From IMG/VR virus record IMGVR_UViG_2974656638_000001, positions 1 through 64,000 of that record: a stretch of DNA of 64,000 bases; one strand, written 5' to 3'. Below, one piece after another: positions 1 to 64,000 of this stretch (position 1 is its first letter; every line of letters begins with the position of its first letter). Under the pieces are notes generated by a model that was given only the letters and a program-made list of their open reading frames with translations, did not search any database and was not told where the DNA came from. The position numbers and the translations under genes were made by a program. Source of the DNA: a virus (taxonomy: Duplodnaviria > Caudoviricetes).

Positions 1-51
1 AAGGTTGTGCTAAATTAATACAGTAGAACTATGTGGAATGGAGGAAATATT

Positions 52-438
52 ATGAACAAGCCAGACAAAAATTTCTTTATGAAAATGATTATCGTTATTC
101 TATCAGGATTACTTGTGTTATTTGTTATAAACCTAGCATCTATCTACTTTGGGTACTCTCCTCACGTTGTAGCTACGTACTTTATGACAGGGGGCTTTAT
201 TGCGTATATCGTGATAAACTTATACGACCGAATTGTTTTCCAAAAAGGTTCTCCTAGGGAAGAACGAGAGAAACAAGAGAGACAAAAGATAGCATCTAGA
301 CAAAAAGCTTTAGAAAGCGTAGTAACTCAACGACTAGGTATCCCTATAGAGGAGCTAGATTTAGAAGTACTCATTCAGATGGAAAAGGATTTAGCAGACA
401 AAACTGCTAAAGGTAATAAAAATGAAAAAACTGAGTAG
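52..438 (+). CDS. Hypothetical membrane protein (2 predicted TM helices, charged C-terminus); possible holin-like protein
   Basis: GGAGG at 40-44 favours ATG 52 over ATG 31; two hydrophobic stretches. Confidence 0.7.
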   Translation: MNKPDKNFFMKMIIVILSGLLVLFVINLASIYFGYSPHVVATYFMTGGFIAYIVINLYDRIVFQKGSPREEREKQERQKIASRQKALESVVTQRLGIPIEELDLEVLIQMEKDLADKTAKGNKNEKTE

Positions 439-694
439 AGACGAGATAAAGAAAAGACGAAAATATTTCATTAACGAAGCAAAAAGAGTTACACATATAC
501 GAGCAGGAGACCGTAGAATAGCAACAGGTTCAAGAATATGTACCTTATGTGGTAGAAGTCTATCATCTCAGAAACGGTCTACAGGAGAGACCTTTGCCTC
601 AGTAAACCACATCCATTGTTACTTTAATGAACTTCTTATCGTTAACTTATGTGAAGATGCAACTTCTTGTTATAGAAGACATGAAAGGAGTTAG
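422..694 (+). CDS. Small hypothetical protein with Cys/His motifs (possible Zn binding)
   Basis: CTLC...HIHC...LCEDATSC; overlaps the upstream gene. Confidence 0.7.
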   Translation: MKKLSRDEIKKRRKYFINEAKRVTHIRAGDRRIATGSRICTLCGRSLSSQKRSTGETFASVNHIHCYFNELLIVNLCEDATSCYRRHERS

Positions 695-699
695 ATAGT

Positions 700-1116
700 A
701 TGAATTTAGACAACATAGAAAGAAACTTAAGCAAGAAAAAAACTACAGGAGATGCCGTAAAGGATGAGTTCAATGACATGGCTATGAAGCTACTAGCAGG
801 CTTTAAAGCAGATGTTTCGGCAGGAGATAAAAAATTAGAAGATGTAGCAGACATGGCTAGGCTGTTACAAACCTTTATACAAGTTAACAAAGAAGATAGT
901 GGTAGCGGAGGAACATCCACTTCTTTACCAGAGCTTAGTAGCTTGCAACAAGAAGCAATAACCAATCAGATAAAGACAGAGAGCGTAGTTTCAGGTGATA
1001 AAGAGCAAGAACTAGTAGACCTACAGGACTTAGCTAACATGACAGAAGAGGACGTACAACGGATGATAATGGATAAAGAAAAAGCAATGAACATGGAAAA
1101 TGAGGAGACGTTTTAA
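700..1116 (+). CDS. Probable terminase small subunit
   Basis: 138 aa, helical; AAGGAG RBS; coupled (TAATG) to the terminase large subunit. Call is positional. Confidence 0.6.
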   Translation: MNLDNIERNLSKKKTTGDAVKDEFNDMAMKLLAGFKADVSAGDKKLEDVADMARLLQTFIQVNKEDSGSGGTSTSLPELSSLQQEAITNQIKTESVVSGDKEQELVDLQDLANMTEEDVQRMIMDKEKAMNMENEETF

Positions 1117-3300
1117 TGGATGGCAACACTCTTTTAAAGATGGCGCAAGAAACTTTTCAAACAGAAAATGTAACTACAGAGCAGTTAAACTATGTTCTGG
1201 ATATGCTAACTCCATCAACATATTTACTAAGAAACCACAAAGTAAGAAATCATAACATTACGTTCTCTATTGCAAACAAGTCTACTGAAAAGGCGCAGGC
1301 ACATCGACCTTGGCAACCTAAGATTATAAATGACTCCCACCCGAATGTAGCTGTTATTAAGTCAAGACAATTAGGGTTAAAATTAGCCCCTCTATAAAGT
1401 AATTTATAAAGAAAACTCTGTTAAACGGGCATAGGAAAATAACCAATATCCTGATAAGAGACCCTAAATCCTAAGTAGGACAGTGGGAATCCCGTGCTAA
1501 ATCAGGCGCAAGCTTGTAAATGCCTAACGACTAAATTTCTAGGTAGCTAACCAAATGGGGTTAGTGAGAACTAGATAAGAAAATATATTCTCTTACGATA
1601 CCAACTGAAAAACTCTATCAGATGTTAAAAAATTCTTAGAAGAAAATATAAAGTAAAGCAGAGCAACCTAAACCAAAAAATTAGGTTGATGATATAGTCT
1701 AGTCCCCTAATAAATATCGGGAAACCGAGGGTATAACGTAAGTGAGATGGGTGTAGGGAGTATGATTCATTTTGCAGATACACACAGCTATGCAGCTGTT
1801 AAATGTTTATACACGTTTCCTACAGGTGAACAGATGCGTAAATTTGTACAGTCACGGTTAGACCCTGTACTTGAGTCTAGTTACTATAGTTCTATTCTAG
1901 ACAAAGATAACAACAGTCTGAACTACAAAAGAATACGAAATAGTCACCTTTACTTTAGAACATCTAGTAAGCCCGGAGCTGTAGAGGGTGTAGATATTGA
2001 CTACTTATCCATGGATGAATATGACAGAGTTCCTGTTTTCTCAGAGGCTTCCGCTTTAGAGTCTATGGCTAGTTCACCCTTTAAAATTGTTAGAAGATGG
2101 TCTACACCATCAGCTCCCGGTATGGGAATACACCGATTATTCGAAAACTCAGACCAACATTGGTACTTGCATAAATGTGAAAAATGTAACCACTGGAACC
2201 AACTAGACTACGAGGACTACGACAGTAGCTCTGTAGAAGCAGGAGGAAATATACTATGTGTAAATCCACAAGGTGTTGATACCTTAGCTAAAACAGTTGT
2301 AGAAGGTTCGTTCCAATTCGTATGTAAAAAATGTGGAGCCCCATTAGACCGTTGGTATAATGGTGAATGGGTAGCAAAGCACCCTGATAGAACAAAAAAT
2401 GGAGACGGTATTAGAGGATATATGATTTCTCAGATGAATGCTGTTTGGATAAGTGCTGATGACTTAAAACGTAAAGAACTAAATTCACTTTCAAAACAAG
2501 CATTTTTTAACTATACACTAGGGTACCCATTCGAAGATGCTAAACTAGCAGTTTATAGTGAAGATATTATAGAAAATCCAAGCCCAAGAGTAAAGGTTCC
2601 AATGCACAGCAGAGGAGATTACAAGTACATTTCTGTTGGTATAGACTGGGGAAATACACACTGGGTTTCTGTTCATGGTATGACGGAAAGAGGAGAAATA
2701 GACTTGATAAGACTGTTTAGTGTTGAGAAGAGTCGAGGAGTAGGTAATATTGAGTCTGATTTAGATAAGATTATCCTAGAAGTATCTATGTACAACCCTG
2801 ATATGATTGTAGCTGACGTAGGGGATAGCGGGAACTACGTGGACAAATTAGTAAAACATTTCGGAGAAGACCGAGTATTTGGTTGTATTTATAAGTCCAG
2901 CCCTAAATCTACAGGTCAGTTGAAACCGCAGTGGAATGAAGCAGGGAATGTAGTTACTGTAGACAAGTTAATGCAGAACAAAAGATATATTATAGAAATG
3001 AAGACAAAGAAAGTTAACTTCTATAGCTTTATAGACCCTATGCTAAAACTATTGGTAGACCATTGGAGAAACGTTGTAATACAAGACGAAGAGGACGAAA
3101 AAGATGGAACTTTCTACCAAGTTATTGGCAGAAGAGGAGACGACCATTTAGCGCAGGCATCAGTGTACAGCTTTATTGGTTTAGACAGACTAGCTGATAT
3201 GTATTTGAGAGGCTCTAAGTATGAGTTCAACTCTACTTTTGTAACAAGCAACTACCAAGATGTTTCGTCAACACCACCAGATATATTCAGTAAATATTAA
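1116..3300 (+). CDS. terL: Terminase large subunit, spliced: join(1116..1377,1739..3300), 607 aa
   Basis: Splicing restores VIKSRQLG-L-SEMGV (Walker A region); also MDEYD (Walker B), WSTP, CxxC pairs, GIDWG nuclease motif. Confidence 0.93.
1378..1738 (+). ncRNA. Group I self-splicing intron (IA2-like, 361 nt, no intact ORF) in terL
   Basis: Exon ends in U1377; P1 GGGU/GCCC (1386-1389); P AAACGGGC; Q AATCCCGTGCTAA; R AACGACTA 1526-1533; S GATATAGTC 1691-1699; terminal G1738; frame restored. Confidence 0.92.
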
Positions 3301-3312
3301 ATTAATTTAGTT

Positions 3313-3338
3313 AGGGGGCTATGCTCCCTTTCTTATTT
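3313..3338 (+). terminator. Putative intrinsic terminator after terL
   Basis: AGGGGGC-TAT-GCTCCCT followed by a T-rich tract. Confidence 0.55.
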
Positions 3339-3368
3339 GTGTTATAATATAGACAAGGAGGTTTTACT

Positions 3369-4208
3369 GTGACAAATGAAGAGAAGTTTGACAAAGTAAT
3401 GTCTATCGTTAAAGAAGACAACTCTACCGTCCTACCTGACTCCGCTTCTATTAGTAAAGGAATTTTAAGAGAGTTGACACAGGAAAGTTTACAAGACTAC
3501 GGAGAGGTCATTGAAAAGAATGATTTTTTAAGCAGGGAGTTTAAACATATTGTTTCCCTCTACGGTTTTGACGACTTTTACTCACTATATGCCTATGCTG
3601 ATTTTTGCGATACTATGAGTAATCTAGCTATTAAAGGCGGGAACAAAGATTTATCTAAGTTAAAAAAGGTAAAAAGAACCGTTATGAGAAACGGAAAACC
3701 TACAGAGATGACTTTTTATGAGTCAACTACCGAAGAAGAGAATAAAGACAAGAAAGAAGAAAGTAATACCAAGCGCCAAGGAGTAAGCACAGTATCTGCA
3801 AAAGACTTACTTGCAGAGCTACTAAAGTCTAAAGGGGAACCAGAAAAAGTAACTCAGTTAATAAAAATAATTCTTAAATTCCCTGATACACCTGCTAACC
3901 CCAAAGTATCTGATTATTTTTACCAGTTAAAAGACGACTCGGGAGAAGTAGTCGCTGTGGCAGGTTACAGTATAGGAGCCCAATACGTCTCTCTTGATTT
4001 TTATACCAGTAATGGCTCTATTAGCGGAGTAGCATCAAGAGCGTTCTTTGAATTACTACGGATAGCAATAGAAAAAGACTTAGGAGCTGAATTAAATGAC
4101 GAGGATAACGAGCTAGCTCAAGTACTATTTTCAAAATTTAATTTTCAGCTAGATGAGGGAAAACAGAGAGTGTCTGCTAGAAACTTAAAAAAACACTTTA
4201 AGGGGTAA
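3369..4208 (+). CDS. Conserved putative virion protein with a GNAT-like C-terminal region
   Basis: GTG start with AAGGAGG; GGNKDLSKLKKVKRTVMRNGK motif; C-terminal pattern resembles GNAT motifs A/B. Confidence 0.65.
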   Translation: MTNEEKFDKVMSIVKEDNSTVLPDSASISKGILRELTQESLQDYGEVIEKNDFLSREFKHIVSLYGFDDFYSLYAYADFCDTMSNLAIKGGNKDLSKLKKVKRTVMRNGKPTEMTFYESTTEEENKDKKEESNTKRQGVSTVSAKDLLAELLKSKGEPEKVTQLIKIILKFPDTPANPKVSDYFYQLKDDSGEVVAVAGYSIGAQYVSLDFYTSNGSISGVASRAFFELLRIAIEKDLGAELNDEDNELAQVLFSKFNFQLDEGKQRVSARNLKKHFKG

Positions 4209-4212
4209 CTAT

Positions 4213-4410
4213 ATGTTGCCATTCTATTCAATATATGCTATAATAATAGCATGTGTTATATACACAGTTATCTTTATTTTAGTAGTACGCAGAATGTATC
4301 GTAAAGCAGACAAACGAGAGAAGGAAAAAGAAGACATTCTTAACACTATGACAGAAATAACAGAGGAAATAAAAACATTTATTGGAGGAGAAAATAACAA
4401 TGACAATTGA
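4213..4410 (+). CDS. Small membrane protein (1 TM plus charged tail)
   Basis: Hydrophobic residues 5-25, then RRMYRK. Confidence 0.7.
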   Translation: MLPFYSIYAIIIACVIYTVIFILVVRRMYRKADKREKEKEDILNTMTEITEEIKTFIGGENNNDN

Positions 4411-5038
4411 GAACACGAAGACTTTAGAACAAACACTAAATACTGTAGCCGAGGAAAAAGATTATGACTTATTCCTATCAACGTTGGCGGGGGTAGTTAA
4501 ATCACTATACAAAGAGTACCAATTTCTTAGACAAGACCCAGCACCCGAGGATAAAACATCAGGAAACATTTTGATTTTCCAAATTTTCCGAGGAGACCCT
4601 GACGGTTATGCTAAAGATTTTGATACACTGTTTAAAATTGCAGTAGACAGAAATTTAGAGCACAGAAAAATATCCCAAAAATTCTTTGAATGGGTAGAGA
4701 AAGGTAAGTTCTTAGAGTTGGGTGATAACATCGTTATTAGCAGGGATGGTACAGGAGTAAGCTCTATTGTTGAGTCTGTTGAACTTAAAGTTTTTATTAC
4801 TTTTATGACTAAAAGTTATGCCGAAGAACGAGAAGATTTTTTAGCTAAAGAGAAGGAAAAGCAAGAAGAGGCTAAAAAGAAAGAAGAAGAGCGACTAGCT
4901 CTAAAAGAGGAATCGTATAAATCTTTAGGAGAGGCTACAGAAATGCTAAATACTCTCATGGAAGAGCAAGGTGTATCTCCTGAGGAGCTTGCTTTAGCTT
5001 TAGAACAGGGGAAGGAGAGTTATCGTAATGCACGATAA
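4400..5038 (+). CDS. Hypothetical protein
   Basis: GGAGGAG 4384-4390 supports ATG 4400. Confidence 0.75.
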   Translation: MTIENTKTLEQTLNTVAEEKDYDLFLSTLAGVVKSLYKEYQFLRQDPAPEDKTSGNILIFQIFRGDPDGYAKDFDTLFKIAVDRNLEHRKISQKFFEWVEKGKFLELGDNIVISRDGTGVSSIVESVELKVFITFMTKSYAEEREDFLAKEKEKQEEAKKKEEERLALKEESYKSLGEATEMLNTLMEEQGVSPEELALALEQGKESYRNAR

Positions 5039-5408
5039 TGAATTTGAAGTACCTGAGAGTGTTATTAATGCTTCTGCTACACCTTTTGAGGCGCCTGATA
5101 GAACAAAAGATACCTACCAAAGTTCATTAAAGAACTGGTTGGACAGAGTAAAATCAGTCGGAGATGCAGGAATGTCACGAGAGTTTGTTATTCGTATTCC
5201 AGCAAAGGCACTAGAGGAGAACAACCCAGAAGCTACCTTATTTTTAAAACAGTGTAACGAAATAAAAAGAAACCCTAAGTGCAACCTTCCTATTAAAATT
5301 GAAAAAACAGTAGAGAAGTACAAAGACAAGAAACACTTAATGTTAGACTTGGTGTTCACTTATAGTAATAAAACAGATATTGATGCAGTAAATAGTGTAA
5401 TAAAATAA
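5028..5408 (+). CDS. Hypothetical protein
   Basis: AAGGAG RBS; overlaps the upstream gene. Confidence 0.75.
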   Translation: MHDNEFEVPESVINASATPFEAPDRTKDTYQSSLKNWLDRVKSVGDAGMSREFVIRIPAKALEENNPEATLFLKQCNEIKRNPKCNLPIKIEKTVEKYKDKKHLMLDLVFTYSNKTDIDAVNSVIK

Positions 5409-5413
5409 CAAAC

Positions 5414-5467
5414 AGGTTCCTCTTTACGTCTGCTATATTAGATAGTAGAAAACGTAAGGAGGAATTT
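5414..5467 (+). promoter_or_regulatory. Late promoter (TGCTATATTA 5431-5440) inside an RBS-sequestering hairpin upstream of the endolysin
   Basis: 5414-5429 pairs with 5452-5467, covering AAGGAGG; inner stem 5430-5436/5442-5448. Confidence 0.75.
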
Positions 5468-5471
5468 TTAT

Positions 5472-6497
5472 ATGGTAAAATATACCGTAGAGAACAAAAT
5501 TATTGCAGGATTACCTAAAGGTAAACTAAAAGGGGCTAACTTTGTTATTGCTCATGAAACTGCAAATAGCAAGTCTACTATTGACAATGAAGTAAGCTAC
5601 ATGACTAGGAACTGGAAGAACGCATTTGTAACTCACTTTGTAGGTGGCGGAGGTAGAGTCGTTCAGGTTGCTAATGTAAACTATGTTTCTTGGGGAGCAG
5701 GTCAGTATGCTAACTCTTATTCCTATGCGCAGGTAGAGTTGTGCCGTACAAGTAATGCAACTACATTTAAGAAAGACTATGAAGTGTACTGTCAATTACT
5801 AGTAGACCTAGCTAAAAAAGCAGGTATCCCTATTACACTTGACTCTGGTAGTAAAACTAGTGATAAAGGTATTAAATCCCATAAATGGGTTGCTGATAAG
5901 CTAGGAGGAACAACACACCAAGACCCATATGCTTACTTAAGCTCATGGGGTATTAGTAAAGCACAATTTGCTAGTGACTTGGCTAAAGTATCTGGCGGAG
6001 GAAACACAGGAACAGCGCCAGCTAAACCAAGCACACCAGCACCTAAACCAAGCACACCATCTACTAACCTAGACAAACTTGGCTTAGTAGACTACATGAA
6101 CGCTAAGAAAATGGACTCTAGCTACAGTAACAGAGCTAAGTTAGCTAAACAGTATGGTATTGCTAACTATTCAGGAACAGCTAGCCAGAACACTACACTC
6201 CTTAGTAAAATTAAAGGAGGAGCACCTAAACCAAGCACACCAGCACCTAAACCTAGTACATCTACAGCTAAGAAAATTTATTTCCCACCAAATAAAGGAA
6301 ACTGGTCTGTGTATCCAACAAATAAAGCACCCGTTAAGGCTAATGCTATTGGTGCTATTAACCCTACTAAATTCGGAGGATTGACTTACACTATCCAAAA
6401 AGATAGAGGAAACGGTGTATACGAAATCCAAACAGACCAATTCGGCAGAGTTCAAGTCTATGGTGCACCTAGTACAGGAGCAGTTATCAAAAAATAA
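5472..6497 (+). CDS. ply: Endolysin, N-acetylmuramoyl-L-alanine amidase (Ply511/PlyP100 type)
   Basis: Amidase_2 motifs IAHETAN, HFVG, QVELC, SHKW, HQDP; PKPST linkers; C-terminal cell-wall-binding region. Confidence 0.96.
   Translation: MVKYTVENKIIAGLPKGKLKGANFVIAHETANSKSTIDNEVSYMTRNWKNAFVTHFVGGGGRVVQVANVNYVSWGAGQYANSYSYAQVELCRTSNATTFKKDYEVYCQLLVDLAKKAGIPITLDSGSKTSDKGIKSHKWVADKLGGTTHQDPYAYLSSWGISKAQFASDLAKVSGGGNTGTAPAKPSTPAPKPSTPSTNLDKLGLVDYMNAKKMDSSYSNRAKLAKQYGIANYSGTASQNTTLLSKIKGGAPKPSTPAPKPSTSTAKKIYFPPNKGNWSVYPTNKAPVKANAIGAINPTKFGGLTYTIQKDRGNGVYEIQTDQFGRVQVYGAPSTGAVIKK
6022..6256 (+). repeat. Short coding repeats (PKPSTPAPKPST linkers) in ply
   Basis: CTAAACCAAGCACACCAGCACCTAAACC at about 6022-6058 and 6224-6256. 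Confidence 0.8.
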
Positions 6498-6510
6498 ATA
6501 ATGGTAAACT

Positions 6511-6543
6511 AGAGGAGACTTTTATAGTCTCTTCTTTTCTTTT
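6511..6543 (+). terminator. Intrinsic terminator after ply
   Basis: AGAGGAGACT-TTTAT-AGTCTCTTCT plus T tract. Confidence 0.8.
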
Positions 6544-6669
6544 GTAACAGTAGTGAAATAAAACTTAACCCCTTTGTAATATTATGGAATTACTTCTGTA
6601 ACACATCTATGTTATATTTAGTTGGTAATTTAAAAACGCATATGCGGAATATAGAAAGGAAACCAGCTA

Positions 6670-7398
6670 ATGAAAAAAGGAAGTAAGATTGCAATTGCTA
6701 CTGTAGTAGCTGTACTTATTGTCGTTACAGTTAGCCTAGGGTACCATACAGTTAAGTTGAATGAGACAAATGAGGCAAAGACAGAAGAGGTAGTTAAGCT
6801 AAAGGAGAATATCTCTAGTGTATCTAAAGATTTAGATAATTTAGGTAAAGAACATGAAAAGAAAGTCTCAGAATCCGAAGCTCTTAAGAAAGACCTTGAC
6901 AATAAAAAGAAAGAGTTAGAGGATAAGAACAAGAAAGAAGAGCAACTTAAAAAAGAAAAAGAAGAACTACAAAAACAAGTAAGCTATAAAAAGAGCTTAA
7001 AGAAAAAGGCAGTAGCAGAAAACATTCCAAATGCAACTAGTAGTAATAAAAGTGCTAAAACGGCAGAAAGCAAAGGAAATGGAAGAAGTTTTAACGTAGA
7101 AGTTACTTACTATGCTATTGGTGACGGTTTTACTCCCGGTGTACATACCGCAAATGGTACTAACATCAAAAACACAATAACAACATCAGAAGGACATCGA
7201 ATAATTGCTGTAGACCCATCAGTAATCCCTATGAACTCTATTGTTAAAGTAACTACAGGTAACGGAGAGAGTTTTGTAGCTAAAGCTTGTGATACAGGTG
7301 GAGCTATCAAAGGTAACATTATTGATATTTTAGTAGAACCTAGCGCAGATATTTATCAACTAGGGAGAACAACAGGTACTGTAGAAATTATTGGATAA
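6670..7398 (+). CDS. Membrane-anchored coiled-coil protein with a C-terminal 3D (MltA-like/Sps) lytic transglycosylase domain
   Basis: N-terminal TM/signal; IAVDPSVIPMNS and ACDTGGAIKGNIIDI are 3D-domain motifs. Confidence 0.88.
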   Translation: MKKGSKIAIATVVAVLIVVTVSLGYHTVKLNETNEAKTEEVVKLKENISSVSKDLDNLGKEHEKKVSESEALKKDLDNKKKELEDKNKKEEQLKKEKEELQKQVSYKKSLKKKAVAENIPNATSSNKSAKTAESKGNGRSFNVEVTYYAIGDGFTPGVHTANGTNIKNTITTSEGHRIIAVDPSVIPMNSIVKVTTGNGESFVAKACDTGGAIKGNIIDILVEPSADIYQLGRTTGTVEIIG

Positions 7399-7412
7399 TT
7401 TAAAGAAATAAG

Positions 7413-7447
7413 AGTCTGCAAGGTATAACAACCTTGTGGGCTTTTTT
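7413..7447 (+). terminator. Intrinsic terminator
   Basis: AGTCTGCAAGGT-N6-ACCTTGTGGGCT plus T tract. Confidence 0.8.
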
Positions 7448-7451
7448 ATTA

Positions 7452-7461
7452 TGCTATATTA
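7452..7461 (+). promoter_or_regulatory. Late promoter motif TGCTATATTA
   Basis: Same motif precedes ply, the protease and cps. Confidence 0.65.
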
Positions 7462-7499
7462 TATATGACGGATTATGAAGTTTGAGGAGGTATATTAAC

Positions 7500-7820
7500 G
7501 TGGTTATAACACAGATAGTGATGATTATAGCGATTATTATTACTACATTTCTTATTATTTATGGTATATACTCTTCTAGGAGAAAAACGTCTAAGTCGTT
7601 TAGACTAGTACTCAGATATGCTATAATGGTAGTAGGTCTTCTTATTGTCTACTATCTATTTCAAGTTTCCTCTATTGACATTCAACAGGATTTTTTACAG
7701 CACTTAAAAACAGGAGGTAACGGGATAGAAGAAGTTTTTTTCACAAATTTCTTTCTTATCATGGTAGGAGCAGTAGGTACACTTGTAGTACAACTATTCC
7801 AAAATAGAAAGAAGGATTAA
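7500..7820 (+). CDS. Membrane protein with 3 predicted TM helices (holin candidate)
   Basis: GAGGAGG 7484-7490 supports GTG 7500; three hydrophobic segments, basic C-terminus. Confidence 0.7.
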   Translation: MVITQIVMIIAIIITTFLIIYGIYSSRRKTSKSFRLVLRYAIMVVGLLIVYYLFQVSSIDIQQDFLQHLKTGGNGIEEVFFTNFFLIMVGAVGTLVVQLFQNRKKD

Positions 7821-7821
7821 T

Positions 7822-8172
7822 GTGTCATATACAAAAGACTCCTTGTGGTTGGAGACAAAAAAGGTTGCTAGAGATAATGGGTTTTTAGGTAACTGGATAG
7901 AGATGGTTGACTACTATGAGAGTATAGGAGGAAGCCATGTATTCGTTTATGCGGTTATGGAAGGTCAGAAGTACCGAATTTTAGGCGTTCTTAGCACGGA
8001 TGAGGTATTACTACTAAAAAGAGATTTAACGCTCTCAAAAGCCCTATATGAAGATGTTATGAATAGCAAAAAGATGTTTTTCTATAAAGAGGACAGTGAA
8101 AAGAAAAAAATAAAATTGACAGATGAAATAAGTAAGTTAGAAGATAAAGATAGTATCATAGTATATATGTAG
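7822..8172 (+). CDS. Conserved hypothetical protein upstream of the portal
   Basis: GTG start, 116 aa; synteny. Confidence 0.75.
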   Translation: MSYTKDSLWLETKKVARDNGFLGNWIEMVDYYESIGGSHVFVYAVMEGQKYRILGVLSTDEVLLLKRDLTLSKALYEDVMNSKKMFFYKEDSEKKKIKLTDEISKLEDKDSIIVYM

Positions 8173-8188
8173 GTAGGTGAAAAATAAA

Positions 8189-9832
8189 TTGGGACTATTT
8201 GAAAGTATAAGATTAGCGGGGGTAAATAAGAGCGATGCAGTAAAACACATTGAGGTTGATGATAACTACTCCATTGCAATTCAACAAAGGGAACAGGAAC
8301 AAATATCTAAAGCAATGAATAACAAAGAAGTAGCTTATTCTCAACCAGTAATTGGCTCTATGTCTGCTAACCCGGGGTTTAAAACAAAACCTAGTATTCG
8401 TAATAACCAAGATTTACACGGTGTTCTTAAAAAGTTTGGTGGAAACATCATCCTGAACGCAATAATCAATACAAGGTCAAACCAAGTTTCTATGTATTGT
8501 AAACCAGCTAGACACTCTGAGAAGGGTGTTGGTTTTGAGGTTAGATTAAAAGATTTAGATAAGAAGCCTACTTCTCATGATGAAGCAACAATTAAAAGAA
8601 TAGAAAGCTTTATCGAAAAAACAGGAGTAGATAACGATATTAACCGAGATAGCTTTTCTTCCTTTGTTAAAAAAATAGTACGAGACACTTATATGTACGA
8701 CCAAGTAAACTTTGAAAAAGTATTTAACAGGAACCAAAGCATGGTTCGGTTTGTAGCTAAAGACCCAACAACTATATTTTTTGCGACAACAGCAGATGGG
8801 AAAATTCCTGATAACGGTAATCGGTTTGTACAGGTTATAGACCAGAAAATAGTAGCTACGTTTAACGCAAGAGAGATGGCATTTGCCGTAAGGAACCCAC
8901 GGTCTGATATTTATGCTACAGGATACGGGTACCCTGAGTTAGAGATAGCACTTAAGCAGTTTATAGCACATGAGAATACAGAAGCGTTCAACGATAGATT
9001 TTTTAGTCACGGTGGGACAACACGAGGTATTCTACAAATAAAAGCAGCACAACAACAGTCGCAACATGCTTTAGAGATATTTAAAAGAGAATGGAAGAAC
9101 TCGTTAAGTGGTATCAACGGTTCATGGCAAATCCCTGTAGTATCTGCCGAAGACGTTAAGTTTGTAAATATGACACCTTCTGCAAGAGATATGGAGTTTG
9201 AAAAGTGGTTAAATTATCTCATTAATGTTATCTCCGCACTGTATGGCATCGACCCAGCAGAAATAAACATACCTAACAACGGAGGAGCCACAGGTTCAAA
9301 AGGTGGTAGCCTAAACGAAGGAAACTCTGCCGAAAAAAATCAGGCATCCAAGAACAAGGGCTTACAACCATTATTAGGATTTATTGAAGACTTTATAAAT
9401 AAACATATTGTAGCTGAATTTGGAGACAAGTACACATTCCAATTTGTAGGCGGAGACATAAAATCAGAACTAGAGTCGGTTAAGATACTAGCAGAAAAAG
9501 CAAAAGTTGCTATGACAGTAAATGAAGTTCGTAAAGAACTAAACTTACCGGGAGATGTAATTGGAGGGGACATTCCATTAAACGGAGTAATCGTTCAGCG
9601 TATAGGACAACTTATGCAACAAGAGCAGTTTGAGCATGAGAAACAACAGTCTAATTTACAAATGTTACAAGAACAGACAGGTAACAGAGTAAGTACTGAT
9701 GTAGAAGACATTCCTGATGGGAAAGATACAACAGGAGACATAGGAAAAGACGGACAAAGAAAAGATAAAGATAACGCAAACGCTGGTAAACAAGGCATGA
9801 AAGGTGATAAACCTAACGATTGGCAGACCTAA
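8189..9832 (+). CDS. Portal protein
   Basis: YGYPELE and FFSHGGTTRGIL motifs; precedes protease/scaffold/capsid; TTG 8189 preferred (alternative GTG 8177). Confidence 0.93.
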   Translation: MGLFESIRLAGVNKSDAVKHIEVDDNYSIAIQQREQEQISKAMNNKEVAYSQPVIGSMSANPGFKTKPSIRNNQDLHGVLKKFGGNIILNAIINTRSNQVSMYCKPARHSEKGVGFEVRLKDLDKKPTSHDEATIKRIESFIEKTGVDNDINRDSFSSFVKKIVRDTYMYDQVNFEKVFNRNQSMVRFVAKDPTTIFFATTADGKIPDNGNRFVQVIDQKIVATFNAREMAFAVRNPRSDIYATGYGYPELEIALKQFIAHENTEAFNDRFFSHGGTTRGILQIKAAQQQSQHALEIFKREWKNSLSGINGSWQIPVVSAEDVKFVNMTPSARDMEFEKWLNYLINVISALYGIDPAEINIPNNGGATGSKGGSLNEGNSAEKNQASKNKGLQPLLGFIEDFINKHIVAEFGDKYTFQFVGGDIKSELESVKILAEKAKVAMTVNEVRKELNLPGDVIGGDIPLNGVIVQRIGQLMQQEQFEHEKQQSNLQMLQEQTGNRVSTDVEDIPDGKDTTGDIGKDGQRKDKDNANAGKQGMKGDKPNDWQT

Positions 9833-9877
9833 TATTTTGTAGTTCTGCCTTTTAGGTAACTAACTAGTAGAGGTATA

Positions 9878-9908
9878 TGCTATATTAATAACAGAATGTG
9901 TTATAATA
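9878..9908 (+). promoter_or_regulatory. Tandem late-type promoter motifs (TGCTATATTA 9878, TGTTATAATA 9899)
   Basis: Motif matches in the intergenic region. Confidence 0.6.
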
Positions 9909-9930
9909 GATATGAGAGGTGATTTCTTAA

Positions 9931-10725
9931 TTGAATAACGTCGTAGAGAAAGAGATGAAAATCTTTGTACCTATTGATATTGAAGGTTCTTTAGAAAAAT
10001 CCCATAAGGGAGATGACAAGGACTGGTATGTTAAAGGTTACGCATCTACACCTGCTCTAGACTTACAGGGAGAAATGGTTAACCCTGCTGGAATAGACAT
10101 TGGTTATTTTGTAGATAATGGTTACATTAACTTTGAGCATAGACAAGAACCAGACTATGTAGTTGGAGTTCCTACAAGTAACTGTTATGTAGACTTCCAA
10201 AAAGGTCTGTTCGTTGAAGCAAGACTGTTTAAAGACAACGAACACGCCCAATCTATGTGGAAGTTAGCTAACAGCATTAGTAAGACAGGTATTGATAGAC
10301 AACTTGGTTTTTCTATCGAAGGTGCAATAAGAAAGAGAAACACAGATGACAGCCGAATTATTGAAGAGGTTGTAATCAAAAATGTAGCAGTCACAATGAA
10401 CCCAGCAAACCCAGAAGCTACGTGGGAAACATTTATGAAATCATGGACTACTGGACATGGAACAACACCTGATACGCAAGTAAATGCAGGAGCTTTAAGA
10501 AGAGAGAGCTTAGCTAACAGCATATCAGTACTAGCATCAGCATACAAAATTTCTGACCCTATTGAATTTGACAACTTATGGAAAGATGTAAGTAAGTTTT
10601 TAGATGAAAAAGGAGAGTATAACGAGAATGAGGCAATAGTTATGTTACAATTAGCTAAAGGCGTTTCTCGTGTAAGTGCATGTGAGTCTTTAATGAATAG
10701 ACGAAAGGGGAAACAAAATGAATAA
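9931..10725 (+). CDS. Prohead (maturation) protease
   Basis: KGYAST..DLQGE, NFEH, GFSIEG, VAVTMNPAN (HK97/S78-type protease motifs). Confidence 0.9.
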   Translation: MNNVVEKEMKIFVPIDIEGSLEKSHKGDDKDWYVKGYASTPALDLQGEMVNPAGIDIGYFVDNGYINFEHRQEPDYVVGVPTSNCYVDFQKGLFVEARLFKDNEHAQSMWKLANSISKTGIDRQLGFSIEGAIRKRNTDDSRIIEEVVIKNVAVTMNPANPEATWETFMKSWTTGHGTTPDTQVNAGALRRESLANSISVLASAYKISDPIEFDNLWKDVSKFLDEKGEYNENEAIVMLQLAKGVSRVSACESLMNRRKGKQNE

Positions 10726-11620
10726 CAGTGAAGAAAAGTTCGAAGATGTTTTAAACGAATTTGGTAATACAGTAGAAAAAGATAAAGAAGAAATTTCTAA
10801 GTCTACCGAAGAAAAAGAGGAGGTTACAGATATTAATAAAGATAAAAAATCAGAAGAAGAAACTGCTGAGGAAGAAGTAACTGAGGCTCCCGAAGTAGAC
10901 GTTGCAGAAGACAAAGAAGTGTCCACTGAGACTCCCGAAGAAGAGTCTACTAGTAAGTCAGCTAAGGAAGAAAAGAAAGAAAAAGATAGTGAAGAAGACA
11001 AGGACGAAGACGAGAACAAAAAAGGTAAGAAAGACAAAAAAGACAAAAAAGAAGAAGACAGCAAAGAAGAAAAAACGGAGAAGTCTGATGAAGAAGATTC
11101 CGAAGAGGCTGTAAAAAATACTAACTCTGATGCAGATATTGCAGGAGCATTGAATGCTGTTGCTAAGTCTTATGAGAATGTTAAAGAAAGCCAAAGAGAG
11201 CAAAATACAACTGTAGAACGCTTAGAGAAGAATATCGGTAGCTTAGTCAGTAAATTAGACAGCTTGGTAGATTTAATGAGTGAACGTGTATCTAAGAGTG
11301 TAGTAGAAGATATTGAAACTCTTGAAGGAGCTAGTGAAAAAGCTGTTGGCTATGTAGCAAAAAACGTAGATAGCAGTGTAGTAGAAGTTATTGAAGGAGA
11401 AGAAACTTCTAAGAGTGTAGATGCAGAAGTGAGTCCTAGAGATGAGTTTCTAGCTAATAAGAGTGCTTTCCTAGAGTCTTTTGAATATGCAAGTCGTAAC
11501 GGTGCTGAGCGTAGAGATTTAACTGATGTTCGTCACGCTCATGGGAACATTACAAATGATATTGCTAGTAAAGCAGATTATAACCGAGTTAACGACTTTA
11601 TGAAAAAATGGAGTAAGTAA
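10718..11620 (+). CDS. Acidic scaffolding protein
   Basis: E/K-rich, low complexity; between protease and capsid; many KS motifs. Confidence 0.75.
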   Translation: MNNSEEKFEDVLNEFGNTVEKDKEEISKSTEEKEEVTDINKDKKSEEETAEEEVTEAPEVDVAEDKEVSTETPEEESTSKSAKEEKKEKDSEEDKDEDENKKGKKDKKDKKEEDSKEEKTEKSDEEDSEEAVKNTNSDADIAGALNAVAKSYENVKESQREQNTTVERLEKNIGSLVSKLDSLVDLMSERVSKSVVEDIETLEGASEKAVGYVAKNVDSSVVEVIEGEETSKSVDAEVSPRDEFLANKSAFLESFEYASRNGAERRDLTDVRHAHGNITNDIASKADYNRVNDFMKKWSK

Positions 11621-11657
11621 TAAAGGTAACTGTATAGAGTATTTTTTGTAAACAGTA

Positions 11658-11670
11658 TGCTATATTATAG
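11658..11670 (+). promoter_or_regulatory. Late promoter for cps (TGCTATATTATAG)
   Basis: Identical 13-mer also at 16039-16051. Confidence 0.8.
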
Positions 11671-11789
11671 GAACATGGGAAACATGTTACGTTATGAGAG
11701 AGCTTGCCCGTTTTAGGACTCCTCCCCTAGGGCAGGTTATCTCACTAACAAAAAAATAAAACTATGAAACTGAAAGGTGATAAATATAA

Positions 11790-13196
11790 ATGCCAAAAAA
11801 TAACAAAGAAGAAGAAGTTAAAGAAGTAAACCTTAATTCAGTACAAGAGGACGCGTTAAAGTCCTTTACAACTGGTTATGGTATCACACCTGATACACAA
11901 ACAGATGCAGGAGCATTAAGACGTGAGTTCCTAGACGACCAAATCTCAATGCTTACTTGGACAGAGAATGATTTAACATTCTATAAAGACATCGCTAAAA
12001 AACCAGCTACATCTACAGTAGCAAAATACGATGTATACATGCAACATGGTAAGGTAGGTCATACTAGATTTACTCGTGAGATTGGGGTAGCACCAGTAAG
12101 TGACCCTAACATCCGTCAAAAAACAGTAAATATGAAATTTGCTTCCGATACTAAAAACATCAGTATCGCAGCAGGTCTAGTAAACAACATTCAAGACCCA
12201 ATGCAAATTTTGACTGACGATGCTATCGTAAATATTGCTAAAACAATTGAGTGGGCTTCATTCTTTGGAGATTCTGACTTATCAGATAGCCCAGAACCAC
12301 AAGCAGGACTAGAATTTGACGGCTTGGCTAAACTTATTAACCAAGATAACGTTCATGATGCTCGTGGAGCTAGCTTGACTGAAAGCTTGTTAAACCAAGC
12401 AGCAGTAATGATTAGTAAAGGTTATGGTACACCTACAGATGCTTACATGCCAGTAGGGGTTCAAGCAGACTTTGTTAACCAACAACTTTCTAAACAAACA
12501 CAGCTTGTTCGTGATAACGGAAACAACGTAAGCGTTGGTTTCAACATCCAAGGTTTCCATTCAGCTCGTGGATTTATCAAACTTCACGGTTCTACAGTAA
12601 TGGAAAACGAACAAATCTTAGATGAACGTATTCTTGCTTTACCAACAGCTCCACAACCAGCTAAGGTAACTGCAACACAAGAAGCAGGTAAAAAAGGACA
12701 ATTTAGAGCAGAAGACTTAGCAGCACACGAATACAAAGTTGTTGTAAGTTCTGACGATGCAGAGTCTATTGCAAGTGAAGTGGCTACAGCTACAGTTACT
12801 GCAAAAGATGACGGCGTTAAACTAGAAATCGAGTTAGCTCCAATGTACAGCTCCCGTCCACAATTCGTTTCAATCTATAGAAAAGGTGCAGAAACAGGTT
12901 TATTCTACCTAATCGCTCGTGTACCTGCTAGCAAAGCAGAGAACAACGTAATCACTTTCTATGACTTAAACGACTCTATTCCTGAAACAGTAGACGTATT
13001 CGTTGGTGAAATGTCTGCTAACGTAGTACACTTGTTTGAATTACTACCAATGATGAGATTACCTCTAGCTCAAATTAACGCATCTGTTACATTTGCAGTT
13101 TTATGGTATGGAGCATTAGCTCTAAGAGCACCTAAGAAATGGGTACGTATTAGAAACGTTAAATATATTCCTGTAAAAAACGTTCATAGCAACTAA
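11790..13196 (+). CDS. cps: Major capsid protein precursor (processed at K|S near residue 24)
   Basis: KSFTTGYGITPDTQTDAGALRREFL; 468 aa; A511-type Cps. Confidence 0.97.
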   Translation: MPKNNKEEEVKEVNLNSVQEDALKSFTTGYGITPDTQTDAGALRREFLDDQISMLTWTENDLTFYKDIAKKPATSTVAKYDVYMQHGKVGHTRFTREIGVAPVSDPNIRQKTVNMKFASDTKNISIAAGLVNNIQDPMQILTDDAIVNIAKTIEWASFFGDSDLSDSPEPQAGLEFDGLAKLINQDNVHDARGASLTESLLNQAAVMISKGYGTPTDAYMPVGVQADFVNQQLSKQTQLVRDNGNNVSVGFNIQGFHSARGFIKLHGSTVMENEQILDERILALPTAPQPAKVTATQEAGKKGQFRAEDLAAHEYKVVVSSDDAESIASEVATATVTAKDDGVKLEIELAPMYSSRPQFVSIYRKGAETGLFYLIARVPASKAENNVITFYDLNDSIPETVDVFVGEMSANVVHLFELLPMMRLPLAQINASVTFAVLWYGALALRAPKKWVRIRNVKYIPVKNVHSN

Positions 13197-13225
13197 TAAT
13201 TATAGGATAATTGAATAAAAACAGT

Positions 13226-13257
13226 ATAGAGAGCAGATAAATACTGCTCTCTATTTT
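13226..13257 (+). terminator. Intrinsic terminator after cps
   Basis: ATAGAGAGCAG-N7-CTGCTCTCTAT plus TTT. Confidence 0.8.
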
Positions 13258-13277
13258 ACTAATAAGGAGGATTTAAA

Positions 13278-13613
13278 TTGCTAAAAAATACAAACTTAGC
13301 TAATTATAAAAAAGTGAATACACGATTTGGAAATCTTAGTTTTGATGATAAAGGTATTTCTAATGACCTAACGGAAGAGCAGCAAAAAGAATTAGGTAAG
13401 CTTAGAGGATTCGAATATATTAAGACAGAACAGAAAACGAAAGAAGAACCTAAGAAAGAAGAACCTAAGAAAGAAAGTACAGAAAATGAATTAGACAGCT
13501 TCTTAGCTAAAGAACCTTCAATCAAAGAATTAAAAGAATTTGCGAGTAAAAAAGGCATTAAAATTGAAAAAACTAAGAAAAATGATATAATTGAAGAACT
13601 AAAGAGAGGGTAA
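13278..13613 (+). CDS. Small protein with a C-terminal Rho-N/HeH-like motif (head completion region)
   Basis: SIKELKEFASKKGI...KKNDIIEEL; KEEPK repeats. Confidence 0.7.
   Translation: MLKNTNLANYKKVNTRFGNLSFDDKGISNDLTEEQQKELGKLRGFEYIKTEQKTKEEPKKEEPKKESTENELDSFLAKEPSIKELKEFASKKGIKIEKTKKNDIIEELKRG
13441..13475 (+). repeat. 15-bp in-frame tandem repeat (about 2.3 copies)
   Basis: AAGAAGAACCTAAGA x2 plus AAGAA. Confidence 0.8.
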
Positions 13614-13619
13614 TGTACA

Positions 13620-14501
13620 ATGTATGGAGGTTATGAAGGACAAGATTCTTACGAATACCCTTACTCACACGGGAACCCTAAGCATGTAGAGCCAGAAAAA
13701 GTTGACGAATATGTTCTTTCTGATTATGGCTGGACTGCGGAAACAATTAAAGCATACATGTATGGTGTTCGTGTAGTAGACCCTGAAACAGGAGAGGAAA
13801 TGGGAGACACCTTCTACAATCATATTATAGAGGTTGCCGTTGATAAGGCAGAGAAAGAACTAGATATAGCTATTCTCCCAAGACGGGAGTCAGAACACCA
13901 CGATTATAACCAAACAGAATTTAGTAGTTATATGTATACCCATGTTCATAAAAAACCTATCTTACAAGTGGATGACTTAAAACTAGAAATGAATGGTAGG
14001 GCAATATATAGATACCCTGCTAACTGGTGGAAAGTTTATTGCTTAGCTGGACATATAGAACTGTACCCGACAGCCTTGATGCAGACTTCTCAAAGTATGA
14101 CATATGACTCTGTATTTGGAGGATACCCGCAGTTGGCAGGAACAGCCCCTTCTATAGGTAGAACATATGCCCCTCAAATGATTCATGTAGAATATATAGC
14201 AGGTATGCTACCAAGGAAAAGAGCAGGTGTTAGTCGTGACTGGGAAGTACCTGCTGCATTAGAACAGTTAGTAACTAAATATGCTTTAGTAGAAATATTC
14301 CAAGTTTGGGGTAGACTTATCATCGGAGCAGGTATTGCTAGTAGAACACTAGTTTACGACGGAGTTTCAGAGTCTATTGATACAACTCAGTCTGCCATGT
14401 ATACAGGTTCAGCAGCAGATATTGAGCTTATAAATAAAGACATAGACAGTTTAGTAGCTCAACTGCGTTCTCACTTTGGAATAAACATGATTGGACTATA
14501 A
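13620..14501 (+). CDS. Head-tail adaptor/neck protein
   Basis: Synteny; WGRLIIGAGIAS...DGVSESIDTTQSAMY motif. Confidence 0.75.
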   Translation: MYGGYEGQDSYEYPYSHGNPKHVEPEKVDEYVLSDYGWTAETIKAYMYGVRVVDPETGEEMGDTFYNHIIEVAVDKAEKELDIAILPRRESEHHDYNQTEFSSYMYTHVHKKPILQVDDLKLEMNGRAIYRYPANWWKVYCLAGHIELYPTALMQTSQSMTYDSVFGGYPQLAGTAPSIGRTYAPQMIHVEYIAGMLPRKRAGVSRDWEVPAALEQLVTKYALVEIFQVWGRLIIGAGIASRTLVYDGVSESIDTTQSAMYTGSAADIELINKDIDSLVAQLRSHFGINMIGL

Positions 14502-14518
14502 GAGAGGAGAATGTTTAA

Positions 14519-15337
14519 ATGGCAGAGCCTACTAGATTTTCAAGTGATACTCCTATTAAAAACCTAACAACACAAAAAGTAGAGTACAACATATCACAGC
14601 ATAGAAAGTTTATTAAAGACCGTAGTATCCATACGTTATGGGAAAGAGCTTATTTATGCCCTTGTATGAACAAGTCCTCGGGTTCTGCTGACTCTTCTTG
14701 TCAAAGATGCCATGGTAGGGGATGGGCGTATTTACCAGCTAAGCCCGCAAATATGATTATTCAAGGACAGGAAAAAGGGGTTACTAACACAGACCTAGGA
14801 CTATATGACTCAGGAACGGCTATCGGTACAAATGATTTTGATGCTAGAATGGCTTTTAGGGACAGAATAACAGTACCTGATGTTAAAATAGGTCAATCCC
14901 TTATCTACTCTATAACCGAAAGCAGACAAAAACGAGGTATATTTTTAACATATGACGTTGATACTATAGACTTTATAACAAGTATGGAAAGAGAACTAAT
15001 AGAAGGTAAAGACTACACCTTTGATAAACACAGTAATAAACTATTCCCTGATATTAGTTTGATAGGTGAAGTTATATCTTTAAACGTATCTGTTACTCTA
15101 AGGTATATTGTTATTGACTTACTAAAAGAAAGTCGCTATCAGTACACCACATTAAATAGAACAGACCCTAAGTTTGAGCAGTTGCCTCAGAAGTTATTAC
15201 TAAAAAGAGAAGACACTATTGTATTACCTGAACCATTTGTACTTGATGCTGATACAGAGACTAGAGTAGAGTTAGTTAATGACCCTAAAAGGAAACCAAG
15301 ACAACAAGGCGGGTTCTACGAAGGGATGTTTGACTAG
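14519..15337 (+). CDS. Head completion (stopper) protein
   Basis: WERAYLCPC...CQRCHGRG; synteny. Confidence 0.7.
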   Translation: MAEPTRFSSDTPIKNLTTQKVEYNISQHRKFIKDRSIHTLWERAYLCPCMNKSSGSADSSCQRCHGRGWAYLPAKPANMIIQGQEKGVTNTDLGLYDSGTAIGTNDFDARMAFRDRITVPDVKIGQSLIYSITESRQKRGIFLTYDVDTIDFITSMERELIEGKDYTFDKHSNKLFPDISLIGEVISLNVSVTLRYIVIDLLKESRYQYTTLNRTDPKFEQLPQKLLLKREDTIVLPEPFVLDADTETRVELVNDPKRKPRQQGGFYEGMFD

Positions 15338-15954
15338 TGAAACAGAGTACACAGAGACCATCTCTATTCAATAATCCAAAGCAGGTAATGAGAAATATGG
15401 CAAGAGCTATAGAATCAGATGTTATTGCAACAGGAGCTCAAGAGGCATCTCGTATACCCAATGTAGAGATTAAAATTATGCCTAAGTATTTAGAAGTAAC
15501 TGAAAAGAGAATGGAAAAAAATGGTGTAATTGACCTTAAACCTTATTTTGCTAAAAGTAATAAAAAGAAATGGAATCAAGAAGGTAACTGGTACTTAGTA
15601 ATCCCTATAAGATTAAAGACAAGAGATATGTCTCGAAAATTATATGATGACTTAAGGAAACAGTCTTCCCCACCAGTTGGAAGTTCAACAACAATTGTAT
15701 CAGATTTCCTATATGACCGCAGAAGAACGAGCCCTAGTGTCCCTTCTATAAACTATAATCCAAAGTCAAATAATGTTACAAAAAAACGTATTAGTAACAG
15801 TAGAACAACATATACAGTATACCGTACAGTAACTGCTAAGTCACCTGCTAATAGTTGGATTGTTAACAGGGACAGGGTTAATGAAGAGGATATGAGTAAA
15901 ACGATGTTAGACAGAATAGACAGGCTAATGAAATGGAAGCTTAAAAACTTGTAG
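15337..15954 (+). CDS. Neck/tail completion protein
   Basis: Basic 205-aa protein; synteny. Confidence 0.6.
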   Translation: MKQSTQRPSLFNNPKQVMRNMARAIESDVIATGAQEASRIPNVEIKIMPKYLEVTEKRMEKNGVIDLKPYFAKSNKKKWNQEGNWYLVIPIRLKTRDMSRKLYDDLRKQSSPPVGSSTTIVSDFLYDRRRTSPSVPSINYNPKSNNVTKKRISNSRTTYTVYRTVTAKSPANSWIVNRDRVNEEDMSKTMLDRIDRLMKWKLKNL

Positions 15955-15966
15955 AGGAGGAGTACA

Positions 15967-16806
15967 ATGCCTATTCCAAGCCTTGATTCTTATGTAGCAA
16001 GAAGAGTAAGAGAGAGCCTTAAAATTATGCTTTCAGAGTGCTATATTATAGAGGAAGCTTTGAGTGACATGGATGTCGAAGCAAAAAGTAACTTTATGAA
16101 GACATATTGTGGAGATAATCCTAAAAAAGAAATAGAAGTGATATACGAGTTCCCTCAGGCAAAAACATCAGTAGATGCTACTTATGTAATTCAGCTAGGA
16201 GGAGGTTCCGAAGATACTAAAAGCATCGGCGGTATTGAAGGTACTTACGAGTATAAAGAGGATTCTTTAAGAAAAGAGACAGTAGTTGCTACTAGAGAAG
16301 GAACCGAGTTATTTCTAGAAACAAAAGAGCTAATTGGAAGTATAGAGGGAATACCTAATTTATCCTTTTCAGAAAGTGATAATAAACGAATAGAAGGTAA
16401 ACGATTATACTTCTCTTATGAAGGTAATGCAGATATTGAGGGAGTTTCCTTCGATATTATCTATACAAGTAAAGTAGACCTAGAGAGCGACCCCGTTGGA
16501 CTAAAAAAAGGGTTTACTTCTAGAGACAATATCACTGTTGTAGGTTTAAGCACTAACATGGATACTGCAAGGTGCCTAGATGCTATCTTAAAAGTTATCC
16601 TTATTATCATGAGAGAAAACTTAGAAGAGAAGAGTTACTACTCCCTACAAACAACTCAGTTTTCCGATATGTCTCCTGTAATTATGGGAGAGGAAAAACC
16701 TGTATTTGGTAGACCTGTAACAATGAGTTACACTATATCATATACTGTAGACTTTAATCTAGTCAACCAAATAAATAAAATTATAGTACAGGAGCGTAAT
16801 AAGTGA
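15967..16806 (+). CDS. Tail terminator/completion protein
   Basis: Synteny, two genes upstream of the sheath. Confidence 0.65.
   Translation: MPIPSLDSYVARRVRESLKIMLSECYIIEEALSDMDVEAKSNFMKTYCGDNPKKEIEVIYEFPQAKTSVDATYVIQLGGGSEDTKSIGGIEGTYEYKEDSLRKETVVATREGTELFLETKELIGSIEGIPNLSFSESDNKRIEGKRLYFSYEGNADIEGVSFDIIYTSKVDLESDPVGLKKGFTSRDNITVVGLSTNMDTARCLDAILKVILIIMRENLEEKSYYSLQTTQFSDMSPVIMGEEKPVFGRPVTMSYTISYTVDFNLVNQINKIIVQERNK
16039..16051 (+). promoter_or_regulatory. Intragenic late promoter, likely driving tsh and the tube gene
   Basis: Exact copy of the 13-mer TGCTATATTATAG found before cps. Confidence 0.7.
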
Positions 16807-17126
16807 TGGCAGAAAAAAAAGAGGTAACTAAAGAACCTATTGTAGACGAAGTAAAAGTAACAAAGAAGAACCTTAAGGAACCTACAACAGAAGAAAATAA
16901 AGTAGTGAAGAAAAAACTTAAAGAAGAACAAACAGATACTGTAGAGAAAGTTACTACAGGATATGTTCATATAGATGTATTCCTTGGAACAGCCAAGCCG
17001 TGGTACGGTTTATCAGAAATGCAAGTACAAGGGTTTAAATCTTTTATGCAAGGGAAACAATACCAGTTCGGTGAACAGGCTTTTGTTCCTTATTTAGAAA
17101 AATATCTAGGAAGGGAAGTAAAATAA
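16803..17126 (+). CDS. Small conserved virion-region protein
   Basis: Acidic N-terminus; YVHID...FKSFM...YLEKYLG C-terminus. Confidence 0.7.
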   Translation: MMAEKKEVTKEPIVDEVKVTKKNLKEPTTEENKVVKKKLKEEQTDTVEKVTTGYVHIDVFLGTAKPWYGLSEMQVQGFKSFMQGKQYQFGEQAFVPYLEKYLGREVK

Positions 17127-17129
17127 AAT

Positions 17130-18818
17130 ATGGCAATCGAAATTTACCCAAGAAAACCAGTTTCTAGACCTCATACAGAAATTTCTGTAGATACAAGCGG
17201 TATTGGTGGTTCTAGCTCTGGAAGTGAAAAAATACTTTGTTTAGTAGGTTCAGCTACAGGAGGAAAACCTAATGCTGTTTACAAAGTAAGAAACTATTCT
17301 CAAGCAAAATCTGTTTTCCGTTCAGGAGAACTTTTAGATGCAATTGAAAGAGCATGGAACCCCGGTGAAGGAACAGGTGCAGGAGACATTTTAGCTATGC
17401 GTGTTGAGGAAGCAAAAGAAGCTACCTTTGAAGCTGAGGGGGTTAAGGTTAGCTCTACTATTTATGGAGCTGATGCCAACGACATCCAAGTGGCACTCGA
17501 AGATAACACCATCACAGGTACAAAACGCTTAAGCATTGTATTTGCGAAAGAAAGAGTCAACCAAGTTTATGACAACTTAGGTAGCATCTTCTCTATCAAG
17601 TATAAAGGTACCGAAGCTTCTGCAACATTTACAGTAGCTGTAGACCCAGTAACATTTAAAGCTACAAAGCTAACTCTTAAAGCAGGGGATAAAACAGTTA
17701 AGGAATACGATTTAGGTTCAGGAGCGTATGCAGAAACTAATGTACTTATTAGTGATATTAACAACCTACCTGACTTTGAAGCTAAGTTTTTCCCAATCGG
17801 AGATAAAAACTTAACAACAGACAACTTCGATGCACAAATCGATGTAGATATTAAAACAAAAGAAGCTTATGTAAAAGCTGTTGGCGGAGACATTGAGAAA
17901 CAAACAGCATATAATGGTTACGTAGACTTTGAATTTGACCGCTCAAAAGAAATTGCTAATTTCCCACTAACTAAGCTAACTGGTGGAGACAACGGTACAA
18001 TTCCTGAGTCTTGGGCTGATAAATTCAGTTACTTTGCAAACGAGGGTGGCTACTACCTAGTTCCATTAACATCTAAACAAGCTGTTCATGCAGAGGCACT
18101 TCAATTTGTTAGAGATTGCTCTTATAACGGTAATCCAATGCGGGTATTCGTAGGTGGAGGAATCGGAGAGTCAATGGAGCAGTTGTTCACAAGAGCTATC
18201 GGCTTACAGAATGAACGAGCAGGTCTAATCGGGTTCTCAGGAACAGTGAAGATGGACGATGGACGTTCTCTGAAAATGCCGGGATATATGTTTGCAGCAC
18301 AAGTTGCAGGACTTACATGTGGACTAGAGATAGGAGAAGCAATCACTTTCAAAAACATTGCGATTGAGACATTAGATACAATTTACGAAGGTTCTCAACT
18401 AGACCAATTAAACGAAAGTGGTATTATTACCGCAGAATTTGTACGTAATAGAGCAGTTACCAATTTCCGTATTGTAGACGATGTAACTACATTTAATGAT
18501 AAAACAGACCCTGTTAAGTCAGAAATTGGTGTAGGAGAAGCTAATGACTTCTTAGTTTCTGAGTTGAAGATAAGCCTAGACAACGAGTATATTGGAACTA
18601 AAATTATTGACACCTCTGCTTCTTTAGTTAAGAACTTCGTTCAATCTTTCTTAGATAGAAAGAAATTAGCTAAAGAAATTCAAGACTACAGCCCAGAGGA
18701 AGTTCAAGTTGTAATTGAGGGCGACGTTGCTCGTATCTCACTAACAGTATTCCCAATCCGCAGTATGAAGAAAATTGAGGTATCTCTAGTATACCGTCAA
18801 CAAATCCTTACTGCCTAA
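17130..18818 (+). CDS. tsh: Tail sheath protein
   Basis: 562 aa, MAIEIYPRKPVSRPHT; sheath-type C-terminus. Confidence 0.96.
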   Translation: MAIEIYPRKPVSRPHTEISVDTSGIGGSSSGSEKILCLVGSATGGKPNAVYKVRNYSQAKSVFRSGELLDAIERAWNPGEGTGAGDILAMRVEEAKEATFEAEGVKVSSTIYGADANDIQVALEDNTITGTKRLSIVFAKERVNQVYDNLGSIFSIKYKGTEASATFTVAVDPVTFKATKLTLKAGDKTVKEYDLGSGAYAETNVLISDINNLPDFEAKFFPIGDKNLTTDNFDAQIDVDIKTKEAYVKAVGGDIEKQTAYNGYVDFEFDRSKEIANFPLTKLTGGDNGTIPESWADKFSYFANEGGYYLVPLTSKQAVHAEALQFVRDCSYNGNPMRVFVGGGIGESMEQLFTRAIGLQNERAGLIGFSGTVKMDDGRSLKMPGYMFAAQVAGLTCGLEIGEAITFKNIAIETLDTIYEGSQLDQLNESGIITAEFVRNRAVTNFRIVDDVTTFNDKTDPVKSEIGVGEANDFLVSELKISLDNEYIGTKIIDTSASLVKNFVQSFLDRKKLAKEIQDYSPEEVQVVIEGDVARISLTVFPIRSMKKIEVSLVYRQQILTA

Positions 18819-18885
18819 TCTAATACAGGGGAGGGCTTAGCTCTCCCTATGTAAATAAAAAATAAAACAGGAGTTGAAACATAAA

Positions 18886-19308
18886 ATGGCAAGTGTTACT
18901 AATCAGACGGTTCATACAGGTAATACGGTCTACCTTATGATAAAAGGTAAAATCGTAGGAAGATGTCAGTCTGCATCAGGTGAACGTTCTTATGGAACAA
19001 CTGGTGTATACGAAATCGGTTCTATCATGCCACAAGAACACGTTTACTTAAAATACGAAGGTAGTTTAACAGTAGACAGACTGCGCATGAGAAAAGAAGA
19101 TTTAGCTAAGCTAGGTATTACAGCATTAGGAGAAGACATTCTTAAAAGAGATGTTATCGACATTGTTATGATGGATAATACTACTAAAGAAGTAATCATT
19201 GCTTATCGCGGATGTTCTGCTGAGACATACAATGAAGAAATCAAAGCTAATGAGATTGTTTCTGAAAGTGCAAGATTCTTGTACCTAAGTGCAGCAAACG
19301 TAAAATAA
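18886..19308 (+). CDS. Tail tube protein
   Basis: MASVTNQTVHTGN...GVYEIGSIMPQEHVYL; follows the sheath. Confidence 0.92.
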   Translation: MASVTNQTVHTGNTVYLMIKGKIVGRCQSASGERSYGTTGVYEIGSIMPQEHVYLKYEGSLTVDRLRMRKEDLAKLGITALGEDILKRDVIDIVMMDNTTKEVIIAYRGCSAETYNEEIKANEIVSESARFLYLSAANVK

Positions 19309-19319
19309 TACTAATAAAA

Positions 19320-19348
19320 GGCTACCTTAATCTGGTAGTCCTTTTTTT
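19320..19348 (+). terminator. Intrinsic terminator after the tube gene
   Basis: GGCTACC-N7-GGTAGTC plus T7. Confidence 0.8.
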
Positions 19349-19352
19349 ATAG

Positions 19353-19422
19353 TTTACTAACCTTAGCAAATATGGTATAATAAAGTAAGAGAACGAAAAA
19401 GTATTACTAGTTTGTTATATTA
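19353..19422 (+). promoter_or_regulatory. Dual promoter module: TTTACT-17-(TG)TATAAT and late TGTTATATTA
   Basis: -35 at 19353-19358, -10 at 19376-19381, late motif at 19413-19422. Confidence 0.6.
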
Positions 19423-19458
19423 GATAATGAGAGAGTAAACAAGGAGGAGACAAATTAC

Positions 19459-19902
19459 ATGTCAGAAGAACAAAAAGTAAATGAAGAACAAATAGAAGAA
19501 AGTAAAGAGAAGATGTTGACGAAAGAAGACATCGACCGTATCAACTATGAACAACAAACGAAGCAAAAGAAAACACTTGACCGTATTATTAAAGGGGTAA
19601 ATGATGTTTGGACACATGAGTATGACTTTAAGGAGTTAGATTTAAAGTTCACCATTAGATTACGAGCACCTAATGCTTTAGAACAAGCAACAATTCAAGC
19701 TAACAGAGAAGCTTATTTAAAAGGAACAGGTGCATTAGTTAGTGACTACATTTATACAATCTATCATACATTAGCCACTATAAGAACAGTTGGTGTAGAT
19801 ATTCCAAAGGAACTAGCAGAAGACGATAACATTTACAATACTGCTATTTTATACCAAATTGGACGTGATTTTGCCGAATGGCTAGACACGTTTCGCTACT
19901 GA
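19459..19902 (+). CDS. Tail assembly chaperone (G-like)
   Basis: Between tube and tape measure genes; strong RBS; ends TTT CGC TAC TGA. Confidence 0.85.
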   Translation: MSEEQKVNEEQIEESKEKMLTKEDIDRINYEQQTKQKKTLDRIIKGVNDVWTHEYDFKELDLKFTIRLRAPNALEQATIQANREAYLKGTGALVSDYIYTIYHTLATIRTVGVDIPKELAEDDNIYNTAILYQIGRDFAEWLDTFRY

Positions 19903-20557
19903 GATAAAAGATTTAGGTGGAATAAAAGCTTTAGTAAAAACTCCCTATGCAAGAAACATGTGGGGAATAATGAAAGAGTTCAATGTTTTACCTACAGACG
20001 AGAGGTTCAGAGCGCTTACTGAGGAGCAAATAAACTTCATCTACTATAACAAAGAGAGAGACTACAAAGAGGCAGAGAGAGCTTCTAGAGGCGTGTCTAT
20101 GGAGTCTGAATTTGAAGACTATAACTCGGATGACTGGTGGGAAGCTTCTCATGAGGACTTCCAAGCAATTCAGGAAGGTCATGATGAAGATGACATCGCT
20201 CAACAAGTAGAGAACATGACTAGTATCGAAGACCAAAAACGCCTAAGAGACAGATTCCAGTCTCATGAGGAGTACGAAGAGTTTATAAGAAATGGTGGTA
20301 AAGATACTAGACAGGAAATGATTGATGAACACATCAATAACAAACTGAAAGAACTGTTTGCAGATGCCGAAGAGTTAAATAAACAAGGCTTGAGTAAGTG
20401 GGGAGAAGTATCAGAAATGACAACTATCCAAGAAGCTGTAGCAGACGAGTTAGAAGAGCTAACATCAGATAGTGTTAAGGAAGCAATCAGTATGTTCGAA
20501 GATGACGAAGTTCAGGTAATACCGGGTCAAGATGAAGACGATGATTTTGAAATTTAA
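19895..20557 (+). CDS. Tail assembly chaperone T-like segment, probably expressed as a +1 frameshift fusion (365 aa total)
   Basis: +1 frame open from 19886; no RBS before ATG 19958; slip site TTT_CGC 19891-19896. Confidence 0.7.
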   Translation, partial: ATEIKDLGGIKALVKTPYARNMWGIMKEFNVLPTDERFRALTEEQINFIYYNKERDYKEAERASRGVSMESEFEDYNSDDWWEASHEDFQAIQEGHDEDDIAQQVENMTSIEDQKRLRDRFQSHEEYEEFIRNGGKDTRQEMIDEHINNKLKELFADAEELNKQGLSKWGEVSEMTTIQEAVADELEELTSDSVKEAISMFEDDEVQVIPGQDEDDDFEI

Positions 20558-20567
20558 TACTAAAAAG

Positions 20568-20599
20568 AAAGGGTAGAGCTGTGTACTCTACTCTTTTTT
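20568..20599 (+). terminator. Terminator-like hairpin between the chaperone and tape measure genes
   Basis: AAAGGGTAGAG-N7-CTCTACTCTTT plus T tract. Confidence 0.6.
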
Positions 20600-20618
20600 A
20601 CTAAGGAAGTGAAAGTAA

Positions 20619-23600
20619 TTGGAAAACACTAACTATCGCTTTTCGGTAGAAGCCTTAACGGCAGATGCAGAGAAAAAGTTAGAGCGTATCGCTAGAATAA
20701 TGGACGACATTGAGGGAACAAATAGGAAAGGTGCAAGTAATTTCTTCACCAGCTCTCAAAAAGATATAGACAACAACATAAGAGCTATGAGAGAATATGT
20801 TTCATTAGTTAATGAAGTTGAGAAGGAAATGAAAAACGCCCAGTCTTCTATGTCTCGTTCTGGAAATAACGAAGGTGTTCAAAAATTAATAAGAGACCAG
20901 CAAAGACTAAGGGAAGAAGCGGAAAAAACACGGAAAACATTCCAAGATACTACACAAAATAAAACAGGTAGTAACGCTTATCTTAAAGACCTGTTAAGAG
21001 ACCAAAAAGCATACAACGATGAAATAGACGAAGGTACTCGTAGATTAAAAGAGTTGAAAGACTTACAAAGAGATGTAGCCAGAACAGATAGCAGACTGGC
21101 TGCCAGAACAAGGCAAGCTACTTCATCAGGTAATATGAACTCACAACAAGCAGGAACAGCTAGGTCTGACTTAGCAAATAAAACCGCATATATGAGTCAA
21201 TTACAAGCCAACCAACAACGAAGAGATGAGTTAAGAAAAGGGCTAGAGTCCGACCAAGCAAAAAAAAGAAACTTAAATGCTAACTTTAGAGGTAACGACC
21301 AAGAAAGACAGAATGAGTTGTCAGCGTTAAACCATAATATTGAGACTCGTAGAAAAGAAATAGAAGCTTTAAAAGAGCTCGATAGTCAAATAAATAAGAC
21401 AGTAAGTAATATGGAAAGCTACAGTAACCAATTAAATAATGTAAATGTAAAACCAGACCGTAACTCGTGGCAAGGGGTCGCTTATGAAAGAGCACCATCT
21501 ATCGCTATGGCTGCATTAGGTGGAGCAGGTGCAATATTTGGCGGTCTATATGCTAAAGGTAGCTCTATAAAAGACCAGATTAGACCTGACACTATCTCTA
21601 TAGGGCAACGAACAGGTAACTATGATTTCCGTTCTATCAGAAAACAGAACGAAGAAGTAGGTATGGATAGGTCTCTTGGTTACAACGCAGTAGACATGAT
21701 TGATTTCCAAAACACCTATTTGTCTTCTGCTGGGTTTAAAAACCAAAAAGACTTAGATGCAGGAACTAGACAAATGGCAGAAGGGTCTAGAGCTGTACCC
21801 GTAGATAAAGATTCTCTAAATCAGTTTATGGGTGGGCTAATGACGAATGGAGCCGTATCAGGAGCAGACCAAGTAAAAGCGGTACAACAAGGTTTTATTG
21901 GAGCAGTAAAAGCTTCTGGAATGGAAGGTAGGGAAAAAGACCAACTAAAAGCTTTAGAAGCTATGAGTACCCAAACCTTTGCAGGAAGAAATGGTTCTAA
22001 TGCTGAGCTAAATAACCTGTTAGCTATCCAGTCACTGTTTTCTTCATCAGGTGACCGTTCTATGCAAGGAACAGCAGGAGCAGAAGCCTTATCTAGTCTA
22101 GATGCAGGAATGAAACAATCTGCATATAACCCACAAGCAAGATTACTATTTGGTATGGGGAGTGAGTACCAAGGAGTAGGTGGTATGTATCAAGTTCAAG
22201 GACAAATGGAAAAAGGTCTCGGAGATACAGACAATTTAAATAGACTACTTAAATTCTCCGCAGGTGCAGGAAGAGGTAAAGAAGAACAAAAAGGTTACTT
22301 CAAGAACATGGCTGAGAATGTATTTGGTACTACATTAACAAATGACCAAGTCGATGCAATGTATAAACAAGTAGGCTCAGATGGAACAATAGATAAAGAC
22401 AAAATGAAAAACATCCAAAGTATTATTGATGGAGGAAAAGACGGATACGATAAGAACAAAAAAGGGTATGAAGACTCTAAGGAAGCTACAGAAAACGCCT
22501 CTAAAGCAGTAACTGATAAGCAGGCTACAGCGATGAACGACATGGGGGACATAGTTAGAAAACTAAACAGTGTTCTCGGTGGTATGCCCGCACCATTGTA
22601 TGGTTTGGCAGCCGCAGCAGTTGCAGCAGCAGGAGCCTTAGCTATGTCTGGCGGAATGAGTATTCTATCTGGTGGTATTAAAGGAAAACTAGGTAAGAAA
22701 TTTGGAGGCGGAATAGGTAAAGCAGGTAGCAGTACAGTAGCTTCCGCAGGAGCAGGCGCAGGAGCCTCTTCTACAGCTAGTAAAGTATTTACCAATAAAA
22801 CATGGGGAGCAGGAGCAGAAGGAGCTACAAAGGCTTCCTCGGGGCTCTCATGGGGTAGTAAAGCAATGGAAGGCGGAATTTCTGCAACTAAAGGATTAGG
22901 TGGAGCAGGAAAACTAGCCCAGTATGGAAAAGGAGCCTTAAAAGGTCTCGGGCCGCTTGGTCTTCTAATAGGCGGAGGAGCCTCAATCGCCAATATTGCA
23001 GGTGCAGAAAACAAAACCGAAGCCATCGGAGAGGAAGCGGGTGGCTGGGGAGGCGCCATGGGTGGTGCAGCAGGCGGTGCAGCCATCGGAGCCATGTTTG
23101 GTGGAGTAGGTGCTATACCGGGAGCCCTTATTGGAGGGGTACTGGGAGGTATTGGAGGAAGCAAAGTAGGTAAGTGGGCTGGCGGAAAAATAAAGAGTGG
23201 CTGGGATTCTCTATGGGGCGGAGACAAAGTAGATGCTGCTGAGATAAACGGCACAGGAGGAGCTAAAAAAGCTCAAACAGAGAAAAAAACCAACATGAAC
23301 GGTGCTTCTATGGCTAACTCTGGTGTAGGAACTATGCTAGGAAATACAGTAATGCCCGGTGTAGGAGGAATTATCGGAGGAGCTATAGGAGGTTCAGGTA
23401 TCCTAGAACAACTTTCTAAGCTAACTGGTATTGGAAGAAACGCACAAGAAGAAACAAGTTCAGGAAAACAAGATGAAAAAGACACAGTAGGTAAGAAAGC
23501 TACAGCAGAGAAAGAGAGACAAAGTAATACAAGAGAAGAAGCAGCAAACCTTTCTTTTTACAGTAAACTTCTTGACAGAGCCGAAGCATTATTGATGCAA

Positions 23601-24347
23601 GCTAGAAATCAAAATGGATTATTCGGAAAAGAAGGCTTAGGAACTACTGCTACAGGTAGCGGTGGAGGAGATGCTCTCAATTCAGGTCTTAACTTCTTAA
23701 CAGATGGTAAAAAGTGGACTAACAAAGATTTAACAAAGCATGACTTAGGTTCAACTATTCAAGGTATTACTGCTGATGAGTTAGACGAATGGATTAACTC
23801 GAAAGCACCTGAGGGTTCTGCAATGAGAGGGATGGGTTCAACTTTCCTAAAAGCAGCACAAGAATCAGGATTAGACCCAAGATATTTAGTATCTCATGCA
23901 GCCACAGAAACTGGTTGGGGAACATCGAACATCCTAAAAGAAAAAGGTAACTGGTTTGGTATTGGGGCATATGATAACTCACCTATGGCAAGTGCCTACA
24001 AATACGGGGACAAAGAAACTGGTGTAGTAGAAGGAGCTAAATGGATTGCTGAAAACTACTACAATAAAGGTCAAACAACACTAGAGAGTATGCGACATAA
24101 CGGAGGACAACACGAGTATGCTACCGACCCTAACTGGGATAAAACGATAGCTAGCATAATGGGGGGCTCAGAGAAATACGTGCAAGGTAAAGGTGCTTCT
24201 TTAACAACTTCTGCTAATATAACTGTTAACATGAATGGAGACTCATCGAAAGATAAGAAGACAGCAGGAAAAGCAGTAGGAGATGCCGTTGCTAAATCGT
24301 ATAAAGAACAATCAGAGTTCTTCTCTAAACAATACAAGAGAACATAA
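20619..24347 (+). CDS. Tape measure protein with a C-terminal GH73 glucosaminidase domain
   Basis: 1242 aa; coiled coil, Gly/Ala-rich membrane-like region; HAATETGWG, NWFGIGAYD, YATDPNW. Confidence 0.92.
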   Translation: MENTNYRFSVEALTADAEKKLERIARIMDDIEGTNRKGASNFFTSSQKDIDNNIRAMREYVSLVNEVEKEMKNAQSSMSRSGNNEGVQKLIRDQQRLREEAEKTRKTFQDTTQNKTGSNAYLKDLLRDQKAYNDEIDEGTRRLKELKDLQRDVARTDSRLAARTRQATSSGNMNSQQAGTARSDLANKTAYMSQLQANQQRRDELRKGLESDQAKKRNLNANFRGNDQERQNELSALNHNIETRRKEIEALKELDSQINKTVSNMESYSNQLNNVNVKPDRNSWQGVAYERAPSIAMAALGGAGAIFGGLYAKGSSIKDQIRPDTISIGQRTGNYDFRSIRKQNEEVGMDRSLGYNAVDMIDFQNTYLSSAGFKNQKDLDAGTRQMAEGSRAVPVDKDSLNQFMGGLMTNGAVSGADQVKAVQQGFIGAVKASGMEGREKDQLKALEAMSTQTFAGRNGSNAELNNLLAIQSLFSSSGDRSMQGTAGAEALSSLDAGMKQSAYNPQARLLFGMGSEYQGVGGMYQVQGQMEKGLGDTDNLNRLLKFSAGAGRGKEEQKGYFKNMAENVFGTTLTNDQVDAMYKQVGSDGTIDKDKMKNIQSIIDGGKDGYDKNKKGYEDSKEATENASKAVTDKQATAMNDMGDIVRKLNSVLGGMPAPLYGLAAAAVAAAGALAMSGGMSILSGGIKGKLGKKFGGGIGKAGSSTVASAGAGAGASSTASKVFTNKTWGAGAEGATKASSGLSWGSKAMEGGISATKGLGGAGKLAQYGKGALKGLGPLGLLIGGGASIANIAGAENKTEAIGEEAGGWGGAMGGAAGGAAIGAMFGGVGAIPGALIGGVLGGIGGSKVGKWAGGKIKSGWDSLWGGDKVDAAEINGTGGAKKAQTEKKTNMNGASMANSGVGTMLGNTVMPGVGGIIGGAIGGSGILEQLSKLTGIGRNAQEETSSGKQDEKDTVGKKATAEKERQSNTREEAANLSFYSKLLDRAEALLMQARNQNGLFGKEGLGTTATGSGGGDALNSGLNFLTDGKKWTNKDLTKHDLGSTIQGITADELDEWINSKAPEGSAMRGMGSTFLKAAQESGLDPRYLVSHAATETGWGTSNILKEKGNWFGIGAYDNSPMASAYKYGDKETGVVEGAKWIAENYYNKGQTTLESMRHNGGQHEYATDPNWDKTIASIMGGSEKYVQGKGASLTTSANITVNMNGDSSKDKKTAGKAVGDAVAKSYKEQSEFFSKQYKRT

Positions 24348-24392
24348 TGTTCTCTTGTTATTACATATAAGATAAGGAGGATAAAATTATAT

Positions 24393-26780
24393 ATGACTAC
24401 AGTTAAAAGAATGCCTGAATTTGATTTAAAGTTTGTAACAGAAAAGAATGACTATCTTATAAGATATGATGCAAGGAACCCTTCCTCAGATACATTAGCT
24501 GAGAAAGTAATAAGTGTAACTACTAAAAATGCAATGTCTGACGACAGCGCCGTTTTTTCTATTGTAGTAGCTGGTGATATGGAATGGGATAAAATATTAG
24601 ACTCTAATGATGTAGTAATACTAAAAATATACCCAAACTTAAGAGTAATGATGCCTGACAACGTTGTTGTTTTAGTGGGTCTCATATCCGAAGTTCGAAG
24701 AGAAGGCGACTACTCTAATAACTCTATTATTTATCGTATAACAGGGCAATCTTTTGCTAAATCCTTCATGCAGTTCCAATTAGGGGTAATTCAAGAGGTA
24801 TCTGTAGTAATTACCGATATTGGGTGGTTGCCTGACTCTAAGGCAGATGGTGTTGAGTTTACAGGAAAAACAGCAGCAGAGATAGGTAAGTCTATCACAG
24901 ATAGGTTTAAAAAATATATGAAATACAATTTTAACAGAGAATATACAATGGAAAACTTCTTAGACTACTCTTTCAGCAGTTGGAAAGATTACGAAAAATT
25001 AGCAGACCCTACCCCATTTATTAACTATGAGGGTAGCCTAAAACAACTTCTAGATGATGTTACAGCAAAGCCATTTAATGAGTTATTCTTTGAGTCCACA
25101 AGTGATGAGAAGTGTAAAATGATTATGAGAAGAACACCTTTTAATAAAGAAGACTGGGACAAGTTACCATCTTATAAAATATCTACAGAAGCAGTAATAT
25201 CAGATTCTTTAGCTAAAGGGGACACAGAAGCCTACTCTATTTTTAACGTCACTAGTGGAAATATGGCAGGAGCAACATCAGTAGACTTAAATTCATTCCC
25301 TCAATATCACCAAGCTTTAGTAGATAAATATGGATACAAAAAGTTAGAGGTAGACAACAGGTATTTATTTGAGTCCTCAACAGATGGCTCTAGTACCACA
25401 GAAAAGGCAGATGTAGGAAGTAAGGAAAAAACAAAAACAGTAATTACTTACAGCAAGTTTAACTCTTTTATGCGTAGTTATACTTCCGACCAAGTTCGTA
25501 TGAATCAAAGTAGTATTGCAAAAAGTTTAGTGGACAGCTACGACAAATTGACAACTTCTCAAGCCAACCAACTGCTTGCTAAATATTCTGCTGTAGGTGC
25601 GATAAGTGAGGCAGATTTTAAAAAAATTGTAGGAGACATAGCGGAGGGAGACAACACAGGAACAGCTACTTTAGATTTTGATAGTGTAAACTCTTGGTTC
25701 TCTCTAAATTATAGTTCTTTGTCTGAGGTTTCTACAAATAGAGATGCTACAATAAAAGCTTTTGTAAAAAACTTTGCTAACACAGATGAAGACCAAGCAA
25801 CTAAGATAGTAGCACTATATATATCAAGTCAAGGAGTCATGACAAAAGAAAAATTTGATGCAATCATAAAGGAGTCTACTAGTTCTAGCACTAAAGACCC
25901 AGATAACACAACAGGCAACTCTAGTTCAGCACTACAGTACTTCTCTAAAACGATATATAACTGGTACAGTGAAAACGCTAATTTTTATGCAGGGGATATA
26001 AAGGTTATTGGTAGTCCTGTATATAGGTTAGGAAGTAAACTCCTTGTAGAAGATAAACAACAAGGTGATGAGTGGGAGTTTTATATTGAAAGTGTCTCTC
26101 ATGAATATAGCTATACAGCAGGTTATACTACAACACTCGGAGTCACTAGGGGATTGAACAATAAAGGGAAAGATAGATTTACTCATTTATGGGGAAAAAG
26201 TTCGGACTTTAAAGGCGGGTTACTTGGAGAAAAAACAAGTGCTGAACTTATACAAGAAGCAGGTTCTACCTCGTCAGGTTCCGATGGAAGTGGCGATGTA
26301 AGCGCACCAGATGTACAAGGTAGTGATGTTGCCGTAGCCGCTTTAAGATACGGGCTAGCTCATAAAAAGCCAGAGAAAAAATCAGTATATTCTTTTGGTG
26401 GAGGTAGAGGTAGTAGTAACCCAATGGAGGGTAAGGAACCTTACGCAATGGACTGTTCTTCTTTTGTATGGTGGTGTTATAAAGCCTGTGGTGTTACTTT
26501 AGCAGGAGCACAAACACAAGCGATATTAGGGGACGATAGGTTTAACACAGTAAGCTCAAGAGGTTCTAAGAGTAAAGAAATATTTAAAAAAATGCAAGTA
26601 GGCGACCTTGTTTACTTTTACGATAACAACACTCATATTGGTATGTATGCAGGAGAAGGAAAGTTCTTAGGATGTAATGGAGATGGAAGTTGGGACACCA
26701 ACGGAGGAGTACAGTTGAAACCAATGGACTCTGGTTATTGGTGGACACAGTTTCAAGGACATGTAATACGTTTTGTTTAA
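24393..26780 (+). CDS. Baseplate hub/tail-associated lysin with a C-terminal NlpC/P60 peptidase
   Basis: DCSSFVWWCY, GDLVYF, HIGMY. Confidence 0.88.
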   Translation: MTTVKRMPEFDLKFVTEKNDYLIRYDARNPSSDTLAEKVISVTTKNAMSDDSAVFSIVVAGDMEWDKILDSNDVVILKIYPNLRVMMPDNVVVLVGLISEVRREGDYSNNSIIYRITGQSFAKSFMQFQLGVIQEVSVVITDIGWLPDSKADGVEFTGKTAAEIGKSITDRFKKYMKYNFNREYTMENFLDYSFSSWKDYEKLADPTPFINYEGSLKQLLDDVTAKPFNELFFESTSDEKCKMIMRRTPFNKEDWDKLPSYKISTEAVISDSLAKGDTEAYSIFNVTSGNMAGATSVDLNSFPQYHQALVDKYGYKKLEVDNRYLFESSTDGSSTTEKADVGSKEKTKTVITYSKFNSFMRSYTSDQVRMNQSSIAKSLVDSYDKLTTSQANQLLAKYSAVGAISEADFKKIVGDIAEGDNTGTATLDFDSVNSWFSLNYSSLSEVSTNRDATIKAFVKNFANTDEDQATKIVALYISSQGVMTKEKFDAIIKESTSSSTKDPDNTTGNSSSALQYFSKTIYNWYSENANFYAGDIKVIGSPVYRLGSKLLVEDKQQGDEWEFYIESVSHEYSYTAGYTTTLGVTRGLNNKGKDRFTHLWGKSSDFKGGLLGEKTSAELIQEAGSTSSGSDGSGDVSAPDVQGSDVAVAALRYGLAHKKPEKKSVYSFGGGRGSSNPMEGKEPYAMDCSSFVWWCYKACGVTLAGAQTQAILGDDRFNTVSSRGSKSKEIFKKMQVGDLVYFYDNNTHIGMYAGEGKFLGCNGDGSWDTNGGVQLKPMDSGYWWTQFQGHVIRFV

Positions 26781-26797
26781 AAAGGAGGAATGACTAG

Positions 26798-28330
26798 ATG
26801 AGTGATGTAGAATCAGGAGCACCACGAACACAGGCTAGTTTAGGTAGTGAGTGGGAACGAGTATACAAAGCAGGAGAAAAAGTAGACACAATCGTATTAG
26901 CCCAGATAATAAAAGTAAACTATAAATATAACACCGCAGAGGTTATGATACTAAAAAATAAAGAAGTGATGTCTAAGTCGTATATTTCTAAAGGTAAGTT
27001 CTCAGCTCCACTACCTCAAGATTTTGCTGGAAGAACTCTAGAAGGACTTCCATATGGACAAATTAAACCAATTCAAGAAGGAGCTATTGTTCTTATAGGG
27101 TTCCTAAATAGCAAGAAGGACAACCCAATTATTTTAGCAGTCTACGGGGACTCAGATGTAAATAATAAGCTAGCTAGAACTCCTTATGAAAGTGCAGACC
27201 CATTAGACCCTAAGCTAGCTAGAATAAATAACCAGTTTTTTAACTTGTACCCTTCCTTGACGTATGATAATATAGACGGGGACGGAAATAGAATATCCAC
27301 TTACCCCGGCAAGACATTTTCTATTATGACAAGTTTAATAAACGAGTCTTCCAACATTTCAGACAGCAATAATGGGACTGAATATGCAGACTTACCCGAA
27401 TCATACTACACAGACTACAAACTGATAGAGCCGAGAAGCCCTTTAGCACCATCAATGCTATTTAAACACCAAGGAATAAGAACACTAGACGGGAAGGAAG
27501 ACAATCATTTAGTAACTGCCTTTATAAATACAGATGGAACAACAAGGCTGTCTTTCCTAAATAAGGTTATGAACTGGCGTTCCTATTATGAGGCTGATAC
27601 TGAGGGAGGTCAAAAGTTCAGACTTCAAAGAGACAGTAAGGTACCAAACCAAGGAAGCATATTTTCAGAGTTTGGGTTAACAAAAAACGGAGACTTCTTT
27701 ATTGTAAATGGAAACCATAAGTTTGAAGTAAGAGAGAACGGTATTTTTATTAATGACTCTGCTTTAGCAGACGACTTAGGGGAAGTTTTAGAAGAAATTC
27801 AAAATAGAATACTAGGGATAAACGAGGAGATTGCTAATATCATCCGTATGTTGGATGAGATTGATGTTGAGAACCTAGGAAAGTTATTTGACCGTATGAC
27901 AAAAGTAGAAACAGACATTATTAGCTTAAGGAATGATTATAAAGGAATAGACAGTAGAGTGAACGATATGTCAGAAGACCTTAACAGTCTGATTAAATCC
28001 TTTGATAACTTTAAACAGACAATGTCTGCCTACACCGAGGCTAATACTATAAGGGTTACTGCTATTGAGACCGCTACTGCAAATAATACAGTATCTATAG
28101 GAAACATTAATAATAGTATTACTGCGATTGAGCAGAAGAACACAGCCCAAGATACGAAAATAAGTAGCCTAGAGAGTAAAGTTACGTCACTAGAGACAAG
28201 TAATGCTAGCTTAGTAACAAAAGTAGGGGAGTTAGAATCTGATGTTACTTTCCTAAAAGCAGAAAATATAGATTTAACTAATGCACTAGCCCAATTAGCA
28301 GAAAGAGTTACTGCTTTAGAAAATAGCTGA
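26798..28330 (+). CDS. Baseplate central spike-like protein with a C-terminal coiled coil
   Basis: N-terminal OB-like region, beta-rich middle, heptad C-terminus; synteny. Confidence 0.72.
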   Translation: MSDVESGAPRTQASLGSEWERVYKAGEKVDTIVLAQIIKVNYKYNTAEVMILKNKEVMSKSYISKGKFSAPLPQDFAGRTLEGLPYGQIKPIQEGAIVLIGFLNSKKDNPIILAVYGDSDVNNKLARTPYESADPLDPKLARINNQFFNLYPSLTYDNIDGDGNRISTYPGKTFSIMTSLINESSNISDSNNGTEYADLPESYYTDYKLIEPRSPLAPSMLFKHQGIRTLDGKEDNHLVTAFINTDGTTRLSFLNKVMNWRSYYEADTEGGQKFRLQRDSKVPNQGSIFSEFGLTKNGDFFIVNGNHKFEVRENGIFINDSALADDLGEVLEEIQNRILGINEEIANIIRMLDEIDVENLGKLFDRMTKVETDIISLRNDYKGIDSRVNDMSEDLNSLIKSFDNFKQTMSAYTEANTIRVTAIETATANNTVSIGNINNSITAIEQKNTAQDTKISSLESKVTSLETSNASLVTKVGELESDVTFLKAENIDLTNALAQLAERVTALENS

Positions 28331-28367
28331 TAGTAGTACTATATTATAAAGGAGACGAGGTGGAAAA

Positions 28368-29081
28368 ATGCCACAAGCAGACGGAAAAGGTGGAGTATTA
28401 AGACGAGTTGCTTTCCAAATAGGAGAGAATAAATGGTATCGTTTTGCGATAAACCCCGGTAGTTACTCTTTTACAGGAGGACAAAGGGTTGCTGTGTTTA
28501 AAACGAAGTCCTTAAACGTAGTAGAAGACTTTGGTAGAGATATTCCTACTATAACTTTCTCGGGAACGACAGGTCTTAGAAAAGACTCTAACGGTAAAAC
28601 AGGAGCAGATAGGTTAAAAGAGCTTAAAAAATATATTGAAGATTATGCAGACTCATCAGGAAACGGAAATAGACCTAATACAGACCTTACTTTTCATAAT
28701 TTTACAGACGATGAAAGCTATATTGTACATTTATCACCTGAGGCATTTAAGATAGAAAGAAGCGCAGAAAAACCTCTGTTATATGACTACACAATAACTT
28801 TAGTAGTTTTAAGGGATGCTTCTCAACCAGACCAAGGAGACATTGTAGACCCAGACTTAGGTAATAAACAACCTAGTGTAGGGGACAAGACAAAGGATAA
28901 TGACGATGTTTATGGGGATGTAGGAGGCGCAGACAAGACACCAGAAGCTAATATTACTGGAAGAGTCCCTCTAGAAGTAGGAGGTAACGGGGGAGGGGCA
29001 GTAAACCCCCGAACAACAGGTAAAGCATACTCCTACGGTGTAGATGAATTAAAAAAACAAATTGGTTATGGGGAGGGTTAA
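28368..29081 (+). CDS. Baseplate/tube-initiator protein
   Basis: MPQADG...FAINP motif; synteny. Confidence 0.65.
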   Translation: MPQADGKGGVLRRVAFQIGENKWYRFAINPGSYSFTGGQRVAVFKTKSLNVVEDFGRDIPTITFSGTTGLRKDSNGKTGADRLKELKKYIEDYADSSGNGNRPNTDLTFHNFTDDESYIVHLSPEAFKIERSAEKPLLYDYTITLVVLRDASQPDQGDIVDPDLGNKQPSVGDKTKDNDDVYGDVGGADKTPEANITGRVPLEVGGNGGGAVNPRTTGKAYSYGVDELKKQIGYGEG

Positions 29082-29085
29082 CAAT

Positions 29086-29619
29086 ATGGAGGTATATCAG
29101 TCATCAGATTTAATGAGGTTTATTACAGGGTTAAAAGTTAACCCAGATAACACTATTGTAGTAAACATCTTAGACCAGCAATCACCATTTATTTCTAGGT
29201 TTTACACTCCTAAGCTTATTCTAAGTTCTTTATCAGTAAAGCTTATTCCTGAATTGCAAGGAGTAAACATTATACAAACAAACAAAGCATTAAGTAAAAA
29301 TACAGTTACAGCTAAAATATCAGCAAGTAGGTTAAAAATAGAGGCTCCTTACATGTATCTAATCGCACAGTCTATAGTCATGGAATGCTTTGCTCTAATC
29401 TACAGTATAGAAGAAAAGCAAGATATGCTAAGGTACATTGAAGTAGGAGAAGTTAAACAAGTTAGAGATAACATAAATTATTTAGCTGACTACTTAGCTG
29501 ACAAACCAGAATACAGCAGTATTGTTACGGACTTACATGATATGGAAATTGCTGTAGGGTATATTGAGAACCAAATACCAATTATACAGAGGGAGATAAG
29601 ATTAAATGGCTCGTTATAA
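29086..29619 (+). CDS. Baseplate protein
   Basis: GGAGGG supports ATG 29086; synteny. Confidence 0.65.
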   Translation: MEVYQSSDLMRFITGLKVNPDNTIVVNILDQQSPFISRFYTPKLILSSLSVKLIPELQGVNIIQTNKALSKNTVTAKISASRLKIEAPYMYLIAQSIVMECFALIYSIEEKQDMLRYIEVGEVKQVRDNINYLADYLADKPEYSSIVTDLHDMEIAVGYIENQIPIIQREIRLNGSL

Positions 29620-30316
29620 AAAACACGTAGTACAATATGGCGATACTATGCAGTCTATCTCTCAGCTAGAGACTGGTAGTGTTGGAAACTGGGTAGATAT
29701 AGTAGAATATAATAAGTTAAAGTATCCTTATATTGTACAAACAAATGAGGAAAGAAAAGAAAATCTTGAGAGTACAGTTACTATTGGGGATGTTATTATC
29801 ATACCTGTAGCATCAGACCTAACAGAAATAGACCCTTATGCTCTAACAAACCAAGATAAGAACTTAATAATGAGTTTAGCTCTAGGTAGGGATTTAAGTA
29901 TGACCTCCAATCAAGATTACTATAATAAAAGAGGAACTAGTGACGAGATACTAGAAGTTGTAGCTAACGGCAAGGGAGACTTAGCGACTGTTGACGGAGT
30001 AGAAAACCTAAAGCAGGCACTAATAGCTAGACTATTAACTCCTAAAGGAGCCTTGATGCTACATCCAGAATATGGCTCTAACTTACACAAGATGTTTAAA
30101 AAAGCTACACATGAACAAGCATCACTAATAGATATTGAAATAACAAGAACATTGTTACTAGACGGTAGAGTAGAAACAGTAGAAAGTCTCGGATACAAAG
30201 TAGAAGAGGACGTATATGTAGGAAAATTCCTAGTTACTATAGAGTCTTTACAGACAGCGTTTGAGTTCGTTGTTCAAGGTGATACTACAGGTTCTATTAT
30301 TTTGCTAGATAATTGA
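29606..30316 (+). CDS. Baseplate wedge protein (LysM plus gp25-like)
   Basis: HVVQYGDTMQSIS (LysM); NLKQALIARLLTPKG...HPEYGS (gp25-like). Confidence 0.85.
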   Translation: MARYKKHVVQYGDTMQSISQLETGSVGNWVDIVEYNKLKYPYIVQTNEERKENLESTVTIGDVIIIPVASDLTEIDPYALTNQDKNLIMSLALGRDLSMTSNQDYYNKRGTSDEILEVVANGKGDLATVDGVENLKQALIARLLTPKGALMLHPEYGSNLHKMFKKATHEQASLIDIEITRTLLLDGRVETVESLGYKVEEDVYVGKFLVTIESLQTAFEFVVQGDTTGSIILLDN

Positions 30317-30329
30317 GGAGGAAAACAGG

Positions 30330-31376
30330 TTGAGATTAAAAAGAATTTCAGAAATTTTATCTCGTTTAATAGATAAGATTATGATTAACACATCAGAGCT
30401 AAATGATTTTTCTGTAGGGTCTACTATCTTGTCTATACTAGAGGCAGTTTCTATGGAGTTGGAGCAGTACTACATCCTATCTAGAGAGAACATTGTGTGG
30501 GGTATTCAGCAAGGGGTATTTCAGGCTTTCGACTTTTTTAAGAGAGAGCCAAAAAGAGCTTATGGAGATGTCCTAATTGAGTTTCATAGCGCAGTTCAAA
30601 GTGATGTATATATTCCAAAAGGAACCACTTTTAGTTCAACAATTAACGGATACGACCAGCAATTCGAGACAGTCATAGACTACTACGTTCCTAAAGATTC
30701 CATATTAGCTCGTGTAGAAGTGTATTGTAAAGTAGCGGGGGAAATAGGTAATGTCCCAGCAGGAACTATTAATTTGATTATGAATAGTGTAAGTAACGTT
30801 AAGAGTGTCATAAATGAGAGTAACTTCCAAACAGGAACTGATGAAGAGTCCTTAGAATCAGTAAAAAATAGGTTTCATGCTTTCGTAGAGAGCAGAGGGA
30901 GAGCTACAGTCCCTGCTATAAACTATGGTACCCGTTTAGTAGAGGAAGTATCAGGCGTATATGTAAAGGAATATGTAGGGTATGTAATTGTCTATGCACA
31001 CGATAGAAACGGAAACCTTTCAGCTAACATCCAAGATAACATTAAAATAGCATTAGAAGACTATAGACCAGCAGGTATAAAATTAGATGTAAAACCCGTA
31101 AACAAAAGGTTGCTACCTGTCGAGGTTACTGTAACTATTACTAACAAAAACAGAATAGGGGATACACTACAGGCACACATTCAAGGAGTGATAACAGACT
31201 ACTTAAATAGTATGCAAGTATCTAACAACTTAATTTTATCAGAGCTTATTCAAATAATTATGAGTATAGACGACTCCCTTATTTATGACTGTAAGATTGA
31301 AAACTTTACAGAAAATGTTATAATAAATAGTGAGGATATTATTAGAGCAGGAGAAGTAAAGGTTAACTTAAAATAA
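30330..31376 (+). CDS. Baseplate J-like wedge protein
   Basis: IPKGT, GEIGNVPAGTI, GTDEES, RPAGI motifs. Confidence 0.9.
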   Translation: MRLKRISEILSRLIDKIMINTSELNDFSVGSTILSILEAVSMELEQYYILSRENIVWGIQQGVFQAFDFFKREPKRAYGDVLIEFHSAVQSDVYIPKGTTFSSTINGYDQQFETVIDYYVPKDSILARVEVYCKVAGEIGNVPAGTINLIMNSVSNVKSVINESNFQTGTDEESLESVKNRFHAFVESRGRATVPAINYGTRLVEEVSGVYVKEYVGYVIVYAHDRNGNLSANIQDNIKIALEDYRPAGIKLDVKPVNKRLLPVEVTVTITNKNRIGDTLQAHIQGVITDYLNSMQVSNNLILSELIQIIMSIDDSLIYDCKIENFTENVIINSEDIIRAGEVKVNLK

Positions 31377-31411
31377 CATAGTTAACAAATGAGAGGAGCT
31401 GACAACTACCC

Positions 31412-34400
31412 TTGCCAAACTTTTTAAAAAATATACACCCTTTATTAAAAAGAAAAAAAGATGACAACCAAGTAAGTAGCGTAAACTACGCTGTTTTACA
31501 AGCGCTCGAAACAGAGCTGAGTGAAGTAGAACAGGAAACCTTAGAGAGTAAAGTACAGTCATCCCTTGGAACAGCTACAGGAGACTACCTAGATATTTGG
31601 GGAGACTGGTTTAATGTATACCGTAGAGAAGATGAAGGAGACGAACGTTACAGAGATAGGATTATTCGGCATTTGTTATTAAAGAGAGGTACAATACCAG
31701 CTATAATCGAGGCAATTCGTGATTTTCTAGAAGACTATAGCGCAGATATTACTATCTATGAGCCGTTTAAAAATATCTTTTACACAAATAAATCAGACTT
31801 AAACGGTGAAGACTACTTGATGGGGTACTACTATCGTTTTGCTATCATTGATGTTACAATTGGTAGACGGTTTCCTTTAGAAGTAATTGACATTATAAAC
31901 GCATTTAAGCCAGCAGGTGTAAAATTCTATCTGACTTATGACGGTAGTGGAGAAATTGATGAAGAAAACAGTATAGTTGAACTACCACCTTATAGTATAG
32001 AAATTGAAACATATCAAGAGGTAGATATTCTAAACGGGTTAAATACAACACTTCACGGGCACTTCACTTTAGGAGAGTCTAATATTGTAGAGGGTGTTAT
32101 CCTTGAGTTGTTTCGAACAAATAGAAGTCCACTAAACTCTAATGATGTACTATCTGGCTCTTTTAATGCAGGTAGACGAGTATACAATCTAGCAACAATT
32201 GGAGACAACTCCTATAAACCTACGATGAGTTCTCTTATTGGGGAAATAAAAAATTCGTTCGAGGAATTACCCGAAGACTTCTACGTAGAAACTAACCGCT
32301 TAGATGATAGGTTTGCTAGCATAGACATGGCAAATAATACACAAGATACTGCATTCTATTTCAACATGGATTTAGGAACTTATATCAATACTAACTACGC
32401 AGGATATTTAGCTGAGTTAGCAGGAAGCCAGATTATAAATAGAGCACACTATGTATCCTTAGCTAAAGAGCCAAAGTTAACCGTGGCGTTTAAAGCTAAA
32501 ATATCCCCAGCAAACCCAGTAAATTACAATATAGAAGGTTATGACTTAGTTTCTAAAAAATGGGTTGTTCTTGAGACAGGAGCTATAGCGGTTGAAAAGA
32601 AAATATCACAGATACCTTTAGGTTCATTAGAAGACTATCTTAATAGTAACTATATATGTTTTTTCCGAATTGTAGTGAAACCTAAACGGGAAACCTACTC
32701 CTTTGAATTAGACTATTTCGAATTAGGATTTTTAAACAACTTTAAAGAAGGGGAGTATACAATTAAGCCTTTTACAGGTATTGTAGAAACTTATGCAGAG
32801 TTGTTCGGTAGAGTTATAGAAGTTCCTATGTATCGGATAATAAATTCAGGAACAGAAAATATTATTTCTAAACAAGGTCATATACCTGTTAGATATATTA
32901 GAGATACTTTAGAGGGTGGTAGTACTACAAACACTGCTAACCTATGGATAGAAATTCAGGCTAAAAATAAAGACAATATCAATGTTGCGCTTAATAAGCC
33001 TGTATATAGACCACAAGCTGAACCTACAAATGGTAATATTCTTCTATATCCACAGTTCCTTAATATTGGAGCTACTTACATGAATGGTAAGTGGAGAGGA
33101 AAACTAACTAGTGAGGTAAACATGGCATATACTGTAGACGGTGTAAGAACTTACGGAGGAAACATGAACGCAGATGGAACCTATACAGTCTATATCGGGA
33201 ACAAAGTAACCTCTACTAGCCAAAAAGTAGTTGTGGAGGTATATGCAGACACTGCAAGAACGAAGTTAATAGACAAAGCTAATGTTCCTATTACAAATGC
33301 AGGGGACGGAAGCCCTATAGAGGCTATCACAGACGGAGTAATTAGTGGCTCTAATATATTCTATATTGCACCAACAAGCGCCAAATACTCAGTAACTGTA
33401 GACTTAGAAGCTACCTTTGTAGACTTATCAGAGGTAAGGATATGGCACTACCCAACACGAACGTTTAAGTCTGTTTTGACAGAAGTATCAGCAGATGGTG
33501 TAAACTGGACTACTATATATAACTCCGCTGTTGATGGGACTTATCTAGAAACTAGTGAAGGAAAAGCGTTTCCTGTACCAGAGATGGACTTATATGGATT
33601 GAAAGCTACTCCTCTAACAAGTGTACTAGCAGGTTCTGAAAGACAAATTATTACATTCCTAGACTACAAAATAGAGGACTTTGAGAACCCAGCTAATACT
33701 ATTGAAAACCTAAACAATGATTACTTTAACGCAGTGTGGCAAGAGATTGACCGACTTGAAGAGTTTGTTCTAGGCAAGTTCACTATTTTAGCTGATGTTG
33801 GCTCTGACGGAGTACTAGTAAATGACTGGGGTCTTATTGAGGCTAAAATACCTACAGGTGCTACAGCATACCAAGAAGCGGACAGTAGAAGTGAATTGTC
33901 TTCCGTGTACACTGTGGAGCTCACAGCGGGCTCTCACGAGGTTATTATGGATGTTGCTAATAAAGTTGTTACTACAGAGGCAGTAACCCTAAAAACGGAT
34001 TACAGGGTGTCTAACGAGCTTACCTTGGAAGGGCTACCTACAAAAATACCTGTGAGATACATTCGAGACTCCTTGTGGGGAGGAAACAGTATAAATACAG
34101 CAAACCACTGGGTAGAGCTACAGGCTAGAGACTTGAAAGGGGACAATGTTGCCCTTAATAAAAAAGTGGTAGAGAACAACGGAGTTAGCTTACTATCTCC
34201 TGAAAATCTAATGTTAGACTCGAAGACAGAGATTACTAGTACAACAAACAATGGTTATACTTTTGCTTCTGATATAGCTTATATATTTGATAATTATGGA
34301 GTAGATAAAGAGTATACTATTAGTTTTGACATCAAGTCCACTACGGTAGGCACAGTTACTGTTTATAGTAGGTACAAAGATGAAGCTAAATATTCTATAG

Positions 34401-35341
34401 GAAACAAAACTGTTCCTGTAACGACTGCTTACACAAGACAGCAAGTTGTAGTAACACCTACTAGAAACACAGCAGAACAAGCTAAATATGCAGTCAGCTC
34501 TATTCTAGGTTTTCTTAATAGTACAGGAGCAATATCTACAGTTAAGGATATAAAAATATCAGTAGGAAACATCTCGAATATGATTTGGACACCTGCACCT
34601 AAAGACTACAGTATTCTTACTGATGGAGTAACAACAAGTGCTAACGGATTCTTGAGTGGAGTTAACTCCTTAACTATTGACTTAGGTAGCCCTAGATATG
34701 ATATTGACAACATCACTATGTGGCACTATTGGCAAGGGGCTGAACCTAGGTACTACAAATATGTAAAACTAGAAGTATCAGCAGATGGTGTGAACTGGAC
34801 TACACTGTTTGATAGTGATGTAAGTGGAACTTATTACGAGACTAGTGGAGGTAAGCAGGTTAGCGTACCTGCTATAAAAGAATACCTTAAGAGTACTAAT
34901 GCTATATTTGCACCTAGCGTAGCAGGAACAGGTACTTTTGAGAGAGTAACCGAAGCAAACGGAGTAAGTTCTATAAAAGTGACACCTGATACTGATAAGA
35001 CAGCTAGAATGTACAAGTTTTTCGGAACTTCTACAGACCCTAACGCTAATTCGAGAGACCTTCTAGAATCAGGGCTAACTACAACGAAGAAATACACAGT
35101 AGCAGTATCCCTAAAACCTCAAAATAATAGTTCGGTTATCTTAGCGGTAAAAGATGGAAGTAACACTAACATAGAGTCGGGCTCCTTAAATATTGCAAAA
35201 GATGTGTGGACAAGAGTTTCTTACAATGTAACGTTACCTGCAACAGCTATTGATAGGCTAGCTTTATGTTTGTACAATGCTAACACAGGAGAATATATTA
35301 ATTATAAAGATTGGAGCATTAAAGAAACGATGTTTCCATAA
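31412..35341 (+). CDS. Large baseplate wedge (gpI/gp7-like N-terminus) with duplicated discoidin/CBM domains
   Basis: ATGDYLDIWG...YRDRI; two IPVRYIRD...EVSADGVNWTT repeats. Confidence 0.8.
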   Translation: MPNFLKNIHPLLKRKKDDNQVSSVNYAVLQALETELSEVEQETLESKVQSSLGTATGDYLDIWGDWFNVYRREDEGDERYRDRIIRHLLLKRGTIPAIIEAIRDFLEDYSADITIYEPFKNIFYTNKSDLNGEDYLMGYYYRFAIIDVTIGRRFPLEVIDIINAFKPAGVKFYLTYDGSGEIDEENSIVELPPYSIEIETYQEVDILNGLNTTLHGHFTLGESNIVEGVILELFRTNRSPLNSNDVLSGSFNAGRRVYNLATIGDNSYKPTMSSLIGEIKNSFEELPEDFYVETNRLDDRFASIDMANNTQDTAFYFNMDLGTYINTNYAGYLAELAGSQIINRAHYVSLAKEPKLTVAFKAKISPANPVNYNIEGYDLVSKKWVVLETGAIAVEKKISQIPLGSLEDYLNSNYICFFRIVVKPKRETYSFELDYFELGFLNNFKEGEYTIKPFTGIVETYAELFGRVIEVPMYRIINSGTENIISKQGHIPVRYIRDTLEGGSTTNTANLWIEIQAKNKDNINVALNKPVYRPQAEPTNGNILLYPQFLNIGATYMNGKWRGKLTSEVNMAYTVDGVRTYGGNMNADGTYTVYIGNKVTSTSQKVVVEVYADTARTKLIDKANVPITNAGDGSPIEAITDGVISGSNIFYIAPTSAKYSVTVDLEATFVDLSEVRIWHYPTRTFKSVLTEVSADGVNWTTIYNSAVDGTYLETSEGKAFPVPEMDLYGLKATPLTSVLAGSERQIITFLDYKIEDFENPANTIENLNNDYFNAVWQEIDRLEEFVLGKFTILADVGSDGVLVNDWGLIEAKIPTGATAYQEADSRSELSSVYTVELTAGSHEVIMDVANKVVTTEAVTLKTDYRVSNELTLEGLPTKIPVRYIRDSLWGGNSINTANHWVELQARDLKGDNVALNKKVVENNGVSLLSPENLMLDSKTEITSTTNNGYTFASDIAYIFDNYGVDKEYTISFDIKSTTVGTVTVYSRYKDEAKYSIGNKTVPVTTAYTRQQVVVTPTRNTAEQAKYAVSSILGFLNSTGAISTVKDIKISVGNISNMIWTPAPKDYSILTDGVTTSANGFLSGVNSLTIDLGSPRYDIDNITMWHYWQGAEPRYYKYVKLEVSADGVNWTTLFDSDVSGTYYETSGGKQVSVPAIKEYLKSTNAIFAPSVAGTGTFERVTEANGVSSIKVTPDTDKTARMYKFFGTSTDPNANSRDLLESGLTTTKKYTVAVSLKPQNNSSVILAVKDGSNTNIESGSLNIAKDVWTRVSYNVTLPATAIDRLALCLYNANTGEYINYKDWSIKETMFP
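33481..34803 (+). repeat. 33-bp direct repeat pair (33481-33513 and 34771-34803; 32/33 identical)
   Basis: AGAAGTATCAGCAGATGGTGT(A/G)AACTGGACTAC, 1290 bp apart, in frame. Confidence 0.9.
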
Positions 35342-35402
35342 AGTAAAAATTATGGTATAATAGAGATAGGGCACAAAGTAGTGCCTTATCTTTGCTATAT
35401 TA
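35333..35402 (+). promoter_or_regulatory. Dual promoter module: TTTCCA-17-(TG)TATAAT, hairpin 35364-35391, late TGCTATATTA 35393-35402
   Basis: Same spacing as the module at 19353-19422. Confidence 0.6.
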
Positions 35403-35457
35403 GTAATGAGAGTACGAATACAATACCGATTTTAAAATAAGGAAATGAGGTAAATAA

Positions 35458-35979
35458 ATGGCAATAGCAACATATAATGCGCATGTATATGCAGCACTAA
35501 ACCTAAAAAGTAAGGTCGATACAACATTTATGGCAATTGGTAAAACAACAGCGTGGACTGATGAGACTAACCCTCCAGAACCAGACCCAAATGCTACAGG
35601 GTTAACAGAAGTTATCGGTTACAAGAAGCTAAAAACTATGTCTCTATGTAGACCACAAAGAACAGGTGAAACACCAACACTACCTACAGTTTCTTACGGA
35701 AATAAAACATGGGTTCTTGTACCTGATGCACAAGCTTATACAGAAGGAGCTAAATGGCTTTATTGTGAGGCAGAGTTCGTAGGGGATGAACTACCAGTAG
35801 GAACATACAGACAAGTAGGTGTATTTACAGACTTAGCGCCAAAATCTGGTGTAACAAAACCGAATTTATTACCAAGTGAAGTAGCTAATGTAGGTGTACT
35901 ACAGTTTTTTGAGAACAAGCAGTTCCAAAACAGAACACCACAAGTTACAGCTAGAGAAAGATTCGTAGCGGAATTATAA
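35458..35979 (+). CDS. Baseplate protein (gp8-like)
   Basis: MAIAT...AIGKTTAWTDETNPP...YRQVG motif. Confidence 0.78.
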   Translation: MAIATYNAHVYAALNLKSKVDTTFMAIGKTTAWTDETNPPEPDPNATGLTEVIGYKKLKTMSLCRPQRTGETPTLPTVSYGNKTWVLVPDAQAYTEGAKWLYCEAEFVGDELPVGTYRQVGVFTDLAPKSGVTKPNLLPSEVANVGVLQFFENKQFQNRTPQVTARERFVAEL

Positions 35980-35995
35980 GAAAGGGTGAATAAGT

Positions 35996-38900
35996 TTGGC
36001 AGATTTCAATTTTAGTTCAGCACCATATCATAATAGGTTCAATGCCTTGAATGATTGGACATTAGCACTTTTCCAACCAGACAGACCCCTTCAACAGTCC
36101 GAGTTAAACGAAATGCAATCTATTTTGCATTATTACCTAAAATCTGTTGGGGATGCTGTTTTTTCTGATGGGAACATGCAAACAGGTATGGAGTTTGTCT
36201 TGGATAACTCAGGAAACTTAACTGTTGGTGATGGTCAAGTTTATGTTGAGGGCAAAGTAAGAAACTTCAAAAAACAAACTATAAAATTAAATAAGATAGG
36301 TAGAGAGTTTGTAGGAGTAAAAGTAGAACAGTCTATTATTACCGCAGACCAAGACAGTAGTCTTCTAGACCAAACAGCAGGAGTTCCTAGTGCTTTTTCT
36401 AAAGGAGCTGACAGACTAAAAGAAACTGTTGTTTTAACGTTAGACGACCCTCAGTCAGCAACTATCTACCAGTTTGATAACGGAAAACTTTTTATCTCCT
36501 CTGATAACCCAGAGATGACAAAAATAAACGAAATTCTAGCTGAAAGAACATACGATGAATCAGGCTCTTATCGTGTTAACGGTTTTAACATGTGGACAGA
36601 ACCTCATCCGACAGACACTAGTAAAATTCAGTTAGTTATTGACACAGGTAGAGCTTATGTGTTAGGATACAAGGTAGATAAACCAACATCTACACGTATA
36701 CCTTTAGATAAAGCTAGAGATACTCGTAGTGTAGCCAATGAAGGGCAATACTACGATACAGCAGTTAACCGTATTAAGCTAGGAAACAGTCCTGTAGAAA
36801 CAGTAACACGAGTTACAGGTCAAGTTCAAGTACCTAAGGAGCAAGTGAGCAGAGGTTCTCAATCAGGAGGCACCGACTTCTTGAGTAGAACTTCCGTATT
36901 CCAGATAGACCGTGTGTGGACAGAAAACCCAACATCAGGAGAAGTTATTAAGGAATACACTCAAGGGACAGACTTCCAGTTAATAAATGGACAAGCGGTT
37001 TCATGGGCACCTAACGGAGCAGAACCTACGGCAGGAGCAACTTACTACGTGTCTTACCGTTATAACAAGTCTATGGTACTGAATACAGACTACAAGATAA
37101 CTATTGAAGGTACAGGGGATACAAAAACTTGGTATATTGATTTTAGTGATATGACAGGAAGTAAACCTATCCAACAAAGTTTAGTAAACGTTGATTACAA
37201 CTACTACTTGGCTCGTAAAGACCTAATAGTACTTGATAGATACGGAGAAGTTACAGTACACAAAGGACAACCAGATAACTTAAGATTAGCGGAAGCACCT
37301 GCACAGGTAGACCCCTCAACACTTCAAATTGGGGTAGTTACTATTTACCCTGAAAGTGAGACCGCTAGTGCTATGTCATTCTCTGTTACTCGTCTTTCTA
37401 TGGCTGATTTACAAAAAATGAGAACACGTATTGATAATATTGAGTATAACGAAGCAGTAAATGCTTTAGATAATCCTGCAATGGCAGGAGAAAACCCAGT
37501 GACATTACGTTCTGTATTCTCTGACGGTTTTATTTCACTAGACAAATACGATAGCACGCATCCAGATGCTATTATAGCTTTTAGTTTTGAGGATGCAGAA
37601 ATTACCCTACCTTACCAAGAAGTTAACAAGGTAGTTCCAAAAATGTTAGAGAACGCATCAGAAGCTTATGTTTGGGGACGTTTAGTATCAGCACCATTTA
37701 CAGAAGAGAAAACAATTTCTCAACCTTTTGCATCAGAAGCTATGAACGTAAACCCATATAATGTGTTTAATAAACAAGGGGTTATTACTTTAACACCTTC
37801 TGCGGATAACTGGATTGAGGAAGAACGAGTAACTGTAACTCAGGACGAAGTTAAGTCTTATACGGTAAACCGTTGGTGGCTACATGGAGGTAACTACTAT
37901 TCTGATGAAGCTAGATACTTGCATAACAACCTAGCACTAGATGCAGGGCAGTCATGGAGTGGGACTCCTTCTCAGAACAAACAAGTAACAGGAACAACAT
38001 TAACAGCAGGTGGACAACAAACACTTGAGTCTATGATAGAGTTTATGCGACAAATTGATATAGTGGTAGAAGGTAAAAACTACTTGCCTAACGCTAACAA
38101 CTTATACGCACTATTCGATGGTGTTCGGGTACCTATTACACCAGCTTCTGGTTACCGAAAAGGTACAGACACAGGAACATTAATGGCTAATGCAGATGGG
38201 ACAGTAAAAGGAACTATCACTATTCCAGCAGGTATCCGTTGTGGTGTGAGAGAAGTAACTTTACGGAATGCAGATAACTTAGGTATTTCTACATTCACTG
38301 CACAAGGTAGAAAGAAAACCGTGCAAGACATCATTATCAGAACTCACGTAACAGCTAACTTGTATGACCCGTTAGCTCAGTCATTCCAATTCACAGATGA
38401 CCGAGTTATAACTAGCTTAGGATTACATTTTGCTAGTAAAGATGCAGGAGAAAACAACGTTATCGTTCAGATTAGAGGTATGAGTGACGGAGGACAACCA
38501 AATAAAACTATTTATGCAGAAAGGGTATTAACCCCAGCTCAAGTAAATGTGTCTGCTGACAGTAGTAAGGAAACTAAAGTCACTTTTGATGACCCAATTA
38601 TGTGTAAAGCAGGTCAAGAGTACTGTATCGTTATTGTAACAGACTCTGATAGTTACACTATGTGGTTAGGTACTAGAGGTAAACCTAGAATAGACTCACC
38701 TAGCGACTTAATTACGTCAAACCCTTATGTACAAGGTGTACTATTTAGTTCTTCTAATGCTTCTACATGGACAGCACACCAAGATTCTGATTTGAAGTTT
38801 AATGTATATACTGCTAAGTTTAACGAACAAGCTGTACTAGAATTTGACACAATGAAAAATGTTAAAGTTGATAGAGTAGTACTAATGAGTACGTACCTAA

Positions 38901-39451
38901 CTCCTAATAACACAGGATGTATCTGGGATATGAAGATTGTTCTAGACAATGAACCTACAGGAGTTACAGTAGCAGACAAAGAATGGCAACCAATTGGTAA
39001 CTACCAAGATTTGGATGTAGAGCAATTAGCTAGAGAAGTCAAGTTAAGAGCTACTTTTGTTGCTAACAACTACATTTCACCATTGTTATCATTGGACGAC
39101 ATCATGTTTGCAGGTTTCTTAACTGCTTTAAAAGGTAGTTATGTTAGTAGAAATATTAATATGACAGACTCTCCTTATAATACAGTTAAGATTAGTTACG
39201 AAGCTTTCCTACCAGCTAACACTACAGTAAAAGCACAGTTTAGTACTGATGCAGGTATTACATGGAAAGACTTGACGTCTATTCCTGTAGTAACACAACA
39301 AACAGCCGATTTCTACAAGTATGAATACGAAGAGAAAGTCATCCAATCAGGCACATATAAAGGATTTAAGGTTCGGCTGAACTTAGCTTCACAAAACAGT
39401 TTCTTAAGACCTCGTGCTCGGAGACTAATGTGTTTAATGAAAGATGAATAG
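35996..39451 (+). CDS. Large adsorption/baseplate protein (VrlC/DUF4815-like)
   Basis: PYHNRF...DRPLQQSELNE, LAERTYDESGSY, DPLAQSF; 1151 aa. Confidence 0.85.
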   Translation: MADFNFSSAPYHNRFNALNDWTLALFQPDRPLQQSELNEMQSILHYYLKSVGDAVFSDGNMQTGMEFVLDNSGNLTVGDGQVYVEGKVRNFKKQTIKLNKIGREFVGVKVEQSIITADQDSSLLDQTAGVPSAFSKGADRLKETVVLTLDDPQSATIYQFDNGKLFISSDNPEMTKINEILAERTYDESGSYRVNGFNMWTEPHPTDTSKIQLVIDTGRAYVLGYKVDKPTSTRIPLDKARDTRSVANEGQYYDTAVNRIKLGNSPVETVTRVTGQVQVPKEQVSRGSQSGGTDFLSRTSVFQIDRVWTENPTSGEVIKEYTQGTDFQLINGQAVSWAPNGAEPTAGATYYVSYRYNKSMVLNTDYKITIEGTGDTKTWYIDFSDMTGSKPIQQSLVNVDYNYYLARKDLIVLDRYGEVTVHKGQPDNLRLAEAPAQVDPSTLQIGVVTIYPESETASAMSFSVTRLSMADLQKMRTRIDNIEYNEAVNALDNPAMAGENPVTLRSVFSDGFISLDKYDSTHPDAIIAFSFEDAEITLPYQEVNKVVPKMLENASEAYVWGRLVSAPFTEEKTISQPFASEAMNVNPYNVFNKQGVITLTPSADNWIEEERVTVTQDEVKSYTVNRWWLHGGNYYSDEARYLHNNLALDAGQSWSGTPSQNKQVTGTTLTAGGQQTLESMIEFMRQIDIVVEGKNYLPNANNLYALFDGVRVPITPASGYRKGTDTGTLMANADGTVKGTITIPAGIRCGVREVTLRNADNLGISTFTAQGRKKTVQDIIIRTHVTANLYDPLAQSFQFTDDRVITSLGLHFASKDAGENNVIVQIRGMSDGGQPNKTIYAERVLTPAQVNVSADSSKETKVTFDDPIMCKAGQEYCIVIVTDSDSYTMWLGTRGKPRIDSPSDLITSNPYVQGVLFSSSNASTWTAHQDSDLKFNVYTAKFNEQAVLEFDTMKNVKVDRVVLMSTYLTPNNTGCIWDMKIVLDNEPTGVTVADKEWQPIGNYQDLDVEQLAREVKLRATFVANNYISPLLSLDDIMFAGFLTALKGSYVSRNINMTDSPYNTVKISYEAFLPANTTVKAQFSTDAGITWKDLTSIPVVTQQTADFYKYEYEEKVIQSGTYKGFKVRLNLASQNSFLRPRARRLMCLMKDE

Positions 39452-39475
39452 GGGAACTTTTGTTCCCTTATTTTT
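39449..39475 (+). terminator. Intrinsic terminator
   Basis: TAGGGGAAC-TTTT-GTTCCCTTA plus T5. Confidence 0.7.
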
Positions 39476-39496
39476 AACTAAAAAGGGGCGGTAAAC

Positions 39497-39718
39497 ATGC
39501 CAGAGTCATATAGAGACCCCCATTCAGGGGCTTTAAAGTTTATTCCTACGAAACAGGAGAAAATAATTAAAGATGTGACTGAAAAACTAAGAGAAGACGA
39601 AGAAAAAATTCGAAAGAAAATAGAAGAGTTAGATATTAAACTAGCACAGGCAGACAGCAGGTTGCAAGAAATAACTAACTTGTATGAAGAATTAAAAGAA
39701 CTAAAGGAGGGTAACTAA
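39497..39718 (+). CDS. Small coiled-coil baseplate arm protein
   Basis: MPESYRDPHSGALKF plus heptads. Confidence 0.7.
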   Translation: MPESYRDPHSGALKFIPTKQEKIIKDVTEKLREDEEKIRKKIEELDIKLAQADSRLQEITNLYEELKELKEGN

Positions 39719-39720
39719 AT

Positions 39721-41013
39721 TTGTCTAGATACGACCATAGTACTGTAGAGTACACAGACAAAATTAAGGACTTAACAGATTCGGTAAACCGAGTAGGAAA
39801 CTACTTATCAGGAGACAATAGCCCTTATGACGATGTTCAGAAATTAAAAGCAATTACACAAAATATTAAGCTAACTAAAGATACAGGTTTAGCTAAAAGC
39901 ATTACAGCAGGAACAACTGCGTTGAGGTCAGTAGTCGAAGTAGGGGTTTACTATATTAATAGCACAGAAGCTCTAGCCCTAACTGATAAACCCCCAGAGC
40001 TAACAGGAGCCTTTATACTAGTAAACTACCCGACAACAGCCTCTACTTCTGTTAAGCAAGAAGTACACATGTTTGCTACAGGAACAACAGGTAGCTACGT
40101 AGGGTACCGATGGATTTCTGCTTCTAGTGTCAGCTCATGGTGGACTTATGAAAACACACTAGGTTCACAAGCTAAAGCAGATAAAGCATTAGCGGACGGG
40201 AAAACATATACTGATAGCTCAGTAAACTCCGCTTTGCAAGCAATTCAAAACTCAGCACAAATGTACAAGTTAACAGCGGATGATGGTAAGCCTATTGATG
40301 CTTCTGCTATGGCTACTCCACCAACTAGTGTAGCTTCTCTAACGAAGACAGGAATATATTACTTTACTGCCGCTTTTGGAAATACAATGCCAGATACCCC
40401 TTGCACAGGGCAACCATTCTGGTTGGTTGTTTTACAGCATGTAACAGATAACAGTATATCACAATCTGTGACAGCCAACACTGTAGCAGTAGAGAGGGTA
40501 GTCGCAGATAGGATTATTACTACTCTAGGGGTACCGAGTAAGTGGGAATACAGAGCTAAAGCCTCTAATTTCTTCTTTAGTGCTTCCAATTCGTCACGTA
40601 TAACACTAGTATCGACCCAACAGAATATTATAACACCTAATAAATTTATTAATAACCCCGGTAGTTTACCACTATCTGCGATAAACCCCGCAATAACTAT
40701 TCCAGAAGATGGGATGTACCAAGTGATGGCGGCCCTAAACATTAACGGTATTTTAGAAAAAGTGTACCTAGTAAGTGAGCTAACTCTACTAATAAATGAC
40801 GTAGTACACCCAGCTACATTTGGAATGGTAAAAACAGCAGATAATGCTAACGGGCAGTACTCTTTAGCAGGGAATGGCATATATCAACTAAAAAAAGGGG
40901 ACAAGTTAAAACTAAGAAGTTACTGTAACAATACAGGGAATAACCCTTACTTGGATGTAGACAAACTTTATATATCTGTTGGTAAGATTGCAGACATTTC
41001 ATTATTTAAATAA
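39721..41013 (+). CDS. Receptor-binding protein/tail fibre (two pyocin-knob-like repeats, C1q/TNF-like head)
   Basis: 430 aa; two GxYY..P repeats; IPEDGMYQV...LKKGDKL head; position. Confidence 0.8.
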   Translation: MSRYDHSTVEYTDKIKDLTDSVNRVGNYLSGDNSPYDDVQKLKAITQNIKLTKDTGLAKSITAGTTALRSVVEVGVYYINSTEALALTDKPPELTGAFILVNYPTTASTSVKQEVHMFATGTTGSYVGYRWISASSVSSWWTYENTLGSQAKADKALADGKTYTDSSVNSALQAIQNSAQMYKLTADDGKPIDASAMATPPTSVASLTKTGIYYFTAAFGNTMPDTPCTGQPFWLVVLQHVTDNSISQSVTANTVAVERVVADRIITTLGVPSKWEYRAKASNFFFSASNSSRITLVSTQQNIITPNKFINNPGSLPLSAINPAITIPEDGMYQVMAALNINGILEKVYLVSELTLLINDVVHPATFGMVKTADNANGQYSLAGNGIYQLKKGDKLKLRSYCNNTGNNPYLDVDKLYISVGKIADISLFK

Positions 41014-41044
41014 ACTTAGTATGCTGAGAAAGGAAGTCACAATA

Positions 41045-41455
41045 ATGGCAGAAGAAAAATTTTCATTAGACGGAAGGCAGTATGTAACAGCAGTCCTATA
41101 TATGTACCCTAACCTAGACCCTCAGTACGACTTTGGAGTTGTATCATCCGAAGGGAAGGTAGAGGCTTTTGAATGGAACGTAAAAAATATAACAAAGCCT
41201 TCTATTGCACAGTTAGACCAAGCATATAAAGACTATGTAAAATCTATCGGAAGTCCAAGTAACCCACCAGCCCTAGAACCAGAGGTCTCAAAAGAAGCCT
41301 CAATAGGTAAGATTCTAACTGAAAAATTTAGTGCGTTAGAGGAAGTTAATGCTAATATGTTATTGGAAAATTTAGAGCTTCAAGCTAGCCTAGATAAAAC
41401 AAAACAACAAAATTCAGAACTAGTATTTGAGCTAGTAGACAGGGGAGTCTTATGA
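41045..41455 (+). CDS. Tail fibre chaperone-like protein (XkdW-like)
   Basis: GAAAGGAAG supports ATG 41045; YMYPNLDP...EWN..ITKPS. Confidence 0.65.
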   Translation: MAEEKFSLDGRQYVTAVLYMYPNLDPQYDFGVVSSEGKVEAFEWNVKNITKPSIAQLDQAYKDYVKSIGSPSNPPALEPEVSKEASIGKILTEKFSALEEVNANMLLENLELQASLDKTKQQNSELVFELVDRGVL

Positions 41456-41589
41456 GTGTAAATTGGTATGAGTTAGTTTTAGATTACTACACAAAAGGTT
41501 ATTACACACCAAGTCAGGTAAAAAGATTTGCTGAGGTAGGAAAACTAACTTTCGAGCAAGCCGAAGAAATTATAGCTACAAAATCATAG
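41452..41589 (+). CDS. XkdX-like small protein (45 aa; absent from the ORF track)
   Basis: MSVNWYELVLDYYTKGYYTPSQVKRFAEVGKLTFEQAEEIIATKS; ATGA overlap; GGGGAG RBS. Confidence 0.82.
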   Translation: MSVNWYELVLDYYTKGYYTPSQVKRFAEVGKLTFEQAEEIIATKS

Positions 41590-41615
41590 AGTATGTTTAA
41601 ACTATATAGGTAATT

Positions 41616-41644
41616 AAGACTAGGACTAATATCCTAGTCTTTTT
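41616..41644 (+). terminator. Terminator closing the structural module, followed by TGTTATAATA (41646-41655)
   Basis: AAGACTAGGA-N6-TCCTAGTCTT plus TTT. Confidence 0.8.
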
Positions 41645-41689
41645 ATGTTATAATAAAGATATAGTAAATATATTTGGAGGAGTACATTA

Positions 41690-43435
41690 ATGAGAATTGT
41701 TGTAGATATAATGAATACACGAGTTTTATTCGATAAAGAAGAAGAGGCAATTAAAAAAAGATTTCTTAGGGATATGCACCAAAAATTAGGGGTAAAAGTA
41801 GATGGGTTCTTCTTTAGCCCAGCATATAAATCAGGTCATTGGGACGGTATCCAAGACTTCTATGACTTTAAAACAAATACGTTCCCTACAGGGCTGTTGC
41901 CACAAGTGCAAGAGATACTAGGAGCTATGCAAAATGATGCCGTATTTCAATTTGAGATTATTGATGACAGACCAGACCCGTTTTTAACAGTAGAGGACTT
42001 AGATAGTGAGATAACTCTTATAGGAGATGACGGAGGAGATATACAGCTTAGAGATTATCAGTATGACTCTGTAAAGTCTATCATTGAAAACTATAGTGGG
42101 ATTATCAATATTGCAACTAATGGAGGAAAAACGGAGATTGCTTCTGGTATCATTCAGCAGATTTTACCGCATTTAGAGTCTGGGGAGAGAATAGCCTTTT
42201 TTACTCACTCCTCATCTATATTTAACCAATCAATTGACCGTATAGAAAAAAGACTAGGTATTAAAGTAGGTAGGCTAGGAAATGGTAAAAAGGACATCAG
42301 ACAAGTTACTTTTGTAATGATACCTACGTTAACAGCCTCCCTAAAAGACCCCGAAGTTGGTTTGAAATTAACGCATAAGGAACGAGTTATTAAGAAGTTA
42401 GCTAAAGAGGTAGTTCCTCGTTTCACTATGCAAAAAAATCATAGAAAGCTTCTTAATATTTATATTGAGAACAACAGACCGAAAAATAAAGTAGAAGAAG
42501 ATATAAAAGCTCGACTAGAAGACTTGTTATATTCCTGTGGAACAGACTCCGAAGTTCTAATGGGACTAAAAGGTTTTAACGCAGAATATGAAAAAATTAT
42601 TGAGAAAAAAAATAAAAAACTATATGACAAGAACAAACAAGCTAGAGAATTTCTATCATCTGTATCTGTTATGATTGCGGATGAGGCGCACCATACCAGT
42701 TCAGAAACTTGGTACAACTCTTTGATGTCTTGTGAGAATGCTATGTACAGGGTGGCTTTGACAGGTTCTATAGACAAAGAAAATAAAATGTTATGGCAGA
42801 GAATGCAAGGAGTATTCGGTCAAATTACGGCTAGAACAAGTAATGAGACCTTAATTACACTTGGGCACTCTGCTAAACCAACGATTAAAATATTCCCTAT
42901 CAAGGCTCCTACAGATATTGAAAATGTAGATAACTATGCTACTGCTTATGAAAAAGGAATAGTAGAAAATGATTATCGTAATTTACTTATTGCAAAATTA
43001 GCAAAGATGTGGTATGATAAAGACAAAGGTGTTCTTATTATAGTAAATAGAATAGAGCACGGTAACAGATTATCTGAACTTCTTGAGTCTCTCGAAGTGT
43101 CGCACTACTTCATTCATGGAGACTTAGACATAGATTTAAGAGAACAACAACTCCAAAATATGAGAGATGGGAAGCTTAAAGTGATGATTTCTACATCTAT
43201 TGTAGATGAGGGAGTAGACATCTCAGGTATTGATGCGCTTATTTTAGGTGCAGGAGGGAAGTCTTTAAGACAGACACTTCAACGTGTTGGCAGGGCTTTA
43301 CGTAAGAAGAAGCAAGGAGAAAACACTTGCCAAGTATTTGACTTTAAAGATATGACTCATAGATTTTTACTAAGTCACTCAGACCAACGAAGACAGATTT
43401 ACGTAGATGAAAACTTTGAAATTCAAGACATTTAG
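41690..43435 (+). CDS. SF2 DNA helicase (UvsW-like)
   Basis: LRDYQ, ATNGGKT, DEAHH, LTGS, QRVGRALR. Confidence 0.93.
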   Translation: MRIVVDIMNTRVLFDKEEEAIKKRFLRDMHQKLGVKVDGFFFSPAYKSGHWDGIQDFYDFKTNTFPTGLLPQVQEILGAMQNDAVFQFEIIDDRPDPFLTVEDLDSEITLIGDDGGDIQLRDYQYDSVKSIIENYSGIINIATNGGKTEIASGIIQQILPHLESGERIAFFTHSSSIFNQSIDRIEKRLGIKVGRLGNGKKDIRQVTFVMIPTLTASLKDPEVGLKLTHKERVIKKLAKEVVPRFTMQKNHRKLLNIYIENNRPKNKVEEDIKARLEDLLYSCGTDSEVLMGLKGFNAEYEKIIEKKNKKLYDKNKQAREFLSSVSVMIADEAHHTSSETWYNSLMSCENAMYRVALTGSIDKENKMLWQRMQGVFGQITARTSNETLITLGHSAKPTIKIFPIKAPTDIENVDNYATAYEKGIVENDYRNLLIAKLAKMWYDKDKGVLIIVNRIEHGNRLSELLESLEVSHYFIHGDLDIDLREQQLQNMRDGKLKVMISTSIVDEGVDISGIDALILGAGGKSLRQTLQRVGRALRKKKQGENTCQVFDFKDMTHRFLLSHSDQRRQIYVDENFEIQDI

Positions 43436-43449
43436 GGGGAAGAACAAGA

Positions 43450-45090
43450 ATGGATTTAGTATATGTAGGATGTCAGATGGAAATAGGAATGAGGAAAGGT
43501 TTACGAGACTTTCTAGTGGATGTTGCTAAAACAGCTCAGCAATGGGGAGAAAGCGTGGCTATGGTTACTCAAAAACATAGCCTAGCTGAGCAAACAGGAG
43601 TAAACATTAGAACAGTCTCACGTTATATAGCTGAACTTGAAAACAAAGGTATTATTAAAACAGAAGCAAAAAGAGGAAGAAACGGTGGACTAGTTATCAT
43701 GTTTAATAAAAATATGGTTACTTTTAAATTAACAGACAACCCTATAACCTCTGATTCACCTGATGCGGTAGAACTTAGAGACCGTATGTTCCCTAAAAAG
43801 AATGAAGACCCGAATAAAGAGAAAAGACCTCGTAGAACAAAAGAACAAATGGCAGAGGAAAAAGTACTAAAAAATCGTAAGAGAAGTCTTAATAATGAGT
43901 TAAACGATATGTTAGACGATACATTATTCCCTACAGAAGAGATATTTAGTAAAACAGAGGAGCCTGAGAGGTACTTTAAAGCTTATTTACTGTCTCGAAT
44001 GGTTAATGCTTATGCGTATATTTATCCTACAGAGAGAGAGCTAGACATGCTAAGCAGAGGGGTGCAGGTAGAAGCAGAGAAGGCACGAAAAAATAGAGTA
44101 CGAGCTTACTCTTTTAACTCACTACCTGCTAGATTTTTTGGGACATCTCAGTTTACTTGCTACTTAAAACTACAAGACTTATTAGAAAAAGAGAACATTA
44201 ACCCATTATCTTATTTAACAGTTCAATTTGACTACTTAGACTACAGATTAGATAACAGTCTTGGAGGAACTCCACTAGCATATAGAGGTATCCCTGAGGC
44301 AAACTGCTTAATAGGTGAGACTGCCTTTAGTCGTTACACATCTGCTAAGGACTTCTACACTGTTATGCGAGGTAAAAACATGTTACGCACCAGTACAGCA
44401 GATGTTGCCTTTAAAGGTGGAAAATACCCTATTGTGGAGGCGTTATTACACGCTTACAATGTAGGTAAGCAAGATATTACTGCACTAAACCAACAAATAG
44501 AGGATATGAAGACACAAGCTAGTGTGTTCCATAAATCCGAAGCCCTAGCAGACTTTTATGAAACAACAAAACTATTAGTTGAAGAAAGTGCTTTAGAAAC
44601 AAATGAAAAAGACGAGCTATACAAATTTGTTACTGAACAAGTTGTTTTACACTCTCGTAAGAATGCAATGAGTCTTAGCCAACAGTTGCTAAGCTTCCCA
44701 CTTCAAATTCAACGTGTAAGACAGACAGCCGAATTAAAAGGATTAGACAAAAAGGACTACTATACTTTTGTAGGCAACTTAGAGAAACAAGTGAAAGTAA
44801 GTAGAAACACGTTTAACTCGTTTACTGAAAAAGGTAAGCTTTTACACGAGTCTCTAGAGGCAAACAGTACTTTTTATAGTACCATTCGTATGCTAGGAGA
44901 CTACCGAGGACTAACCGTAAACATCCCGTTACTCGGAGAAGCTATCAAGAAATTAGGAGAGGAACATATTCCTCTAGATTCTTATGGAATGTTAGATATA
45001 ACACAGGTTTACGACAAGTATTTAACAGACCTGCAAATGCAAGAAGATGAAGAGAACTATGAAACACCTACAAGTTTTATTGTTAAGTAA
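43450..45090 (+). CDS. HTH-containing putative replication/transcription protein
   Basis: LAEQTGVNIRTVSRYIAELENKGII (winged HTH). Confidence 0.75.
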   Translation: MDLVYVGCQMEIGMRKGLRDFLVDVAKTAQQWGESVAMVTQKHSLAEQTGVNIRTVSRYIAELENKGIIKTEAKRGRNGGLVIMFNKNMVTFKLTDNPITSDSPDAVELRDRMFPKKNEDPNKEKRPRRTKEQMAEEKVLKNRKRSLNNELNDMLDDTLFPTEEIFSKTEEPERYFKAYLLSRMVNAYAYIYPTERELDMLSRGVQVEAEKARKNRVRAYSFNSLPARFFGTSQFTCYLKLQDLLEKENINPLSYLTVQFDYLDYRLDNSLGGTPLAYRGIPEANCLIGETAFSRYTSAKDFYTVMRGKNMLRTSTADVAFKGGKYPIVEALLHAYNVGKQDITALNQQIEDMKTQASVFHKSEALADFYETTKLLVEESALETNEKDELYKFVTEQVVLHSRKNAMSLSQQLLSFPLQIQRVRQTAELKGLDKKDYYTFVGNLEKQVKVSRNTFNSFTEKGKLLHESLEANSTFYSTIRMLGDYRGLTVNIPLLGEAIKKLGEEHIPLDSYGMLDITQVYDKYLTDLQMQEDEENYETPTSFIVK

Positions 45091-45107
45091 GGAGGAGGAG
45101 ATATACG

Positions 45108-46571
45108 TTGAGTTCCATTATTCAAAAGCAAGTTATATACCGAGCTATTAGAGACCCTTTATTTGGTAAGGATGTGTTAGCACAGTTACCTAGTAATGTA
45201 TTTGACGAGAATGAGCACTACAAAAATCTAGTAATTATTATTAAAAAGCATTACCAGACAAGTAACAAGGCGCTTGATGAAAGTACGTTGCTAACTATTA
45301 CGGAGGAACATTTAGTTAGACAGAAAAAGAGCTTAGAAGTACAGGAAAGCTTTAATGAGACAATTCATGATTTGTATAAAATTGATGAACTAGGTATAGA
45401 CGATGAGGCTGTCGGAGAAAGCATTAAACGATTCGTCAAAAAAAATCTGGCAGCTCACTTGATAAAGGAGACTTTGTCTAAGGGTGAAGGGCTAGACAAC
45501 GAAGAAACATTAGAAAAACTATACACAGGTATCAAAGAAATCTCTATTTTAGATATTAACCGTAGTGAAAACACTTTATTTAGTTTCTTTGATGATGTAG
45601 AAGCCAAGAAAAAGATGCTACAAAGTATCCACCAAGATAAGTTCTCTACAGGATTCACAGACTTAGATGTTATTGCTGAGGGTGGTATTGGACGTGGAGA
45701 GCTCGGTCTAGTTATTGCCCCTACAGGTGGTGGTAAAACTATGTGGGCAGTAAACCAAGCAAAAAACTATGTTGCTCAAGGTTTAAACGTTTTGTATGTA
45801 GTGTTAGAGGAACGATTAGAACGTATGATTTTACGTTTTGAACAAAATATGATGGGTATCCCTAAATCTCGACTTATGCCAGATAATGAACTTGACGAAG
45901 AAGCTTTCGACAAATTACAAACGATTTATGATATTAAACGTAAACAAGGATTAGGTAATCTTTACATTGAAAAGAGAATGCCTCAGGAAGTTAGTCCTAC
46001 AATGTTAGAGCAAATTATCGTTGATGCTAGTGTTCGTAAAGGGAAACATTTAGATGTGGTTATTATTGACTATCCTGACTTAATGAAAAACCCTCATGAA
46101 AGAGATAATAGTGAGTCCCGTGCAGGAGGAAAACTATACGAAGAAATACGTAAGTTAGCTCAAACCTATAAGTTTGCTGGTTGGGTACTCTCTCAGGTTA
46201 ACCGCGGAGGATATTCAGAGGATGTACTTACTGCTAAAAGTATCGAGGGTTCTAAACAGAAACTAAATGCTGTGGAAATTGCTATGACCTTAAACCAAAA
46301 ACCTATTGAGTTTGAAAAAGGTTTTATTAGAGCATATGCCGACAAGATTCGTAATAATAACGGTAAATCTTATAACCGTATGCTTAGCTTTAAGGTTGTT
46401 CCAGAAACAATGACTATCAGAAATATAACACCTGATGAAAGAGTAGAACACGATATGATTTTAAATAACCTCGAAGAAAAAGAAGGTCGTGTATTTAAAA
46501 ATACGAAAAAGGCTACACCTGACCCCCAAGCAGTTGTAGACGAAGTAAAAGCACTAAATAGTAGATTATAA
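45108..46571 (+). CDS. DnaB-like replicative helicase (SF4)
   Basis: APTGGGKT, VIIDYPD, LSQVNR. Confidence 0.92.
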   Translation: MSSIIQKQVIYRAIRDPLFGKDVLAQLPSNVFDENEHYKNLVIIIKKHYQTSNKALDESTLLTITEEHLVRQKKSLEVQESFNETIHDLYKIDELGIDDEAVGESIKRFVKKNLAAHLIKETLSKGEGLDNEETLEKLYTGIKEISILDINRSENTLFSFFDDVEAKKKMLQSIHQDKFSTGFTDLDVIAEGGIGRGELGLVIAPTGGGKTMWAVNQAKNYVAQGLNVLYVVLEERLERMILRFEQNMMGIPKSRLMPDNELDEEAFDKLQTIYDIKRKQGLGNLYIEKRMPQEVSPTMLEQIIVDASVRKGKHLDVVIIDYPDLMKNPHERDNSESRAGGKLYEEIRKLAQTYKFAGWVLSQVNRGGYSEDVLTAKSIEGSKQKLNAVEIAMTLNQKPIEFEKGFIRAYADKIRNNNGKSYNRMLSFKVVPETMTIRNITPDERVEHDMILNNLEEKEGRVFKNTKKATPDPQAVVDEVKALNSRL

Positions 46572-46585
46572 GGAGGAGATAGTTT

Positions 46586-47638
46586 TTGGATAAAATTATA
46601 TTTTTTACTGATTTTCATGCCCATATTTTTACCGAATTTTCTAAACCAGATGTGGAGTATGAAACAGACAGATTTAGAGAACAAATGGAAGTCTTACAAC
46701 AGGTATTTGACTTAGCTAGGGAGAATAAGGCAGATATTGTTTTTGGAGGAGACTTATTCCATAAACGAGGAGCTGTAGATACTAGAGTACTAAACCATGT
46801 TTTTCGTGTATTTGAAAGAAACACGGATATTGTAGTTCACCTACTGAGAGGAAATCATGATAGCTTTACAAACTCGATGAACACAGAGAGTAGTTTGGAG
46901 ACACTTAGAGGTTTACCTAATGTGGAAGTTTACAGCAACCCTTCTATTGTAGAGACTGAAAAATATAAGTTATATATGCTACCTTATGGGGATGAAGTGC
47001 AAGAGATGAAAGACTGGATTAACAGTTTAGACATTGAAGCAGGTAAAAGTAATATCTTAGTTGCTCATATAGGGGTAGAGGGAGCGTTAACAGGTAAAGG
47101 TTCCCACAGACTAGAAGGTGCATTTACAACAGGAGATTTAAGAACAAGCGACTTTGATGTTATTGCTCTTGGGCATTATCACAAGAGACAGCTACTACTA
47201 GATGTTCCTAATATATTTTATGGGGGGAACACCATTCAGAACACTTTTTCTGATGAAGGGCAAGAGAAGGGTGTATGGCTAATTGACTGTTCAGATGTTA
47301 AAAATACAACAAGTACTTTTATTCCTATTAGTAGCCGTAAGTTTATTACTATTGACGGAGATAACATTCCTGATGATATAGAAGAACTTATTGAACAAGG
47401 CAACTTTATTAGGTTTATTGGAAGTAAAGAACAGGCTAAAAAAATTGACTTATATGGAGAAGAAAGTACAGGTATTAGAGTAGAGCTACGAAAAGAGTAT
47501 ACAACTGATGTTCGACTAGGGATTGATGAAAAGTCCTCTCCCGAAGCTATTTCTAAAGCCTATGCAGAGAAATTTAGTCCCTCTGCAACAAGTGAAATAG
47601 TAGAGTGTATAAAAGAGGCACTTGTGAGAGAAAAATAA
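46586..47638 (+). CDS. sbcD: SbcD/Mre11-like recombination nuclease
   Basis: TDFH, GGDLF, GNHD, AHIG, LGHYH. Confidence 0.92.
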   Translation: MDKIIFFTDFHAHIFTEFSKPDVEYETDRFREQMEVLQQVFDLARENKADIVFGGDLFHKRGAVDTRVLNHVFRVFERNTDIVVHLLRGNHDSFTNSMNTESSLETLRGLPNVEVYSNPSIVETEKYKLYMLPYGDEVQEMKDWINSLDIEAGKSNILVAHIGVEGALTGKGSHRLEGAFTTGDLRTSDFDVIALGHYHKRQLLLDVPNIFYGGNTIQNTFSDEGQEKGVWLIDCSDVKNTTSTFIPISSRKFITIDGDNIPDDIEELIEQGNFIRFIGSKEQAKKIDLYGEESTGIRVELRKEYTTDVRLGIDEKSSPEAISKAYAEKFSPSATSEIVECIKEALVREK

Positions 47639-47642
47639 GCCT

Positions 47643-47701
47643 AAAGCTGAGGATATTCCTCAGCTTTTCTTATTGACTTTTTTAGTAAAGTATAGTATAC
47701 T
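47643..47701 (+). promoter_or_regulatory. Terminator (47643-47668) plus sigmaA promoter TTGACT-17-TATACT (47673-47701)
   Basis: AAAGCTGAGGA/TCCTCAGCTTT hairpin; consensus spacing. Confidence 0.75.
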
Positions 47702-47732
47702 AAAGTTACAAATAAAAAGAAGGAGGAAAAGA

Positions 47733-49617
47733 ATGTTCACTTTTAAAAAAGTAAAGATAAAAAACTTCTTATCTATCAAAGACATGGAGCTTAATTTAGA
47801 CAAACAAGGTCTAGTTCTGATAGAAGGAAAGAATAAGACAAATGAAGCCTTTAAGTCTAATGGTGCAGGTAAGACAAGTATGATTGATGCTATTACTTAC
47901 GCTATCTTTGGTAAGACAGTAGGTGGGCTTAAATCGGATTCAGTTGTTAATAACAAAGAGAAGAAGAACACTGCTGTAATTTTAGACTTCGAAGTTGACA
48001 AGAATAAATACCGAATTGAACGCTATAGAAAAGACAAAAAAGAGGGTAATATAGTAAAGCTCTACCAAGGTAAAAAACAATATTACAAAGAGTACAGTGG
48101 ACAACACAGATAAAGAGATTTTATCTCTATTCGGTATTGATTTTAATACGTATGTAAATGCTATTATGTACGGTCAAGGAGACATGCCTATTTTCTCCCA
48201 AGCAACGGATAAAGGTAAAAAGGAGATACTAGAGAGAATTACTAGTATTGACATCTATCAGAAGGCACAAGAAATCGCTAAAGAGAAAGTTAAAGAGAAG
48301 CAAGCTGAGCAACAAGAGATAGAAAATGAACTTGTAAAATATGACTATGAGCTTGTAGCTATTGACAACTTAGAAGAGCAAGAAAAAGAAAACTATAAAG
48401 CAGTCCAGCAAACAATAGAAGGTATCCAAGCAACCCTATCAGTAGCTAGTACAGAGCTAGAAAACTTTATGACAGAGGCTTACCCTAAGAAGGCAGAATT
48501 AGAGAATAGTATTGCACAGTTTATAGTCCCTCAAGTAGATAATACAAAAGTTAACGAGCTAAGAGCTGACTTAACGGAGGCAGAACGTAAATTATTACAA
48601 ATTAACAGTATTAAAGAAGGTTTTGACAGAGACTTACGAAAGCTAGCTAAAGACTATGAAAACCTTTCTAGTAGCAAGATTTGTCCTACATGTGGAACAG
48701 ACCTCGGGGTGGATAGTGAAGCACACATTGCAGAAACAAAAGCAGATATTGAAAAACAAATGAGTGTTCTTGGTGCAAAAACCCATAAAATTTTAGTAGC
48801 GTTACCTTCTGTAAATACAACTATTGAGAGCAAAAAGGAGCTCGTACAACAAGAGATAGCTAAAAATGAGGAGATACAAAGAAATTACAATCAGCTAGTG
48901 TCAACAGTCAGGGGATATGAACAAGAGGTACAACAACTAGAAAACACAAAAAATAGTTTAGAAGAGAAAGTGGCTTCACAACAAACATATTTATCACAGG
49001 TACAAAGTATGCCTAAGCCAAAAAGTAGAGACAAGGATAGAGAAGAAGTACACAAAAAAATAGAAGCAACTAAGTTGCAAGTGCTAGACAAACAAAAAGA
49101 GACTGAGAAGTATGAGGAAGCAGTAAAAGCCTTCTCAAATGCTGGTATTCGTTCTATGGTTCTTGACTTAGTAACTCCTTTTTTAAATGAGAAAGCTAAT
49201 AAATATTTAACAGTGTTGTCAGGTTCAGATATTGAAATTAATTTTACTACACAAGTTAAAAACTCTAAAGGGGAACTAAAAGATAAGTTTGATGTAGAAA
49301 TAATCAATGGTAGTGGAGGCTCTAACTATAAAGCTAACTCTGCTGGTGAGAAGAAAAGAATCGACCTTGCAATTTCTTTTGCAATCCAAGATTTAGTTAT
49401 GAGTAAGGCAGAACTATCTACAAATATTGCATTGTATGACGAATGTTTTGACGGTCTGGACAGCATAGGTTGTGAGAACGTTATTACTTTGTTAAAAGAA
49501 AGATTAGAAACAGTAAGCAGTATATTTGTTATAACGCACAATGAGAACTTAAAACCTTTATTTGAGAAGGTAATCACTGTGCAGAAAGAGGATGGGGTTA
49601 CTACCCTAATAAACTAA
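47733..49617 (+). pseudogene. sbcC: SbcC/Rad50-like ATPase, frameshifted by one extra A at 48072-48077 (627 aa if corrected)
   Basis: Walker A SNGAGKT in the first frame; Q-loop, CPTC hook, SAGE and LYDE in the second; deleting one A joins them. Confidence 0.85.
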
Positions 49618-49636
49618 GGATTTGGAGAGCTATAAA

Positions 49637-50227
49637 ATGAAAGTAAAAATTATGACAGAAGAAAAAGGGGTACTCACCTCAGAAGTAAGCAAGAGGTCAA
49701 CTAAGAAAGAGGCTATCTACTCCGCAAATGTTTTTCCTATTAGTAGCTTGTACAAGTGGTACCCCTTTAATACTAACTACGCCTATGTAGTAGACAAGCA
49801 TGGGGTATACAGACTCACTGAACTAGATGACTGTATTCATACATCGTATAACTTGGTAAGTGAAGAAAAAGCTAAGTTAGACCCGACAAAGTGGCACAAT
49901 AAAACCGTAACACAAAGCAACTTATTACTTTGTAGACTAGCAAATAAGCTAGGGATAAAAAGCATTAAAGATGATTTTAACCAACAAGATGTAGAAAACG
50001 GATTTGAGGTTATCAGTACAGAGTTAGCCTATATCAAAGAACAAGCGACAGCACGTTGCTACGGGGATAAAGATGTCTTTGAAAGAAGTGAACTACTCAA
50101 GAAAAGTAAAGAAGAAAGAGAACAAGCATACTTTGAGTACTTAACTGTAGAGGAGGTAAACTTCCAATATAAGTTAGGAGAGCTATACGCTATGCTTGTA
50201 CTTATGCGGAAGGTGGTAAACTACTAA
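49637..50227 (+). CDS. Conserved hypothetical protein between sbcC and primase
   Basis: GGAG supports ATG 49637; coupled to primase. Confidence 0.7.
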   Translation: MKVKIMTEEKGVLTSEVSKRSTKKEAIYSANVFPISSLYKWYPFNTNYAYVVDKHGVYRLTELDDCIHTSYNLVSEEKAKLDPTKWHNKTVTQSNLLLCRLANKLGIKSIKDDFNQQDVENGFEVISTELAYIKEQATARCYGDKDVFERSELLKKSKEEREQAYFEYLTVEEVNFQYKLGELYAMLVLMRKVVNY

Positions 50228-51288
50228 TGTTTTTAGACTACATTACAAGTGAGCTAGGAACACATAAAGATATAGGGCATGAATTACGGTTCTGTTGCCC
50301 TTTTTGTGGAGAAGACGACTACAAATTTTATGTGAAGGTATCAGGGGACAAAACAGAAGGTCTTTGGCATTGTAAAAAATGTAATGAAAAAGGTAACCCT
50401 GTTACTTTTGTTATGAAGTATCTTAACATTAATTTTAAAGATGCCTTAGATATACTAGAGGTGTACGACTATGAGATAGACGAAAACAGCCTATCTAGCA
50501 GAGACGTAGGGGTAACAGAGGAAGAGTTTCTGCTTATACTATTAAAGAAATCTAGTGAGCCTGAGGAAGTAGAAATTAGTGAGGAAGTGACTCTCACGCC
50601 ACCTAGGCTACCTACCAATTTTAAAAGACTAGCAGACAACATGAATAACCCCGAGGCATTACCTTTTCTAAACTACGCACACTCCCGAGGTATAACTTTA
50701 GACCAACTATTCCTACACAACATAGGATATGTTATAGAGGGGCAAGTAGAAAAAGTAGATGGTAATATGATGACACTTAGAAATCACCTTGTTTTTCTAA
50801 CACATGGGAATGATGGACAATACCAATATTGGAACACCCGAGCCATAACACCTATGGGGATAAAAGCTTTTAATGCTCCTAGCAAACAGGACGAGTACTC
50901 TAAAAGAACAACTGTTTTTAACCTAAATATTGCTAAGAATACGCCTTATGTTATTGTTCACGAAGGGGTAATTGATGCCTTAACAATGGGAGAGTCGGGA
51001 GTAGCTACTTTTGGTAAACAGATAACAAGAGAACAGATAGAGTTACTATTAAATAATGTTAGAGAAGACCAGCCTATTTATTTATTCCTAGATACAGAGG
51101 CTTATGAAGTTACTACTAAGATAGCTAGCAGTCTTTATGAAAAGCATAAAGAAACCTACATCGTTATCCATGGAGATGAGGATGCCAATGATATGGGATA
51201 TGAAAAATCTTGGGACTGTTTAAGAAATAATTCAGTAAGAGCTAATGAGGAAGGTATAAGTATTTTTTTAGTATCTTGCATTCAGTAA
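50227..51288 (+). CDS. DNA primase (Zn finger plus Toprim)
   Basis: CPFC...CKKC; HEGVIDALT; FLDTE; DAND. Confidence 0.92.
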   Translation: MFLDYITSELGTHKDIGHELRFCCPFCGEDDYKFYVKVSGDKTEGLWHCKKCNEKGNPVTFVMKYLNINFKDALDILEVYDYEIDENSLSSRDVGVTEEEFLLILLKKSSEPEEVEISEEVTLTPPRLPTNFKRLADNMNNPEALPFLNYAHSRGITLDQLFLHNIGYVIEGQVEKVDGNMMTLRNHLVFLTHGNDGQYQYWNTRAITPMGIKAFNAPSKQDEYSKRTTVFNLNIAKNTPYVIVHEGVIDALTMGESGVATFGKQITREQIELLLNNVREDQPIYLFLDTEAYEVTTKIASSLYEKHKETYIVIHGDEDANDMGYEKSWDCLRNNSVRANEEGISIFLVSCIQ

Positions 51289-51304
51289 TAAAGTATGATA
51301 TAAT
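51276..51304 (+). promoter_or_regulatory. sigmaA-type promoter TTGCAT-17-(TG)TATAAT
   Basis: Consensus spacing with an extended -10. Confidence 0.65.
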
Positions 51305-51334
51305 AGAGCAGACAAGTAAGAAGGAGGAATTTTA

Positions 51335-51982
51335 TTGAGTAATAAAGTAAATGTAAAAGTTAAGTTAGAGGGAGGAGCTACTATGCCCTCACAAGGGTAT
51401 GATAATGATGTAGCCTTCGATTTATACACATCAGAGGATGCTATTATTTGCCCTGATGCAGTGGGAGCTACACTAATTCCTACAGGATTAAGAACAGAGT
51501 TTGACCCCACTAAGTTTGGGCTATTCATCAGTCCTCGTTCAAGTATTATGAACTTACCTTTAACCCTAGCTAACAACACAGGAATTGTAGAAGGAACATA
51601 TCGTGGAGGTATTGGTATTCCTTTAAAAAATACGTTGTCTATGACAGGTTTTTCTGATTTTGCACTAACATGGAACCCAGACAAGAAGGTAGTAGAACGT
51701 ATCCCTGTAGAGAAGTTACCTACAGGTAAACTTAGAAGTGCGGAAAAAATGTTTTACACAGACCAAGCATTATTGTATGATAACACACTACCAGAAGAAC
51801 TAGCAGACCAATTGTTTGTTACTTTGGTGCCGACTGGGACATTCTTTTTACCAAAAGGCTTCCGTATTATGCAAGCTTACCTTCTACCTAAATATCATCT
51901 AGACCTAGAAAAAACAGACAAACTATCAGACAGCCCTAGAGGGGATAAAGGGTTTGGCAGTTCAGGACATGGAGGAAAGTGA
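51335..51982 (+). CDS. dut: Trimeric dUTPase with an insertion
   Basis: AFDLY, PRSS, GIVEGTYRG, RIMQ, RGDKGFGSSG. Confidence 0.9.
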   Translation: MSNKVNVKVKLEGGATMPSQGYDNDVAFDLYTSEDAIICPDAVGATLIPTGLRTEFDPTKFGLFISPRSSIMNLPLTLANNTGIVEGTYRGGIGIPLKNTLSMTGFSDFALTWNPDKKVVERIPVEKLPTGKLRSAEKMFYTDQALLYDNTLPEELADQLFVTLVPTGTFFLPKGFRIMQAYLLPKYHLDLEKTDKLSDSPRGDKGFGSSGHGGK

Positions 51983-52203
51983 TTCCTTTAGACCCTATTA
52001 TCCTTATTGCCGACTCTATAGGCATAGGTTATTCAAAAGGAAATATAACACTGTCTTTAAAACTACGGGATAAGTATACGGGTACCGAGGTAGAAAAAAT
52101 AGCTTTATTAGCCGTTGGTAGCTTCTCAGAAAAAGTAACGCTTGTTAGTAGTGAGCTAGTAGATAATGTGTATAAAATAAAAGTTAAGATGGAGGAATTA
52201 TGA
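51979..52203 (+). CDS. Hypothetical protein
   Basis: GTGA overlap; GGAGG RBS. Confidence 0.7.
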   Translation: MIPLDPIILIADSIGIGYSKGNITLSLKLRDKYTGTEVEKIALLAVGSFSEKVTLVSSELVDNVYKIKVKMEEL

Positions 52204-52523
52204 AAGATTTTACTCAGTATTTTAAAGAAGTACAAGATGCACAAAAAAGAGAGGACTCTGAAACTGTAGAAAGACTTGCAGTAGAATATGGAGATAAAAC
52301 TATTACGTATAAAGAACTTAGACATACGTTAGGTTCCGTCTTGTTGCCACTAATTATTGGAACAATGGAAATCAATAAGCAGTTGGCAGACACCTCTTTA
52401 GACATCGTTATCAATATGTTAGAAAAAGAGAATGTATTATCAGAGGATACCTTAATTGATTTAAGGCAACTAATTACTAGCATGAAACAATCAGTAGAAG
52501 GAGGAGAAGGAGAAAATGAGTAA
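52200..52523 (+). CDS. Hypothetical protein
   Basis: ATGA overlap. Confidence 0.72.
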   Translation: MKDFTQYFKEVQDAQKREDSETVERLAVEYGDKTITYKELRHTLGSVLLPLIIGTMEINKQLADTSLDIVINMLEKENVLSEDTLIDLRQLITSMKQSVEGGEGENE

Positions 52524-52938
52524 AGAACAAAAGCAGTTAAGTAAAGAGGATTTAACTTTATGGGTTAACTTTGTAGTAACTGGTAAGGTTGAAAAAGGGA
52601 CGGAGAAACAGCTAAATCGTATTTCTAAACGAGAGGTATCTGTAGGAGATGTAACCACCCTAATCCGTGCTCTTACAAGTCATCATGATGCGTACATTAG
52701 TTCTCTTATTGAAGCTAATTCAGTTCTTAGAGTGGTAATGCGAGATGAGTTAAATATCTCAGAAGCTCAAATGGACAAGGCGTTAAATACCTATAAGCAA
52801 CAAGTAGGTACAGCACTCCAAAAGACACATGATGCTATCATGGAAAAAGCACAAGAAAATGTGGAGTTCACAGAAGAAGAACTAGAGGTACAGAAAAAAC
52901 TAGAAGAATATGATACTAAAAATAAAAAAGAGGAATAA
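52516..52938 (+). CDS. Hypothetical protein
   Basis: RBS; overlaps the upstream gene. Confidence 0.75.
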   Translation: MSKEQKQLSKEDLTLWVNFVVTGKVEKGTEKQLNRISKREVSVGDVTTLIRALTSHHDAYISSLIEANSVLRVVMRDELNISEAQMDKALNTYKQQVGTALQKTHDAIMEKAQENVEFTEEELEVQKKLEEYDTKNKKEE

Positions 52939-52940
52939 GA

Positions 52941-53561
52941 ATGGCTAGTACAGGAAGAGGAAGTCAAGTAAAAGGTTCTAAATTTGAAAGAGAGACCGCT
53001 AAAGCTTTATCTGTTTGGTGGGGAGCTACCTTTAATAGAACACCGGGTTCTGGCGGGCTAAAATGGGCGGAAGAAAACAATGTAGGTGGCGATATAGTAG
53101 CCCCTCCCTCCGCAGGTTTCCCTTTCATTGTTGAATGTAAAAAACATGAAGGGTGGACACTAGACAATGTATTCCTTAATACAGGAGAGCCTAAGTCTTG
53201 GTGGAAACAAGTAGTATCAGATGCCACAAGAACGAATAAGATACCCTTGTTAATGTTCTCTAGAAACAGGGCTAAAAGCTTTGTTATGCTACCTTATGAT
53301 GACTTGCTATATAACGTATTACGTGATAAAAGAAGTACAGTAGCTAGAACTACAGTGTCATTTAAGAATATCAGGGAAGAAAGTGTGTTCTATGATGTAA
53401 TGGTGTTCACTATAGAAGAGTTAACTAGCTTCTCTCCTGATTTTTTAAGAGAACACTATAGTAAGTATAGTTGGGATTTCTTTTACAAAGAAGTGGACGA
53501 GAACTCTGTAGAAGATTTAGAAACAGGTATAGATAAAATGTTAGACAACCTAGAAGGTTAA
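52941..53561 (+). CDS. Holliday junction resolvase (PD-(D/E)XK, Hjc-like)
   Basis: KGSKFER, RTPGSGG, GGDI, VECKKH. Confidence 0.85.
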   Translation: MASTGRGSQVKGSKFERETAKALSVWWGATFNRTPGSGGLKWAEENNVGGDIVAPPSAGFPFIVECKKHEGWTLDNVFLNTGEPKSWWKQVVSDATRTNKIPLLMFSRNRAKSFVMLPYDDLLYNVLRDKRSTVARTTVSFKNIREESVFYDVMVFTIEELTSFSPDFLREHYSKYSWDFFYKEVDENSVEDLETGIDKMLDNLEG

Positions 53562-53677
53562 AATAAAGAAAAACACTAAGTAGGTCTTTTGTGGTGACAT
53601 ATACATAAGCCTACTTTTAGTGTATTGTGCTATACTAGAGTAGAACGGAAAAACAAAATATGTTTGGAGGAATATCG

Positions 53678-56269
53678 TTGACAATAATAGTAAAAGACAA
53701 CGGAAGTAGAAAACTACCTTTTGAGGAAGACAGACTAAACAGGTACCTAGATAACATAAAAAAAGAGTTTCCTAAGTTAAATATAGAGAGTTATCGAAAA
53801 AAGGCAATACACTATATTTTAAGCAAGGACGAGTATTCTGTAGACGAAATGGTAGACTACCTAATAAGAGAAGCAGAATCTCGGGTAGACGTTACCACAC
53901 CTGAATGGGAGTTTTTTGCTACTAGACTATATTTACAAAGATTGTATAAGAAAGCTAGTAAAAACAGGTTTTACGATGTAATTATGAAGTATGGTTCTTA
54001 CGTGGGTTTGCATGAGAGTCTAGCACAAAGAGGAATATATTCCGTAGATATTTTAGAGAAGTATTCAAGAGAAGAGCTTATGGAAGCTGAAACGTTTATT
54101 GACAGTAGCAAAGACCTTCTCTTTACTTACAATGGTTTGTACCTACTAGCTACTCGCTATCTAGCAACAGATGAGGATAAGAAAGTATTTGAGTTACCAC
54201 AAGAACGATGGTTAACTATTGCTTTATTTTTGATGCAAGATGAAAAAGAAAATAGAATGAAGTTAGTAGAAGAAGCTTATTGGGCGTTAAGTAACTTGTA
54301 TATGACAGTAGCAACCCCCACATTAGCAAATGCAGGTAAAGTAGGCGGGCAACTATCCAGTTGTTTTATAGATACGGTAGATGATAGTTTGCAAGGTATT
54401 TACGATAGCAATACAGATGTTGCTAGAGTTTCTAAGCAAGGCGGAGGCGTAGGAGTCTATATAGGCAATGTAAGGTCGTCAGGAGCACCTATTAGAGGAG
54501 TTCTCGGTGCTAGTGGGGGAACGGTACCTTGGATTAAACAATTAAACAATACGGCTGTTAGTGTAGACCAGCTAGGAGCAAGAAAAGGCGCTATAACTGT
54601 AACGTTAGATGTTTTCCACAAAGATATAGAAGCCTTTCTGGATTTAAGACTAAACAATGGAGACCAACGTTTACGGGCTCACGACATTTTTACTTCTGTT
54701 TCTATTCCTGATTTATTTATGGAAGCTGTAGAGAATAGAGGGGAATGGTATTTATTTGACCCTTACGAGGTTAAGCAGAAAAAAGGTTGGTACCTACAAG
54801 ACTACTATGATAAAGAAAAAGGTAGTGGTTTATTCCGAGAAAAATATGAAGAACTCATTCAAGATGGCACGATTAGTAAGAAGAGAGTGAAAGCTCTTGA
54901 TATGATGAAACGTATCATGATTAGTCAGCTAGAGACAGGAACACCATTCATGTTTTATCGAGATACTGTAAATAGAGCTAACCCCAACTCCCATGCTGGA
55001 ATGATTTATGCTAGTAATTTGTGTTAATTCTATGGCACCTTTGGGTAGCAATACTCATCGAAAACTTTTCTTAAACGGGCATAGCTGAATACGATGAATA
55101 AGCTGGTAAGAGAGCCTAAGTCCTTGAGTGAGGATAGAGGTAATCCCGTGCTAAATTATAATAAAATCTTTATTGTATAAATGCCTAACGACTATCGAAA
55201 AGCTACTTTTTAGTAGAACTTAGTAGAGTACACTCAAGTGAGTGGAAACAGAAAAGACTCCCATGTGGAGTATGATATAGTCTTTTCTTTACAGAAATGT
55301 AAAGCAGTTAGTACACTAACGGGTAGGGAATTAACGACCCTTACTGAAAGCAAGCAAGAAATCGCACAAAATATGTCAGCTACGGTAGTTACAGAGGAAA
55401 TTATAGATGGAGATAAAATTGTTGTAACAAAAGAAGCAGGAGACTTCGTAGTTTGTAACTTGTCTTCTATTAACTTAGGTTCTGTATTTTCCGAAGAAGA
55501 CGTTATCGACCGACTAGTAACCATTCAAGTTAGGATGCTAGACAATGTAATTGAGTTAAACAAACTACCTGTACCACAAGCTCTAATTACTAACCAGAAG
55601 TATAGGGCAGTGGGATTAGGAACTTTTGGGTGGCACCACCTACTAGCTAAAAAAGGTATTCATTGGGACAGTGAAGAGGCTACTAATTTTGCAGATAGCC
55701 TATATGAAAGAATTGCTTTTCACACTATCGAAGCAAGTATGAAACTAGCCGAGGAAAAAGGAGCTTACCCATACTTTAAAGACAGTTCGTGGGATACAGG
55801 GGAGTACTTCTCTAGTAGAAACTATACTAGTGATACTTGGGTTGACCTAGCTAAAAAAGTGAAAGAGAAAGGTATTAGAAATGGTTACTTAATGGCAGTA
55901 GCACCTAATATGTCCACAGCGCAGATAGCAGGCTCTACAGCCTCTATTGACCCTATCTATGACTCTTTCTATTATGAAGAGAAAAAAGACTACAGACGAC
56001 CTGTGATAGCCCCTGAGTTGAACTTGAACACTTACGCTTTCTATAAAAGTGCTTACAAAGTAAACCAGATTCAAAGTGTTAAGCAGAATGGTAAAAGACA
56101 AAGACACATAGACCAAGCTATCAGTTTTAACTTCTATGTACCTAGTGGCATTAAAGCAAGTAAACTACTTGAGTTGCACACTACAGCGTGGAGTGAAGGT
56201 CTAAAAACAACTTACTATGTTCGTTCTAATGACATTGATGTGGAAGAATGTGAGTGGTGCTCTAGCTAA
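53678..56269 (+). CDS. nrdA: Class I ribonucleotide reductase alpha subunit, spliced: join(53678..55024,55355..56269), 753 aa
   Basis: TTG 53678 after GGAGG; ATPTLAN, QLSSCF; splicing restores SNLC-QEI; VCNLSS, TTYY, CEWCSS. Confidence 0.93.
55025..55354 (+). ncRNA. Group I self-splicing intron (IA2-like, 330 nt, no ORF) in nrdA
   Basis: Exon ends TGU 55024; P1 GUGU/GCAC (55035-55038); AAACGGGCATAG, AATCCCGTGCTAAA, AACGACTA, GATATAGTC; terminal G55354. Confidence 0.93.
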
Positions 56270-56275
56270 CAGCTA

Positions 56276-56396
56276 TTGACAACATGACCCTTTTATGATA
56301 TGCTTATAGCATAAAGTAAGAGGGTTTTTCCTTGTTGCAGAGAGGTGTGAGAAATAATTCAAGGTATTTGACAAACGATTTAATGTGTGGTATACT
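56276..56396 (+). promoter_or_regulatory. Two tandem sigmaA promoters before nrdB (TTGACA-17-TATGCT at 56276; TTGACA-17-TATACT at 56368); the first overlaps a terminator-like hairpin
   Basis: Consensus -35, 17-nt spacers, extended TG. Confidence 0.7.
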
Positions 56397-56444
56397 TGCC
56401 CTAAATGTACAGGAAAACTACTAAAAATAGAGGAGGAGAACTAA

Positions 56445-57476
56445 TTGTTAAAAAAAATAAAAATATTAGAACCACTAAACCCTAACAAATCAACAGCGAT
56501 TATTAATGGAGAGGCTAGTGGTATCGTAAACTGGAACGATATTCGGTATCCGTCTTTCTATCGAGCTTACAAAGAGTTAACTACAAATTACTGGTTGCCT
56601 GATGAGGTAGATATGAAGAGCGATGCCAAACAGTACAACCACTTATCCGAAGAAGAGAAGTATGCGTTTGACTCCATTATCGGACTTTTAGCTACACTTG
56701 ACTCACCCCAAACACGTTTTATTTATAACATTGCAGAGTATGTCAGTGATGCCTCCGTTCATGCTATTACAGCTATCATTGCACAACAAGAAGCTATTCA
56801 TAATGAGAGTTATTCTTATGTACTTGCTTCTATTACTAACTTACAAGAGCAGAATCGAGTATTTGAGGAAGCTAGAACACACCCTACGATTATTAAACGT
56901 AATGCACCTATTATGAAGTCTTATGACGATTTCATGAATAACAAAACACCTGAGAATATGGTAAAAGCTTTAGTACAGTCATCTATCTTAGAGGGTATTA
57001 ATTTCTACAGCGGTTTTGCTTACTTCTACAACCTCGTTCGTCAAAACAAGATGACGGGGACAGGTAAAATCATTAGCTTCATTAATCGTGATGAATTAGC
57101 CCATTCGAAATTTATTTCTGAGCTAATTAGAGCTATTGTAGGGGAAAACCCTGAACTACAAACAGATGAACTAAATGACTACGTGTACGCTTCTTTTAGA
57201 CATGCCGTAGAGCTAGAACAAGCGTGGTCTAGTGAGGTACTACAAGGCATTGAAGGAATTGATGTGGAAGAAATGTTAGACTATGTAAAATATCGTGCTA
57301 ATAAAATGTTAGGGATGTTAGGTCTTCAACCAATGTATCAAGGTCACACAGAAAATTCTATGACATGGATTAAAGCTTACGCCGATAACTTTACAGAAAC
57401 AAAAACCGACTTTTTCGAAATGCGTAATTCTAGTTACAAGAAAACAAATTTAGACAATGGGTTCGATGACTTATGA
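56445..57476 (+). CDS. nrdB: Class I ribonucleotide reductase beta subunit
   Basis: WLPDEV, LDSPQ, EAIHNESY, LEGINFYSGF, RDELAH, DFFE. Confidence 0.95.
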   Translation: MLKKIKILEPLNPNKSTAIINGEASGIVNWNDIRYPSFYRAYKELTTNYWLPDEVDMKSDAKQYNHLSEEEKYAFDSIIGLLATLDSPQTRFIYNIAEYVSDASVHAITAIIAQQEAIHNESYSYVLASITNLQEQNRVFEEARTHPTIIKRNAPIMKSYDDFMNNKTPENMVKALVQSSILEGINFYSGFAYFYNLVRQNKMTGTGKIISFINRDELAHSKFISELIRAIVGENPELQTDELNDYVYASFRHAVELEQAWSSEVLQGIEGIDVEEMLDYVKYRANKMLGMLGLQPMYQGHTENSMTWIKAYADNFTETKTDFFEMRNSSYKKTNLDNGFDDL

Positions 57477-57925
57477 GGGTAGGGATTTTATATTCTTCAT
57501 TGAGTGGTAACACTAGTGAACTAGCTCAAGGAATTAAAGATAACTTGGAGGAACTAGCAGTAGAGGTGAAATCTTTTCATATTGAAAGAGAAGACCAAAT
57601 GACTAATGAAGTAATCCCTTATCTATCTAATTGTGACCTGATTATGGTAGGTACATGGACAACAGATTACGGAGTCATCCCTGAGGAGATGGAAGAGGCT
57701 TTAGAAAAGTATGACTATACTTGGGTAGATAAGCCTGTTGCTGTATTTGGAACAGGAGAAACCCAGTGGGGTATGGAATACTTCTGTGGAGCTAATGACA
57801 AAATAGCCAAAAAGTACCACTCTCCTTTTGATACACTTAAAATAGAGCAGTTTATTATCACAGAAGAGCAAGAAAATAAGCTATTAAGTTGGGTTACTGA
57901 TATAGTTAAGCACTGGAGGGAGTAG
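57473..57925 (+). CDS. Flavodoxin (NrdI-like, RNR-associated)
   Basis: YSSLSGNT, GTWT, VFGTG, FCGA. Confidence 0.88.
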   Translation: MRVGILYSSLSGNTSELAQGIKDNLEELAVEVKSFHIEREDQMTNEVIPYLSNCDLIMVGTWTTDYGVIPEEMEEALEKYDYTWVDKPVAVFGTGETQWGMEYFCGANDKIAKKYHSPFDTLKIEQFIITEEQENKLLSWVTDIVKHWRE

Positions 57926-57927
57926 CT

Positions 57928-58224
57928 ATGTACGAGCTAGAAAAACTTCTAGGTAAAGATAAACATGGAAATCAGATAAGAATTGGAGATAGACTAAGTT
58001 TACAACTAGATGATGGGGAGTACCGAGAGTGCGTAGTAGCGGTTAGAAAAGTTAATACTATCGTGCTTAACCCTGTAGCTTTAACTAGTAAAAGTGAAAC
58101 TGTAAGTGTAACAGGTGTATTCTTTGTAGTTACTGACCCACATACAGGAGAAGAACTACCTTTACTACCTAAAGTAGATAGTAACGGTGTGGTAGACACT
58201 CAAAAAGCAGAAATAATCTTATAA
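57928..58224 (+). CDS. Hypothetical protein (YopX-like GKDKHG..I..GD motif)
   Basis: GGAGGG RBS; motif resemblance only. Confidence 0.65.
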   Translation: MYELEKLLGKDKHGNQIRIGDRLSLQLDDGEYRECVVAVRKVNTIVLNPVALTSKSETVSVTGVFFVVTDPHTGEELPLLPKVDSNGVVDTQKAEIIL

Positions 58225-58247
58225 TTTTATAGAAAGAAGGAAAACAA

Positions 58248-58558
58248 GTGCATTCAGTAGAAGTAGAAAAGAAAGAACAGTTAGCGGACATTGTATCACA
58301 AGACAAGGTTGTATTAAAGTTTTATAAGGATAACTGTAGCCCTTGTAAGATAGTAGGTATGTCTATTGAGGAAGCTAGTAGTAATATAAAAGAGGATATT
58401 ACTATCGCTAATGTTAAGTTAGAAACTTTAGGAGAGGAAGTCTTCTTTGATTTCGGCATCAAAGGCACACCTACACTGTTGTTAGTAGAAAAAGGAATAG
58501 AGAAAAAGAGACATAGTGGGTTTATTTCCCCTGATGACTCCAAGAGTTTGTTAAATAA
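58248..58558 (+). CDS. Thioredoxin-like protein; its natural stop TAA (58556-58558) is out of frame because of an apparent 1-nt deletion near 58537
   Basis: FYKDNCSPC, GTPTL; one added A gives PDELQEFVK*, directly followed by a terminator. Confidence 0.8.
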
Positions 58559-58613
58559 GAGAGGCTTAGGCTTCTCTTTTTTTGTTGACATTTACAAGTT
58601 TATATGGTATAGT
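58557..58613 (+). promoter_or_regulatory. Terminator (58557-58583) plus sigmaA promoter TTGACA-17-(TG)TATAGT (58585-58613)
   Basis: AAGAGAGGC-TTAG-GCTTCTCTT plus T tract; consensus promoter. Confidence 0.8.
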
Positions 58614-58640
58614 AACAGTAACAGAGGGGAGGTAAAAAAA

Positions 58641-58940
58641 ATGACAAAAAAGAATATTAAAATAACGAGTAAGACAGAGGTAAAAAATAGCTCTGTTGAG
58701 GCAGGAGACATCTTCTACATTGAAGGGGTGTCTAAGGGGCTTACTAATTTGTCTGGTTTGTATATAGTGACATTTGATTTTCATGCAACAGAAGAGTCGC
58801 TGTCTAGGTACGCTCTAGTTTCTTTGGAGACAGGGATGTTAAACACCATTTCCATCAACCAGTTTTCTCTAGAAGAAAAAATAGGGTGTATAGTGAAGGT
58901 GAATAATATAGAAATAGTAGCAAATACTAAGGAGGTATAA
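58641..58940 (+). CDS. Hypothetical protein (99 aa)
   Basis: GGGGAGG RBS before ATG 58641; has its own promoter. Confidence 0.78.
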   Translation: MTKKNIKITSKTEVKNSSVEAGDIFYIEGVSKGLTNLSGLYIVTFDFHATEESLSRYALVSLETGMLNTISINQFSLEEKIGCIVKVNNIEIVANTKEV

Positions 58941-58942
58941 CT

Positions 58943-59080
58943 ATGAAAGTAGGAGAAAAAGTAGTAATTAAAGGTGAAGTAGTTCACGTAAATGGTTCTT
59001 TGGTAAAAGTAGAGACAAAAAATAGTTCTTTTTGGGTAAACAAAGAAGACCTAAAGAAAGATAAGAGTAGTGGTAAGTAG
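58943..59080 (+). CDS. Small protein (45 aa), SH3/KOW-like beta barrel (absent from the ORF track)
   Basis: AAGGAGG RBS; MKVGEKVVIKGEVVHVNGSLVKVETKNSSFWVNKEDLKK. Confidence 0.78.
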   Translation: MKVGEKVVIKGEVVHVNGSLVKVETKNSSFWVNKEDLKKDKSSGK

Positions 59081-59082
59081 GT

Positions 59083-60270
59083 ATGGCACACTTAATTGAA
59101 AAGCTAAGACTATATAAAAAACCAGAAGAGGTCGTAAGAGGAACATCAGTAAAAGCACAGCATATTTATGTTGCAAATGATGAAGCAAAGTCATTTTCAG
59201 GAGCCGAAAAATGGGCGGGAACGTCTGCCTATACCTTGACAAGTAAGAACGAATTTACAAATGTAACTATTCACTCTCTAGACATTAGAGGAGAGGGAGG
59301 CAGAGCTTACCAAGTTACACTAAATCACGATAATAATACTTATTTATGTGACTTAAGGGAAACTCAATTAATGGAAACTATTCGTAACGTAGGAATTGAG
59401 GCTGGCGGAAAGTTAATTGGAACTTACAGCTTTATTGCTGACGGCTCACAGAAAGTTCTAGTAAGGATAGGTTCAGACGCGTATGCAAAAGCAAGTGAAC
59501 AAGCGGAGACTAAAAATAAGGCAAAGAGAATTCCCAAGAAGGAGCTAGAAGTAGGAGGAGTATACGCACCTAAGGCTACTTATTTAGGAACAAATGACTC
59601 CCTAGACTTATATATAGGGGACTTGTATAGAAATGAAATTGTAGACGATAACCCTTGGTACCGAGGGTACTACGAACGAAGAATAGAATTAGGGAAGCGT
59701 AAGAAGTTCTCTGTAAGCTTAAATGTAGCATTACATGAGGGACAGGTATGTGTTCCAACATACAGAGAAGCTGAAATCATACCTGTATTTCTAACAGACG
59801 ATGGGGTTACTTCACTAAATATTAGCAACCAGCTAGGGCGTTTATCCCCAAGAATGGACTTAAAATCAAGCCCTAATTTCTTTGGAAAGGTAGGGGAGGC
59901 TCCTGAAATTAAAACAACAGCAGAGTTCTTAGAATGTTTAAGACGTGGCTTAGAAGCTCGCATTGAAGCTTTACCTAGTAAAATAGAGGGCAATATTTTA
60001 AAGGGAAACTTAAGGTTACAAAACGTTATCCCTGAAATGGAGACTATACTCAAGTTAATAGGACTCAATACTACGATTGAAAAGCCTAAATACTCCGCTA
60101 GTTTTGTTAACAAAATAAAAAATATAAAATATATAGTTATAGCAGAACGTAACCAAAAAGGGACGTTAACCGCATCGGAAAGTACAGACTTCCATCAGTT
60201 TAGTCGTGCTTTTGATGACTTAATGTCCAATATTTTAGAGGTTATTATAGTAGAGGAGGAAAATAATTGA
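59083..60270 (+). CDS. Hypothetical protein (395 aa), translationally coupled to the PRPS-like gene
   Basis: Long ORF; TTGA overlap at 60267-60270. Confidence 0.8.
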   Translation: MAHLIEKLRLYKKPEEVVRGTSVKAQHIYVANDEAKSFSGAEKWAGTSAYTLTSKNEFTNVTIHSLDIRGEGGRAYQVTLNHDNNTYLCDLRETQLMETIRNVGIEAGGKLIGTYSFIADGSQKVLVRIGSDAYAKASEQAETKNKAKRIPKKELEVGGVYAPKATYLGTNDSLDLYIGDLYRNEIVDDNPWYRGYYERRIELGKRKKFSVSLNVALHEGQVCVPTYREAEIIPVFLTDDGVTSLNISNQLGRLSPRMDLKSSPNFFGKVGEAPEIKTTAEFLECLRRGLEARIEALPSKIEGNILKGNLRLQNVIPEMETILKLIGLNTTIEKPKYSASFVNKIKNIKYIVIAERNQKGTLTASESTDFHQFSRAFDDLMSNILEVIIVEEENN

Positions 60271-61181
60271 CGTTATATATGAATGGTAAAAAAGTACATG
60301 AGAGTACTTTCCCCAATGGGGAGATTAATATCATGCCTGATGAAAATTTATGGGTACTTGAGGAGGAGAAAGCAGAGATTACTTGGCAGTACTCAGGAAA
60401 CGGTGCAGAAGACTTGCTAGCTGTCAGACTACTAGTGAACAGTATAAGAGAGCACAACAAGAAACATAATAGCATTAATTTAACAGTTCTTTATATGCCA
60501 TACAGCAGAATGGATAGACTTCAAGGAAATCAGCCCTTTAGCTTACTAGAGTATTTTAAAATGTTCCCTCAAGTTGACAAACTAGAAATAGTGGAACCTC
60601 ATTCAGACGTTACAGGGAGTATTGCTAGAAAACTTATTGACAGTGGAACTTACTACTCAGAGCGGTTTGCTACAGTAGAGATGCTACCAGAAGTGTTAGC
60701 AGAAGAGTTGTCTAATACTTGGTGGGAACCTGTATTAGTCTATCCTGATAAAGGAGCAAAAGACAGATATGACAAATTAGCAACTGATTCTGATTATTCA
60801 TTCAGAAGAGCTACTGAAAACAGACGAGTACTATTTGGAAATAAAGTACGGGACTTTGATACAGGTAGAATTAAAAGTTTAGAGCTAGTAGGGGAACCAC
60901 CTACTAGAAAAGGATGGACAGCTATTATTGTCGATGATTTAACTTCTTATGGTGGAACTTTTGTAAAAACAGCTACAGAGGCTATAAAGTTAGGAGCAAG
61001 CCGAGTAGTACTACTAGTAGCTCATATGGAAGGTAGCGCCACTAAGGGAGAATTATTTGAATCTATTGATAAGGTGTATACTACGAACAGTATGGAAGCT
61101 AGCTACACACCAGAAGAGCTAAAAGAAGTAGAAAGATATAAAAAACTAGGGTTACTAGACGTAACTAATATTATAAAATAA
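60267..61181 (+). CDS. Ribose-phosphate pyrophosphokinase-like protein; probable ADP-ribose pyrophosphokinase (Adps of NARP1)
   Basis: FPNGE, YMPYSRMDR, EPHS, PDKGA, IVDDLTSYGGTF; adjacent to the NAMPT-like gene. Confidence 0.88.
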   Translation: MTLYMNGKKVHESTFPNGEINIMPDENLWVLEEEKAEITWQYSGNGAEDLLAVRLLVNSIREHNKKHNSINLTVLYMPYSRMDRLQGNQPFSLLEYFKMFPQVDKLEIVEPHSDVTGSIARKLIDSGTYYSERFATVEMLPEVLAEELSNTWWEPVLVYPDKGAKDRYDKLATDSDYSFRRATENRRVLFGNKVRDFDTGRIKSLELVGEPPTRKGWTAIIVDDLTSYGGTFVKTATEAIKLGASRVVLLVAHMEGSATKGELFESIDKVYTTNSMEASYTPEELKEVERYKKLGLLDVTNIIK

Positions 61182-61191
61182 GGAGGAAAAT

Positions 61192-62985
61192 ATGCGTAAA
61201 TTAAATGAAATTTCTATGTTAATGAGTGATTGCTATAAATTTGGTCACATGTCTTTATACCCGAAAGGTATCACACAGGTGTATAGTACACTTGTTCCTC
61301 GGGATAATACTTACTTTTTTGGAGGTCGTACAGATAAAATGGTTGTCTTTGGATACCAGATGTTTGTACAACGTTTCCTGTTAGAACATTTTAATAAAAA
61401 CTTTTTCGAGTTACCTATTGAGACTGTAAAAGAGGACTACCACTATGTAGTTAGTAACGCTTTAGGGGAGAAGAATGCTCGGACAGAACATATCGAAGCA
61501 CTGCACAAGCTAGGATACTTACCTATAAAAGTAAGAGCCCTTCCAGAGGGTACCTTAGTTCCTATGCGTGTACCTGTGTTAACCATTGAAAATACACACC
61601 CTGACTTTGCTTGGTTAACTAATTTCTTAGAAACAGTATTACTATCTCAAACCTTCTTACCTGCAACAGTAGCCACTACTGCTTTAGAAGCTAAGAAAAT
61701 TATGACTAAGTATGGAGAAGAAACTTGTGATAACTTAGACCATATTATGTTCCAAGGTCATGATTTTTCGGAGAGAGGGCAACACTCTAATGAGGCTTCC
61801 TTGTTAGCAGGTATGGGACATTTAGTAAACTTTGCAGGTTCAGATACTATTCAAGCTAGTGTGATGGCTCACAACTACTACAGTGCTGATTTAGAGAAGG
61901 AACTCGTTCTTAAGTCGGTGACAGCATCAGAACACTCCGTTATGCAAAGCTACGGTACAGATGAAGTAGAGACATTCTCAACACTAATAGACAATAACCC
62001 TGATGGTATCTTGTCTCTAGTTAGTGATACGTATGACTATTACGGTGTACTTACAGAAGTTCTTCCAAAACTTAAAGATAAAATTATGAATCGAAATGGT
62101 AAACTAGTAATTAGACCTGATAGTGGAAACCCTGTAGACATTATTGCTGGACGTGACTATATAGAGTTTGGAACTAATTGGTTTAACTATCATATAACTA
62201 AAGAGAACTTAGTAAAAGCAGTAACCACTCGATACGAGCAGTCATGCTCAAACAAACCCTCAATAGGTCAAAGAGTCGATATTGTAGACTACCTAAATCT
62301 ATTTGTAGATAGCGACTATATTTATAATAATGATATTGTTGATAAAGAGAAAAAATTAGTATCAGGGTATTATAAAGTAACATTAAGTGCCGTTTTCCTT
62401 GGTGAAGACCTGTGTAACCCTTATAAAGTAGACAAACTTGAACTAGAAGATTACCAACCAACCCCTGAGGATAAAGGTTCTCTACAACTACTATGGGAAA
62501 CCTTTGGTGGAAGTGTAAATGAGAAAGGGTACAAAGTTTTAGACGAGCATATTGGTTTACTGTACGGGGAGGGTATTGACTTAGAAATGTTAGAGAAGAT
62601 TTTTACTCGTATGGGTGAAAAAGGGTTTGCTTCTAGTAACGTAGTATTTGGTCTTGGTGCTTATATGTACTCCTTCTCTCTTTCCAGAGACAGTTTTGCC
62701 CAAGCAATAAAGAGCCAAATGGTAGTTATTAATGGGGAAGAAAAATTAATCTTTAAGAATCCTAAGACAGATACTAATCATATTAAGAAATCTCTTAAAG
62801 GAAGAGTGTGTGTTACAAAAAAAGAAGGAACATATGAAGTTACAGATGCTTTAACAGCTAAAGAAGAAGCCAACCTTGAAAACTTAAACGAGCTGAATGT
62901 AATTTTTGAAGATGGTAAGTTAGCCTATCAAGACTCCTTCCATACTATTAGAGAGCGTTTAGACAGAGAAGCAAAAAAATATTAG
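61192..62985 (+). CDS. Nicotinamide phosphoribosyltransferase-like protein; probable nicotinamide ADP-ribose transferase (Namat of NARP1)
   Basis: SDCYKFGH, HDFSERG, SEHSVM, VSDTYD, IRPDSG, YGEGI, KNPKTD...KKSLKG. Confidence 0.9.
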   Translation: MRKLNEISMLMSDCYKFGHMSLYPKGITQVYSTLVPRDNTYFFGGRTDKMVVFGYQMFVQRFLLEHFNKNFFELPIETVKEDYHYVVSNALGEKNARTEHIEALHKLGYLPIKVRALPEGTLVPMRVPVLTIENTHPDFAWLTNFLETVLLSQTFLPATVATTALEAKKIMTKYGEETCDNLDHIMFQGHDFSERGQHSNEASLLAGMGHLVNFAGSDTIQASVMAHNYYSADLEKELVLKSVTASEHSVMQSYGTDEVETFSTLIDNNPDGILSLVSDTYDYYGVLTEVLPKLKDKIMNRNGKLVIRPDSGNPVDIIAGRDYIEFGTNWFNYHITKENLVKAVTTRYEQSCSNKPSIGQRVDIVDYLNLFVDSDYIYNNDIVDKEKKLVSGYYKVTLSAVFLGEDLCNPYKVDKLELEDYQPTPEDKGSLQLLWETFGGSVNEKGYKVLDEHIGLLYGEGIDLEMLEKIFTRMGEKGFASSNVVFGLGAYMYSFSLSRDSFAQAIKSQMVVINGEEKLIFKNPKTDTNHIKKSLKGRVCVTKKEGTYEVTDALTAKEEANLENLNELNVIFEDGKLAYQDSFHTIRERLDREAKKY

Positions 62986-62992
62986 AAAAACG

Positions 62993-63048
62993 AAAGAGCC
63001 TTTAGTGGGCTCTTTTTTGTTGACAATTAAGTAAAAGTGTGGTAAGAT
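62993..63048 (+). promoter_or_regulatory. Terminator (62993-63018) plus sigmaA promoter TTGACA-17-(TG)TAAGAT (63020-63048)
   Basis: AAAGAGCCT/GGGCTCTTT hairpin plus T tract; consensus -35. Confidence 0.75.
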
Positions 63049-63080
63049 ACTAGTATAAATCAATAAAGGAGATGTTTTAT

Positions 63081-64000
63081 TTGCTAGTTAAAGAAAGAAA
63101 ATTACGTACCTCAAAAAATAGTATGCTAGATTTTTTAAAGGAGGGGGAGTTTGTAAGAGCCTTCGGTGACTTATGGTATAGAAAAGATAAGAAACTATAT
63201 AATGTTACACTTAAAGAAATATTTGACATTTATCTGGAGCTTGACGTTTCTATGCTAGAGGCTACTATGCTAGCTTTTAGCACTAAAGAAGGATTCTCAC
63301 CTAAAAAGTATGCGTTAGAAGATTTAAAGGAAGAATATGGTACTAATATAGTAATCGACTTTACTCTTCCTGAGAATAAAGAGGACTTTGTAGTAGATAA
63401 TACAAAAAGTCTGCCTCTATTATGGGACACTTACAGAAGTTATATGCCTAAAACCCAAGCAGAGTTTCACTACAAAAAACCTATTTCTAAGAAAGTGTTG
63501 AAAGAAACTTGGGGGCACGTCCTAGACACAGGCTCACTAAGTGAAGTTAGAAAGAAAATGGTTTTAGGTACAACTGCTAGCATTCGAGGTCTACGTAATT
63601 CGGTAAGTTCGTCAAGAATAAAAACTAGCGGAGAACTAACCGTTACCTCTGCTAAAATGGATTTTAAAACAGGAGTACTTACTTCCGTTGTTAAGCGTGC
63701 AATGGTAGACGAATACGAACTATCTGCGAACGAATATACAGTAAACTTTAATCTTTATAATGCTATGGAGCTTATTAATGACATATCGGACTATAAAGTA
63801 TTAGACAAAGGACACAGAGACCATTACGATTCTAACATGATGTGGGAGATTGTTACAAAGAGTATAACCCATATATACAAAAATATTGAGGATAAGTACA
63901 CCCTCTTAAGGCTAGTATCCTCTCTTACCTCAGGTGTGCAAGGAAGATACTGTAGAAGTGTTCGTTATGAGATAGAAGGCTCAGAGTTGGAACACTCAGA
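63081..64000 (+). CDS. Hypothetical protein, truncated by the window end
   Basis: AAAGGAG then TTG 63081; frame open to 64000 (MLVKERKLRTSKNSMLDF...). Confidence 0.8.
   Translation, partial: MLVKERKLRTSKNSMLDFLKEGEFVRAFGDLWYRKDKKLYNVTLKEIFDIYLELDVSMLEATMLAFSTKEGFSPKKYALEDLKEEYGTNIVIDFTLPENKEDFVVDNTKSLPLLWDTYRSYMPKTQAEFHYKKPISKKVLKETWGHVLDTGSLSEVRKKMVLGTTASIRGLRNSVSSSRIKTSGELTVTSAKMDFKTGVLTSVVKRAMVDEYELSANEYTVNFNLYNAMELINDISDYKVLDKGHRDHYDSNMMWEIVTKSITHIYKNIEDKYTLLRLVSSLTSGVQGRYCRSVRYEIEGSELEHS

Follow-up and report, generated by a model that had tools for sequence, protein, structure and literature searches.

Phages P100 and A511 are workhorse Listeria biocontrol and reporter phages, and Ply511 and PlyP100 are heavily used enzymes; no account is known to us of how phages of this type keep their lysis genes silent up to the end of infection. 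The DNA immediately upstream of the endolysin gene ply, where one hairpin contains both the Shine-Dalgarno (SD) sequence of the gene and a late-promoter motif, raises the question of what becomes of RNA that arrives there from upstream genes, and of how ply is then expressed. We analyzed this locus in a window of 64,000 nucleotides, with which a phage genome of 131,384 bp begins.

Bases 5000–6500 were 97–99% identical to 32 Listeria Pecentumvirus genomes (LP-048, cka15, AG20, and others), which belong to the Herelleviridae, Jasinkavirinae; the phage is a P100/A511-type Listeria phage. The gene order leads from the large terminase gene through three or four small genes to the endolysin gene, and from there through more genes to the portal gene. 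In 32 Listeria Pecentumvirus records (97–99% identity), ORF 5472–6497 carries the label endolysin or amidase. The features of the locus are collected in Table 1.

Table 1. Features at and around the ply leader (window coordinates)
Feature	Position	Strand	Remarks
Promoter motif TGTTATAATA	3340..3349	+	immediately past the terminator downstream of the large terminase gene
Near-consensus sigma-A-type promoter, TTGCCA-17-TATAAT with TG	4216..4245	+	within the upstream unit
Upstream hypothetical ORF, 126 aa	5028..5408	+	last gene of the unit after the large terminase gene
5' arm AGGTTCCTCTTTACGT	5414..5429	+	anti-SD CCTCTT at 5419–5424; only in RNA started upstream
Apical stem and 5-nt loop	5430..5448	+	5430–5436/5442–5448, 7 pairs, 1 G·U; loop 5437–5441
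Putative late promoter, extended −10 box TGCTATATTA	5431..5440	+	exact match to the CKA15 consensus
Predicted late transcription start	5445..5448	+	from motif geometry (CKA15, Kayvirus)
3' arm ACGTAAGGAGGAATTT	5452..5467	+	holds SD AAGGAGG, 5456–5462
T5 run TTTTT, U-tract like that of a terminator and SD-to-AUG spacer	5465..5469	+	directly 3' of the stem
Small 7-bp hairpin around the endolysin AUG	5471..5489	+	−5.8 kcal/mol, z −3.3
Endolysin gene ply, Ply511/PlyP100-type N-acetylmuramoyl-L-alanine amidase, 341 aa	5472..6497	+	ATG 5472–5474
Terminator-like hairpin and T-run	6511..6535	+	closes the one-gene endolysin unit

A stable RNA hairpin encloses the SD sequence of ply

The 54 nt from 5414 to 5467 folded in RNAfold into a 23-bp hairpin of −26.8 kcal/mol. 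The corresponding value for 200 dinucleotide shuffles was −9.7 ± 2.4 kcal/mol (z −7.2; 0 of 200 as good), and the hairpin was kept when folded in a 191-nt context. Its lower stem (5414–5429/5452–5467) comprises 16 pairs, three of them G·U, and a 3-nt A bulge lies at 5449–5451. A first-pass annotation of this DNA had proposed precisely these pairings, together with an inner stem at 5430–5436/5442–5448 that extends the helix to about 23 bp and burial of the sequence AAGGAGG; the RNAfold structure reproduced them coordinate for coordinate. In this predicted fold of the long transcript, AAGGAGG (5456–5462) is paired along its whole length. When RNA 5446–5520 was folded, the same SD positions were unpaired. 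The small hairpin around the start codon is expected in long and short transcripts alike, and on this folding it might damp translation to some extent.

All four non-Watson-Crick pairs of the ply hairpin are G·U, and the plus strand folded at −26.3 kcal/mol, compared with −16.9 kcal/mol for the minus strand. These G·U pairs and the strand asymmetry point to an RNA-level structure rather than a DNA operator. Across seven Pecentumvirus sister genomes, one hairpin position was variable, compared with 11 positions in the flanking coding sequence, and the single hairpin variant (5423 T>C) turns a U·G pair into C-G.

A late-promoter motif lies at the apex of the hairpin

According to the CKA15 study (PMC12282133), TGCTATATTA is the late-promoter consensus of this P100-like phage, derived from start sites mapped by ONT-cappable-seq. 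The first-pass annotation had placed a late motif at the apex of the stem, and an exact copy of this published consensus indeed occupies 5431–5440. Allowing at most one mismatch, the motif occurred 23 times in the window, compared with 9.5 ± 2.9 expected; exact copies in the genome numbered nine, all on the plus, coding strand. By eye, no −35 element was visible at the ply promoter, the sequence AACAGG at 5411–5416 being unlike TTGACA. The hallmarks of a Herelleviridae late promoter, namely an extended −10 box TG(C/T)TATATTA that lacks a −35 element and stands on the coding strand ahead of a late gene, are present at ply.

In the same study, a MAST motif scan placed a putative late promoter ahead of the endolysin gene; the start-site pipeline gave no call there, and the motif scan alone did (PMC12282133). 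In Kayvirus late promoters, which carry TGTTATATTA, the start nucleotide lies about 6 bp past the 10-nt box (PMC7698491). This spacing would put the ply start at about 5445–5448, 3' of the entire 5' arm, in agreement with the earlier suggestion of late transcripts that begin near 5446 and lack that arm; the SD sequence was free in the fold of such a short leader. Endolysin RNA of CKA15 is reported to rise significantly from 25 to 40 min, when it peaks, and RNA of the upstream gene CKA15_094 is described as similar at both times (PMC12282133). This time course fits insulation of the endolysin gene from a unit activated earlier.

The hairpin has features of an intrinsic terminator

The first-pass annotation had not noted the T5 run behind the stem. 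The stem at 5417–5464 has an energy of −23.8 kcal/mol and is followed by TTTTTAT, so that it presents the stem-loop and U-rich tract of an intrinsic terminator. It also stands at the end of a transcription unit: the stop codon of ORF 5028–5408 (5406–5408) lies 6 nt ahead of the hairpin base. A T5 run in the spacer between SD and start codon was found in only 3 of the 82 GGAGG-led genes of the genome, and no comparable hairpin was found at the other two (86418 and 88350). A d'Aubenton-Carafa-type formula, used as a relative measure only, gave 7.9 for the ply hairpin versus 5.4 and −1.2 for neighboring terminators. Because of the bulge, a simple terminator scan did not pick up the ply hairpin; with its long, AT-rich, and bulged stem, it is not a textbook terminator.

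The GenBank record of cka15 labels the equivalent of 5417–5471 "terminator", on an unstated basis that may be purely computational. In positions 1–50,000 of this record, every "terminator" feature was on the plus strand, even within minus-strand gene blocks, which suggests unreviewed computational annotation. The approximately 11 such features in the first 50 kb agree with neither the 66 nor the 13 of the CKA15 paper, the former being its count of termination sites (PMC12282133); the supplement of that paper tabulates neither transcription starts nor termination sites.

Two promoters are likely to send RNA into the ply hairpin, one being the TGTTATAATA motif at 3340–3349 and the other the sigma-A-type promoter at 4216–4245. 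Elsewhere, terminator hairpins adjoin TG(C/T)TATA(A/T)TA promoters without a spacer, at 3313–3349, 7410–7461, and 35366–35402 of the window and at about 41,600–41,655 of the genome, and a terminator directly abutting a promoter appears to be the standard separation of transcription units in this genome. At ply, the two elements are nested, whereas they are sequential at these other junctions. Outside the window, at about 94,729–94,796 of the genome, a sigma-A-like promoter (TTGACT ... TGCTATAAT) was found within an 18-bp near-perfect palindrome (−30.7 kcal/mol) that is not followed by a T-run; it could be an operator or an opposite-strand terminator.

Related hairpins precede holin genes of Enterococcus phages

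When the ply leader was searched with blastn, a 48-nt stretch of unannotated DNA matched at 83% identity in 32 records, of which 31 bear the name of an Enterococcus phage. The phiEF24C copy sits after the sigma-factor gene and before the holin gene ORF067, and the leader there reads anti-SD arm, CTGCTATATTAGCAGTAGAAA, SD arm, U6, and then GTG (−31.8 kcal/mol, z −7.4); the tight spacing between stop codon and stem recurs in this phage. The module common to the holin leaders of phiEF24C, Revolver, and TJE2-type phages consists of an anti-SD arm, CTGCTATATTAG..GTAGAAA, an SD arm, U5–6, and the start codon. Variants beyond that of phiEF24C were found in Revolver and in a Schiekvirus type (TJE2, phage 163, and several IMG/VR contigs), and a U5–6 run stands behind every strong member of the hairpin family. 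The holin hairpins of the Enterococcus phages folded equally well on both strands.

Because MAFFT misaligned the 5' arms by one base, an SD-anchored pair table and an alignment fitted to a covariance model were used. In the comparison anchored on GGAGG, five stem positions had changed on both sides with pairing kept, and A-U to G-C and U·G to C-G changes were seen within lineages. In the model-fitted alignment, 99% of cells were paired, a level that 0 of 500 shuffles reached, and slid controls gave 38–51%; some of the double changes counted on this alignment are register artefacts, and the sequence variants compared are five, from three lineages. Covariation, named in the first-pass annotation as a check on its hairpin, is seen in the Enterococcus holin leaders as compensatory stem changes. 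With a covariance model trained on just two holin leaders, the ply leader was recovered over its full length at 41.5 bits (E ~3e-10) as the sole match in the 131-kb genome, and the phage's own holin leader was not detected by this model.

The holin homologue of this phage lies at 74.4 kb, behind a sigma-factor gene as in phiEF24C and about 69 kb from ply, in line with the earlier remark that no obvious holin gene is adjacent. Its leader has the late motif and the extended core ACGTCTGCTATATTAGA...TAGAAA in common with the ply leader; the hairpin there is a weak one (−17.5 kcal/mol, z −2.7), and no U-run follows it. One missing T, by which the T-run GTTATTTG appears as GTTATTG, breaks the holin ORF itself (approximately 74,409–74,773, L003:2910-3274; this lies beyond the window) into two frames. 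LP-048 carries an intact 126-aa ORF annotated "holin", and the split could reflect either a genuine frameshift or an error made in sequencing this record.

Endolysin leaders and the distribution of nested promoters

The endolysin gene of phiEF24C (ORF009) is syntenic with ply and is preceded by a hairpin (L150:5326-5385; −25.6 kcal/mol, z −8.2) in which TGCTATATTA is nested and which is followed by UCUUUUUU; the SD sequence lies about 20 nt downstream, outside the stem. The leader of the TJE2 amidase gene (ON506928 89837–89901, minus strand) likewise has a nested late motif, a U-run, and an SD sequence outside the stem, and its stem sequence is unrelated. SD occlusion is therefore not constant among these leaders. 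In Lactobacillus phage 521B (L267:2403-2510), a hairpin CTCCCCCTT...AAGGGGGAT with CCTATATTA in its loop stands just ahead of the lysin gene, and we counted this leader with those of phiEF24C and TJE2 as a hairpin, a nested late-type motif, and a U-run before an endolysin gene. The 521B lysin frame extends without a stop as far back as an ATT at 2447, immediately after the 3' arm; the additional residues (..RLKQLLLGISILVASLLMIGF..) resemble a signal or membrane anchor in sequence, and the true start may lie upstream of the one annotated at 2507. We set aside contigs of 114–130 kb with an amidase 42–48% identical, where terminator and promoter follow one another in sequence and are not nested. 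The searches for related loci with the endolysin and the holin returned few loci.

Under a fixed criterion, a motif counted as nested when 12 or more pairs enclosed it and its 74-nt segment folded at −18 kcal/mol or below. This genome and phiEF24C together have 18 exact late motifs, of which 3 were nested by this measure, namely those at ply, the phiEF24C endolysin gene, and the phiEF24C holin gene. Nested motifs were thus present at 3 of 4 lysis-gene sites versus 0 of 14 others (Fisher p ~0.005, hand arithmetic). Nesting is not confined to lysis genes, since TGTTATAATA lies in a terminator loop at the 45.7-kb structural/replication junction of phiEF24C.

A scan of IMG/VR for TGCTATATTAG..TAGAAA gave mostly chance matches, and the extended core was found in no lineage beyond the Listeria and Enterococcus Herelleviridae. 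The matches listed from a second scan, for CCTC..TGYTATAWTA..GGAGG, are a biased sample because the pattern required CCTC and GGAGG. Among the matches listed were many sigma-A-type promoters nested in SD-pairing hairpins, with an anti-SD sequence in the spacer right after TTGACA, pairing over 10–14 bp with the next SD and often followed by a T-run (for example L082:10443-10500, L032:978-1030, L096, L036, L011, and L084). The genes behind them include those for DNA polymerase, helicase, dNMP kinase, and endonuclease.

A proposed insulator and its alternatives

What the analysis shows is the predicted structure, the motif, and the U-run, a conservation that includes compensatory changes, and an SD left unpaired when the short leader is folded. 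The start site, the termination, and the translational silencing at ply are inferences from these. On balance, we lean toward reading the ply hairpin as an insulator with two locks and one key, made up of a terminator, SD occlusion, and the gene's own late promoter. RNA from the upstream, terminase-side genes would carry both arms and form the long stem followed by U5. Most of this incoming RNA would end just ahead of the AUG, by intrinsic termination, and in RNA that reads through, the SD would be held by the anti-SD arm, a translational occlusion of the T4 gene e type. The key would be the apical late promoter, whose RNA, beginning at about 5445–5448, would lack the 5' arm and would therefore neither terminate nor hide its SD. 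Since the hairpin would be bypassed by its own promoter only, endolysin output would be set solely by that late promoter. The first-pass annotation had seen in the hairpin a lysis-timing catch that leaves read-through RNA silent for ply. The pairing of the SD in long RNA supports the silence of such RNA, but the U5 tract and the cka15 label suggest that upstream RNA mostly stops before the AUG. The upstream promoters are of middle/late type and the upstream genes look middle/late, not early, so the catch may serve to set the dose or to insulate the gene as much as to time lysis.

That the lock is purely translational, as the first-pass annotation had it, with upstream RNA reading into ply untranslated and the U-run serving as an AT-rich spacer only, strikes us as rather unlikely. 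The SD is fully paired in the long RNA and free in the short leader, compensatory changes keep SD pairing in the Enterococcus holin leaders, and there is documented precedent in T4 e, soc, 49, and I-TevI (PMC3014915). Yet the T5 spacer is rare among the genes of this genome although U5–6 follows every strong family member, the sister record cka15 says terminator, and the phiEF24C and TJE2 endolysin hairpins retain the U-run and the nested promoter but lose SD pairing. We also regard as unlikely the converse explanation, by which the hairpin is a terminator only, with a promoter packed into its loop, and the SD pairs only because terminator, promoter, and ribosome-binding site are squeezed into 63 nt of spacer, without any consequence for expression. 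It draws on the routine abutment of terminators and promoters in this genome and on hairpins that nest a promoter without the SD, namely those before the endolysin genes of phiEF24C and TJE2 and at the 45.7-kb junction of phiEF24C; against this, read-through RNA with its SD inside a 23-bp stem would be occluded on physical grounds, and three lineages retain the SD in the arm even though the same genomes also have a layout that puts it 20 nt downstream.

We give very little credence to a palindromic operator acting at the DNA level, where a dimeric phage regulator would bind the inverted repeat at the −10 box and gate the lysis-gene promoters. Inverted repeats do lie on either side of the −10 element, the Enterococcus holin hairpins fold alike on both strands, and the extra bases around the box (ACGTCTGCTATATTAGA) are common to the ply and holin leaders. 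But the imperfect pairs of ply are all four G·U and its opposite strand folds 9 kcal/mol worse, the arms diverge with pairing kept, a pattern contrary to that expected of a site recognized by a protein, and SD and anti-SD account for the content of the arms. Translational coupling is, in our estimate, just as improbable: ribosomes terminating on the upstream ORF would melt the hairpin so that ply is translated from the long mRNA. The stop codon lies 6 nt from the stem base and equally close in phiEF24C, but by footprint geometry a terminating ribosome would reach the weak A-U and G·U base pairs (about 5414–5418) and not the CCUC core of the anti-SD, and the nested promoter and U-run would be left without explanation.

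Judged from the sequences, the likely common denominator of the relatives is the hairpin with U-run and nested promoter, and SD-in-arm appears as an added layer, found at ply here and at the holin gene in the Brockvirinae. We tentatively entertain a broader proposal, which we hold possible rather than probable: the Herelleviridae of Listeria, Enterococcus, and Lactobacillus may share a lysis-gene insulator that has moved between holin and endolysin genes, leaving at least one lysis gene double-locked (ply in Pecentumvirus, the holin gene in Brockvirinae). The full form of this insulator would comprise a terminator hairpin, a late promoter nested in it, and an SD as its 3' arm. More widely, promoters within SD-occluding terminator hairpins may be common and undescribed in phages of Firmicutes, where they would make genes deaf to upstream transcription.

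Significance and comparison with known systems

A cis element that would stop and silence incoming RNA and be bypassed only from its own late promoter amounts to a concrete and testable mechanism. It would mean that logic of the T4 style arose in an unrelated phage family of Gram-positive hosts, it has a practical bearing on payload insertion near ply or the holin gene, and it would offer a compact natural insulator part of about 60 nt that combines terminator, promoter, and ribosome-binding site. Our literature search found no description of the ply hairpin, and the passages searched in PMC12282133 and PMC7698491 contain no mention of a promoter inside an SD-pairing hairpin or of its recurrence at lysis genes of other genera.

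Compared with the Herelleviridae late promoters of CKA15/P100 (TGCTATATTA) and Kayvirus (TGTTATATTA), the ply promoter matches the CKA15 consensus exactly and shows no −35 element, and its site at the endolysin gene is already listed as putative, by motif scan, in PMC12282133. Like Rho-independent terminators, the hairpin has a stable stem and a T-run right after a stop codon; unlike them, its 23-bp stem is bulged, encloses a promoter, and has the SD of the next gene as its 3' arm. The ply leader also resembles the Brockvirinae holin leaders (phiEF24C ORF067, Revolver, and the TJE2/EFDG1 type), in which the same module stands in the same order before a lysis gene. The ply module differs from these in driving an endolysin gene, in arms that have diverged by compensatory changes, and in an apical stem that pairs in another register.

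In T4, the SD sequences of gene e (lysozyme), soc, 49, and I-TevI are sequestered by a hairpin in RNA started upstream (McPheeters et al. 1986; reviewed in PMC3014915), and the first-pass annotation was right to cite gene e as precedent; in function, gene e is the nearest analogue of the ply leader. As in gene e, the SD of a lysis gene would be held in a hairpin of upstream transcripts, and the late promoter is predicted to be placed so that late RNA lacks the 5' arm and can be translated. Unlike gene e, ply belongs to an unrelated phage of the Herelleviridae of Gram-positive bacteria, its promoter is an extended −10 box TGCTATATTA in place of the T4 TATAAATA, its hairpin is followed by a U-run as in an intrinsic terminator, and the incoming RNA is probably middle/late, not early. 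By this comparison, the ply hairpin would most likely be a variant of the T4 gene e logic, not of T4 lineage, that is fused with an intrinsic terminator.

Follow-up and report, generated by a model that had tools for sequence, protein, structure and literature searches.

A probable Adps-Namat gene pair of the NARP1 type in Listeria phage P100 or a near-identical relative

The DNA analysed here, a window of 64,000 nucleotides (positions 1 to 64,000 of IMG/VR record IMGVR_UViG_2974656638_000001), belongs to Listeria phage P100 or a near-identical relative. The first-pass annotation had described adjacent PRPP-synthetase-like and NAMPT-like genes 10 nt apart, and its coordinates for both open reading frames proved exact (Table 1; intergenic spacer, 61182-61191). 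PHROGs labels the products ribose-phosphate pyrophosphokinase (phrog_619, 1.4e-71) and nicotinamide phosphoribosyl transferase (phrog_448, 9e-193). We refer to them as Adps and Namat, for the reasons given below. Both genes have a strong ribosome-binding site, GGAGG 7 nt 5' of the Adps TTG start and AGGAGG 5' of the Namat ATG, and the stop codon of the upstream 395-aa ORF overlaps the Adps start (TTGA).

Adps and Namat are the last two genes of a five-gene unit bounded by a promoter-like site and a hairpin terminator. The promoter-like site is the nearest strong one upstream and lies directly 3' of a terminator hairpin (58557-58578); at the other end, the hairpin itself (62993-63015) and its T-run are followed by the next promoter-like site (63020-63048). 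Phage cka15, which is 98% identical, has terminators annotated at both equivalent places, the unit start and the unit end. The claim that the pair closes a sigma-A operon stands, as a prediction from these sequence elements. The two genes would be co-transcribed and closely coupled in translation, within a unit of the host-RNA-polymerase type that is probably active within about 15 min of infection. Expression of both cka15 genes is higher at 15 than at 5 min of infection and peaks together with that of the replication genes (PMC12282133).

Table 1. Features of the transcription unit carrying Adps and Namat, in window coordinates
Feature	Position	Strand	Details
Sigma-A-type promoter-like site heading the unit	58585..58613	+	TTGACA-17-TATAGT, TG before -10, 11/12 matches; predicted
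First unit gene, 99 aa, phrog_9691 region	58641..58940	+	Equivalent of cka15 CKA15_147; GGGGAGG before ATG
Second unit gene, 45 aa	58943..59080	+	Position mapped from cka15 CKA15_148
Third unit gene, 395-aa protein, phrog_12487	59083..60270	+	Stop overlaps Adps start
Adps (ADP-ribose pyrophosphokinase, Prs-like)	60267..61181	+	304 aa, TTG start
Namat (nicotinamide ADP-ribose transferase, Nampt-like)	61192..62985	+	597 aa, ATG start
Inserted alpha+beta domain, 108 aa, Namat residues 321-428	62152..62475	+	Absent from crystallised SPbetaL1 Namat and from Nampt
Intrinsic-terminator-like hairpin and T-run ending the unit	62993..63019	+	

All 33 Pecentumvirus records contain the pair, with identities of 95-99%. 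An Adps-like ORF accompanies the Namat gene, in the same orientation and no more than 5 kb away, in 76 of its 79 closest relatives on viral contigs, so the pairing is not due to chance; Osterman et al. (bioRxiv 10.1101/2024.02.11.579819) report a Namat gene in the vicinity for 97% of the Adps clade. The 395-aa protein matched no Pfam or NCBIfam family, and its full-length relatives are confined to Listeria phages. We considered it as an obligate third component and rejected this, because LMTA-94 and one LMTA-34 record have lost almost the whole gene (the last ~54 codons are left) and retain the pair.

Adps is 39% identical (E 6e-51) to the Adps of Bacillus phage SPbetaL1, a biochemically verified producer of ADPR-pyrophosphate (ADPR-PP; Osterman et al., bioRxiv 10.1101/2024.02.11.579819), and 35% identical to the Adps of Bacillus phage Fado. 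Comparison with Prs by HMM and by phylogeny had been proposed as a check on the first-pass annotation, and both place the protein with Adps. It scores below the threshold of every curated Prs model: 63 bits with TIGR01251 (cut-off 113; E. coli Prs 423, SPbetaL1 Adps 106), 39 bits with NF002320 (cut-off 297), and 13-17 bits with the Pfam Prs domains (cut-offs 25-27). In an 88-row tree, obtained by a quick IQ-TREE search with five Prs only as outgroup, these five true Prs separate from 83 phage proteins encoded next to Namat with a support of 100, and the window Adps lies inside a clade of support 99 together with the verified SPbetaL1 and Fado enzymes. This placement is consistent with Table S1 of Osterman et al.

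Housekeeping Prs (TIGR01251, PF13793/PF14572) and the window Adps share a fold family, the catalytic Lys, the Arg/His/Asp acceptor contacts and the DD motif; they differ in sequence (22% identity to E. coli Prs) and are separated by a long branch. The conserved active-site residues of Adps (the catalytic Lys193, equivalent to SPbetaL1 K162 and ICP1 K185, with F15, R81, H112, D161, D223 and D224) do not discriminate between the two classes because they are common to Prs. The PP loop of the protein, TSYGGT, follows the pattern seen in SPbetaL1 (SSFGGT). All of the ADPR-contact residues seen in the structures of Vibrio phage ICP1 Adps (F18, R87, H121, D161, K185, D212 and D213; PMC13586617) are found in the window Adps, whereas ICP1 Asp216 is a Ser here and in all Firmicute-phage Adps aligned, SPbetaL1 included. 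Identity to the Adps of ICP1 and of Escherichia phage Bas63 is only 24-26%, and by pairwise score the window protein is no closer to these Gram-negative verified Adps than to E. coli Prs (Bas63 58 bits, ICP1 49, E. coli Prs 45). A PDB sequence search with Adps detected no Adps structure.

For Namat, the best PDB sequence matches are the crystal structures of SPbetaL1 Namat, 9w5x and 9w5w (431 bits, compared with 220 for human NAMPT; PMC12774641), which are also the best structural matches to its AlphaFold model (pLDDT 92; target-normalised TM 0.94). Identity to the SPbetaL1 and Fado enzymes is about 46% over the shared core. The contacts to nicotinamide, ribose and phosphate are all conserved, and the core residues D13, Y15, F192, R195, D218 (the nicotinamide-binding Asp), A245, H248 (the catalytic His), R308 and D310 are kept. 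Overall similarity does not discriminate Namat from NadV, however, because the NMN-forming H. ducreyi NadV (PDB 9ke8), used for NMN production (PMC6095924), scores nearly as high (399 bits), is very similar in fold, and over the C-terminal third of the protein exceeds Namat (139 versus 129 bits). The NCBIfam Nampt-type equivalog NF006629 accepts the window protein (494 bits, cut-off 405) and accepts the Nampt of Vibrio phage KVP40 as well.

The adenine clamp separates these enzymes. The aromatic clamp residues of SPbetaL1 Namat, F392 and Y396 at motif positions 3 and 7 of the clamp helix, correspond to Tyr491 and Phe495 in the window Namat, while the same positions are G/Q in KVP40 Nampt, where GGGLLQQL replaces the aromatic clamp, and Q/R in H. 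ducreyi NadV. The proposed comparison with NadV accordingly comes out on the Namat side. The clamp is nevertheless unorthodox relative to the published consensus (helix GSX-phi-X-phi-X-phi-TRD; third clamp-loop residue R, K or Y). The window clamp helix reads GAYMYSFSLSRD (GSFTYQYN-TRD in SPbetaL1), in which Ala replaces Ser, one residue is added and SRD takes the place of TRD; its Gly-Ala start is shared with H. ducreyi NadV. The clamp loop, DNTYFF, has Thr as third residue, at the position of SPbetaL1 Arg40, and Tyr as fourth; by analogy with the Lys/Tyr-type loops described, this Tyr can take the stacking role. Other Adps-linked relatives likewise depart from the consensus.

The window Namat also carries a 108-aa insert at a site occupied by 11 residues in SPbetaL1 Namat and by 2 residues in KVP40 Nampt. 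The insert forms one helix and three strands within the confident AlphaFold model. Inserted domains are common among Adps-linked Namats; Bas63 Namat (593 aa) bears a long one at this position, in a different sequence variant, and the version in Listeria phages is the longest known. An intein was considered and rejected on the basis of the insert's length, its secondary structure in the confident model and its alignment with the common insert family. For the insert, the ESM Atlas returned no usable match, a Foldseek search of the PDB nothing below E 0.2 (cystatin-like topology only), and VIA-align wide a best Z of 4.0 with no fold match, results that do not show the fold to be new. None of the papers searched mentions the insert in its main text, and it poses a modest structural question. 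We regard it as unlikely that, in the Namat branch of Listeria and Brochothrix phages, the insert and the re-cut clamp (with its additional residue, its SRD and the Thr of its loop) confer a property that the crystallised short form lacks. The enzyme might, for example, use or be regulated by a different molecule derived from ADP-ribose, or it might dock to Adps or the 395-aa protein encoded in the same unit; if so, the five-gene unit would exceed plain NARP1.

The first-pass annotation had noted no NMN adenylyltransferase beside the pair, and this extends to the whole genome: the NMN adenylyltransferase fold (PF01467) and NUDIX had no match anywhere in the 131,384 bp, whereas 14/14 control genomes were positive. 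PncA (PF00857) and NadE (PF02540) had no match in the genome, and neither RyR-domain (RyDEP) nor macro-domain accessories were found in it. The pair is thus set apart from NARP2, which is defined by a phage-encoded NMN adenylyltransferase, and from the nicotinate-type NARP1 variant, which has an altered nicotinamide-binding Asp together with PncA and NadE; Asp218 is kept here. Partner genes of NARP3 are likewise absent. The NARP2 of KVP40 consists of a homologous Nampt-fold enzyme (34% identity to the window Namat) and a partner Nmnat; used as a query for related loci, KVP40 Nampt recovered only two near-identical ones.

The closest parallels are the NARP1 modules of SPbetaL1 and Fado, which share with the window pair the gene order, the tight coupling, the Firmicute-phage clade, the catalytic Lys, a PP loop of the form DDL(S/T)S(F/Y)GGTF, the catalytic core and the aromatic clamp residues. 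The two-gene layout is also that of Bas63 and ICP1. Placement of Adps in the verified clade, the Namat clamp and core, and the missing NMN adenylyltransferase, Nudix, PncA and NadE all support the NARP1 reading of the first-pass annotation, and we conclude that the pair is very probably a two-gene NARP1 module that rebuilds NAD+. Judged from the characterised homologs, a defence NADase (for instance type I Thoeris ThsA, DSR1/2, SIR2-HerA or SEFIR) would split NAD+ into ADP-ribose and nicotinamide; Adps would transfer the beta,gamma-pyrophosphate from ATP to the distal ribose of ADP-ribose, yielding ADPR-PP; and Namat would displace the pyrophosphate with nicotinamide to give NAD+ in one step. 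Because this step would yield NAD+ directly, an adenylyltransferase would be unnecessary. A counter-defence role in Listeria is suggested by the same homologs.

The Listeria-phage literature reads the genes as ordinary salvage boosters, with pentose-phosphate and NAD-scavenging roles in the cka15 paper (PMC12282133). Under that reading the first enzyme would make PRPP from ribose-5-phosphate, the second would make NMN from nicotinamide and PRPP, and host NMN deamidase, NadD and NadE would finish NAD+. The acceptance of the window Namat by NF006629 and its near-equal similarity to H. ducreyi NadV are in keeping with this, as is the PRPP-dependent NMN synthesis that Namat enzymes retain in vitro (PMC12774641). 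We nevertheless consider it highly improbable: the Adps-like protein reaches none of the curated Prs thresholds and clusters with the verified Adps, apart from true Prs, both clamp aromatics are present, unlike in NadV or Nampt, and NMN-making phage enzymes of the Nampt type travel with an Nmnat (NARP2), which this genome lacks.

The chemistry could also be that of NARP1 while its main benefit is general NAD+ upkeep in lytic growth, with ADP-ribose from any source, rather than escape from a dedicated Listeria defence. The fixation of the pair throughout Pecentumvirus, its setting among nucleotide-metabolism genes (RNR, flavodoxin, thioredoxin) and its expression peak with the replication genes fit such a role, and literature searches on NADase defences of Listeria, whose existence the first-pass annotation had surmised, returned nothing specific. 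Against it, rescue from NADase defences is the phenotype in every tested system (SPbetaL1, Bas63, Fado, ICP1 and P. foliorum), and constitutive counter-defences benefit phages of broad host range; we judge upkeep as the main benefit to be improbable.

The NARP1 assignment of the pair is very probably right but already known. Osterman et al. (bioRxiv 10.1101/2024.02.11.579819) enter P100 DQ004855_00063 in their Supplementary Tables 1 and 2 as a Prs/Adps homolog ('Namat within 10 genes: Yes') and DQ004855_00064 as an 'Adps-associated' Namat homolog, and the genes of A511 and AG20 appear likewise as Adps and Adps-associated Namat. What the analysis offers in practice is a better annotation rather than a discovery, since publications on Listeria phages continue to assign the pair to pentose-phosphate metabolism or NAD scavenging (PMC12282133). 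Phages of the P100 and A511 type are tools for Listeria biocontrol and detection. If the NARP1 reading is true, a built-in NAD+-rebuilding counter-defence would help to explain their broad host range, and NADase-type defences are predicted to be a poor route to resistance against them.

The NARP1 interpretation of the window pair is supported and is already in print. NARP1, the phage NAD+-rebuilding pathway in which Adps makes ADPR-PP and Namat joins it to nicotinamide, was defined by Osterman et al. and reported in 859 phages; their Supplementary Table 1 lists DQ004855_00063 (P100) with the A511 and AG20 genes as 'Namat within 10 genes: Yes', and their Table 2 labels DQ004855_00064 'Adps-associated' (bioRxiv 10.1101/2024.02.11.579819). 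Both window proteins match the P100 entries, letter for letter over the printed part. Because Osterman et al. tabulate these genes, the NARP1 identity proposed in the first-pass annotation is correct, and not new. The phage is a Pecentumvirus of Listeria (full virus record, 131,384 bp), and 33 records of Listeria phages (AG20, cka15, List-36, LMSP-25 and others) share 95–98% identity with it over the 3.1 kb around the pair.

Features of the Adps–Namat region and clamp-helix motifs of compared enzymes
Feature	Position	Strand	Description
Promoter-like site	58585–58613	+	TTGACA-17-TATAGT with TG; nearest strong one upstream; directly downstream of another terminator hairpin
Adps gene	60267–61181	+	ORF, TTG start, 304 aa
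Namat gene	61192–62985	+	ORF, 597 aa
Namat insert (residues 321–428)	62152–62475	+	between RPDSG strand plus helix and next KG..LW helix
Hairpin and T-run	62993–63019	+	downstream of Namat stop, then new promoter-like site
Window Namat clamp helix			GLGAYMYSFSLSRD; positions 3 and 7, Tyr491 and Phe495
SPbetaL1 Namat clamp helix			GIGSFTYQYN-TRD; positions 3 and 7, Phe392 and Tyr396
HdNadV clamp helix			GVGAQTYQRN-TRD; positions 3 and 7, Gln and Arg
KVP40 Nampt clamp helix			GMGGGLLQQL-DRD; positions 3 and 7, Gly and Gln

The PRPP-synthetase-like and NAMPT-like genes described in the first-pass annotation, 10 nt apart, are ORFs lying exactly where it placed them. A GGAGG ribosome-binding site lies 7 nt upstream of the Adps TTG start; the preceding 395-aa ORF ends in a stop that overlaps this TTG as TTGA, and AGGAGG occupies most of the spacer ahead of the Namat gene. 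The proposed operon end holds: besides the hairpin and T-run in the window, the related Listeria phage cka15 (98% identical) has annotated terminators at the two corresponding sites, on either side of a run of five genes (99 aa, 45 aa, 344 aa, the last being the counterpart of the 395-aa ORF, then the pair). Promoter-like matches across the region are no commoner than in shuffled sequence (35 vs 33), so the promoter part of the claim rests on position and quality, not statistics. In cka15 both pair genes go up between 5 and 15 min, alongside replication genes, and were assigned to the pentose-phosphate pathway or to NAD scavenging (PMC12282133).

The window has one T fewer than cka15 close to where the thioredoxin gene ends, at about 58539. 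Because of this missing T the thioredoxin ORF (58248–58940), 230 aa long, reads across the terminator hairpin and the promoter and continues in the frame of the gene that follows; the cka15 thioredoxin is 103 aa, with its stop upstream of the terminator. The missing T reflects either a genuine frameshift or an error in sequencing this record. Further upstream, the large subunit of ribonucleotide reductase is divided between two ORFs, at 53660–55027 and 55238–56269, which cover barrel-domain profile positions 1–212 and 215–523.

Comparison by HMM and phylogeny, which the first-pass annotation had suggested for Adps versus Prs, placed the first protein with Adps. PHROGs groups it with phage 'ribose-phosphate pyrophosphokinases' (1.4e-71), and it fell below the cut-off of every Pfam Prs domain (13–17 bits vs 25–27) and of all NCBIfam Prs models, the best being TIGR01251 (63 bits, with the cut-off at 113; on this model E. 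coli Prs reaches 423 bits and the biochemically verified SPbetaL1 Adps 106 bits). It shares 39% identity with SPbetaL1 Adps (E 6e-51), 35% with Fado Adps and 22% with E. coli Prs. We built a tree from Adps-like ORFs adjoining Namat genes on IMG/VR contigs, four enzymes from verified NARP1 modules (SPbetaL1, Fado, Bas63, ICP1), and E. coli Prs with four more true Prs (363–432 bits, TIGR01251). In this 88-row tree (quick search, small outgroup) the split between the five Prs and the entire set of 83 phage proteins has support 100, and the window protein groups with SPbetaL1 and Fado in a clade of 25 members (support 99), its sister being that of Brochothrix phage A9. The protein has the catalytic Lys193 (SPbetaL1 K162, ICP1 K185), the residues reported to contact ADPR in ICP1 Adps (PMC13586617), and a PP loop of the SPbetaL1 type. 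The catalytic Lys and ADPR-contact residues occur in Prs as well and are not diagnostic alone.

The second protein matches Pfam NAMPT_N and NAPRTase. The NCBIfam Nampt-type equivalog accepts both window Namat (494 bits) and the KVP40 Nampt of NARP2 (508 bits), and routine annotation therefore cannot separate the two functions. A PDB sequence search ranked two Namat crystal structures, 9w5x and 9w5w, first (431 bits, compared with 220 for human NAMPT); these are also nearest to the AlphaFold2 model (54 sequences, pLDDT 92, pTM 0.91; target-normalised TM 0.94). Haemophilus ducreyi NadV (HdNadV; 9ke8), a true NMN-forming enzyme used in NMN production (PMC6095924), scores 399 bits overall and surpasses the Namat structure over the C-terminal third (139 vs 129 bits); overall similarity is therefore not decisive for the window protein. 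HdNadV may belong to the Namat clade and have gone back to using PRPP, or it may be a close outgroup. All catalytic-core contacts are kept in window Namat (D13, Y15, F192, R195, D218, A245, H248, R308, D310), and Asp218 argues for nicotinamide over nicotinate as its likely substrate.

What tells the two functions apart, according to published work, is the 'selectivity clamp': two aromatics in the clamp helix, at motif positions 3 and 7, stack on adenine (PMC12774641). Window Namat retains both aromatics. Its clamp helix differs from that of SPbetaL1 Namat in having one more residue, a GA rather than GS start, and an SRD end. In the clamp loop, the third place is taken by Thr and the fourth by Tyr, whereas Arg, Lys or Tyr is expected at the third, the fourth residue taking the stacking role if the third is Lys or Tyr (PMC12774641). 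The closest non-Listeria Namat, that of phage A9 (L003:4980–6524; 59% identity), is without the long insert and has a non-aromatic Val at clamp position 7, which points to drift of the clamp within the Listeria/Brochothrix lineage.

The insert site holds 108 residues in window Namat, 11 in SPbetaL1 Namat and 2 in KVP40 Nampt, and the inserted domain is missing from the crystallised SPbetaL1 Namat, KVP40 Nampt and, by chain length, HdNadV. Lengths in 53 relatives are 11–97 residues, the window's being the longest in a sample picked by match to a long query and so biased to long forms. The site after RPDSG is a hot spot in Adps-linked Namats (loci L015–L094; inserts of 11 to 108 residues), and the verified Bas63 Namat (593 aa) carries a different variant there. 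Most long inserts share the motif TPHGE ... WNRYDKQYYYID; BLAST of the Listeria insert against these TPHGE-type inserts gave no significant match, and it aligns in register with long inserts (GYYKVTL / PYKVD / TPEDKG). Its confidently predicted fold is one helix packed on a three-stranded sheet, for which Foldseek and VIA-align found no convincing match; by word search, the paper on the Namat structures does not mention the insert in its main text. The divergent clamp and inserted domain are a small residue of difference from the characterised enzymes.

Of the closest IMG/VR relatives whose Namat ORF is complete, 76 of 79 carry an Adps-like ORF no more than 5 kb away on the same strand, and two of the other three are cut by a contig end. 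The NMN adenylyltransferase noted as missing next to the pair is missing from the whole genome: profile searches of the phage genome, in which control genomes responded as expected, found no CTP_transf_like (Nmnat or NadR type), NUDIX, RyR, Macro, isochorismatase (PncA) or NAD-synthase (NadE) domain. The absence of these six families therefore excludes NARP2, an NadR-type NARP3 enzyme (PMC13464706) and a RyDEP accessory, as well as a nicotinate-type NARP1 variant. The 395-aa gene (59083–60270) is co-transcribed with the pair and is no obligatory part of NARP1: the pair is retained in LMTA-94 and in one record of LMTA-34, where this gene is deleted down to its last ~54 codons (only residues 332–385 match; KJ586795.1, NC_047872.1, KJ668715.1). 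Pfam and NCBIfam profile searches gave its product no family assignment; relatives over the full length come exclusively from Listeria phages, and a few Bacillus phages have relatives of the N-terminal half. For the NARP1 pair itself, we infer by analogy with other systems that it would play a counter-defence role in the Listeria host.
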